Shown here: positions 1 through 38,836 of the stretch, one piece after another
Layout of the letters: the number at the start of each line of letters is the position of its first letter
Position numbering within the stretch: position 1 is the first letter of the stretch
DNA from: a virus
Taxonomy: Duplodnaviria; Caudoviricetes
IMG/VR virus record: IMGVR_UViG_3300022738_000051
Span: 1-38,836 of that record
Direction: 5' to 3' (one strand)
Length of the DNA stretch: 38,836 nt
The notes under the pieces: model-generated
Told to the model about the DNA's origin: nothing
The model's input: only the letters and a program-made list of their open reading frames with translations
Databases searched by the model: none
Position numbers and translations under genes: made by a program

Positions 1-306
1 ATGACAACCACTAAAAAGTGGGACCGAGCAGCCATCAAGGATGAGCTGCTCCGGCAGAATAAGACGCTAACCGGCATCGCACGCGATGCCGGGCTTTATT
101 CCAGCGCTTGCCGGCAGGGTTTCATCGGAGCGAGCCGCCCGGGTGCCGAGGCTTTAGCCGCAGCGCTAGGCGTTCCGTTCCGCGAAATGTTCCCTGACAT
201 GTACACGCGCGGTCGTCACGACAGCCCGAACACTACCAGCAACAAGCCGCCGCGCGATAGCGCAAAAACCCCTCGTTCGGCTGACACTGCCGAGAGGGCA
301 TTATGA
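1..306 (+). CDS. ner: Ner-like HTH transcriptional regulator (lytic switch)
   Basis: WDRAAIKDELLRQNKTLTGIA...EALAAALGVPFREMFPDMY follows the Ner/SfsB pattern; first gene of the early operon. Confidence 0.85.
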   Translation: MTTTKKWDRAAIKDELLRQNKTLTGIARDAGLYSSACRQGFIGASRPGAEALAAALGVPFREMFPDMYTRGRHDSPNTTSNKPPRDSAKTPRSADTAERAL

Positions 307-1199
307 ACGCACTGTCTAAAATCCCGCATGGCGTGAACATCGTCGATACGCCGACCAGAGGTAGCCTGCAGGCGGTCGAGATCGCCTCGATCGACGTCGC
401 GCCAAATCATCGCAAGCCTGACCCGGATTGGGTTCAGGCGCTCCGTGAGGACATGATCCATCGCGGCCAGCAGACGCCGATCCAGCTCGTCGACTTCGGC
501 AGTCGCTTCCTTCTCATCAAGGGCTTGCGCCGCATGCTCGCCGTCGAGCAGCTTGGGCTCGTCTACGTCGACGCCATGGTGCAGTCGGCCAGCGAGTTCA
601 GCTCCGAAGCGGCCATCCGCATGGCGCAGATATCGGCGCAGATCATGCGCCGGGAGCTTTCCGTTCTTGATCGGTCGCTGAACGTCGCAGATTGGCGCAC
701 GCTCTACGAGACCACCGCGGGTGTAGTACGACCGGGCCGGAGGGCAATTAGGGGCAAACTTGCACCTAATTCGGATGACGTGCTCGACGAGCACGCGGAA
801 CTGTTCGCCGGCAGCTTCAGCGATGCAGCCCAGCGCGCCCTCGGGATGAGCAAGGACGCGGTCAAGCGCTACCTGCGGATCGCCAGGATCGACGCGGTTG
901 TCGTCGGTCGCATCGCCCTCCACGATATCGCGGATAACCAATCGGAACTGCTGGCGCTGGCTGCGGAGACGGCGGACCGTCAGGCGGCGATCGCCGATCT
1001 GCTCTTGTCTCAGCCGGCCGGCGCCAGCAGCGTGGCGGGTGCGCTCTACGTCATCGACGGCAAGCTCCCCGCCGCCGCCCTCGCGCCCTGGGAAACCTTC
1101 TCGCAGCGCTTCACGAAGCTGAAGGAGCCCGAGCAGGAACGGTTCTTCGAACTGCACACGGCAGCAATCGAGCGCTGGCTCGCAAAGCGGAGCAACTGA
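303..1199 (+). CDS. ParB/Srx N-terminal domain protein with HTH
   Basis: LREDMIHRGQQTPIQL...LIKGLRRMLA resembles ParB boxes I/II (GxRR); HTH-like AAQRALGMSKDAVKRYL. Confidence 0.75.
   Translation: MNALSKIPHGVNIVDTPTRGSLQAVEIASIDVAPNHRKPDPDWVQALREDMIHRGQQTPIQLVDFGSRFLLIKGLRRMLAVEQLGLVYVDAMVQSASEFSSEAAIRMAQISAQIMRRELSVLDRSLNVADWRTLYETTAGVVRPGRRAIRGKLAPNSDDVLDEHAELFAGSFSDAAQRALGMSKDAVKRYLRIARIDAVVVGRIALHDIADNQSELLALAAETADRQAAIADLLLSQPAGASSVAGALYVIDGKLPAAALAPWETFSQRFTKLKEPEQERFFELHTAAIERWLAKRSN
746..771. promoter_or_regulatory. AT-rich 26-bp imperfect palindrome inside the ParB-like gene (candidate parS/operator)
   Basis: AATTAGGGGCAA-AC-TTGCACCTAATT; 11 of 12 arm positions complementary. Confidence 0.5.
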
Positions 1200-1657
1200 T
1201 GGCCCGCAAGCGCGACCCCTTCACGGTCGATCTTTTCAGCGAATTCAGGCCGGGGCCCGTCGTCGAGCGTTTCGACATCGAGGAGGTCAAGGCGTGGTCG
1301 CTGTCCGGACGGTTGGCGAAGGCGGTCGCGCTGACCATGGAGACCAGCGGCAAGTCTCGCGAGGAGATCGCCGCCGAGATGACTGAGGTTACCAAGGCCA
1401 ACGTTTCCAAGTCCATGCTGGATGCCTACGCCAGCCAGGCACGCGAACAGCATTCGATTTCCGCCTTGCGCCTTGCGGCGCTGGCAATCGTCACCGGCGA
1501 CGCCCGAGCCTTCAACACGCTTCTCGAAGAGGCCGGGCTGATCGTCGTTCCCAAAAGATACGAGGCTCTCCTCCGCCGAGAACGGGCACGCGAACTGCTC
1601 GAAAAGCTGGAGCGCGAGGAGAAGGCCGCAGATGCCGAATGGAGGGCAAACCGTTGA
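1199..1657 (+). CDS. putative phage DNA-binding/regulatory protein
   Basis: 152-aa ORF coupled by TGATG; HTH-like SREEIAAEMT...VSKSMLDAYAS. Confidence 0.7.
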   Translation: MARKRDPFTVDLFSEFRPGPVVERFDIEEVKAWSLSGRLAKAVALTMETSGKSREEIAAEMTEVTKANVSKSMLDAYASQAREQHSISALRLAALAIVTGDARAFNTLLEEAGLIVVPKRYEALLRRERARELLEKLEREEKAADAEWRANR

Positions 1658-1788
1658 TCCGGGCACTTCTCGATCTCCACCCCCGCGACCTCGTCGCGCT
1701 GGCTGTTGTCATCGTCTTCGTCATAGCGGTCTCGGTGAGTTCCTGCGAACTCGCCGACGCCGTCCAGGCGGCGAGGAACGGCCGATGA
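1654..1788 (+). CDS. small membrane protein (44 aa), not in the ORF track
   Basis: TTG start overlapping the upstream TGA, GGAGGG RBS at 1641-1646; MIRALLDLHPRDLVALAVVIVFVIAVSVSSCELADAVQAARNGR; stop overlaps the next ATG. Confidence 0.6.
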   Translation: MIRALLDLHPRDLVALAVVIVFVIAVSVSSCELADAVQAARNGR

Positions 1789-1949
1789 GCCATCTGAGCG
1801 AACGCGACGTCGTGATGTTGGTCCTGATCTTCGTCACCACGGTATGGGCGATCAGCGCCACCCTCGTCGCCGTCCACCTGACTGGCCGGGAGAGCTTCAT
1901 CGCGTGGCTCATCGCCGACCTTTGCCGCACGTTCCGGAGGAAAGAATGA
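1785..1949 (+). CDS. small membrane protein (54 aa)
   Basis: ATGA-coupled start with GAGGA RBS; hydrophobic VVMLVLIFVTTVWAISATLVAV. Confidence 0.6.
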   Translation: MSHLSERDVVMLVLIFVTTVWAISATLVAVHLTGRESFIAWLIADLCRTFRRKE

Positions 1950-2197
1950 GCACTCGCGTCGAACATCACGTCGCCTGCCATCCCGAGGCATGGGCCTTCC
2001 TCACGTCCTATTTCCTGCGTCCCACCCGGCCGAGCTTTGCGCGTAGCTATCAGGCGCTCATGCGCGCGGCGCAACAACACGGCTGGGCTCCGATCCCTTC
2101 GAAGTCCTCCCTTTTCCGCCGTCTCTATGCGGAAATTCCGATGGCCACGCAAATGAGCCTCCGCATGCCCAGCAAGCCCGTTCGGAGGGCACGCTGA
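1946..2197 (+). CDS. stand-alone Mu transposase I-gamma-like DNA-binding domain
   Basis: EAWAFLTSYFLRPTRPSFARSYQALMRAAQQHGWAPIPSKSSLFRRL closely follows the MuA I-gamma pattern; GGAGG RBS, ATGA overlap. Confidence 0.75.
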   Translation: MSTRVEHHVACHPEAWAFLTSYFLRPTRPSFARSYQALMRAAQQHGWAPIPSKSSLFRRLYAEIPMATQMSLRMPSKPVRRAR

Positions 2198-2424
2198 TGG
2201 TAACCAAGATTTCGATCATCGGCCAGATTGCGGAGGCCAAACGCCTCTTGGCTGACCAGGAGCAACGCTATGGCCAGATGGTGAACGCCGGAAAGATGCG
2301 CCGGGAAGAGGCGGAGATGCTGATGCAGCGCCTCTACGCCATCCTGGAAACGCTCCAGTTCTGCCAGGAACACCGCGCCGGCTTCATCGAATATCTGGCC
2401 GCGAAGAAGGCAGGCACGGCATGA
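2197..2424 (+). CDS. hypothetical phage protein
   Basis: 75-aa ORF coupled at both ends. Confidence 0.7.
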   Translation: MVTKISIIGQIAEAKRLLADQEQRYGQMVNAGKMRREEAEMLMQRLYAILETLQFCQEHRAGFIEYLAAKKAGTA

Positions 2425-4607
2425 GGGAGTGGCTGAGCGCACAAGAGATTGCGGACGAGCGCCTGCCCGATCTGCCGACAACGAAACGGGGTGTAAACAA
2501 GCTGGCAGACGCTGCCGGCTGGAACACCCATCCCTGCTATGTCCGCGACCGCGCAGCAGTCGGCGGTGGCTTTGAATACAACTATCGTATCCTGCCGACG
2601 CTGCCGCAGGTCGCCTATGTCCAGCGCCACATGGTGGTGGGTACCGAGACGGCCGAGCCGGAAGCACCGGCCACAGCCGTGACGCCGGCCATGGTGAGCA
2701 ATCGCGCCGCGATGGAGCGCGATGCACGTCTTGCCATCCTCGGCGCCTTCGATCGTTTCTCGCGCGGTATGCGGCTGCACCAGCGCGCATGCATGCAGAT
2801 ATTCTGCGACCGCTATGCCATGGGCATGATCAAGGTCGACGACTGGGTGAAAGACCTCGTGCCTTCGGTCTCCAAGCGTTCGCTCGCCCGCTGGCGCTCC
2901 ATCAAATCCACCGGCGCCGAGAATGCCCTGGCCGTCGACCGTGGAAAGGCTCGGGCCGGAACCGGCGTTCTCGACACGGCCAATGGCGGAAAGATGCGTA
3001 CGTTCCTGCTGGCGCTCATCGCCAAAGCGCCGCAGCTCGCCGCCTCCGACGTCCGGACGCAATGCCGGTATGAGTTCGGCGATACGCTTGAAGTGGTTTC
3101 AAAGGGTGTTCGAAGGAGCGTTGAACTGCCCCCGGTCCGCACCTTCCAGCACTTCCTGAAGGCGCTGAAGGAAAACCACGCCGTCGAACTGACCAAGCTC
3201 ACGAACCCCGACAAGTTTCGCTCGACGATGGCGCTCTCCGGTGTCGGCACCCTTCGTCACATTACGGAGCCGAACGCCCTCTGGCAGATCGACGCCTCGC
3301 CAGTGGATGCCCTTTGCACCGACGGCCGGCACGCCATCTATTGCTGCATCGACATCGCGACGCGCCGATCCATCTGGTACGTCTCGCGCACGCCTCGCGC
3401 CTCGGCCGTTGCCCTGCTCATGCGCAAGGCCATCCTCGCCTGGGGCAAGCCCGATGCCGTCAAGACGGACAACGGGTCCGACTTCGTGGCCCGCGACACC
3501 AAGCGCCTGTTCGCCTCCGTATCGATCGAGCCGATCGTGTCCGACGCCTACAGCCCCGAGCAGAAGGGGCACGTCGAGCGCATGATCAAGACCTTCCAGC
3601 ACAAGTTCGCCGTGCTGCTGCCGGGCTATGTCGGGCACTCCGTCACGGACCGGAAGGCGATCGAAGACCGCAAGAGCTTCGCCGCCCGCCTCGGCGAGGA
3701 CGATGCGGAAACCTTCGGCGTCGCGCTCTCCGGCGCCGAGCTGCAGGACGCGGTCGATCGCTGGGCCTCGACGATGTACGAGCACGAGCCCCATGCCGGC
3801 CTGGGCGGTCGCACGCCCTTCCAGGTGGCGGCGTCCTCGACGGCACCGATCCGCACGGTCGACGAACGCGCACTGGACGTCTTGTTGATGCCGGTGGTCG
3901 GCAATGACGGCCGCCGCACGGTGACGAAGTTCGGCATCCGGATCGACCACCGCCACTATATCGCCGCGTCCATCCTGCCGGGCACCGACGTCTTCGTCCG
4001 CCGCGATCCGAACGACATGGGCCGCGCGCATGCTTTCAGCCTGGATGGTGGCATCTATCTCGGCGAGGCCCTTTGCCCCGAGCTGGCAGGCGTCCACCCG
4101 GAAACGTGGGTCCAGGCGCAGAAGGAGCTGCGGGCGGAGATCATCCGCGAAAAGACGTCCGAGATCCGCAAGGGCATCAGGGAGATCAACAAGGGTCCGG
4201 CGCTGCACGAGCGTGCGCTCGCCGTTGCCGCCCGCGATATCCCGAACGTTGTTCCGCTACCGAAGCGGGAGGAACGCCACGAGACGCCGCAAATCGCCGC
4301 CGCGCTCGATGTCGGCGCCAGCCCCAAGAAAACGGCATCCATGGCGACGGACGCCCAGCGTGAAATCGTTCTTGCGGATCTCGCTCCCCAGCGGCCGTTC
4401 GAGAACGTCACCCCCATCCGTAGCGAACCGACCCCCGCCCAGCGCTTCCGCACGGCGCTCGATATCGAGCAGCGCCACGCGGCGGGCGAACAGGTCGATG
4501 CGGACCAGCTCATCTGGCTCGGCTCCTACCGGGAGAGCGCCGAATACAAGGCGCAGCGGGCCATGTGGGAGGACTTCGGCGATCAGGCGCCGGGACTGCG
4601 TACCTGA
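2421..4607 (+). CDS. Mu-like DDE transposase A
   Basis: N-terminal Mu repressor-like domain (EWLSAQEIA..LPDLPTTKRGV); catalytic WQID, KTDNGSDF, KGHVER; Mu-type C-terminal barrel. Confidence 0.95.
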   Translation: MREWLSAQEIADERLPDLPTTKRGVNKLADAAGWNTHPCYVRDRAAVGGGFEYNYRILPTLPQVAYVQRHMVVGTETAEPEAPATAVTPAMVSNRAAMERDARLAILGAFDRFSRGMRLHQRACMQIFCDRYAMGMIKVDDWVKDLVPSVSKRSLARWRSIKSTGAENALAVDRGKARAGTGVLDTANGGKMRTFLLALIAKAPQLAASDVRTQCRYEFGDTLEVVSKGVRRSVELPPVRTFQHFLKALKENHAVELTKLTNPDKFRSTMALSGVGTLRHITEPNALWQIDASPVDALCTDGRHAIYCCIDIATRRSIWYVSRTPRASAVALLMRKAILAWGKPDAVKTDNGSDFVARDTKRLFASVSIEPIVSDAYSPEQKGHVERMIKTFQHKFAVLLPGYVGHSVTDRKAIEDRKSFAARLGEDDAETFGVALSGAELQDAVDRWASTMYEHEPHAGLGGRTPFQVAASSTAPIRTVDERALDVLLMPVVGNDGRRTVTKFGIRIDHRHYIAASILPGTDVFVRRDPNDMGRAHAFSLDGGIYLGEALCPELAGVHPETWVQAQKELRAEIIREKTSEIRKGIREINKGPALHERALAVAARDIPNVVPLPKREERHETPQIAAALDVGASPKKTASMATDAQREIVLADLAPQRPFENVTPIRSEPTPAQRFRTALDIEQRHAAGEQVDADQLIWLGSYRESAEYKAQRAMWEDFGDQAPGLRT

Positions 4608-4616
4608 AAGGAGAAC

Positions 4617-4640
4617 GCCCGCTGGCGGCAACCAGCGGGC
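4617..4640. terminator. GC-rich hairpin between A and B (terminator or processing site)
   Basis: GCCCGCTGG-CGGCAA-CCAGCGGGC 9-bp stem; no + strand U-tract, pyrimidine run on the - strand. Confidence 0.4.
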
Positions 4641-4671
4641 GGATAGTCAGAAAAGAAATGAGGACTGAAGG

Positions 4672-5418
4672 ATGAATGCAATTACGAAACCTGTCAATCC
4701 CGGCTTCGGCTCGGTGGCGCCCCTGAAGAACGTCGCCGAATGCCTTGCCGTCGCGCAGAAGATCATCGACCGGCCGGCCGGCGTCGATGGCCTTGGCGTT
4801 TTCTTCGGCCCCTCCGGCTACGGGAAGTCGAAGGCCAGCCTGTACGTTCAGAACAAGACGAAGGCCGTCTACATCGAGGTCTTCGACTTCTGGACGAGGA
4901 AGGTGCTCGTCGAGAGCATTCTTGCCGAACTCGGGGTAGCTAATCCGAAGGGCTCGATCGCCACCATGATGAAGCAAGTTCTGCGGCTTCTGCAGGACGA
5001 TCCGAACCGGCTCCTCATTGTCGACGAGGCCGACAAGCTCGTGGACAAAGGCTTCATCGAATACATTCGCGACATCTATAAGGGCGCCCGTATTCCTGTG
5101 CTCCTCGTTGGTGAGGAGCGCCTGCCGGATAAACTCAAGGCCTATGAGCGGTGCGAGAACCGCGTGACGGCCTTCGGCATGGCGAACCCTTGCGACCTCG
5201 ACGATGCCCAGGCGCTCTCCAGCATCTACCACCGCCAGCTCCGCATCCATGATGACCTTCTCGCTCATATCGTGAAGGAGACTAGCGGTGTCACCTCCCG
5301 CATCGTCACCACGCTCGCCGAGGTAGGCCAGTTTGCCAAGGCCCGGCAGCTCTCCGAGATCACGCGTGAACAATACACCGGCCCGATCTTCACCGGCCGT
5401 GCGCCTCGGAGGAAGTGA
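4672..5418 (+). CDS. MuB-like AAA+ transposition ATPase
   Basis: Walker A GPSGYGKS, Walker B LLIVDEAD; directly after the transposase. Confidence 0.93.
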   Translation: MNAITKPVNPGFGSVAPLKNVAECLAVAQKIIDRPAGVDGLGVFFGPSGYGKSKASLYVQNKTKAVYIEVFDFWTRKVLVESILAELGVANPKGSIATMMKQVLRLLQDDPNRLLIVDEADKLVDKGFIEYIRDIYKGARIPVLLVGEERLPDKLKAYERCENRVTAFGMANPCDLDDAQALSSIYHRQLRIHDDLLAHIVKETSGVTSRIVTTLAEVGQFAKARQLSEITREQYTGPIFTGRAPRRK

Positions 5419-5421
5419 GCC

Positions 5422-6051
5422 ATGACGACAGCCCTTGACCTCACCGTTTCCAGCGCGAAACCGCTCCGTCACGGCATCGACTACGTCTGGTCGCTTATTC
5501 TCGAACTTACCCGCGAAGGCGACACTTTCCTTTACCGCGACATCGCCGGCATGTGCGATCAGAAGCAGCTTTCTAGGGTTCGCGGTGGTCTCCGCAACCT
5601 TGTCGCGGCCGGCTACCTTGCCCGCCTCCCGGAGGACCGACCCAAGGGAACACGGCCGTACCACCTGCTTAAGCGGCAAGCCGAGGCGCCAAATCTTCGC
5701 GCTGACGGTGGTGGTGAAAGCACCTTCGGCCGCGGCATCGAGCATATGTGGAATGTCATGCGGCGGGCCCACAACGGCTTCACCACCGCCGATCTTGCCA
5801 TTGATGCCAGCACCGACGAGGTGAACGTCAGCCATCAGCATGCCAAGGCCTATTGCTTGTTGCTGGAGCGCGCCGGCATCCTGAAAAGGCTGTCCAGCTC
5901 GAAGGGCGGCGTCGGCCGCAACGTCTATGTGCTTCTCGGCTCGGCAAACACCGGCCCGAAGCCGCCGAGACGCTACAAATCCACCTTCGTTTACGATGAG
6001 AACAAGGGGCGGGTCATTGGCACGATGACGGCCGAGGAGGTCGCGCCATGA
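5422..6051 (+). CDS. protein with two tandem winged-HTH-like repeats
   Basis: Internal repeat GIDYVWSLI...LRNLVAAGYL / GIEHMWNVM...CLLLERAGIL; position after B is typical of B3-like phages. Confidence 0.7.
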   Translation: MTTALDLTVSSAKPLRHGIDYVWSLILELTREGDTFLYRDIAGMCDQKQLSRVRGGLRNLVAAGYLARLPEDRPKGTRPYHLLKRQAEAPNLRADGGGESTFGRGIEHMWNVMRRAHNGFTTADLAIDASTDEVNVSHQHAKAYCLLLERAGILKRLSSSKGGVGRNVYVLLGSANTGPKPPRRYKSTFVYDENKGRVIGTMTAEEVAP

Positions 6052-6458
6052 TGGCCGTTCCGAACGCTCGCCCCGTTACAGACTACCTCGCGAAGGTCAA
6101 TGCAGCCTGGGGCGATGCCGCTCCGGACTGGGTTCTGGTGCTCGCCGAGGCATGCACCAGGGACAGCCAGAGCGCCGTCGCCCGGAAGGTCGGCTACTCC
6201 GCACCGACGATCAGCGCCGTCCTCGGCAATGCCTACAAGGGCAACATGCCGAAGGTCGAGGCGGCCGTGCGCTGGTACCTGATCGGCGACACCGTGCCGT
6301 GCCCCGTGCTCGGCGCCATCCTCAAAACCGAATGCCAGGACTGGCAGGCCAAGCCCTATGCGGCGACCTCGTCGCACCGTGTCGCGATGTTCCGCGCCTG
6401 CCGGGACGGCTGCCCCCACAGCAGCCTCACCACAGCAACCGAGGAGATCGAATCGTGA
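6048..6458 (+). CDS. XRE/Cro-like HTH regulator with Cys-rich C-terminus
   Basis: SQSAVARKVGYSAPTISAVL HTH; CPVLG...C...CRDGCPH. Confidence 0.8.
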   Translation: MMAVPNARPVTDYLAKVNAAWGDAAPDWVLVLAEACTRDSQSAVARKVGYSAPTISAVLGNAYKGNMPKVEAAVRWYLIGDTVPCPVLGAILKTECQDWQAKPYAATSSHRVAMFRACRDGCPHSSLTTATEEIES

Positions 6459-6709
6459 CCGCATACATCTCGCATGAACTGAAGAACATCGCCGGCCGGC
6501 TGCGCGACCATGACCACGAGGGCGTGGTGATGACCGGTGACGAGGTCGGCGCACTTGCCCGCCAGCTCGCCCATCTCGCCGACGCCTCCCAGCTCCTGGA
6601 AGGCGAGGTCATCCGGCACCGCCGCGACAAGGTGGTCCGCGAACGGTTCTGCGGCCGCACCCTTCCTCCGGGCGGCAACGTCGTCGATTTCCGGAGGCCG
6701 GAAGCATGA
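6455..6709 (+). CDS. hypothetical protein
   Basis: GTGA-coupled start with GAGGAG RBS; 84 aa. Confidence 0.65.
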   Translation: MTAYISHELKNIAGRLRDHDHEGVVMTGDEVGALARQLAHLADASQLLEGEVIRHRRDKVVRERFCGRTLPPGGNVVDFRRPEA

Positions 6710-7434
6710 TCGCGGCGATCAACCCCACAACCGAAGCCCATCAGCAGGGCGGCGTGCCGCCCCTTCAAAGCAGTTTTGAAAGGTCATCGAACATGGAAGT
6801 AGCCATTCTGGAAGCCGGTATCGTCCTCGTCAACGGCAAGGAATACATGCAGGACGCCAAGGGCGCCCTGGTGCCGCTCGCCTTGATCAAGCCGCAGGAC
6901 AAGCTGCAGGACGAAGTGGTCCGGAAGATCATGGGCCACGCCATCGACCTCAACGCGCAGCTCAGCCGTTTCCTCGGTTACAGCAACGTCGACCTCGGCG
7001 ATCTGGACGCGCTGCTCGCCCAGGAATACGGCGCCAAGATCGGCGGCGTGAAGGGCAACCGGACCTATCAGACAATCGACGGCCTGATGAAGGTGCAGGT
7101 GCAGGTAGCCGACCAGATCGACTTCGGGCCGGAGCTGCACATCGCCAAGAGCCTGATCGACGAGTGCCTGAATGAATGGTCGGCCGAGGCGCGGCCGGAA
7201 ATCCAGTCGATCGTCACGCGAGCCTTCAACACCGACAAGGAGGGCCGGATCAATCGGTCGGAGATTTTCATGCTGCTCCGGCAGGAGATCGCCGACGAAC
7301 GCTGGAAGCGGGCGATGGATGCCATCCGCGATTCGATGCGGGTCACCGGCACGAAGCAATACATGCGCTTCTACCGCCGCGACAGCATCACGGACGGCTG
7401 GCGCCCGGTGACCATCGATCTGGCCAAGGCGTGA
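6706..7434 (+). CDS. DUF3164 family protein (alternative start at 6793)
   Basis: YMQDAKGALVP..IKPQDKL, GGVKGNRTY, AFNTDKEGRIN, YMRFYRR motifs typical of Mu-like DUF3164. Confidence 0.85.
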   Translation: MIAAINPTTEAHQQGGVPPLQSSFERSSNMEVAILEAGIVLVNGKEYMQDAKGALVPLALIKPQDKLQDEVVRKIMGHAIDLNAQLSRFLGYSNVDLGDLDALLAQEYGAKIGGVKGNRTYQTIDGLMKVQVQVADQIDFGPELHIAKSLIDECLNEWSAEARPEIQSIVTRAFNTDKEGRINRSEIFMLLRQEIADERWKRAMDAIRDSMRVTGTKQYMRFYRRDSITDGWRPVTIDLAKA

Positions 7435-7444
7435 GGGCGAGGCG

Positions 7445-7684
7445 ATGGCAAAACGTACATCAAAAATCGGTCGCCGCTGCCTTCGCGGGAACTGGTCCCC
7501 GAAGCGGGCCCACGCCTTCGCCATGAAACGCGTCGGCGAGATAGAGCTGATCCTCGAAGAGATCGGCTACACCTACGGTGACGTCGATCAAAGCGTGGTC
7601 TCTGAATGCGACCAGCTCATCCATGAACTCCCCGTTCTCGTCCGCACCTTGGACGAGGCGCTTGCAGAGGGGCGTTCTCTATGA
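7445..7684 (+). CDS. hypothetical protein
   Basis: 79-aa ORF with GAGG RBS, coupled downstream. Confidence 0.6.
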   Translation: MAKRTSKIGRRCLRGNWSPKRAHAFAMKRVGEIELILEEIGYTYGDVDQSVVSECDQLIHELPVLVRTLDEALAEGRSL

Positions 7685-7938
7685 CCCGCGCCCTCGTCTC
7701 TGCCCGCGAGCGCAAGCTCCTTGACCTCAAGCGGTGCCCGTGCTGCGGCGCGGCTCGCGTCTCCTCGGCCGGTGGTCGCACTGCGGCGGTCGGCTTCTAT
7801 TGCAGCGCCGTTTTCCACCTGGATGCGAACGCCGAAATCATGCCGGCCGAAATCTGCCCGTCCGGCTCGTATGTCGCTGCCCAGGCACTCAACCGGGAAG
7901 CGCTTATCGAGGTCCAGAAGATGGCAGGTGCGGCATGA
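7681..7938 (+). CDS. small Zn-finger-like protein
   Basis: CPCCG...C...CP; ATGA coupling. Confidence 0.6.
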   Translation: MTRALVSARERKLLDLKRCPCCGAARVSSAGGRTAAVGFYCSAVFHLDANAEIMPAEICPSGSYVAAQALNREALIEVQKMAGAA

Positions 7939-8357
7939 CCCACGCCAGCTATAACGAAGCCCTCTTCGAGGAAGAGGCCCGCGTCGCCGCAATCTATCCG
8001 GTCGGGATGATCGGCGACACGGAATGCCCGCCGGGCTGGTTGCAGGAGCTTTGGGAAGACATCACCGAGGCGGACAATCCGCTTTTCCAGTCGCTGCCCG
8101 AGTTGAAGCCTGACGCAGAAGATGCCCGCGATTGGGCGCTCGCGCTGATCATGCACTCACGCGCCGGGCTCGTAGTGCGCTACGAGATTTGCATCCGCAA
8201 ATACTATCCGCCACCCGTCACCGCTTTCGAGAGCGGCTGGGGCTACTATAGGATTGGCAGCATCTACGTCGAGACGATCGACGAGATCGGGCCGGCTGTC
8301 TTGAAGATCGCCCGCGATCAGCATGAGGCCGAGCGCCTGAAGGCGGGTGCGGTATGA
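7935..8357 (+). CDS. hypothetical protein
   Basis: ATGA-coupled start (MTHASYNE...) within the longer track ORF. Confidence 0.7.
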   Translation: MTHASYNEALFEEEARVAAIYPVGMIGDTECPPGWLQELWEDITEADNPLFQSLPELKPDAEDARDWALALIMHSRAGLVVRYEICIRKYYPPPVTAFESGWGYYRIGSIYVETIDEIGPAVLKIARDQHEAERLKAGAV

Positions 8358-8995
8358 GGTTCTTTGCCACCCCCCGCCACCTTGTCGAGGCTATCGCCGA
8401 AGAGGCGCAGCCCCAGGGCTGCGAAGTCGTCGAGCGCGACGGCCGGGTTTTCCTGATCATCAACGTCGACTGCGAATGCGGCACGGCATCGGTCACCGAG
8501 ATCGACCTGACCGCCGTGGCCGAGCGCGTATGGGGGCGAGCCGCATGCGGTATCACCCACATCGAACCCGGGACAGAGACCGACGGCGAGATCTTGTGCT
8601 GGCAGGACGAGGACTTGTGCTCGCGCTGCCATGAGCGTCTGAACGACCAGCTCGTCCAGGACGCTGCCCGCTATCGCCACATCCGAAACCGCCAGTTCCG
8701 GGCGGTTGATATTGCCGCCGGAGGCGTCTTCGCCGGGATCGTCCATGCCAACCTCATTATCGGCGGCGAAGACCTCGACCGGGCCATCGACGCGGAAATG
8801 GGCGCAGACGTACCGGCGGTCGAGCCGCTGGAGCGCCGCTTGGCCAAGTGCCTCGCGGAGTGCGTCGATACGCCTTTGCTGACCGGAAAGGATGAGCCCG
8901 GCGGCTTCAATACGCCGTTGGACATTCGCCTTGGCTTCTTCCGGCCGGACCTCTCCGAGCGCGCTGCCGATCTGCTTGAGGAGGCCGGAATATGA
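8354..8995 (+). CDS. hypothetical protein, possibly a mosaic with Cys motifs
   Basis: 213-aa coupled ORF; ACG...CSRC and DAARYR..R...LDRAIDA segments common in phage accessory proteins. Confidence 0.65.
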   Translation: MRFFATPRHLVEAIAEEAQPQGCEVVERDGRVFLIINVDCECGTASVTEIDLTAVAERVWGRAACGITHIEPGTETDGEILCWQDEDLCSRCHERLNDQLVQDAARYRHIRNRQFRAVDIAAGGVFAGIVHANLIIGGEDLDRAIDAEMGADVPAVEPLERRLAKCLAECVDTPLLTGKDEPGGFNTPLDIRLGFFRPDLSERAADLLEEAGI

Positions 8996-9396
8996 ATGAA
9001 CAGCTCCTACCCTGCCCATTCTGCGGCGAGAAGGCCGACTTCGAGGAATCCATCGTCTGGTGGGTCCGATGCACGGAATGCTTCGGAGAAGCCGAAAGCT
9101 CCGAAACCATCGCCGGTGCTGCGGCCAACTGGAACCGCCGCACCGGAGCGCTCGCCGGCATTAAGATGCTTGAGTGGCGGCGAGGCTACTGCGATGACCG
9201 CGTGACCATCGAGCAGGCGTCTTGCGGATGGCTGTATCAGGTCCGTGTGCTTGATGGCGTGATCTATCTGGATTTGCCCGGCCGGTTGACGTTGCCGCGT
9301 TTCGAAACCGTCGATGCCGCGAAGGCCGCTGCTCAGAAGGATTTCGAGCGTCGCATCCGCTCCGCCAGCATCGCTTTGGGAGGCGACCATGAATAA
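8992..9396 (+). CDS. Lar-family restriction alleviation-like protein
   Basis: LLPCPFCG...VRCTECFG...AAANWNRR signature. Confidence 0.7.
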   Translation: MNEQLLPCPFCGEKADFEESIVWWVRCTECFGEAESSETIAGAAANWNRRTGALAGIKMLEWRRGYCDDRVTIEQASCGWLYQVRVLDGVIYLDLPGRLTLPRFETVDAAKAAAQKDFERRIRSASIALGGDHE

Positions 9397-9712
9397 GAAG
9401 GAGAAGCTGGCGGTCTGCGAGCTTCTCGCAGGTTGGGAGTTCACTCAAGGCGGCTCCGCATCCGAAGCTGCGGCACGTTACTCCTGCTCGGACGATCTCA
9501 GGCGAACCCTCGAAATAACGGCCGAGGACATGGCCTTCCACCGCATGTGGGAGATTGCGAAGTCTGTTGGCGACACGTCGGAAGAATTCACCGACCTGCT
9601 GTTCGATGCCGTGGAGGCCGATTACGAGGCCGTCATCGACGCCTTCGAAGAGGGTGCAGACGAGCTTCGTGCGCACGTCGCCAGTGCATCGACGGGAGGC
9701 GATGGCCGATGA
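9389..9712 (+). CDS. acidic hypothetical protein
   Basis: GGAGG RBS before ATG 9389; Asp/Glu-rich C-terminal half. Confidence 0.65.
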   Translation: MNKKEKLAVCELLAGWEFTQGGSASEAAARYSCSDDLRRTLEITAEDMAFHRMWEIAKSVGDTSEEFTDLLFDAVEADYEAVIDAFEEGADELRAHVASASTGGDGR

Positions 9713-9978
9713 GCGGGTTCTACTTCGGCGAGACCGTGCGTCTCAGATCCTATTCCGCGACCTCGAAGGCTGGGAAATCGACCATCAAGGTCGAACTCGA
9801 AACGACCGATCATTTCGACCTCGAGTCCATATTGCGCCAACTTGACGAGATCGACCGGGCGCAGCGAGAAGCCGCGAAACCCGCGAAAAAGGCAGCCCAG
9901 CCCCGCGACCGGAAAGAGCGGCTCCAGATCGCGGCGCCGCTTCTTCAGCGTGAGGATCACAGGGAGCGCGACACATGA
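9709..9978 (+). CDS. hypothetical protein
   Basis: ATGA-coupled MSGFYFGETVRL..., 89 aa. Confidence 0.65.
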   Translation: MSGFYFGETVRLRSYSATSKAGKSTIKVELETTDHFDLESILRQLDEIDRAQREAAKPAKKAAQPRDRKERLQIAAPLLQREDHRERDT

Positions 9979-10625
9979 CCTCCACCATCGCCGCCATCCA
10001 CACCGGCTTTAAACAGCTCGGCATTGCCGAGGACGATGACAAGCGGGCGATCTATGCCCGCGTCACCGGCAAGAGCCGCCTGTCGCTCATGAAGCCGGCG
10101 GAGAAGGACGCCGTGCTACAGGAGCTGCGCCGGCTCGGCTTCACGCCCACGCCGCGCCGGCCGAACGGGAAGCAACAGCTCACCGGCAGGTATGCCAAGA
10201 AGCTCCAGGCGCTTTGGATCGCCGCCTGGAACCTCGGCCTGGTCGACGATCGGGACGATGCCGCCCTGGTCGTCTTCGTCAAGCGCCAGACCGGCCTCGA
10301 CCAGGTGCGTTTCCTCCACCATGCCGACGATGCCCGCGCAGTTATCGAAGCGCTGAAGGGATGGATGGCGCGCGAGGCGTACGTCTCATACGGCTGCCTG
10401 AACGGACAGGAATGGCTTGCGGCCGATGGCGCCAAGGTCGCCTGGGCACAATGGCGGCTCCTCAATCCCGGCGCTGATCTCATCGCACGCAAGGGTTTCG
10501 ACCGCGCCGTCTATTCCATCATCGGCGGCCCGCGGGTCCACCTCGGCGAGGTGAAGGGCAAGGAGTGGCAGGCGGTCATGAACGACCTCGGCCATCGCGT
10601 CCGTGCGCTGAAGGCTGGTGTGTGA
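9975..10625 (+). CDS. gemA: GemA / Mu gp16 family (DUF1018) regulator
   Basis: IAAIHTGFKQLGIAEDDDKRAIYARVTGKSRL...KKLQALW...ARAVIEALKGW. Confidence 0.88.
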   Translation: MTSTIAAIHTGFKQLGIAEDDDKRAIYARVTGKSRLSLMKPAEKDAVLQELRRLGFTPTPRRPNGKQQLTGRYAKKLQALWIAAWNLGLVDDRDDAALVVFVKRQTGLDQVRFLHHADDARAVIEALKGWMAREAYVSYGCLNGQEWLAADGAKVAWAQWRLLNPGADLIARKGFDRAVYSIIGGPRVHLGEVKGKEWQAVMNDLGHRVRALKAGV

Positions 10626-11362
10626 TGCGCGCCGTGATGAATTCTCGCCACCACCCGAGCGATTCCCTCGACTATTTCCCGACGCCGCCCTGGGCGACCC
10701 GCGCCGTGGTGCGTGAGGTGCTGATCCCGATTTTCCGGCCGAAGTGGTTCCAGTTCTCCGATCTTGTCGCCCTGGACCCGTGCGTCGGCGGCGGTCACAT
10801 GGCTGCGCCGCTGCGTGAGGTTTTCGGTGAGGTCGAGATTTCCGACGTCTTCGACTGGGGCATCAACCCGCCGATCCGCGACTTCACGTTCGAGACGATC
10901 GACACGCTCGCGGCTGACGGCCGCGCCCGGCCGGATTGGATCTTCTGCAATCCCCCCTTCAAGATCGCCCAGGTCTTCCTCGAGCGCTCGCTGCTGATCG
11001 CCCGTATGGGCTGCGCCTTCTTCGTGCGCACCGGCTGGCTGTCCGGCCAGGAGCGGTATGATCTCATCTACCGGGACAACCCGCCAACCTACGTTGTGCA
11101 CTTCGCCGAGCGCGTCTCGCTGATCGAGAAGGCCTGGGATCCCGAGTGCAAGGGCGCAACGGATTACGTCTGGCTGATCTGGATCGCCGGCATGGCGCCG
11201 CAGCCGCCCATCTGGCTCCGGCCGGGCATGGCTGAACGATACACCGTTGCCTCCGACATGGTGCTTGCCACGCCCGGCGAGGCCAGGCGCCGCCTGGATG
11301 CGAAGAAGAAGCGGGAGAAGGAAGAGGCAGAGCGCCGCACGGCAGAACGGGCAGGTGCGTGA
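10625..11362 (+). CDS. putative N6-adenine DNA methyltransferase
   Basis: DYFPTPPW, SAM-binding LDPCVGGGHM, catalytic FCNPPF. Confidence 0.8.
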   Translation: MRAVMNSRHHPSDSLDYFPTPPWATRAVVREVLIPIFRPKWFQFSDLVALDPCVGGGHMAAPLREVFGEVEISDVFDWGINPPIRDFTFETIDTLAADGRARPDWIFCNPPFKIAQVFLERSLLIARMGCAFFVRTGWLSGQERYDLIYRDNPPTYVVHFAERVSLIEKAWDPECKGATDYVWLIWIAGMAPQPPIWLRPGMAERYTVASDMVLATPGEARRRLDAKKKREKEEAERRTAERAGA

Positions 11363-11793
11363 TGGTCGCCTACAACTTCAAGAAATACTTCGCCCCTCAG
11401 ATCGCCGCCGGCACGAAGACGCACACGATTCGCGGCCATCGTCATCGCCACGCCCATGTCGGCGAGCGCGTGCAGCTCTACACCGGCCTGCGCACCCAAT
11501 ACGCCGGCAAGATCATCGACGATCCGACCTGCATCGCCGTGCTGCCGATCGTCATCATGTCGACCGACCTGATCGACGCCGGCATCGCCTTCATCGAGAT
11601 CGGCGGTGTTCCGCTGCATCGAGACGAGATCGAGCCCTTCGCGATTTCCGACGGCTTCGATCCCGTGCAGCTCGCCGGGCTTGCCCCGAAATCCCTCATC
11701 GGCGCCACCGCGCGCGAAACCATGGGCCGCTTCTGGCGGGCCACGAACCCCGGCTCTCGATTCGAGGGCGTCATCGTTCGCTGGAGACCCTGA
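11359..11793 (+). CDS. ASCH/PUA-like domain protein
   Basis: YNFKKYFAPQIAAGTKTHTIR (GxKxxTIR) and FAISDGF motifs. Confidence 0.7.
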   Translation: MMVAYNFKKYFAPQIAAGTKTHTIRGHRHRHAHVGERVQLYTGLRTQYAGKIIDDPTCIAVLPIVIMSTDLIDAGIAFIEIGGVPLHRDEIEPFAISDGFDPVQLAGLAPKSLIGATARETMGRFWRATNPGSRFEGVIVRWRP

Positions 11794-11794
11794 C

Positions 11795-12001
11795 ATGCCT
11801 GCGACGCTGCCCCTGTTCGAAACACAGACTTTGAAAGCCATTCAAGCGGAGCGTGAAGACCTCCTGAAGAGGCTTCAACGTGGCGGCGTCGATGCACACA
11901 CCCGTATCCGGCGCGAGGAGAGGCTGAAGCGTCTCACCGCCCAGCAGATCGAAATCGAGACGCAATGCGGTATAGGCCGTGCGGGAGAGCGGCATGGATG
12001 A
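11795..12001 (+). CDS. small hypothetical protein
   Basis: GGAG RBS, MPATLPLFE..., 68 aa. Confidence 0.55.
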   Translation: MPATLPLFETQTLKAIQAEREDLLKRLQRGGVDAHTRIRREERLKRLTAQQIEIETQCGIGRAGERHG

Positions 12002-12404
12002 ACTCTCCCAGGAGCGCGCCTGGCTGACACCGTTCCTGAACCGCATCGCCGATGTTGCCGGCGTCCGCGCGGCCCTCGTCCTCGGCCGCGAGAAGGCAGC
12101 GCAGGAGATCTATATTCCGAAGACCGTTGGTCCGGATCACTGGCTCGCCCAGCTCGTGGGCCTGGATGAGGCACGCGCCATCGCATCCGTTCTCGGCCCG
12201 CGCAATGTTGTCCTGCCGCCGTCGATCGGCGGTGCCAAGCGCAAGCGGGCCTCCATTCTTGCCGAGATGATCGACAAGGGATACACAGTCAACCAGATCA
12301 CCGCCGCAACCGGCGTCGCCCGGTCGACCGTCTACGATCACCGCAAGGGCAAGGATCATCCGCGCCGCAAGCCCGGCAAGGACGATCAGGGCACCCTCCT
12401 TTAA
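11994..12404 (+). CDS. Mor/C-like late transcription activator
   Basis: IADVAGVRAAL..QEIYIP N-terminus and C-terminal HTH GYTVNQITAATGVARSTVY; sits where Mu C does, before lysis. Confidence 0.8.
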   Translation: MDELSQERAWLTPFLNRIADVAGVRAALVLGREKAAQEIYIPKTVGPDHWLAQLVGLDEARAIASVLGPRNVVLPPSIGGAKRKRASILAEMIDKGYTVNQITAATGVARSTVYDHRKGKDHPRRKPGKDDQGTLL

Positions 12405-12418
12405 TCCGATCGCTATGC

Positions 12419-12436
12419 CCGTCCGATTTCGGACGG
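12419..12436 (+). promoter_or_regulatory. late-promoter activator dyad, copy 1 (lysis operon)
   Basis: CCGTCCGA-TT-TCGGACGG, identical to 19985-20002. Confidence 0.75.
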
Positions 12437-12513
12437 CGGCAACGATGCGCTTAGCGCTTCATGGTCGCTCCAGATCACCGGCCCCTCGGCCGGTTTGTTT
12501 CATTGGAGCGGTA

Positions 12514-13467
12514 ATGAACACGAATGTCAGCCCGGAAGGGGTAATCTTCCTCGTCGGCCACGAAGGCGAGGTCCTCAAGGCTTATCGCTGCCCTGCAGGC
12601 GCCTGGACCATCGGCTCCGGTTTGACGGCCGCGTCCGGCGTCATCGCGCCGAAGGCGGGCATGACCATCACGGCGGCGGAAAACAAGCGCCTGGTCGACC
12701 TCGCGCTGAAGCGTAACTACCTGCCGCGCGTCAGCAAGGCCCTCGGCGCCGGCGTCGCCCAGAACGTCGTCGATGGCGCGGCCTCGTTCGACTACAACAC
12801 CGGCGCCATCCTGAAGGCCTCGTGGGTCGGCAAGTTCCTGAAGGGCGACAAGGTCGGCGCCCGCGCGGGGCTTGCCGCCTGGAACAAGGGCGGCGGCAAG
12901 GTTCTGAAGGGTCTCGTCCGTCGCCGGGCCGAAGAGGCGGACATCATCATCCTCGGGGCTTATCCCGCGTGGGTCCATGCGCCGGCCGTCCCGACCATCG
13001 AGAGCACCACCTATGCCACCTATGTGGTTTCGGCGACCGACGAGGAGCGCGAGGAGATCCGCGCAGCCTTCGCAGCACTCGGCTTCGACGTCGGGACGGT
13101 CAAGGGGCTCGTCGCCCGCCCGGCCGTCGAAGCGTTCCAGCGCGCCCATGACCTGACCGTGGATGGCAAGATCGGCCGCGCCACCCTCGCCACCTTGCAG
13201 CGCGAGATCGACATGAAGGCAAAGTCCAAGAATGCCGCCGCCACGTCGAGCGGCGGCGCTGGCGTCGCCGTTGGCAGCAAGGCCGTCGATCCCTCGACGA
13301 TCGACACGTCCGGCATTCCGGCTGACGCCGTCTTCTGGATCGGCGGCGGGCTGGCCGTCCTCGGCCTCGCCTATGCCGGTTACCTCGCCTGGACGTATCG
13401 CGACCTTGTCGCCGCACGCCTCAACGACAAGCTGCCGCGTCTTGCGGCCTACCTGCGGAGCTTCTGA
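12514..13467 (+). CDS. endolysin: GH24 lysozyme + peptidoglycan-binding domain + C-terminal TM helix
   Basis: HEGEVLKAYRCPAGAWTIG (E-X8-C-X5-T), GLVRRRAEE, AVEAFQRAHDLTVDGKIGRAT; GGAG RBS. Confidence 0.9.
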   Translation: MNTNVSPEGVIFLVGHEGEVLKAYRCPAGAWTIGSGLTAASGVIAPKAGMTITAAENKRLVDLALKRNYLPRVSKALGAGVAQNVVDGAASFDYNTGAILKASWVGKFLKGDKVGARAGLAAWNKGGGKVLKGLVRRRAEEADIIILGAYPAWVHAPAVPTIESTTYATYVVSATDEEREEIRAAFAALGFDVGTVKGLVARPAVEAFQRAHDLTVDGKIGRATLATLQREIDMKAKSKNAAATSSGGAGVAVGSKAVDPSTIDTSGIPADAVFWIGGGLAVLGLAYAGYLAWTYRDLVAARLNDKLPRLAAYLRSF

Positions 13468-13468
13468 C

Positions 13469-13993
13469 ATGCTTGCAGCATCCATCATCCTGGAAATCGC
13501 CACGAAGATCGGCGCGCCGATCGTCAAGTCCATCATCCAGAAGAAGATCGGCGGCACGGCCGGCGACCTCGCCGGCTCCGTCATCGACGCGGTGGCCGAG
13601 AAGGTCGGCGTGCCGGCCGAGGAACTGGCGACCGCACCGGCCGGCAAGGTCGAGGCGGCCGTGAAGGAGGTCGAGGCCGAGGCTCCGGACATGATCGCCG
13701 TGTGGGAACAGGGGCTCACCGGCCAGTTCGCGCTTCTTCAAACGGAGAGCGCAGAAGGCTTCTGGCAAAGCGCCTGGCGCTGGGGCTGGATGTACCTGCT
13801 GGCGTTCTTCTGGATCACGGCCTTCCTGCTGTTCCCGGTCGCAAAGAGCTTCGGTTTCGCCGTCGATCCGATCGATCTGTCCGTGCTCGCTACGCTCACC
13901 GGCTGGTTCATCAGCCTCTACATGGGCGGCCATACCATCAAGGCGATCGGCCAGCAGGCCGTCGAGGCCGTCAAGACCTGGCGGGCGAAATGA
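13469..13993 (+). CDS. holin, 3TM (GTA-type) family
   Basis: Follows the endolysin; FWQSAWRWGWMY plus TM segments and YMGGHTIK. Confidence 0.75.
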   Translation: MLAASIILEIATKIGAPIVKSIIQKKIGGTAGDLAGSVIDAVAEKVGVPAEELATAPAGKVEAAVKEVEAEAPDMIAVWEQGLTGQFALLQTESAEGFWQSAWRWGWMYLLAFFWITAFLLFPVAKSFGFAVDPIDLSVLATLTGWFISLYMGGHTIKAIGQQAVEAVKTWRAK

Positions 13994-14214
13994 ACCTCGG
14001 CGGAAATGCAGCTTTCGATCTCGCCGAGGTGCTGGCCGAGCAGCAGCGGGAGGCCGGCATCGCCAGCGCCCGTGCCGCTCTCAGCATTTCCGGCCGGGCG
14101 GCGTGTATCGGGTGCGGCCGCCCGATCCCGGCAGCTCGTCGCCTCGCCCATCCCGCCGCCACCCGTTGCCTGGAATGTCAGGAACTAGCCGAAAAGGAAG
14201 CCTCCCCCAAATGA
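13990..14214 (+). CDS. TraR/DksA C4-type zinc finger protein
   Basis: CIGCGRPIPAARRLAHPAATRCLECQE. Confidence 0.85.
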   Translation: MNLGGNAAFDLAEVLAEQQREAGIASARAALSISGRAACIGCGRPIPAARRLAHPAATRCLECQELAEKEASPK

Positions 14215-14573
14215 CACCGGCGGAAGTCTCACAGTATCTGGGCCTTGCCCTTGCCGTCATAGCACTGCTCGGCCACGCGAAGGGCTTCTTCTCCTCGGGT
14301 GAGAAGAAGCTTGAGGAGCGCGTCGACAAGCTCGAAAAGCGCACCGATGCCGTCGTCGAGACGGTCCAGCGGATCGACAGCGACATGAAGCATCTGCCCG
14401 ACCGCGACACCGCACACCGGATGGAAATCACGATCGAACGGATGGCCGGCCAGCTCGCTACGCTGGACAAGAGCCTTCAAGGCCAGCTGGCCGCTCTCGA
14501 CGAACGCATGAAGCCGGTCGATGCGCTCGGCCGACGTCTTCAGGAATTCTTGCTGGATAGGGCACGGTCATGA
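14211..14573 (+). CDS. DUF2730-like membrane-anchored coiled-coil protein (Mu gp25-like)
   Basis: N-terminal TM, MKHLPD motif, heptad repeats; synteny. Confidence 0.7.
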   Translation: MTPAEVSQYLGLALAVIALLGHAKGFFSSGEKKLEERVDKLEKRTDAVVETVQRIDSDMKHLPDRDTAHRMEITIERMAGQLATLDKSLQGQLAALDERMKPVDALGRRLQEFLLDRARS

Positions 14574-14872
14574 GCGCGCAGCAGGTCATCGCGGAGGAAA
14601 CCCGCCTCATCATCCTGAAAGAACTCGACCTCCAGGCGAACAAGAGCATCACGTCCGAGGCCATGCGCCGTATCCTTCTCAAGGACTGGGTGATCGATCA
14701 GCCGCGCGAGTGGGTCGAGGAGGAATTTCGCTATCTCGTATCGATGAAGGCGGTCGAGACCATCCAGGCGCGTAGTGTCCTGATCGCGAAGCTGACGGAA
14801 CGCGGTGAACAACACCTGCAGGGCCTGATCAATATTCCCGGCATTCAGCGCCCTTCATCAATGGACCGCTGA
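14570..14872 (+). CDS. Mu gp26-like winged-helix protein
   Basis: EETRLIILKEL...AKLTERG...IPGIQRPS; synteny. Confidence 0.75.
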   Translation: MSAQQVIAEETRLIILKELDLQANKSITSEAMRRILLKDWVIDQPREWVEEEFRYLVSMKAVETIQARSVLIAKLTERGEQHLQGLINIPGIQRPSSMDR

Positions 14873-14873
14873 C

Positions 14874-15440
14874 ATGACCGACGATCGGCGCGGCCGCGGA
14901 CGGCTGAATAGTCTTGAACTTCTCCCCGAGGAGGCCCAGGACGATGTCATCTGGGCGGTGGGCCAGCTCAATGAGCGGTCGCGGACGACTGCTGACATCC
15001 TGTTCGAACTGAACGATCGTCTTGAGGTGAAGGGCATTCCGCCCATCTCCAAATCTGCTTTCTACCGTCGGTCGGCTCGGCTTGCCAAACGCGCCATGCA
15101 GCTTGAAGAGCGCCGTCACATCTATGCCGGCATCGCCGAAAAGCTCACGCCCGAGGAGATCGGCCGCAACGACGTCGTGCTGGGCGAGTTCCTGAAGGCG
15201 CTGATCGACGAGCTGCTCGACAAGGAGGGCACTGACAGCAAGGGCGCCATGGAGCTGGCCCGCGCCTACAAGGACACTGTCGTCGCGCAACGCCATTCGG
15301 CCGAACATCGCCGTAAGGCTGAGGAAGAGGCCAAGACCAAACTTGGAAAGGCAGTGGAAGAAGTGGCCCAGGTGGTCCGCAAGGCCGGCGTCTCCGATGC
15401 GACCATGGAAGAGATCAACCGCCGCCTCGGTGCCATCTGA
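14874..15440 (+). CDS. DUF3486 / Mu gp27-like putative terminase small subunit
   Basis: GRGRLNSLELLP...ISKSAFYR; directly upstream of terminase large subunit. Confidence 0.8.
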   Translation: MTDDRRGRGRLNSLELLPEEAQDDVIWAVGQLNERSRTTADILFELNDRLEVKGIPPISKSAFYRRSARLAKRAMQLEERRHIYAGIAEKLTPEEIGRNDVVLGEFLKALIDELLDKEGTDSKGAMELARAYKDTVVAQRHSAEHRRKAEEEAKTKLGKAVEEVAQVVRKAGVSDATMEEINRRLGAI

Positions 15441-16882
15441 TGGGCCGCGCGCTGATCATTCCTGCCCATCGGGACGCGATCTTCCTCCCGTACCAGGCGA
15501 GGTGGATACAGGACAATTCCCGGCTGAAACAGATGGAGAAGGGCCGGCAGATCGGCCTTTCCTGGTCGACGGCCTATGCTACCGTCTCCCGTACTGCGCT
15601 GGCATCCGCCAAGCGCGACCAGTGGATTTCCTCGCGAGACGACATCCAGGCACGGCTATTTCTGGAGGACTGCAAGCTCTGGGCAGGCATCCTCGATCTC
15701 GCCGCCCAGGACCTCGGCGAGCAGGCCCTCGACCCCGACGGCAAGCAAAGTGCCTATGTGCTCCGCTTCGACAACAACCTGCGGATCAACTCCATGAGTT
15801 CGAACGCGGACGCCCAGGCCGGCAAGCGCGGCGGCCGCGTCCTCGACGAGTTCGCATTGCATCCCGATCCGCGAAAACTCTGGTCGATCGCCTATCCCGG
15901 CATCACCTGGGGCGGCTCGATGGAGATCATCTCCACGCATCGCGGTTCGAACAATTTCTTCAACCAGCTCGTCCGCGAGGTGAAGGAAGGCGGGAACCCC
16001 AAGAGGATAAGCCTTCATACCGTCACACTCCAGAACGCGCTCGACGACGGCTTCCTCTACAAGCTCCAGCAGTCGCTCCCGGCCGACGACGAGCGCCAGG
16101 AGATGACCGAGGCGGAATATTTCGATTGGGTGAAGTCCGGTTGCGCGGACGAAGAGAGCTTCCTTCAGGAATATATGTGCCAGCCGGCCGACGATGACGC
16201 GGCCTTCCTGGAATACGACCTTATTGCCGCCTGCGAGTATCCAACCGACTTCAATTTCCGCGCCATCGAGGGCCGCCAGCTCTATGCCGGCGTCGACATT
16301 GGCCGGAAGAAGGACCTGACCGTCCTTTGGGTTGTCGAGCGCCTTGGCGACGTCCTGTACACGCGGCACGTCGAATCCCTGCGGAACATGAGCAAGCCCG
16401 ACCAGGAGAAAGTCCTGTGGCCTTGGTTCGAGCGGTGCGTCTGCGTCTGCATCGACGCCACCGGCCTTGGCATCGGCTGGGCCGACGATGCTCAGAAGAA
16501 ATTCGGCGAGCATGCCGTCGAGGCGGTGACCTTCTCGGCGCCAGTGAAGGAGGCGCTCGCCTATCCCGTCCGCTCCAAGATGGAGGAGCGCCGGCTCCGC
16601 ATCCCGTTCGACAAGCATATTCGTGCCGATCTGCGCTCGGTAACGAAGCAGGTCTCGGCTGCGGGGAACATTCGCTTCACCGCCGAACGCACCGCCGACG
16701 GCCATGCCGACCATTTCTGGGCGCTCGCTCTCGCCATCGAGGCGGCCGGTGGGCCGCAGATGCAATACGGCTACAAGCCCGTGCCGCGTGCTCCCACCAA
16801 GTTCGACACCCCGAACACCGACCGCGATGACGGCGCTCCGTCACGGTTGTCATCCATGCGCCGCTCAAGAGGTATCTACTGA
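15440..16882 (+). CDS. terminase large subunit (Mu gp28-like)
   Basis: LPYQARW, EKGRQIGLSW, VLDEFA, GVDIGRKKDLT, IDATGLG, HADHFWALAL. Confidence 0.95.
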   Translation: MGRALIIPAHRDAIFLPYQARWIQDNSRLKQMEKGRQIGLSWSTAYATVSRTALASAKRDQWISSRDDIQARLFLEDCKLWAGILDLAAQDLGEQALDPDGKQSAYVLRFDNNLRINSMSSNADAQAGKRGGRVLDEFALHPDPRKLWSIAYPGITWGGSMEIISTHRGSNNFFNQLVREVKEGGNPKRISLHTVTLQNALDDGFLYKLQQSLPADDERQEMTEAEYFDWVKSGCADEESFLQEYMCQPADDDAAFLEYDLIAACEYPTDFNFRAIEGRQLYAGVDIGRKKDLTVLWVVERLGDVLYTRHVESLRNMSKPDQEKVLWPWFERCVCVCIDATGLGIGWADDAQKKFGEHAVEAVTFSAPVKEALAYPVRSKMEERRLRIPFDKHIRADLRSVTKQVSAAGNIRFTAERTADGHADHFWALALAIEAAGGPQMQYGYKPVPRAPTKFDTPNTDRDDGAPSRLSSMRRSRGIY

Positions 16883-18465
16883 TGGCTCCCCAGCTCGTCG
16901 ACCAGTACGGCAGGCCGATCAGCACGGCCGCGCTGAAGCGGGAACAGGCAGCCCCGACCATGACCGGCGTGCGCCGCCCGAATACCGAGCATCAGACCTC
17001 CGGCTTGACCCCTGACAAACTCGCACGCTTGCTGAGGGCCAGCGTCAGCGGCGACCCGGAGGCGTATCTCGCGCTCGCCGAGGACATGGAGGAGCGAGAT
17101 CTTCACTATGCCGGCGTGCTCGGCTCCCGCAAGCTCCAGGTCGCCGGCCTGGATGCGACCGTCGAGGCGGCGAGCGACAAGGCCGAGGATATCGACAATG
17201 CGGACCTGATCCGCGATTTCCTCGCGCGGGACGCCTTCGAAACCGAGGCGAACGACATCCTTGACGCGGTCGGCAAGGGCTTCTCCTGCACGGAAATCAT
17301 CTGGGATACCTCCGAAAGCCAGTGGGACCCGGTCGCCTTGAAATGGCGCGATCCACGGTGGTTCCGGTTTGCCGACGAGGACGGTGAGACACCATTGCTG
17401 CGCGATCCGGCCGGCGATCAGCCGCTTGCCCCGTACAAATGGGTGTTTCACCAGGCGAAGGTGAAGTCGGGCCTGCCGATCCGGGGTGGCATCGCCCGCG
17501 CCGTGTGCTGGACATTCCTTTTCAAAACTTTCACCACGAAGGACTGGGCGATCTTCTGCGAAGCCTACGGTCAGCCTCTCCGCCTCGGGAAGTGGGGCGA
17601 AGGTGCGTCGGAAGCGGACAAGGAAATCCTTCTGCAGGCGGTCGCCAATATCGGGGTCGACTATTCCGCCATCGTGCCGGCGTCGATGTCGGTCGAATTC
17701 ATCAAGGCCGATGTCACGGGCTCGCACGAGCTTTACGAAAAGCGCTGCGACTGGCTGGACCGGCAGGTCTCTAAGCTCGTGCTCGGCCAGACCGGGACCA
17801 CGGACATGACGGCCGGCGGCTACGCCCAGGCGAAGGTGCACGACGGCGTCAAGGCCGACATCGAACGCTCCGACGCCAAGCAGCTTGCCGCCACCCTCAA
17901 CCGGGATCTCGTGCGGCCGTACATCGACCTGAACAAGGGCCCGCAGAAGGCATATCCGAAGATCAAGATCGGTCGGCCCGAACAGATCGACGTCGAAAAG
18001 TGGATGAAGAATGTCGAAACCTTCGTCGCCATGGGTGGCAAGATCGGCATGTCCACCGTCCGCGACCGCATCGGCGCGCCGGAGCCCGACAAGGATGAAG
18101 AGCTGCTCGTGCCGCGCGGCAACGCCGCGGCGCCGGCCGCAGAGCCGCCCGCCGAGGAGAAGCCGCCCGTCAACGGCAAGGTCGCCGCCCAGCGCGCCGG
18201 CACACCCGCGAGGGCGACGGACGCGATCGACAAGTCTGTCGCCGAGATCATCGATGATGACGGGTGGGCGGAGTTGATCGAGCCGATCGTCGCCGGCCTG
18301 GACGACGCCATCGCCAGCGCCACGACCATGGAGGAGGTTCGCTCGCTCATCGCCGATCGATACCGCGACATGGACGTGAGCGCGCTCACCGACATGCTCG
18401 CTCGCGCCGCATTCTCTGCGCGTCTCGCCGGCATCGGCGGCGACGATCTCGGCGGTGAGGGCTGA
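16882..18465 (+). CDS. portal protein (DUF935, Mu gp29-like)
   Basis: EDMEERDLHY, DAVGKGFSCTEIIW, FCEAYGQPLRLGK, VSKLVLGQT. Confidence 0.93.
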   Translation: MAPQLVDQYGRPISTAALKREQAAPTMTGVRRPNTEHQTSGLTPDKLARLLRASVSGDPEAYLALAEDMEERDLHYAGVLGSRKLQVAGLDATVEAASDKAEDIDNADLIRDFLARDAFETEANDILDAVGKGFSCTEIIWDTSESQWDPVALKWRDPRWFRFADEDGETPLLRDPAGDQPLAPYKWVFHQAKVKSGLPIRGGIARAVCWTFLFKTFTTKDWAIFCEAYGQPLRLGKWGEGASEADKEILLQAVANIGVDYSAIVPASMSVEFIKADVTGSHELYEKRCDWLDRQVSKLVLGQTGTTDMTAGGYAQAKVHDGVKADIERSDAKQLAATLNRDLVRPYIDLNKGPQKAYPKIKIGRPEQIDVEKWMKNVETFVAMGGKIGMSTVRDRIGAPEPDKDEELLVPRGNAAAPAAEPPAEEKPPVNGKVAAQRAGTPARATDAIDKSVAEIIDDDGWAELIEPIVAGLDDAIASATTMEEVRSLIADRYRDMDVSALTDMLARAAFSARLAGIGGDDLGGEG

Positions 18466-18467
18466 CC

Positions 18468-19685
18468 TTGCCGATCACGCTGAAGCCGCTACCGCCGCTC
18501 GATGCCATTGCCGCCTTCGATCTTCGCAAGGCGAACCTCTCCGAATCCTTCTCCTGGCAGGATTTCTGGCAGGAGGATCATGCTACGGCCTTCACCGTGG
18601 CGAAGTCGGCCGGCTTCGACATCCTGAAGGACGTTTCCGACGCCTTTGAAAAGGCTTTGAAGGACGGGCGTACGCCGGCCGAGTTCGCCCGGTCGCTTCG
18701 GCCGGTGCTGGAGGCGAAGGGATGGTGGGGCAAGAAGCTGGTCGAGGACCCGCTTACGGGCGAGGTGCGGCCGGCGCAGCTCGGCAGCGCGCGCCGCCTG
18801 CAGACGATCTTCGACGCGAACATGCGGGTATCCTATGCGGCCGGCCACTGGGCTGGCTTCGAGCGCAATCGGCGGGGGCGTCCCTTCCTGCGGTATGTCT
18901 GCATCCTGGATGAGCGGACCCGCCCTGCACATCGCGCCAGGCACAATCTCGTCCTGCCGATCGACCATCCCTATTGGGACATGTGGGCGCCGCCCTGTGG
19001 CTGGAACTGCCGCTGCACGCTGCAGAGCCTTTCCCAGCGTGACATCGACCGGCTGCTGGTAGAAGGCGAGGAACTGCGTTTCGAGCCGCCGGAAGACACC
19101 TTCCGCAACTTTGTGAACAGGCGCACCGGGGAGATCATGCGGGTCCCGGACGGCATCGATCCGGGCTGGGCTTACAATCCGGGCCGTGCCGGCTACGAGG
19201 CGCGCGTCAACAGAGCCGTGGCCGAGAAGATCGCCGATGCTTCGCCCGAGCTGGTGAAGGCGGCCGTCGAGGAGCGTGTCGGCAGCAGCGCCTTCGAACG
19301 GTTCGTGACCCAGCCGCAGGGCAGCATGCCCGTCATGCCGATATCACCCGCGCTCGCGGCTTCTCTCGGCATAGACGCCCGCGTCGCGCTCCTGTCGGCC
19401 GAGACCATGGCGAAGCAGATCGCCCGGCATCCGGAGATGACGATCGCGGACTACCGGCTGTTGCCGAGTTTCCCCGACAAGGCGACCATTGCCATTGTCG
19501 ACGGCCCGCTTTCTGTTGTGCTGATCCGGCTTGCCAGTGGGCGGTGGCTTCATGCCGTGGTCAAATCGACCAGGAGCCGGAAGGCTGCATTCCTCACCAG
19601 CTTTCGATTCACCAGCGAGGACCGCGTGCAGAAGCTCATCGAGCGCGAGGGCGCGCGGATCGTGTTCGACAGGCGGAAGGAGTGA
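18468..19685 (+). CDS. MuF (gp30) head morphogenesis protein with C-terminal PBECR-like nuclease extension
   Basis: AFTVAKS, RRLQTIFDAN, DERTRPAH, PPCGWNCRC, GIDPGWAYNPG; then an extra domain KQIARHPEMTIADY...AVVKST...FLTSFR. Confidence 0.85.
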   Translation: MPITLKPLPPLDAIAAFDLRKANLSESFSWQDFWQEDHATAFTVAKSAGFDILKDVSDAFEKALKDGRTPAEFARSLRPVLEAKGWWGKKLVEDPLTGEVRPAQLGSARRLQTIFDANMRVSYAAGHWAGFERNRRGRPFLRYVCILDERTRPAHRARHNLVLPIDHPYWDMWAPPCGWNCRCTLQSLSQRDIDRLLVEGEELRFEPPEDTFRNFVNRRTGEIMRVPDGIDPGWAYNPGRAGYEARVNRAVAEKIADASPELVKAAVEERVGSSAFERFVTQPQGSMPVMPISPALAASLGIDARVALLSAETMAKQIARHPEMTIADYRLLPSFPDKATIAIVDGPLSVVLIRLASGRWLHAVVKSTRSRKAAFLTSFRFTSEDRVQKLIEREGARIVFDRRKE

Positions 19686-19776
19686 TGTGCACGGTAGGGC
19701 CTCGCAGGAACCCTACATAGCGGTCCCATCCGGAGATGGTCCTACGGCCGCGAGAATGTCACCGTGTCACGCGCAC
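19683..19776 (-). ncRNA. candidate tRNA-like structured RNA convergent with muF
   Basis: 7-bp closing stem, three arms, GGUUC in the last arm, CUCGC/GCGAG loop-loop complementarity; G-U pairs only on the - strand; promoter immediately upstream. Confidence 0.65.
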
Positions 19777-19782
19777 CGGAGA

Positions 19783-19812
19783 GATATAGCACGACCGCTC
19801 CCTTTCTTCAAA
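19783..19812 (-). promoter_or_regulatory. sigma70-type promoter for the antisense RNA
   Basis: - strand TTTGAA-N17-CTATAT (equivalently TTGAAG-N17-TATATC), close to the rhizobial CTTGAC-N17-CTATAT consensus; predicted start ~19776-19778. Confidence 0.65.
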
Positions 19813-19984
19813 TTCGGCCAGGGAGGCGCGTAGGCACCTCCGAACGAGCCTTGAGGCGCGCGAAGCCACGATGCGCGTCTACGGCCTTCAAATCGGCTTC
19901 AATTTTGATGCTAGCCGCCGTTGCCCCATCTCATGGGGGCAGATATGGTTGCCGCATACGAGACATGACGAGAGTTCCGACCTG

Positions 19985-20002
19985 CCGTCCGATTTCGGAC
20001 GG
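19985..20002 (+). promoter_or_regulatory. late-promoter activator dyad, copy 2 (head operon, Mu PI equivalent)
   Basis: CCGTCCGA-TT-TCGGACGG identical to 12419-12436, 35 nt upstream of the protease ATG. Confidence 0.75.
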
Positions 20003-20037
20003 GGTATTGCCGTATCGCCTCCGCCTTAGATGGCGGC

Positions 20038-21177
20038 ATGAAAAACGCGCTCTCCCTTCTCGCCACCGCCATTCTTTCGGCGCACGTCACCGAGCTTTCG
20101 GATGACGCTGCCGATGGCGTGTGGATCCAGTTGATCCCGGCTGGCACCTTCAGCGGCCGCGACGGCCGCGGCCCGTATCATGCCGGTGACGAGAAGAGCG
20201 TCCGGCAGATCGCCGACCTGACGCGCCAGTACCATGGCACGACCGACATCGTCATCGACTACGAGCACCAGACCCGGAACGCCCTGGAGAACGGCAAGCC
20301 CGCGCCGGCGGCCGGATGGATCAAATCGGTCGAGGCGCGCAACGACGGTCTCTTCGGCCGCGTCGAATGGACGGCCGCTGCCGCCACGGCGATCCGCGCG
20401 AAGGAATACCGCTATCTCTCGCCGGTCTATTTCCACGGCAAGGACGGCAAGATCTTCGCCCTGCAGAACGCGGCGCTCACCAACGCGCCCAACCTCGTGA
20501 TGTCGGAAGTCTCCGCTCACTCGATCTTCCCGCAAGCCCAAGAGGAACCCATGAAGAGATTGCTCGCCGCCCTCGGCCTGGCCGAAGGCGCAAGCGAGGA
20601 TGATGCGCTCGTCGCCATCAACTCGTATCTGACCAGCTCGACGGCGATCGCCGTCGCCGCTGGCCTGACCAGGGACGCCAAGTCGGACGCCATCCTGACG
20701 GCCGTTCAGTCCGCATTCGCCGATCGCAAGAAGATTGCGATCGCGGTCGGCAAGCCGGAAACGGCCAGCGCCGACGAGATCGTAACGGCGATCAGCGCCG
20801 CCCAGACGGCGGGGGCCGTCGATCCGACCAAGTACGTCCCGATCGCCCAGGTCGCCGCCATGCAGGCCGACCTGAACGCGCTGAAGGAGCAGGTCGGCAA
20901 GGACAAGGCGGAAGAGGCCGTCGATGCGGCCATCCGCGATGGCAAGGTCATTCCCGCCCTCAGGGAGTGGGCCATCTCCGTCCACAAGCAGGACCCGGCC
21001 AAGTTTACCGAATTCGTCGGCAAGGCTCCGGTGCTGACCTCTTCGCAGCGGACCGCCACCGCCAAGAATCCCGACAACGGCGGCAGCCAGCTCGACGACG
21101 CCGAGATCGCCGTGATGCGGCAGATGGGGCTCTCCGAGGAGCAGATGCTGAAGGCCAAGAAAGGTGGTGATGCATGA
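20038..21177 (+). CDS. Mu gpI-like prohead protease/scaffold
   Basis: GRDGRGP, IDYEHQT, PAPAAGWI, EYRYLSPV, ALTNAPNL. Confidence 0.93.
   Translation: MKNALSLLATAILSAHVTELSDDAADGVWIQLIPAGTFSGRDGRGPYHAGDEKSVRQIADLTRQYHGTTDIVIDYEHQTRNALENGKPAPAAGWIKSVEARNDGLFGRVEWTAAAATAIRAKEYRYLSPVYFHGKDGKIFALQNAALTNAPNLVMSEVSAHSIFPQAQEEPMKRLLAALGLAEGASEDDALVAINSYLTSSTAIAVAAGLTRDAKSDAILTAVQSAFADRKKIAIAVGKPETASADEIVTAISAAQTAGAVDPTKYVPIAQVAAMQADLNALKEQVGKDKAEEAVDAAIRDGKVIPALREWAISVHKQDPAKFTEFVGKAPVLTSSQRTATAKNPDNGGSQLDDAEIAVMRQMGLSEEQMLKAKKGGDA
20551..21177 (+). CDS. nested in-frame scaffolding protein (Mu gpZ-like)
   Basis: Internal GAGGA RBS (20542-20546) then ATG, MKRLLAALGL..., after the protease domain. 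Confidence 0.65.
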   Translation: MKRLLAALGLAEGASEDDALVAINSYLTSSTAIAVAAGLTRDAKSDAILTAVQSAFADRKKIAIAVGKPETASADEIVTAISAAQTAGAVDPTKYVPIAQVAAMQADLNALKEQVGKDKAEEAVDAAIRDGKVIPALREWAISVHKQDPAKFTEFVGKAPVLTSSQRTATAKNPDNGGSQLDDAEIAVMRQMGLSEEQMLKAKKGGDA

Positions 21178-21584
21178 CGGCGCTTTCCGGTGACCGCAAC
21201 ACGCCCCAGCGCTCGGGCGACACCCGCGAGGTGCCGGCGGCAGCCAGCGCCGTGCTCTATGCCGGCGCGATGGGGGCGGTGAACGCCTCCGGCTATGCCG
21301 TGCCGGTGACGACGGCGACCGGCCTCAAGGGCGCCGGCCGTGTCGAACGCCGCATCGACAACACGGGCGGCGCGGCGGGCGCGCAGCGCGTGAAGATCCG
21401 CGCCGGCATCTTCCGCTACGCCAACTCCACCAGCACCGATGCGCTGACCCAGGCGGATATCGGCGCTGATGCCTACGGCGTCGACGATCAGACCGTCGCC
21501 AAAACCTCCGCATCCAGCACCCGTTCCGTCGTCGGCAAGGTTTTCGACGTCGATGCGGACGGTGTCTGGGTCAAGTTCTCCTGA
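21174..21584 (+). CDS. head decoration/cement-like protein
   Basis: MTALSGDRNT...DIGADAYGVDDQTV...GVWV between protease and capsid. Confidence 0.7.
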   Translation: MTALSGDRNTPQRSGDTREVPAAASAVLYAGAMGAVNASGYAVPVTTATGLKGAGRVERRIDNTGGAAGAQRVKIRAGIFRYANSTSTDALTQADIGADAYGVDDQTVAKTSASSTRSVVGKVFDVDADGVWVKFS

Positions 21585-21593
21585 AGGTGAAGC

Positions 21594-22490
21594 ATGGATA
21601 TTAACTCGACCACCCTCCGCTCCGCCTATACCGGCTTCAATGCAGCGTTCCAGACGGGCATTGCCGAGGCGGACACGATGTATCCGCGCATCGCGACCAC
21701 GGTGCCCTCGACCACGCGCACCCAGGAATACGGCTGGCTCGGTCGCTTTCCTGGCTTTCGCGAATGGGTTGGCGACCGCGTCGTCAACGGGCTCGCCAAG
21801 CACGGCTACACGCTGACCAACAAGTCCTACGAGAACACGATCGGCGTCGACCGCGATGATATCTCGGATGACAATCTCGGCATCTACGCACCGATGTTCC
21901 GCGACTTCGGCCAGACCGCCGTTACGTTCCCCGATACGCTCGTCTGGGCATTGCTGAAGAACGGTTTCGCCGAGAAGTGCTACGACGGCCAGTACTTCTT
22001 CGACACGGACCACCCTGTCCTCAACGACAAGGGCGAGGCCGTTTCCGTCGCCAACACGGACGGCGGCGCGGGAACGCCCTGGTTCCTGGTCGATGACAGC
22101 CGCTCACTGAAGCCGTTGATCTTCCAGGAGCGCAAGAAGTTCACCAACCTCGTGCGCATGGACAAGGAAGACGATGAGGCCGTCTTCTCCAAGAAGGAGT
22201 TCCGCTACGGTCTCGACGGCCGCTGCGCGGTCGGCTTCGGCTTCTGGCAGACCGCCTGGGGCTCGAAGCAGACGCTCGACGCCGCTCACTACGAAACCGG
22301 CCGCGTCGCGCTTTCCAACATGAAGGGCGATTACGGTCGCCCGTTGGCCGTCAAGCCCAAGCTGCTGATCGTGCCGCCGACGCTCGAAGGCGCGGCCCTC
22401 GAAATCGTCGGCAACCCGCTGCTCAGCAATGGCGGCACCAACAAGTGGTTCAAGACCGCCGAAGTCCTCGTCGTTCCCTGGCTGGCCTGA
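21594..22490 (+). CDS. major capsid protein (Mu gpT-like)
   Basis: YGWLGRFPGFREWVGDR, CYDGQYFFDTDHPV, KPLIFQERK, GFGFWQTAWGS. Confidence 0.96.
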   Translation: MDINSTTLRSAYTGFNAAFQTGIAEADTMYPRIATTVPSTTRTQEYGWLGRFPGFREWVGDRVVNGLAKHGYTLTNKSYENTIGVDRDDISDDNLGIYAPMFRDFGQTAVTFPDTLVWALLKNGFAEKCYDGQYFFDTDHPVLNDKGEAVSVANTDGGAGTPWFLVDDSRSLKPLIFQERKKFTNLVRMDKEDDEAVFSKKEFRYGLDGRCAVGFGFWQTAWGSKQTLDAAHYETGRVALSNMKGDYGRPLAVKPKLLIVPPTLEGAALEIVGNPLLSNGGTNKWFKTAEVLVVPWLA

Positions 22491-22502
22491 CGCCAACGCG
22501 CC

Positions 22503-22529
22503 TTCCGCCCGGTCATGGCCGGGCGGGAA
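22503..22529 (+). terminator. hairpin downstream of the capsid gene
   Basis: CCGCCCGGTC-AT-GGCCGGGCGG inverted repeat without a U-tract. Confidence 0.35.
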
Positions 22530-22582
22530 CCCCGACCCTTCCGGCTCCCGGGAGGAAACCGCAACCACCAAAAGGATGTGCA

Positions 22583-22828
22583 ATGCACTACCACCGCATT
22601 CTCGTGTCCGCAGCCATCGTCTGCCTCGCCGCCCTCGGCCACGTCGTCGCCTTTGTCGGCCCGCTGATCGTCGCCCCGCTGATGTACCTCGTCCGGGATG
22701 CCCCGGCGGCGGCGCTCCATCTGTTCGTCGTGTCGATCAAGCCGGCGGCCTTCCGCATGATCGGGCTCCTGGCGCCCGAATACCGCGAGAGCTGGCTGAC
22801 GGACGGGCAGAGCCTCGGGGCGACCTGA
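22583..22828 (+). CDS. small hydrophobic membrane protein (81 aa)
   Basis: AAAGGA RBS; ILVSAAIVCLAALGHVVAFVGPLIVAPLMYL. Confidence 0.6.
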   Translation: MHYHRILVSAAIVCLAALGHVVAFVGPLIVAPLMYLVRDAPAAALHLFVVSIKPAAFRMIGLLAPEYRESWLTDGQSLGAT

Positions 22829-22844
22829 GCGCACTGTCATACCT

Positions 22845-22873
22845 CCCGCGCCGGCTTCGGCCGGCCGGGTTTT
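22845..22873 (+). terminator. rho-independent terminator candidate
   Basis: GCCGGC-TTCG-GCCGGC core with a CCCG/CGGG extension, followed by TTTT. Confidence 0.55.
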
Positions 22874-22926
22874 CCGAGGCGGATCGACGGCGATCCCCTT
22901 CGCAAATCCCGAAAGGAAAAACGCTC

Positions 22927-23601
22927 ATGGCCAATATCTCCAAAAAGGTTTCCAAAGCTCCGGCCGAACCCGAGGCGAAGATCGCCGAGGGAGAGACGGA
23001 GACCAATGCTGTTGCCGTCATCGACGACGCTGCGGCGCCCCCGCCGGGTTTTAGCGTTCCCGGCGGGACCAACACCGCAGAGAGCGCGAGCGGCGCTGCT
23101 GCCGGTCCGGCTTCGGCCGGTCCGGTGAAACCGTTGGGAGAGGAACCGACCAAGGGCATGGTGCCCGAGGCGGCGTCACCGTCAATGCCTGGCATATCCC
23201 CGGAAGCGGAAGCAGCGGCTTCCGGGATTAATTCCACCGATGCCTCCCAGGGCGCGGCCGAACCCGGGGCCGGCAATTCGGCCGGCTCCGGGGACACTCC
23301 GGCGTTCTTCGGCGTCGATCTGGCCCAGGGACCGGATGTCGGCGCGATCTCGCTCGGTCGCGATTTATCGGCTTCGTCCGACGTCTATCCGCTCACCTTC
23401 GCCTTCCTCTCCTCCTGGGCTGAAAGCGAGACGAAGACCATGCCCACGGGCATCCGCGTGACGTCCAAGACCGATGGCTTCCGCCGCGGCGGCGTCGCCC
23501 ATTCGGCTTCAGGCGTCACGCTCCTGGTAGGCGAGTTCACGCCCGAGCAGTTGGAGGCGTTCCTCGGCGAGCCGGAACTGACGGTCGAGGTCGCCGAATG
23601 A
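22927..23601 (+). CDS. HI1506/Mu gp35-like protein with long low-complexity N-terminus
   Basis: C-terminal IRVTSKTDGFRRGGVAHS...EQLEAFLGEPELTV; AAAGGA RBS. Confidence 0.7.
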   Translation: MANISKKVSKAPAEPEAKIAEGETETNAVAVIDDAAAPPPGFSVPGGTNTAESASGAAAGPASAGPVKPLGEEPTKGMVPEAASPSMPGISPEAEAAASGINSTDASQGAAEPGAGNSAGSGDTPAFFGVDLAQGPDVGAISLGRDLSASSDVYPLTFAFLSSWAESETKTMPTGIRVTSKTDGFRRGGVAHSASGVTLLVGEFTPEQLEAFLGEPELTVEVAE

Positions 23602-24029
23602 CCTACGTTACCCAGCAGGGCCTGATCGACCGCTTCGGTGAGCTGGAACTCGTCCAGCTCACCGACCGCGTCAATATTCCGGTATCAACGATCGACCCGG
23701 TCGCCGTCGGCCGCGCCCTGGATGATGCCTCGGGGCTGATCGACAGCTATCTCACCAAGGTCGTGAAGTTGCCGCTCGCCGTCGTCCCGGCCGCGCTGGA
23801 GAAAAAGGCCGCCGATATCGCTCGCTACTACCTGCACGGCAAGTCGGCCGACAAGGACAGCCCTGTCACCCGTGCATACAACGAGGCGGTGGCCTGGTTG
23901 CGCGACGTCTCCCGCGGCCTGGTCGAACTGTCGGCCGGTGGCGAGACACCGGCGCCGGCCGGCGGCGGCTCCGTCAAGGCCGTTGCCCCGAACCGGGTTT
24001 TCACCCGCGATAGCCTGAGGCACCTGTGA
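23598..24029 (+). CDS. Mu gp36-like head-tail adaptor (DUF1320)
   Basis: MTYVTQQGLIDRFGELELVQLTD...DIARYYL...YNEAVAWLRDVSRG. Confidence 0.9.
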   Translation: MTYVTQQGLIDRFGELELVQLTDRVNIPVSTIDPVAVGRALDDASGLIDSYLTKVVKLPLAVVPAALEKKAADIARYYLHGKSADKDSPVTRAYNEAVAWLRDVSRGLVELSAGGETPAPAGGGSVKAVAPNRVFTRDSLRHL

Positions 24030-24595
24030 TGCCCGGCACCTCGCTCCTCCTCGATGACGAACTGTCTCCGGTCCTCAGCGCGATCGGCGTTGCGATCTCG
24101 CATCCGGGCGCGCTGACGGCCGAGTTTGCCGCAGCAATGCTGTTCTCGACGCAGCGGCGATTCGAGCGCGAGACCGGGCCGGACGGTGCCAAGTGGCAGT
24201 CACTCGCGCGCCGCACCACGATGAAAAAGATCCGTGGCCGCCGTCGTGGCGCCGCCCATATCCTGCGCGTGACCACGCAGCTCTATTCCAGCCTGGTCGC
24301 GGCCTCGGACGATCGGTCCGCCGAAGTCGGCAGCAATCTCGCCTATGCCCGCGTTCACCAGCTCGGCGGTGACATCAACCATTTCGCCCGCAGCCAGCGT
24401 GCGTCCTTCAAACGTATCCGTGGCCGCCATCGCTTCGTCAGGCCCGGCACCAAGGGCGCTGCTGAGCGCAACATCACCATCGGCGAACACAGCGTGCGCA
24501 TTCCACCGCGGCCCTATCTCGGCTTTTCCGAACAGGATCGCGCGACCCTTGTTGAGATCGGCCAGGAGTGGCTGGAGCGGGAGGGGCAGCGTTGA
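24029..24595 (+). CDS. virion morphogenesis protein (Mu gpG / tail completion S family)
   Basis: RRFERETGPDGAKW, VGSNLAYARVHQLGG, IPPRPYLG. Confidence 0.88.
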   Translation: MPGTSLLLDDELSPVLSAIGVAISHPGALTAEFAAAMLFSTQRRFERETGPDGAKWQSLARRTTMKKIRGRRRGAAHILRVTTQLYSSLVAASDDRSAEVGSNLAYARVHQLGGDINHFARSQRASFKRIRGRHRFVRPGTKGAAERNITIGEHSVRIPPRPYLGFSEQDRATLVEIGQEWLEREGQR

Positions 24596-25011
24596 TCTCC
24601 TCCATTATTGCCCGCCTCCTGGAAACCGGCACGCCGTTTCGCATCTGCGGAGGCGCCGGTGACCTTGCCGATGTCAAGGACCAACCGCCCGCGCTGCCCG
24701 CCGCCTATGTCTATCTGGCGCGCGAGCGCTCCGAACCGAGCGATCGCATCGAGAGCGTCTTCCAGCGGACAGCCTGCGATATCGGCGTCGTCATCGTGAC
24801 GAGCAATCTTTCCAAGGCGAACAACGCGGCGGCGGCGGGCGATGTTGAGGCGCTCAAGACCTATGTGCGCCGCCAGCTCCTGGGCTTCCTGCCCGATGGG
24901 GCGGCCGACCCCCTCGAACACATCGAGGGCGAATTACAGCAGGCGCTCGCCGGCACGGTCTGGTTCGAAGACGTCTTCTCCACCGCACACTACCAGGAGA
25001 GCGAAACATGA
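24592..25011 (+). CDS. tail terminator (Mu gp37-like)
   Basis: TTGA-coupled start with GGAGGG RBS; LPAAYVYL...VRRQLLGF; synteny. Confidence 0.7.
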   Translation: MISSIIARLLETGTPFRICGGAGDLADVKDQPPALPAAYVYLARERSEPSDRIESVFQRTACDIGVVIVTSNLSKANNAAAAGDVEALKTYVRRQLLGFLPDGAADPLEHIEGELQQALAGTVWFEDVFSTAHYQESET

Positions 25012-25187
25012 TCAGCAAGGGCGGATCGTACATCAAGAAAGACGGCAAGCTCACGCGGGTGGGCGGAACCGAAGAGCCGAAGGCGGCCGGCGTCGCCTCG
25101 GGCGGGACAACCTCGCGCCCGCAGGCGGAGGCGGAAGGGACCGCCGCCTCCGCCGATCCCGGTAACAAGGGCAGAAAGGGAGCCTGA
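25008..25187 (+). CDS. small hypothetical protein (59 aa), not in the ORF track
   Basis: AGGAG RBS, ATGA overlap; MISKGGSYIKKDGKLTRV...KGRKGA. Confidence 0.65.
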   Translation: MISKGGSYIKKDGKLTRVGGTEEPKAAGVASGGTTSRPQAEAEGTAASADPGNKGRKGA

Positions 25188-25189
25188 CC

Positions 25190-26113
25190 ATGCCGCGTTT
25201 CTTCCGCAATCGCGCGATCCTCGCGAAAATCGAAACCGTCTATGGCACGGACGCCGCGCCCACCGGCGCTGCGAACGCCATGCAGATGACGAATGTTGTC
25301 TTCAGCCCGTCGGTGGGGCAGGAGGAGAAGCGAGACTTGGTGCTGCCCTATATGGGCCATCAGGGCGTGATGCTCACCGGCACGCACGCCACCCTCGCTG
25401 GTGAAGTCGAGATTGCCGGTTCGGGCACGGCTGGCACGGCGCCGGCCTATGGCCCGCTGCTTCGTGCCTGCGGCATGGCCGAGGTGGTCGACGCCGGCGT
25501 CGACGTCCAGTACAGCCCGATCTCGGCGCTGCACGAGGCTGTGTCGATCTATTTCAACGCGGACGGCGTGCGGCATGTCCTTCTCGGCGCGCGCGGCACC
25601 TTCACCCTCCAGCTCACACCGCAGCGCATTCCACGCTTCGCCTTCACCTTCACGGGCCTCCTCGGCACGATCACGGATACGGCGCTGCCGACCGTCGACG
25701 TCTCGGCCTTCGTCAGGCCGATCGTGGTCAACAAGGCGAACACGACCTTCTCCCTGCACGGACTGGCGGGTGCGGCCGAGGGCATCACGATCGATCTCGC
25801 CAACCAGATCGAGTCGCGTTTCCTGATCGGCCAAGAGAGTATCCAGCAGGTCGACCGCCAGATGACCGGCTCGGCGATCATGGAGGCCGTCAGCCTCGCC
25901 ACCAAGAACTGGTACGCGATTTCCGAAGCCGAAACGCTCGGCGTGCTCGCAGCCCAGCACGGCACGACGGCCGGCAATATCGTCGGCTTCGACGCGAGTG
26001 CCGTCCAGATCGGCCGGCCGAGCTACGGCGAGACCCAGAAGATCATCAACAACACCCTGCCGCTGATGCTGACCAACCCGGGCAGCGGTGAGTTCGTCAT
26101 CACGGTCAAATGA
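25190..26113 (+). CDS. major tail tube protein (non-contractile)
   Basis: ILAKIETVYGTDAAP, GPLLRACG, GARGT; no sheath gene in the window. Confidence 0.82.
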   Translation: MPRFFRNRAILAKIETVYGTDAAPTGAANAMQMTNVVFSPSVGQEEKRDLVLPYMGHQGVMLTGTHATLAGEVEIAGSGTAGTAPAYGPLLRACGMAEVVDAGVDVQYSPISALHEAVSIYFNADGVRHVLLGARGTFTLQLTPQRIPRFAFTFTGLLGTITDTALPTVDVSAFVRPIVVNKANTTFSLHGLAGAAEGITIDLANQIESRFLIGQESIQQVDRQMTGSAIMEAVSLATKNWYAISEAETLGVLAAQHGTTAGNIVGFDASAVQIGRPSYGETQKIINNTLPLMLTNPGSGEFVITVK

Positions 26114-26118
26114 TCCAG

Positions 26119-26142
26119 CCGGGCGGTCCGCCCGGCATCTTT
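26119..26142 (+). terminator. hairpin after the tail tube gene
   Basis: GCCGGGCGG-T-CCGCCCGGC followed by ATCTTT. Confidence 0.5.
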
Positions 26143-26169
26143 GAAGTGTCTCTAAAGCGAGGAAAAACG

Positions 26170-26583
26170 ATGTTCAAACTGGTCAAGACGCTCACGGCCT
26201 GGTGGCCCGTCAAGGTCTATGAGCCCGATCCGGAAAACCCTGGCAAGTTCCTGCCCTTCGAGTTCGAGGTGGAGTTCGAGATTCTCGACCGCGACGAGGT
26301 GAAGAAGAACCAGCGGGATCGCGCAGCCCTCTTTGCCGAATACGAGGCGGAAAGCGGAGAACAGCGGCTCGCCGAACTTCAGGACAGGCTCGACGCGCTC
26401 CAGGAGCGCGACTTCCTGCGGGTGGTGCGCAACTGGCGCGGCGTCGTCGACGACACCGACAAGCCGATCCTCTTCAGCGAACAGATGCTGGTCGCAGCGC
26501 TGAAGCGCAATCACGTCCGCGAGGGGATCAACGTCGCCTACGCCGAGGCGATCGACACCGGAAAGGCCCGCCTGGGAAACTGA
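26170..26583 (+). CDS. tail assembly chaperone (lambda gpG-like)
   Basis: Between tube and tape measure; GAGGA RBS; ends ARLGN at a G-GGA-AAC slippery site. Confidence 0.8.
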   Translation: MFKLVKTLTAWWPVKVYEPDPENPGKFLPFEFEVEFEILDRDEVKKNQRDRAALFAEYEAESGEQRLAELQDRLDALQERDFLRVVRNWRGVVDDTDKPILFSEQMLVAALKRNHVREGINVAYAEAIDTGKARLGN

Positions 26584-26960
26584 CGAAGGCGGCCGTTGCC
26601 TGGGCGAACGCCCGCACCGGCCGCAGCGATCGCACGCAAGCCGCCGCGGTCGACGCCGACGTCCAGGCGCAGTTTCGTCAGCTCGGCGTCTGCGTACCCG
26701 TGGATCACGAGGAGACCATCGCCATCATGGAATGCAACTGGCCATCGCTTGACGCCTTCCTCGCCTGCTCGACGCAGTGGCGCACGGCCGTCGTCATCAT
26801 GGGCGGCGGCGCTGCCATAACTTCGCAGCTCATGTTCGTCGGTCTCGACTATGCGGCCTGCGATATCGTGCTGCGCGCCCGCAATGCCCCGGCCCACGTC
26901 CTCGAGGACATCATGGCCATGGAAGAGGCCGTGCTGCCGCTTCTGAACGAGGTCGACTGA
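26574..26960 (+). CDS. -1 frameshift extension of the chaperone (gpGT-like; DUF1799-like)
   Basis: The -1 frame is open from GGGAAAC to TGA 26960; CNWPSLDAFLACSTQWR...GLDYAA. Confidence 0.78.
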   Translation, partial: GKLTKAAVAWANARTGRSDRTQAAAVDADVQAQFRQLGVCVPVDHEETIAIMECNWPSLDAFLACSTQWRTAVVIMGGGAAITSQLMFVGLDYAACDIVLRARNAPAHVLEDIMAMEEAVLPLLNEVD

Positions 26961-29900
26961 TGGCCGCCCCGCTCAAGATCTCCGCCCGCGTCGAGATCGA
27001 CGCCAGCGCCGCCAAGCAGGGCGCGGCCGCTTCGGTCTCTGCCGTCGATTCGATCGGCACAGCCGCGGAACGGAACACGACGAAGCTGCAGGCGCTCATC
27101 AACGCCTCTGTCGGCCTGAAGAGCGGGGCCGCCAACCAGAACGTCCGCGAGTGGACCGGCGCGCTTGCCATGCAGGGCAGGTCCATCGACGAACTGCGCG
27201 CGAAATACAATCCGCTCTTCGCCACGATCAGCCAGTACAAGACGGCGCTTTCCGAGATCCGCACCCTGCACGCCCAGGGCGTTCTCTCGACCAACGAAAT
27301 GACCGCGGCCATCCAGCGCCAGCGGCAGGCGGCGCTGGCGTCGATCGATGCCATCAAGGGGCGTGCCTCCGTCATCCATGGAGGGATCAACGGAGAAGCC
27401 GGCTTCCGGCGGCAGAACCTCGGCTATCAGCTCTTCGACATCGGCCAGGGCGTCAGCGCTGGCATGCCCGCAGGAATGATCGCCGCGCAGCAGCTGCCCC
27501 AGATCGCCCAGATCTATGCCGGACAGGGCGGCGGCATCAAAGCTCTGCTGTCGGACGTCGGAAGCCTCGCGACCGGCGCGGTGTCTGCGATCGGCGCCAT
27601 GCCGCTCGCGCTCGCCGCCGCCGGCACTGCTGCTCTTCTCTATGATCGAAACGTGTCTTCGGCGGCGGCACAAGCGCAGAAAGCCCTCGTGAAACACGAA
27701 GAAGCGCTGGAACGGATCAAAACACTCTTCGATGAGAGCGGATCCGCATCAGAGCGCTTTGGGCAACGTGTGCAGAGCGCGATCAGCTTTACCGCCCGCT
27801 CGGACAACCGAAGCCTGGAAGATGCGCTCGCGCGGCAGACCGCGGCGGCAGGGACGGAACTGCTCAATGCCGTGCCGCGCGGTTCTGGCGCAGCCATGGC
27901 AAATCTCTATGGCCCCTATCTCAGCGCCGTCCAGCATTTCATTGCCGAGGCGCGGCAGGGGCGTGGCGACGTTGCTGCCTTCAACGAGGAAGTCATCAGG
28001 ATCGGCAATGCCAACCAGGCCGACGCCAAGGTGCAACGCATCGGCCAGAAGCTGCTCGATACCACGAAGGCAGCCACGGACACTGCGACAGCCATCAAGA
28101 AACTCAACGACGAGCTCTCGCGCACGACGATGAGCACGGCGCGCACCGACGCGGCGCTGACGATGGCGCAGTACCGGATCGCGAATGCGGATGCACTCGC
28201 AGCGATCCGCCGCGGGAGCTCGGCGGAGCTTGCCGGCATCGGCGCTCGCTCTCCTGCAGAACTTGCGGAGGCAGCTCGCGCGCGCGTACGTGCCGAACCC
28301 GTCGATCCGCGTGAGAGTGTCGAGGTCAGAACCGCGCGCGAGAACGCGGCCGCGGCGTTGGCCCAAGCCCAAGCCGAGCGGCAACTGTCCGACGCCCGGC
28401 AGGAAAGGAGCCGGTCTCTCGATCAAACGCTCTCCCAGCAGCAGCTCGAGCTCTCGCTGATCGGCAAGACGGTCGGCGAGCAGGAGCGCCTGCGCATGGC
28501 GTTCCGGCTGACCTCCGAGCTGAAGGCCGAGGCCGCCCGCAATAACATGCAGGTCGATGCGGCCGAGCTGGCGCATGTGCAGAAGCTCTCGGCCGAATAC
28601 GGCCGACTGGCCGAGCAGATGGCCGCCTCTCGGCTTCTTGCCGACCTCCAGTTCGAGCGTGAGCAGCTTTCCCGCTCGCCCAGCGACCAGCGCATTGCCA
28701 GCCAGTTGCGCGGTGCGGGCTTGCCCGTCGACCTCAAGTCCTACGAGGCCGGCATCATGCGTGCGAACGAGGCGCTGCGAAAGCAGGTCTCGGCATGGGA
28801 GGAAGTCCGCAATGCCGGCCGCAGCGCCATCGACGACATCACGGAATCGTCCCTGGACGGTTTCAAGGGTATCGAAGACACGCTGGCGAACATCGGCAAG
28901 GGCTTGGCCAAACAGCTGCTGCAGCTGGGTATCGCCAATCCGCTGAAGAACGCGATCTACGGCGATCAGCTTCCGACGATCAGCGACGTTGGCGGCGTGG
29001 GCGGCTTCTTTTCGAAGCTCTTCGGCGGCGGTATGTCGACGGCCTCCATGTCCGTCCAGGCCGCGACCGTCAGCGTCAACGGCGGCCTTGCCGGCGGCGT
29101 CGGCAGCCTCCTGGGCGCAAACGACAACTTCAAGCCCAACACGACCCTGTCGGCGCTTCTCGGCTATGGCGGCGCGGCGAACGACAATGCCTTCAGCGGC
29201 ATCCTCAAAGCCGCAGGCGTAACGAAAACCGGCATTCCACTCTCCGAAGTTACTGCGGCTCGTGGTCTTTCAGCGAAGGTCGCTTCGGAATTCGCCCCGC
29301 GGTTCCAAGGGCTTTTGAACGACCTCAAGACCGCCGGCTACAACATCACTTCGCTTGGTGAAGGCGGTTACAGCTTCAGGAACGTTGCCGGCACCAGCAA
29401 GCTGTCCCGGCATGCTTTCGGCGAAGCGATAGACATTAATCCGAGGCAGAACCCCTGGAGCCATCAGTTCCAGACGGACCTGCCGTCGAACATCAACGAG
29501 ATCGCCAGGCGTAACGGGCTCACCTGGGGCGGGACCTGGAACAAGCCCGACACGATGCACTTCCAGGTGGATCATGCGTCGAAGGCTTTGGAGAAGCTGT
29601 CTTCGACGACGGACATCGCCGCGAGCGGCCTCGGGTCGCTGGGCACCGGCCTCGACAAGTTCGGCAACGCCCTTTCGAGCGCGCAGCTCGGTGCGGGCGG
29701 CACGGGTGGCGGCGGCCTGCTCGGCGGGCTGGGCAAGCTGTTCGGCGGCATCAGCTCCACCAGTTCGCTATGGGCCCCGAACACGACGCTGGGCAGTTTC
29801 CTGACGCGCGGGTATCGGGTCGGCGGCCCGACCGGAGGCGACGATCCGGACCGCATCGCCGGCGTCGTTCACGAGAAGGAGTTCGTGTTCGACGCGGCGT

Positions 29901-30241
29901 CGACGGCGCGCATCGGCGTGGCGAACCTCGAAGGCCTGCGCCGTGGTGTCATGCGCGGTTTCCGGGCGGGCGGTTACGTCACCGTCGCCCAGGCCTATCC
30001 CAGCCCGACAGCGCGCGGGCAGGATCGTGATGGGGCCCCGGCCATGGGCGGCTTCAGCCAAACGATCATCAACAACACCGGCCAGCCGATCCACACCGAG
30101 GAGCGCGCCGACGGGCGTGGCGGCCAGCAGCAGGTCATGATTGTCGGGGACATGGTTGCCCAGGCGATGTCGCAGCCCGGCAATGCCGCCAACAGGGCGC
30201 TGGCGGCACGCGGCGCCGTCAAGCCGATGGTGCGCCGATGA
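26960..30241 (+). CDS. tail tape measure protein with embedded M15-family peptidase domain
   Basis: TGATG-coupled start; QNLGYQLFDI...QQLPQIAQIY tape-measure motif; Ala-rich helices; SRHAFGEAID...WGGTW..PDTMHFQ; AGVVHEKEFV. Confidence 0.92.
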   Translation: MAAPLKISARVEIDASAAKQGAAASVSAVDSIGTAAERNTTKLQALINASVGLKSGAANQNVREWTGALAMQGRSIDELRAKYNPLFATISQYKTALSEIRTLHAQGVLSTNEMTAAIQRQRQAALASIDAIKGRASVIHGGINGEAGFRRQNLGYQLFDIGQGVSAGMPAGMIAAQQLPQIAQIYAGQGGGIKALLSDVGSLATGAVSAIGAMPLALAAAGTAALLYDRNVSSAAAQAQKALVKHEEALERIKTLFDESGSASERFGQRVQSAISFTARSDNRSLEDALARQTAAAGTELLNAVPRGSGAAMANLYGPYLSAVQHFIAEARQGRGDVAAFNEEVIRIGNANQADAKVQRIGQKLLDTTKAATDTATAIKKLNDELSRTTMSTARTDAALTMAQYRIANADALAAIRRGSSAELAGIGARSPAELAEAARARVRAEPVDPRESVEVRTARENAAAALAQAQAERQLSDARQERSRSLDQTLSQQQLELSLIGKTVGEQERLRMAFRLTSELKAEAARNNMQVDAAELAHVQKLSAEYGRLAEQMAASRLLADLQFEREQLSRSPSDQRIASQLRGAGLPVDLKSYEAGIMRANEALRKQVSAWEEVRNAGRSAIDDITESSLDGFKGIEDTLANIGKGLAKQLLQLGIANPLKNAIYGDQLPTISDVGGVGGFFSKLFGGGMSTASMSVQAATVSVNGGLAGGVGSLLGANDNFKPNTTLSALLGYGGAANDNAFSGILKAAGVTKTGIPLSEVTAARGLSAKVASEFAPRFQGLLNDLKTAGYNITSLGEGGYSFRNVAGTSKLSRHAFGEAIDINPRQNPWSHQFQTDLPSNINEIARRNGLTWGGTWNKPDTMHFQVDHASKALEKLSSTTDIAASGLGSLGTGLDKFGNALSSAQLGAGGTGGGGLLGGLGKLFGGISSTSSLWAPNTTLGSFLTRGYRVGGPTGGDDPDRIAGVVHEKEFVFDAASTARIGVANLEGLRRGVMRGFRAGGYVTVAQAYPSPTARGQDRDGAPAMGGFSQTIINNTGQPIHTEERADGRGGQQQVMIVGDMVAQAMSQPGNAANRALAARGAVKPMVRR

Positions 30242-30660
30242 CGATTGCGACATGGCCAACCGCATTGCCGCGTCCGGAGCGCACCAGCTGGAGCCTCACC
30301 CGCCAGGACGCCCGGCTGAAGCTCGGCGCCGATGCGGGCCCGCCGCGCTACCGGCGGCGCTTTTCTGCCGTGGCGAAGCTCGTCTCGCTCTCGATCGTCG
30401 TCGATCGCAACGGCAAGGCGATCTTCAACCGCTTCTTCGCGGACACGACCGAAGAGGGGGCGCTGCTCTTCTATATGCCCGATCCGACGACGGACGGGTG
30501 GGTCCTGTACACGAGCGCAGGCGTTCCGCTCCTCAAGGGCGACGGCACGCCGCTGCTCATCGCATCCCGCTGGCTTTGCGCCTGGGGCGACCAGATGCCG
30601 ACCGAGACGATCATCGGCGTGGACTTTCGAATCTCCTTCTCGATCGCGGTGATGCCATGA
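30238..30660 (+). CDS. distal tail (Dit-like) protein
   Basis: WPTALP...DAGPPRYRRRFS; directly after the tape measure. Confidence 0.65.
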   Translation: MTIATWPTALPRPERTSWSLTRQDARLKLGADAGPPRYRRRFSAVAKLVSLSIVVDRNGKAIFNRFFADTTEEGALLFYMPDPTTDGWVLYTSAGVPLLKGDGTPLLIASRWLCAWGDQMPTETIIGVDFRISFSIAVMP

Positions 30661-31181
30661 AGCGCGTATCCCTCAACAACCGCCTGATGCAGGACGCGGC
30701 AGCCTCCTCGGAGATCGAGGTGGTGCTGATCCACATCACGCACCCGGACCTGCCGACGCCGATCCGGCTTTCCACCGACAATGCCGACGAGGTTTCGCGC
30801 GAGCCGTATCTGCGCGGCACGCGGTCGCGGTGGATGGACAGCAATCCGGACACCCAGCCGTTTCTGCACATCCTTGCCGAGGCGATCTTGCCGTCCGACC
30901 TCGACGACGCCCCGGCCGCCGGCCGGATCGTCATCGCGCTGACGGATCAGGCGCTGGTGACGGCGGTGAGGAGCGTGATCACCGTGCCGACGATCGCCAT
31001 GGCCGTCGTGCTCGCCAGCTCGCCCGACGTGATCGAATTCGAGGTGCATGACCTTGACATCGTCTCGGCCGAGATCGGCGCGACCGAGGTGCTGCTGTCG
31101 TTCTCGCGCGAGGACATCGAGAACGAACCGTGCCCGGCCGGGCGCTTCACCAAGGACAATTTTCCGGGACTGCACAAATGA
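30657..31181 (+). CDS. tail tip protein (DUF1833-like)
   Basis: LIHITHPDLPTPIRL...VVLASSPDVIE...FTKDNFPGL. Confidence 0.65.
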   Translation: MKRVSLNNRLMQDAAASSEIEVVLIHITHPDLPTPIRLSTDNADEVSREPYLRGTRSRWMDSNPDTQPFLHILAEAILPSDLDDAPAAGRIVIALTDQALVTAVRSVITVPTIAMAVVLASSPDVIEFEVHDLDIVSAEIGATEVLLSFSREDIENEPCPAGRFTKDNFPGLHK

Positions 31182-31606
31182 CGGAACACTGGTCGACCGC
31201 CTATATCGGCCTGCCCTGGGCGGACCTCGGCCGCGCCCGCGACGGCCTGGACTGCTGGGGCCTCGTGCGCCTGGTCTATGCCGAGCAGCTGCGCCTGCTG
31301 CTGCCGTCCTATATCGGTGCTTATGCTTCCGTCGAAGAGCACGCCGAGCTTGCCGCCCACATCGAGGACGTGACGCGCAGCGGCGTGTGGACCGCGATAG
31401 ACACACCGGCCGCGCAGCCGTTCGACGTGCTCGTCTTCAGGCGCGGCCGTCTGGACACCCATGTCGGCCTGGTCGTCGAACCGGGCCTCATGCTGCATGT
31501 CGCGGCCCGCGAGCAGACGAAGATCGAGACCTATACGCGCGGGCCCTGGCAACACCGGCTGAGCGGCCTTTACCGCCACCTTGCAACGTCGGCGGTGTCC
31601 GCATGA
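31178..31606 (+). CDS. NlpC/P60 tail-associated protein
   Basis: YIGLPW...GLDCWGLVRLVY...HVGLV...MLH. Confidence 0.88.
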   Translation: MTEHWSTAYIGLPWADLGRARDGLDCWGLVRLVYAEQLRLLLPSYIGAYASVEEHAELAAHIEDVTRSGVWTAIDTPAAQPFDVLVFRRGRLDTHVGLVVEPGLMLHVAAREQTKIETYTRGPWQHRLSGLYRHLATSAVSA

Positions 31607-34600
31607 CCGCGCCGGCCGCCACCATTCCCGTGCTCGCCGCGCCGCTCCTCGATCCGGGCGCGGGCCGGCGGCTCCTGACGATGCCCGCGACCGCGACCAT
31701 CGCCGATATCGTCGTCGCCGCCTTTCCGAGCCTTGCTGCCGCCGCGCTCGATCGTGTGCGCGTCGCCATGGTGACGGCCGCCGGCAGCGTCGTCGTCGAG
31801 CGGGCCCTTTGGCATCGCGTGCGCCCCCGGCCCGGTGTGCATGTCGTCCTGCGCCTCGTGCCGGGAGACGACAGCCTGCGCACGATCCTCCAGGTGGTCG
31901 TCTCCGTCGCGGCCGTGGCGCTCGGCCAGTTCTGGGGCGTCGGGCTTGCCGGCACCTTCGGCCTGTCGGCCGGCGCCTGGCAGGGCATCATTGGACTTGG
32001 CGTGACGGCAATCGGCGGGCTCCTCATCAACGCCCTCGTGCCGCCGGTCAAATCGGACAAGGAGCGGGCAAGCTACAGCATCACGGGCTGGCGCAACGAG
32101 ATGCGGCCGGACGGCGTTGTCCCGCTCGTCCTCGGCAAGGTGCGCTATGCGCCGCCCTTCGCGGCCTCCAGCTGGAGCGAGATCGCCGGGGATCAGCAAT
32201 ATGTGCGGTTCCTCGCGACGGCGGGTTATGGCCGTATCGTCTGGTCGGATTTGCGCATTGGCGAAACGCCGATCGACAAGTACGCCGAGGCGGAAGTCCA
32301 GGTGCGTGAAGGCGTGACCGGCGACGGCGCCATCGCCTACTACCCCCGGCAGGTCTACGAGGAGAACATCGGCACGGAGCTGACGCGCCCGGTGCCGCGC
32401 GACGACGCCGGCAATCCCATCGGGTCCGAAGGCGTCGACACGCCGGTGGTGCGCGTGACCGGCAGCGATGCAGCGGGGGCCTGCGCCATCTTCGCCTTCC
32501 CCGAAGGCCTCGTCTCGTTCGACAAGGAAGGCCGCAAGCACCCGATGACGGTGCTGATCCAGGTGCGTCACCGCAAGGCGGGCACGACGGATTGGGCCTA
32601 TGTCGAGACCTGCTCGATCCAGCGCAGCCAGACCGAAGGCTTCCACGTCAGCTACGAGTGGGTCTTCCCGTCGCGCGGCCGGTGGGAAGTCGAGTTCGAC
32701 CGCGTGATCTCCGAGCACACCTCCGACCGGATCATGAGCCGGTCGGTGCTGGCGGCCCTCCAGACGATCCGGCCGGAATACCCGCTCGCCTTCGCAAAGC
32801 CGCTGGCGCTGATCGGCGGGCGTATCCGGGCCACCCACCAGCTGAACGGCACCCTCGACAGCCTCAATGCGATCGTGTCGCGCGTCTGCCTGGACTACGA
32901 GCACACCACGGGAACGTGGGTCGAGCGCGAGACCTCCAATCCTGCCGCGCTGATGCGGTTCGTTCTCCAGTCCGGCGCGCTTGCCCGTCCCGTGCCGGCT
33001 TCGCGCATCGACCTTGCCGTCCTCGAGGACTGGCACGACTTCTGCCGCATCCAAGGCCTGAAGTACGACCGGGTCATCGACTTCGAGATCCGCTTCGGCG
33101 ATCTCCTCAAGGAAATCTGCGCCGCCGGCCGGGCCCGCCATCGCCATGACGGCCTCAAATGGGGCGTCGTCATCGACCGGCCGAAGCCGCTCGTCGTCGA
33201 CCACATCAACGCCCGCAACTCGCACTCCTTCAAGGCGAGCCGCATCTACCTGCGCCATCCGCATGCGTTCCGCGTCAAGTTCCAGGACGCGAGCAACGAC
33301 TATCAGCCGGGCGAGCGTATCATCCCCTGGCCGGGGCACACCGGGCCGATCACGGAAGTCGAGGAACTGGAGCTGCCGGGCAAGACCGACCCGCATGAGG
33401 TCTGGGTCGAGGCGCGCCGCCGGATGTACGAAGCCATCCATCGGCCGGACAGCTACTCCGTCGTCTACGACGGCGCCAGCCGGGTCGCAACGCGCGGCGA
33501 CAAGGTGATGGTCTCCACCGACGTCATCGACCGCCAGCAGATCGCAGGCCTCGTGCGCTGGGTCGGCGGCCGGCTCGTCGAGCTGGACGAGGCTGTCCGG
33601 ATGACGGCGGGCAAGACCTATGCGCTGCGCTGGTTCGCCAGCCGCTCAGCCGAAGACACGACCGGCGTTAGCGTCGTGCGCCAGGTCATGACGCGGCCGG
33701 GCCGGACGTCGGCCCTCACGCTGATAGGCGCGGACGTCCCGCCCGTCGGCGCGTTGGTACACTTCGGCGAGATGGCGACGATCGACATGCCGCTCATCGT
33801 GCGCGGCGTGGAGGCCGGGACAGGCACGTCGGCCGTGCTGCACCTCGTCGACGCCGCCGAGATCATCGACACGCTGACGGACGGCGAGACGCCGCCGGCC
33901 TGGAACGGCCGTGTCGGCGGGACGCTCGACCCGAACCTGACGCCGCCGGCCGTGCCGCGCATCGCGGCGGTGCGCACCGGCATCGAGGGCACCGGCACGC
34001 TCGACGGCCTGGTGGTCTTCGTTGCGCCCGGCTCCGGCGGCGCGGTCTCGACGAGCCGCTTCCAGGTGGATCATCGCCTCGGCACGTCCGGAGGCTGGAC
34101 GACGGCCACCGTGCCGGCGGCCGAGGGCGGCGTGACCATCACCGGCTACGCTCACGGCGATACGGTCCAGATCAGGGCGCGGGCGCTCTCGCCCCAGGGG
34201 ACGCCATCCGGCTACGGCGCGACCGTTACCGTCGTCGTCGGGGCGCAGGACGGCGCGCTACCGGATGCCCTTGCCGCCGAGCTGGTGGCGGTCGCGGGCG
34301 GAATGGGCTCGGCAACGGTGACCTGGACCGCGACGGGCGACGAGAAGACGAAGAGGGTGCAGGTCTATTGCTCGACATCGCTCACGCTCGATCGTGCGGC
34401 GGATGCGGTCGGCGCGCCGATCTCCACGACGCCCGGCCTCACCGCCGGCCTGATCATCGGCGACGGGTCGCGTACGAACCTCGCGTCGAACGCCAACTTC
34501 GCCTCCGGCGCCGCCGACTGGACGCTCGGCGCCGATTGGAGCGTGACCGACGGCCAGGCCGTCCATGCAGCCGGATCGACGGCGGACCTGAAGCAGACGC

Positions 34601-34938
34601 TCTCGCTGACGGCCGGCGGTTGGTACCGGCTCGGCTTTCTCGTGCGCGACCTGTCGGCGGGCTTCGTCCGGCCGGTCCTTGCCGGCGGCACGGAGGTCAC
34701 CGGCGCGAACATCGGCGCGGCCGGTGCGGTCAGGACGCGGTTGCAGGCAGCGGCCGGCAACAATGCACTCGCCTTCCGGCCGACGTCCGCCTTCGAAGGC
34801 GCGATCGACGACGTCGTCGTCTACCTCGAGACAACCTCCTGCCTCAGCCAGGGCACCCACTACGTCTGGCTGGAACCGCAAAACGAAAACGGCCTGCCCG
34901 GTCCCGCTCTGGGGCCGATCGCAGTCATTGTGACCTGA
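31603..34938 (+). CDS. central tail tip / host specificity protein (lambda I+J-like) with FN3 and carbohydrate-binding-like C-terminus
   Basis: VPLVLGKVRYAPP, LRIGETPI, TSNPAAL, ATRGDKV; 1111 aa. Confidence 0.85.
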   Translation: MTAPAATIPVLAAPLLDPGAGRRLLTMPATATIADIVVAAFPSLAAAALDRVRVAMVTAAGSVVVERALWHRVRPRPGVHVVLRLVPGDDSLRTILQVVVSVAAVALGQFWGVGLAGTFGLSAGAWQGIIGLGVTAIGGLLINALVPPVKSDKERASYSITGWRNEMRPDGVVPLVLGKVRYAPPFAASSWSEIAGDQQYVRFLATAGYGRIVWSDLRIGETPIDKYAEAEVQVREGVTGDGAIAYYPRQVYEENIGTELTRPVPRDDAGNPIGSEGVDTPVVRVTGSDAAGACAIFAFPEGLVSFDKEGRKHPMTVLIQVRHRKAGTTDWAYVETCSIQRSQTEGFHVSYEWVFPSRGRWEVEFDRVISEHTSDRIMSRSVLAALQTIRPEYPLAFAKPLALIGGRIRATHQLNGTLDSLNAIVSRVCLDYEHTTGTWVERETSNPAALMRFVLQSGALARPVPASRIDLAVLEDWHDFCRIQGLKYDRVIDFEIRFGDLLKEICAAGRARHRHDGLKWGVVIDRPKPLVVDHINARNSHSFKASRIYLRHPHAFRVKFQDASNDYQPGERIIPWPGHTGPITEVEELELPGKTDPHEVWVEARRRMYEAIHRPDSYSVVYDGASRVATRGDKVMVSTDVIDRQQIAGLVRWVGGRLVELDEAVRMTAGKTYALRWFASRSAEDTTGVSVVRQVMTRPGRTSALTLIGADVPPVGALVHFGEMATIDMPLIVRGVEAGTGTSAVLHLVDAAEIIDTLTDGETPPAWNGRVGGTLDPNLTPPAVPRIAAVRTGIEGTGTLDGLVVFVAPGSGGAVSTSRFQVDHRLGTSGGWTTATVPAAEGGVTITGYAHGDTVQIRARALSPQGTPSGYGATVTVVVGAQDGALPDALAAELVAVAGGMGSATVTWTATGDEKTKRVQVYCSTSLTLDRAADAVGAPISTTPGLTAGLIIGDGSRTNLASNANFASGAADWTLGADWSVTDGQAVHAAGSTADLKQTLSLTAGGWYRLGFLVRDLSAGFVRPVLAGGTEVTGANIGAAGAVRTRLQAAAGNNALAFRPTSAFEGAIDDVVVYLETTSCLSQGTHYVWLEPQNENGLPGPALGPIAVIVT

Positions 34939-34949
34939 GGACAAGAAAG

Positions 34950-37055
34950 ATGGCACTCACAGGCGAACGCACCACGGAGCTCGGCACGACGAAGGTGGCC
35001 GACGCGGTGCTGGTGAACCGCAGCGGCAACACCTTCGCGCAGGCCGTTGCCGACCTCGCGCAGCAGCTGCTGGCGGGGGACTTCGGCGCGCTGATCGCGG
35101 GCACGGCAATCGGCACGAAGTGGAAGGTGCCGGTCCGCGCTGCCGCGACCGGCAATGTCGACATCGCCGCCGGCCTCGTGAACGGCAGCGTGATCGACGG
35201 CGTCGTGGTGGCGACGGGTGACCGGGTCGGGCTGGCGAACCAGACGGCGGCGGCGCAGAACGGCATCTACATTGTGCCGGCCTCCGGGCCTGCCGTGCGC
35301 GCGTCGGATGCCGATAGCGCCGAGGAGGTGTTGCAGATGGCGTTCTACGTCCGCGAGGGCGCGGAAAACGGCGGCAAGCAGTTTCTCTCCGTCACGCTCA
35401 GCGAGATCGTGCTCGGCACGACGGCCCTGCCGTTTGTCACCATGAGCGATCAGTCCGCGCTCAACGCCAATTTCGCAGAGCTCGACGGAAAGGTCGGTGC
35501 GCTCGAAGACATCGACGTCGACGGGACGCTGCCCGCCGTTAGCGGCCCGGCCGATAGGCCGCCGTTAGATGCGGTTTGGACCAACGAGGCGGGCGACGTG
35601 CTGTTCGGTTCCGGGAGCGATGGCATCGGGTGGTTCCCCGGGGAGGAGGTGCCGCTTATGCACATTCCCGGAATCGGCCCGGCCTCCGTCGTCTTCCAGG
35701 ATGCCGCCGGGCGCATCGCCGGAGGCATCACGATCTGGGCGCGGTGGTTCGAAGCGCGCGGCGGCGTGTACGTCTACGCTGGCGGCGACAATACCCACCT
35801 GAACGCCTACACGTTCGGTGGTTCCGGCGATCCTCGTGCGCTCCTCACCGACCCGAACGTGCTCTATGTCATCCCCGGCATCGGTCAGTCGCTTCAGCGC
35901 GGCGGGGTGTCACCACCGTTCGCAAACCTCGCTTATTCGACGGTGGCCCTCCATCCGGGCCGGGCGCTGATGTTCGACGCCGGCATCCGGCCGGATGGGG
36001 CGGCGGTCGCCGGCTTCGTGGACCTGATCGAAAGTGTACCGACCGGCGAGACGATCTCCTCCGGCCTCGTCAATACGTTCATCAGCCAGCTCGACGCGAC
36101 GCTCGGTACCAAGCCCCGCGTCCTGACCTTCACGGCTGCGCAGAGCAACCAGTCCTATCGTAACCTCAAGCGCGGCTCGGCGCAGTACACCGAGCTGCTG
36201 CGGCTCGTGAATGCGGCCAAGGCTCTCGCCGCGCTGCAGGGCTGGCGCGTCATCGTGCCGGCGGTCGTGATGCTCCACGGCGAGGCCGACCGCACCGGCT
36301 CGGGCGCCGCCTACAGCGAGCGCGACCGCGTCACCTATCACGGCTGGCTCAAGCAGTGGCAGCGTCACATCGATGCCGACATTCGCGCGATCACGGGGCA
36401 GGACAACGCGGTCAGGATGCTGACCTACCAGACCGAGGCCCACGCCGACACCCAGCTCGACGCGATCGGGCCGGCCATGGCGCAGCTCGACGCCCACGCC
36501 GAGCACGGCCTGATCGCCATGGCGTCGCCGATCTATGCCGCCGAGCGGTCCGGCGACCTCGTCCATCCGACCGGGCTCGGCTACCTGCGCATCGGCACCT
36601 CCATCGGCCGTGCCGCCGCCGATGACATTTGCGGCCTGCCGTGGGAGCCGCTGCGCCCGATCCGGGCCGAGTGGGTCTCGGACACCGTCATCCGCGTGCG
36701 CTACCTTGTGCCCGTGAGCCCGCTCGTGCTCGACGAGAGCGACACCATCGTCAAGGTCGCCGGCATCGAGACTGGCAAGGGGTTTGATTTTGTCGACGGC
36801 TCCATCACGCCGCCGACGATCGCGGCTGTTGCCCTGACCTCCGGAGCGACGAACGCGATCGACATCACCCTGTCGGCCGCACCGACGGGCCGGGCGCCGA
36901 AGCTCTATTACGCCTGCAAACGCACCGGCACCAGCGACGGCCCGGTGACGGGCGCGCGCGGCCTCGTGCGTGATAGCCAGTCGCTCAACGACACACAGGG
37001 GCAGGCCACCTACAACTGGTCGGTTGCCTTTGTCCTTGACCTTCCCAAACCTTGA
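34950..37055 (+). CDS. tail fibre / receptor-binding protein with SGNH-type esterase domain
   Basis: N-terminal VRAAATGNV...IDGVVVATGDRV...QNGIY module; GQS, HGEAD and DLVHP blocks. Confidence 0.72.
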   Translation: MALTGERTTELGTTKVADAVLVNRSGNTFAQAVADLAQQLLAGDFGALIAGTAIGTKWKVPVRAAATGNVDIAAGLVNGSVIDGVVVATGDRVGLANQTAAAQNGIYIVPASGPAVRASDADSAEEVLQMAFYVREGAENGGKQFLSVTLSEIVLGTTALPFVTMSDQSALNANFAELDGKVGALEDIDVDGTLPAVSGPADRPPLDAVWTNEAGDVLFGSGSDGIGWFPGEEVPLMHIPGIGPASVVFQDAAGRIAGGITIWARWFEARGGVYVYAGGDNTHLNAYTFGGSGDPRALLTDPNVLYVIPGIGQSLQRGGVSPPFANLAYSTVALHPGRALMFDAGIRPDGAAVAGFVDLIESVPTGETISSGLVNTFISQLDATLGTKPRVLTFTAAQSNQSYRNLKRGSAQYTELLRLVNAAKALAALQGWRVIVPAVVMLHGEADRTGSGAAYSERDRVTYHGWLKQWQRHIDADIRAITGQDNAVRMLTYQTEAHADTQLDAIGPAMAQLDAHAEHGLIAMASPIYAAERSGDLVHPTGLGYLRIGTSIGRAAADDICGLPWEPLRPIRAEWVSDTVIRVRYLVPVSPLVLDESDTIVKVAGIETGKGFDFVDGSITPPTIAAVALTSGATNAIDITLSAAPTGRAPKLYYACKRTGTSDGPVTGARGLVRDSQSLNDTQGQATYNWSVAFVLDLPKP

Positions 37056-37067
37056 TGGAGTTCAGCA

Positions 37068-37859
37068 ATGACAACGCGCGTCTTTAAAATGCCCACCGCG
37101 ATCGCCTCGCCGGGCGTCCTTCCTCGGATCGCGGTATCCACCCCCGAAAAGCAGATCGGCGCGCTACGCCTTGCCGGCGGGCTGCGCGCCTGGTGGCAGG
37201 CCGATGTAGGCTTCATGGATGGCGCTGCGATCGAGTGGATTGACCGCATCGGCAGCAAACGCCTTCTCGCCGCGCAGCTGCCGGGCATGGCTGCATCCGT
37301 TCCGGTCAAGCAGGAGGCTGCGATCAAGGGAGCGGCGGCGATCTCGTTCTCTACCGCCTCGCTGATCGATCCGGCGGGCCAGAATTTTTTCCCGCTGAAC
37401 GCCGACTTCTCGTTTGTCGTCGTCTGCAGGTTCGTGCCCACCGATGGCGCCGTCGTCGTCTGCAACCACGCGCCATGGGCGACGGCGACCTACCTGGTGC
37501 GGCATAACACCAACAGATTTTCCTGGGCGATGAACGGCTACAGCGTCTCCGGCGCCGAAGGGAGTGCGCCCTCGGACGTCGTGCATGTCGTCGTGTGCGG
37601 GTACACGGCGGCAACGAAGACGCTCACCCTTCGCCAGAACGGCACGCTGGTGCAGTCGATGGCGCGGGCGCAGCACATCAACCAGGACTCGCGCTTGCGC
37701 GTCGGTGCGCATGTCGGGCCGGACAATGCAGTGACGTTTTCGGTCGATGCCGGCGGGCTGATCCCGCTCGTCATGGCCTTCGGCAGCGACATAACAGCTG
37801 ACGCCCGCGCGGCCGATCTCGCCGTCGTCGAAGGCTGGCTGATCGATCGTTATCGGTAG
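37068..37859 (+). CDS. LamG/concanavalin-like beta-sandwich protein (fibre accessory)
   Basis: LRAWWQAD...WIDRIG, HVVVCGY...LTLRQNG, VEGWLIDRY. Confidence 0.6.
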   Translation: MTTRVFKMPTAIASPGVLPRIAVSTPEKQIGALRLAGGLRAWWQADVGFMDGAAIEWIDRIGSKRLLAAQLPGMAASVPVKQEAAIKGAAAISFSTASLIDPAGQNFFPLNADFSFVVVCRFVPTDGAVVVCNHAPWATATYLVRHNTNRFSWAMNGYSVSGAEGSAPSDVVHVVVCGYTAATKTLTLRQNGTLVQSMARAQHINQDSRLRVGAHVGPDNAVTFSVDAGGLIPLVMAFGSDITADARAADLAVVEGWLIDRYR

Positions 37860-37867
37860 ACATGGTG

Positions 37868-37887
37868 CGCCCGGCCTCGGCCGGGCG
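37868..37887. terminator. hairpin at the end of the tail operon
   Basis: CGCCCGGCC-TC-GGCCGGGCG. Confidence 0.45.
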
Positions 37888-37898
37888 AAACAGGATGA

Positions 37899-37984
37899 CG
37901 GATGCCGGGGAAATTCCCCGAGGGCGGGCCTAAGATTGGCGTCCAAACCCGCCCGACAGCGCGATAACACAACCGTCGCATCCG
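37899..37984 (-). ncRNA. candidate four-way-junction RNA upstream of the methylase
   Basis: CGGATGC/GCATCCG closing stem with three contiguous hairpins; G-U pairs favour the - strand. Confidence 0.5.
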
Positions 37985-38035
37985 ACCTCGGCAGAGCCGA
38001 GGCGGCCTCTGTGACTGAGTCGTGAGCTTTTTGAA

Positions 38036-38836
38036 ATGGTGAATATGCAGCCGGTTGACCCGGTTTCTCCCGCCGCTCCCTACATCGGCGGCAAGCGCGT
38101 GCTTTCCAAGGCTATCATCCGCAAGATCAACGCGATCGACCATGATGGTTACGCCGAGCCGTTTGTGGGCATGGGAGGCATCTTCCTGCGTCGGACGATG
38201 CAGCCGCGGATGGAGGCGATCAACGATATCAGCGGGGACGTTGCCAACCTCTTCCGCATCCTGCAGCGGCACTACCCGCAGTTCATGGAGACCCTGCGTT
38301 TCCAGATCACCAGCCGCCGGGAATATGAACGGCTGGTGAAGGTGGACCCGACAACGCTCACCGATCTCGAACGCGCGGCCCGTTTCCTCTATCTCCAGCG
38401 CTTGGCGTTCGGAGGCAAGGTCTCCGGTCGTAACTTCGGCGTCGTCAAGAGCGGAGGCGCCCGGTTCAATCTCCTGAAGCTCGCGCCGCTGCTGGAGGAC
38501 ATCCACGAGCGCCTTGCCGGCGTCGTCATCGAGTGCCTGCCGTGGCGCACCTTCATCAAGCGCTATGACCGCCCTGGCATGCTCTTCTACCTGGACCCAC
38601 CCTACTGGGGGAACGAGAATGATTATGGGGCCGGTGCCTTCGGCCGGAGCGAATTCGCGGAGATGGCCGACGTCCTGGCAAGCCTTCAAGGCACCTTCAT
38701 CGTGTCCTTAAACGCGGTTCAAGGCGTCTTCGATACCTTCAAGGATTTCGGCATCGAGGAGGTGGATTGCACTTACACCATCGCCGGCAAGGGCCGCGGA
38801 AAGCAAGTGCGGGAAGTGATCATAACGAGAAGATGA
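38036..38836 (+). CDS. D12-class DNA adenine methyltransferase in the mom position (alternative start at 38045)
   Basis: PYIGGK, YAEPFVGMGGIF, EAINDI, FYLDPPY. Confidence 0.93.
   Translation: MVNMQPVDPVSPAAPYIGGKRVLSKAIIRKINAIDHDGYAEPFVGMGGIFLRRTMQPRMEAINDISGDVANLFRILQRHYPQFMETLRFQITSRREYERLVKVDPTTLTDLERAARFLYLQRLAFGGKVSGRNFGVVKSGGARFNLLKLAPLLEDIHERLAGVVIECLPWRTFIKRYDRPGMLFYLDPPYWGNENDYGAGAFGRSEFAEMADVLASLQGTFIVSLNAVQGVFDTFKDFGIEEVDCTYTIAGKGRGKQVREVIITRR

Follow-up and report, generated by a model that had tools for sequence, protein, structure and literature searches.

Polymorphic toxins are defined as a toxin together with an immunity protein. Few families are known to have RNA antitoxins. 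In the accessible portion of the survey by Jamet et al. (2017, PMC5576092), a small immunity ORF lies behind 89.4% of 191 known MuF toxins, and many Proteobacterial MuF extensions are of unknown type. The PBECR domains, in the available text of Iyer et al. (2017, PMC5512222), have an active site in which a His on the N-terminal helix is preceded by a Lys and a Ser or Thr sits on the last strand; the same text describes the tail of Mu gp30 as inactive. According to the accessible part of a preprint (bioRxiv 10.64898/2026.08.28.747851), the characterised members of a colicin-like group with a Lys/His site mostly cut tRNA. Among RNA-antitoxin systems, a broad definition of toxin–antitoxin (TA) systems of type III takes in AvcID and AbiF, as far as the available section of PMC12283969 goes.

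At the locus analysed here, the pairing of a predicted RNase tail of MuF with a convergent structured RNA, which has a predicted promoter of its own and stands in place of an immunity ORF, is strongly supported by the covariation of the RNA, its co-occurrence and cognate pairing with the tail, and its loss alongside the predicted catalytic histidine, all described below. The window, by which we mean the whole 38,836-nt stretch of DNA that was analysed, is a Mu-like prophage that is 99% complete. The sequence and coordinates given in the preliminary description match the window, and the features are collected in Table 1. The closest named relatives of muF are from Shinella and other Rhizobiaceae. 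The C-terminal extension noted beyond the GWAYNPG motif was borne out, with a measured length of 166 aa, and the gene is located in the packaging module; a MuF protein with a variable C-terminal extension in this setting is the arrangement of a MuF polymorphic toxin. Those toxins have a small immunity ORF directly 3′ of MuF, and no credible one was found at the window locus. As had been claimed, the plus-strand ORFs 3′ of muF offer no credible immunity gene: they have no PHROG or Pfam match and no conserved frame. The lengths of 92 homologues of the RNA are spread evenly over the three frames (32/32/28), and a small immunity peptide encoded over the RNA, including the annotated 32-aa B3ORF34, was considered and rejected because no reading frame is conserved.

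Table 1. Coordinates of the muF locus in the window
Feature	Position	Strand	Basis or remark
Portal (Portal_Mu)	16882-18465		Adjoins muF on its upstream side
muF (Mu gp30-like minor head protein), 405 aa	18468..19685	+	PF04233 at residues 55-185
C-terminal PBECR-like (BECR fold) domain, residues 262-405, predicted RNase	19251..19682	+	ESM Atlas neighbours, homologue hits, structural matches
K316-Q-x-x-x-H321 motif, predicted active-site Lys/His on pre-core helix	19413..19430	+	Invariance
S378 on the final strand of the core, matching the S/T conserved at PBECR active sites	19599..19601	+	Invariant in 42 tails; PMC5512222
Family-A structured RNA, four-way junction closed by 7-bp stem P1 (19776-19770 with 19693-19687)	19687..19776	-	Alignment of 92 rows
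Arm P4 stacked on P1; loop L4 with 3′ pseudoknot strand 19705-19701	19694..19716	-	Alignment
Arm P3: 2-bp helix, A/GA internal loop, stem of variable length, variable apex	19722..19742	-	7/7 pairs change on both sides
Arm P2 and loop L2 (conserved G-N-N-A-N-U-C, then 5′ pseudoknot strand 19754-19750)	19744..19765	-	Alignment
Predicted sigma-70-type promoter: -35 19811-19806, 17-nt spacer, -10 19788-19783, start at or next to 19776	19783..19811	-	Comparative signal
Protease I (Mu-like_Pro)	20038-21177		Downstream of muF

Residues 262–405 of MuF form one domain, for which AlphaFold returned a model with pLDDT 97.5. A relationship of this tail to BECR folds had been proposed, and the confident model agrees with it, in that the best structural matches are BECR RNases at modest scores. 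All six top VIA rows obtained with the full-length model are of this kind (BrnT, two CdiA-CTs, a Salmonella toxin, colicin D and RelE), with modest Z values of 4.2–5.5 and rmsd 2.7–4.3 over 72–86 aligned residues. The top Foldseek row for the tail is likewise BrnT (probability 1.0, TM by target 0.69), at E values of 0.02–0.08 with nothing below 0.001. The nearest ESM Atlas clusters are PBECR2, PBECR3 and MuF_C, at scores of 0.79–0.85 that serve as leads only. A Pfam and PHROG scan of the window's tail (residues 262–405) gave no match, and a PDB sequence search with the tail profile gave no credible one. The tail is related to 337 cluster representatives at E up to 0.001, and sub-threshold PBECR2, PBECR3 or MuF_C matches were found in 14 of the 80 representatives scanned; these homologues score only 16–25 bits and do not reach the Pfam cut-off of 27–30 bits.

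Conservation points in the same direction as the fold. Six residues (S310, K316, H321, P322, Y329 and S378) are invariant in 42 A-type tails, and a K-x4-H motif is present in 53/53 RNA-linked tails. PBECR membership is recognised by the BECR fold and by the His and Ser/Thr active-site residues, and the predicted domain has both, the latter as H321 and S378. Judged from the fold, the conserved residues and the available text of PMC5512222, the tail is probably an active, toxic RNase, and by analogy with SPP1 gp7 and Mu gp30, as far as the accessible parts of PMC5576092 and PMC5512222 describe them, it would be carried in the virion.

The RNA was defined by comparison. Single-sequence folding was uninformative (MFE z −1.0 on the minus strand, −0.2 on the plus strand), and a hand-written structure descriptor proved too loose, since tail-less loci scored nearly as well; covariance models were used instead. 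The window element scores 99 bits against covariance model R1 and occurs once in the record. Family A was collected with a DNA pattern from the 5′ part of the element and no protein reference, which returned 120 of an estimated ~260 viral stretches, and its 92-row alignment comprises 87 of 107 parsed matches, the window and four MuF loci, with near-duplicates and over-long or mis-parsed rows left out. The proposed fold with a 7-bp closing stem and three arms was confirmed, 98.0% of cells being paired in the 92 homologues, compared with 79.9% in shuffled controls and 36–52% when partners were slid; 0 of 500 shuffles was as high. Covariation, named in the preliminary description as a check on the structure, was found at 20 of 29 pairs, which change on both sides among the 92 rows. 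The complementarity seen between the outer loops corresponds to a pseudoknot, in which 3 of the 4 tested pairs change on both sides and 99.7% are paired. The top mutual-information pairs are the predicted ones, including the pseudoknot, and position 19718 covaries with the central pseudoknot pair, which predicts a base triple. In family A the search pattern fixed P2 in part; the arm is invariant there and so has no covariation support.

A second family, B, shares with family A the order of stems, a YGRC linker and the loop–loop contact. Its 47 pattern matches gave 43 aligned rows, with 85% of cells paired and 23 of 31 pairs changed on both sides; in P2, 4 of 7 pairs do so. Family A alone has ~260 estimated matches in IMG/VR alone, and the hosts or taxa represented are Alpha-, Beta- and Gammaproteobacteria and Desulfovibrionaceae. 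The RNA family is widespread, far beyond one phage. A blastn search of the family-A RNAs against cultured phages gave no match.

The preliminary description had assigned the RNA to the minus strand from G-U pairs that become A-C mismatches on the other strand. The alignment upholds this with 170 G-U against 12 A-C cells, or 81 against 12 when a near-invariant U-G pair is left out; this excess identifies the minus strand as the RNA strand, and an element acting at the DNA level was rejected on the same bias. The promoter that had been proposed stood in part. A promoter-like site passes the score in 67 of 83 gene-linked copies, against 9.7% of shuffles, whereas in the window itself the −10 box, TATATC, lacks the final T and a generic scanner found no promoter. 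In most of the 67 copies the site is TTG(A/C)-17-TATA(C)T-like and lies 6–12 nt before the stem, and it persists in copies where the start of the next gene overlaps it. A scan of the window found no terminator 3′ of the RNA that would define its 3′ end, and transcription may continue into muF on the antisense strand. In one RNA run that contains the stretch, kept as contigs (X2), depth is flat, which says nothing of strand or level.

Known RNA families do not account for the element. An Rfam search of the window at E up to 1 gave no match. With Rfam 15, 20 loci searched at the gathering score matched no family, and 15 loci searched at E up to 1 gave only a weak BjrC80 row (E 0.3) that overlaps part of the element at L380; across the window and these 35 loci, no family with an unrelated function was assigned. 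A c4/CI antisense RNA was considered as an identity, and no Rfam match to it was found. ARAGORN was negative on the element.

The element had been called a tRNA mimic, and this stands for its topology, not for its details. Like a tRNA, it has a 7-bp closing stem, three arms in the same order, a last arm stacked on the closing stem and a contact between the first and last loops: P1 has seven covarying or invariant pairs, with an eighth in 15 of the 92 rows, and P4 follows without a linker. It differs from a tRNA in having a Watson–Crick pseudoknot instead of the D/T-loop elbow and no CCA, which is found at the 3′ end of only 2/92 homologues, and in its optional hairpin in the last loop, its variable middle-arm apex and its lack of an ARAGORN or Rfam match. 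The interpretation of GGUUC as part of a T-loop failed, for this sequence is present in 27/92 homologues and a hairpin is inserted in the last loop of 48/92. The apex of P3 varies in length and sequence, with no fixed middle loop. Since CCA, GGUUC and the middle loop are not conserved, family A is not an anticodon mimic and has no T-loop; judged from the alignment, its conserved surface is the predicted junction and knot. The bacterial Y RNA YrlA is also a tRNA-like RNA, which the element resembles in the way that it resembles tRNA. Behind three related B-type tails (L307, L380 and L416), the RNA at the same slot, strand and promoter position carries a canonical T-arm of 5 bp and 7 nt, and this sub-lineage hints at a tRNA-like origin of the group.

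We then examined the association between RNA and tail from both sides. Starting from the RNA, 83 of 115 distinct family-A matches and 31 of 36 family-B matches lie directly behind a PBECR-like tail; several of the remainder can be put down to a mis-picked frame, a displaced copy, a chance hit or a truncated locus, and ~16 are orphans. Starting from the protein, both models were run over 227 of 242 MuF loci (the remaining 15 were duplicates or short), and the tally omits identical tails, along with 13 rows either incomplete or with <150 nt downstream. RNA-A was found behind 39 of 47 A tails with an intact His and behind 0 B tails, and RNA-B behind 42 of 50 His-intact B tails, with weak matches behind 4 more, but behind 0 A tails, four rows of a divergent subfamily (L309, L311, L312 and L389) being kept out of the B count. 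Neither RNA was detected by the two models behind 53 tail-less MuFs, 8 PBECR2 tails or 10 other tails, and the contrast between 0/53 tail-less MuFs and the His-intact A tails is the co-occurrence that had been predicted. Both models were built partly from tallied loci; L081, L082 and most genome and metagenome loci are outside the training set.

Among His-intact rows, 8 A and 4 B have no model match nearby. At L037 the RNA lies 3 kb from its tail, and at L261 the His is present and no RNA was found in the genome; the other rows show, by eye, a different convergent element that combines promoter and structure. The RNA is kept 0.4–3 kb away, behind inserted genes, at five His-intact loci (L081, L082, L325, L328 and L037). 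The slot 3′ of muF often takes inserted genes. Behind PBECR2 tails (L062, L066, L073, L076, L077, RcapMu and RR1-B) there is a third kind of convergent element, recognised by eye only and with loop–loop complementarity, also by eye, in several cases. Where the tail belongs to another enzyme type, ORFs take the place of the element, as in L315, in which a BrnT-like tail precedes a small ORF. Across 29 loci in which all three parts could be separated, RNA distance was correlated with tail distance (rho 0.49, partial 0.49, p 0.001), its partial correlation with MuF distance was 0.13 (p 0.12), and tail and MuF distances were uncorrelated (0.04). The RNA therefore tracks the tail and not MuF, and tail and RNA move as a cassette. 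Linkage alone could explain this correlation; it does not explain the retained structure or the decay after loss of the His.

That decay is seen where the predicted catalytic His has been lost. The RNA is absent from the flank in 11/11 tails without the His (7 A and 4 B). On trees, the His-less A tails form one supported clade of four among RNA-bearing tails together with three long branches, and the B tails represent three changes. Record-wide searches of all 11 loci, three of whose records are fragments, recovered a single copy, at L008, and the same search recovered the RNA in 4/4 genomes known to carry it. The L008 copy lies 2.1 kb away and is decayed by comparison with its intact relative L006: the −10 box is gone, the pseudoknot has a mismatch and the closing stem is broken. 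At L341, an exception in the other direction, Arg replaces the His and the RNA is kept; one PBECR family has Arg at this position in the available text of Iyer et al. (PMC5512222).

Named phages show the same pattern. B3 has both the His and RNA-B (79 bits), the RNA lying on the minus strand at ~18963–19063 of NC_006548. The B-type tails of JBD67 and Mu lack the His, and in both phages muF overlaps gene G without a gap and no RNA is present. The description of the Mu tail as inactive by Iyer et al. agrees with the missing His and missing RNA in Mu. In the accessible part of PMC9936078, stranded RNA-seq of a lysogen of phage Fc02 detects transcription of the regulatory region only; Fc02 has no gap 3′ of muF, so it has no slot for the RNA and its RNA-seq cannot bear on RNA expression.

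The ~16 copies with no adjoining tail are informative about how the RNA may act. In the 22 records searched, an A-type tail is absent from 6 of the 7 that are near-complete, the seventh being the L008 record. The fold is kept in the 13 orphans that were aligned (336 of 349 cells paired), and a promoter is found in 4/16. They are located among late or accessory genes, and two (L127 and L178) come directly after a tRNA gene of the same strand. Some share the orientation of their neighbouring genes and have no muF opposite them. Since the complete fold is retained in the orphans, an antisense relation to muF is not required for the RNA to act; the orphans point to a trans-acting role that depends on structure, and suit orphan immunity as well as a stand-alone function of the RNA.

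On balance, we consider it probable that the RNA is an immunity gene against a virion-borne RNase and replaces the usual immunity protein. The MuF tail, a predicted tRNA-type ribonuclease, would likely travel in the phage head and enter the cell with the injected DNA. The convergent knotted RNA would likely be made from its own predicted host-type promoter, in lysogens and just after injection. It would then probably bind its cognate nuclease directly and block it. An RNA antidote needs no translation, so that an incoming genome or a resident prophage could neutralise the toxin at once; a cell that destroys the incoming DNA would have nothing to counter the nuclease. In the lytic cycle, a cell making many copies of MuF would be protected by the RNA, and orphan copies in unrelated phages would be orphan immunity genes.

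Co-inheritance and co-loss would also be expected if the RNA needs the nuclease and not the reverse. It could be a working effector or cofactor that the PBECR tail matures, carries or uses, for instance by serving as a decoy when the host defends itself by targeting tRNA, or as the guide or scaffold of a ribonucleoprotein. The orphans show that the RNA is valuable without the protein, and an independent function explains them as well: in phages without an A-type tail they keep the fold, mostly without a promoter, in late or accessory regions. The two orphans behind same-strand tRNA genes and the canonical T-arm of one sub-lineage also suit such a role, co-loss with the His fits a need for cleavage, and no terminator defines the 3′ end. 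We nevertheless think this explanation unlikely. With a predicted convergent promoter of its own and no co-transcription with late muF, the RNA would be produced at times when the protein is not; RNA folds that look unrelated occupy the same slot behind different PBECR families, as cognate immunity genes would; and an RNA that works alone should outlast the loss of the His, whereas what is found is absence or decay.

A cis-antisense, type I-like repressor of leaky muF-toxin message in the lysogen, with a fold that only stabilises it, would account for the convergent layout, for full complementarity to the late message (which arises by construction), and for the missing terminator and the co-loss with the His. 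Nearly the whole RNA is locked, however, in helices and a pseudoknot with a predicted base triple, which leaves little free to pair, and orphans that point the same way as the neighbouring genes retain the fold although no muF lies opposite; we hold this role to be quite improbable. Slightly less probable still is an independent element, such as a self-cleaving ribozyme or processing signal, that occupies an accessory slot and hitch-hikes with the tail. Its absence behind the 53 tail-less MuFs, the lack of cross-pairing between families, the decay after loss of the His and the lack of an Rfam ribozyme match in the window or the 35 loci all argue against such a passenger, although the invariant junction bases, four-way junction and pseudoknot resemble what is generally known of catalytic RNAs, the slot is one that often receives inserted genes, and orphans exist.

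If the RNA is an immunity gene, the finding links polymorphic toxins with RNA antitoxins, in the form of an uncatalogued RNA family located where immunity should be. It offers a testable answer to the absence of immunity ORFs beside Proteobacterial MuF extensions and PBECR domains, and it would explain how Mu gp30 does without an immunity gene. B3, with His and RNA, and JBD67, with neither, provide a cultured model pair. A broader and more doubtful proposal is that PBECR nucleases overall are virion-delivered, tRNA-cutting toxins with RNA immunity genes. These would form a superfamily of tRNA-shaped decoys descended from a T-arm-bearing ancestor, in which a Watson–Crick knot replaced the D/T elbow and toxin and RNA diversified as lock and key, with orphans as stolen immunity. 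Were this tentative extension true, it would be the first polymorphic toxin system with RNA immunity. In the open literature, we came across no account of an RNA next to MuF or PBECR genes, though it may be listed anonymously in a catalogue. None of the computational outcomes named beforehand as speaking against the pairing (lack of covariation, the RNA behind muF genes without the extension, or an Rfam family of unrelated function) was encountered.

Comparison with described systems places the locus between several of them. With the MuF polymorphic toxins, as presented in the accessible part of PMC5576092, it shares a variable C-terminal domain that is swapped as a cassette with a downstream part; the slot is occupied here by a non-coding RNA on the opposite strand, with its own predicted promoter, and not by an immunity ORF. 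With the PBECR and MuF-C domains (available text of PMC5512222 and bioRxiv 10.64898/2026.08.28.747851) it has in common the BECR fold, the Lys/His helix, the Ser/Thr strand and the fusion to MuF, whereas those portions of text mention no RNA partner or immunity factor, and the window's subfamily falls below the Pfam cut-offs of PBECR2, PBECR3 and MuF_C. Type III TA systems (ToxIN, CptIN, TenpIN, AvcID and AbiF), as covered in the accessible section of PMC12283969, likewise combine a protein toxin, there usually an endoribonuclease, with a cognate pseudoknotted RNA and show specificity. The operon of ToxIN, CptIN and TenpIN described in that section, whose toxin gene is preceded by RNA repeats in tandem and a terminator, is not found here: the RNA is a single copy without tandem repeats, downstream of the gene and convergent with it, has a separate predicted promoter and a four-way junction, and has no terminator between it and the gene. 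The predicted toxin has a BECR fold and is fused to a virion protein, in contrast to the cytoplasmic abortive-infection proteins of the same source. A pseudoknotted RNA cognate to a predicted protein toxin, as in the broad definition, is indicated by the pseudoknot covariation and the cognate pairing. Under that definition, the MuF tail and its RNA would be a new family of type III systems, with an unusual layout and a virion-borne toxin.

Three loci with B-type tails, one of the families of predicted PBECR-like C-terminal MuF domains, have the slot directly after the MuF tail (the slot used by the other RNAs) taken by an RNA that is preceded by a promoter, is closed by a long stem and has a canonical T-arm; it is encoded on the minus strand (L307, L380 and L416; L380 has the same locus content as L410 and L414). 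Neither ARAGORN nor Rfam called the T-arm RNA in these three loci. RNA-B, the pseudoknotted RNA found convergent to other B-type tails, coincides on its opposite strand with B3ORF34 of phage B3 (L417 1790-1888; NC_006548 18980-19078), which is annotated as a 32-aa hypothetical protein and is probably a mis-annotation.

Judged by eye, a third type of convergent element, combining a promoter and a structure, lies behind PBECR2 tails in L062, L066, L073, L076, L077, L321, L323, RcapMu (L418) and RR1-B (L419). In several of these elements the last feature is a hairpin resembling a terminator, with complementarity between its loop and a loop further upstream. In Fc02, the PBECR2-type tail is degenerate and the gap after muF is absent. 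Behind other PBECR-like tails (L316, L400, L402, L309, L312, L075, L078, L351 and L352) we observed further convergent RNAs, also divergent, in which two loops seem to pair with each other, and the predicted knot shows a compensatory change between L309 and L312.

Four Aurantimonadaceae loci with A-type tails (L032, L271, L273 and L275) carry a short, nearly invariant convergent sequence within the first 60 nt past the stop codon. It is preceded by a promoter-like site and matches neither the RNA-A nor the RNA-B covariance model.

Orphan family-A RNAs, copies with no MuF tail beside them, include two located near tRNA genes, and those of L095 and L109 have ACCA as their terminal bases. In L325, L328 and L152, the insert displacing the RNA is a D12-like gene; the window itself has a methyltransferase gene of the D12 class.

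Features and their positions (each locus in its own coordinates)
Feature	Locus	Position	Context
T-arm RNA	L380	about 2773-2863	minus strand
Convergent element	RcapMu (L418)	21525-21616	after PBECR2 tail
Convergent element	RR1-B (L419)	18226-18328	after PBECR2 tail
Orphan family-A RNA	L178	242-335	2 nt downstream of tRNA-Met gene, same strand
Orphan family-A RNA	L127	1735-1838	about 125 nt downstream of tRNA-Thr gene, same strand
Tape-measure protein	window	26777-30241	Peptidase_M15_4 (D-Ala-D-Ala carboxypeptidase-like) domain, residues 871-931
Two DNA methyltransferase genes (phrog_799; D12-class adenine methyltransferase)	window	10565-11362 and 38036-38836	

Among known RNAs, Rfam sRNA-Xcc1 matched L380 3500-3594 with 46.7 bits, just below its gathering score of 53 bits. 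About 130-190 nt after the short, tail-less muF of L040 and L058, the accessory slot holds what we take to be a look-alike of a c4-type antisense cassette.
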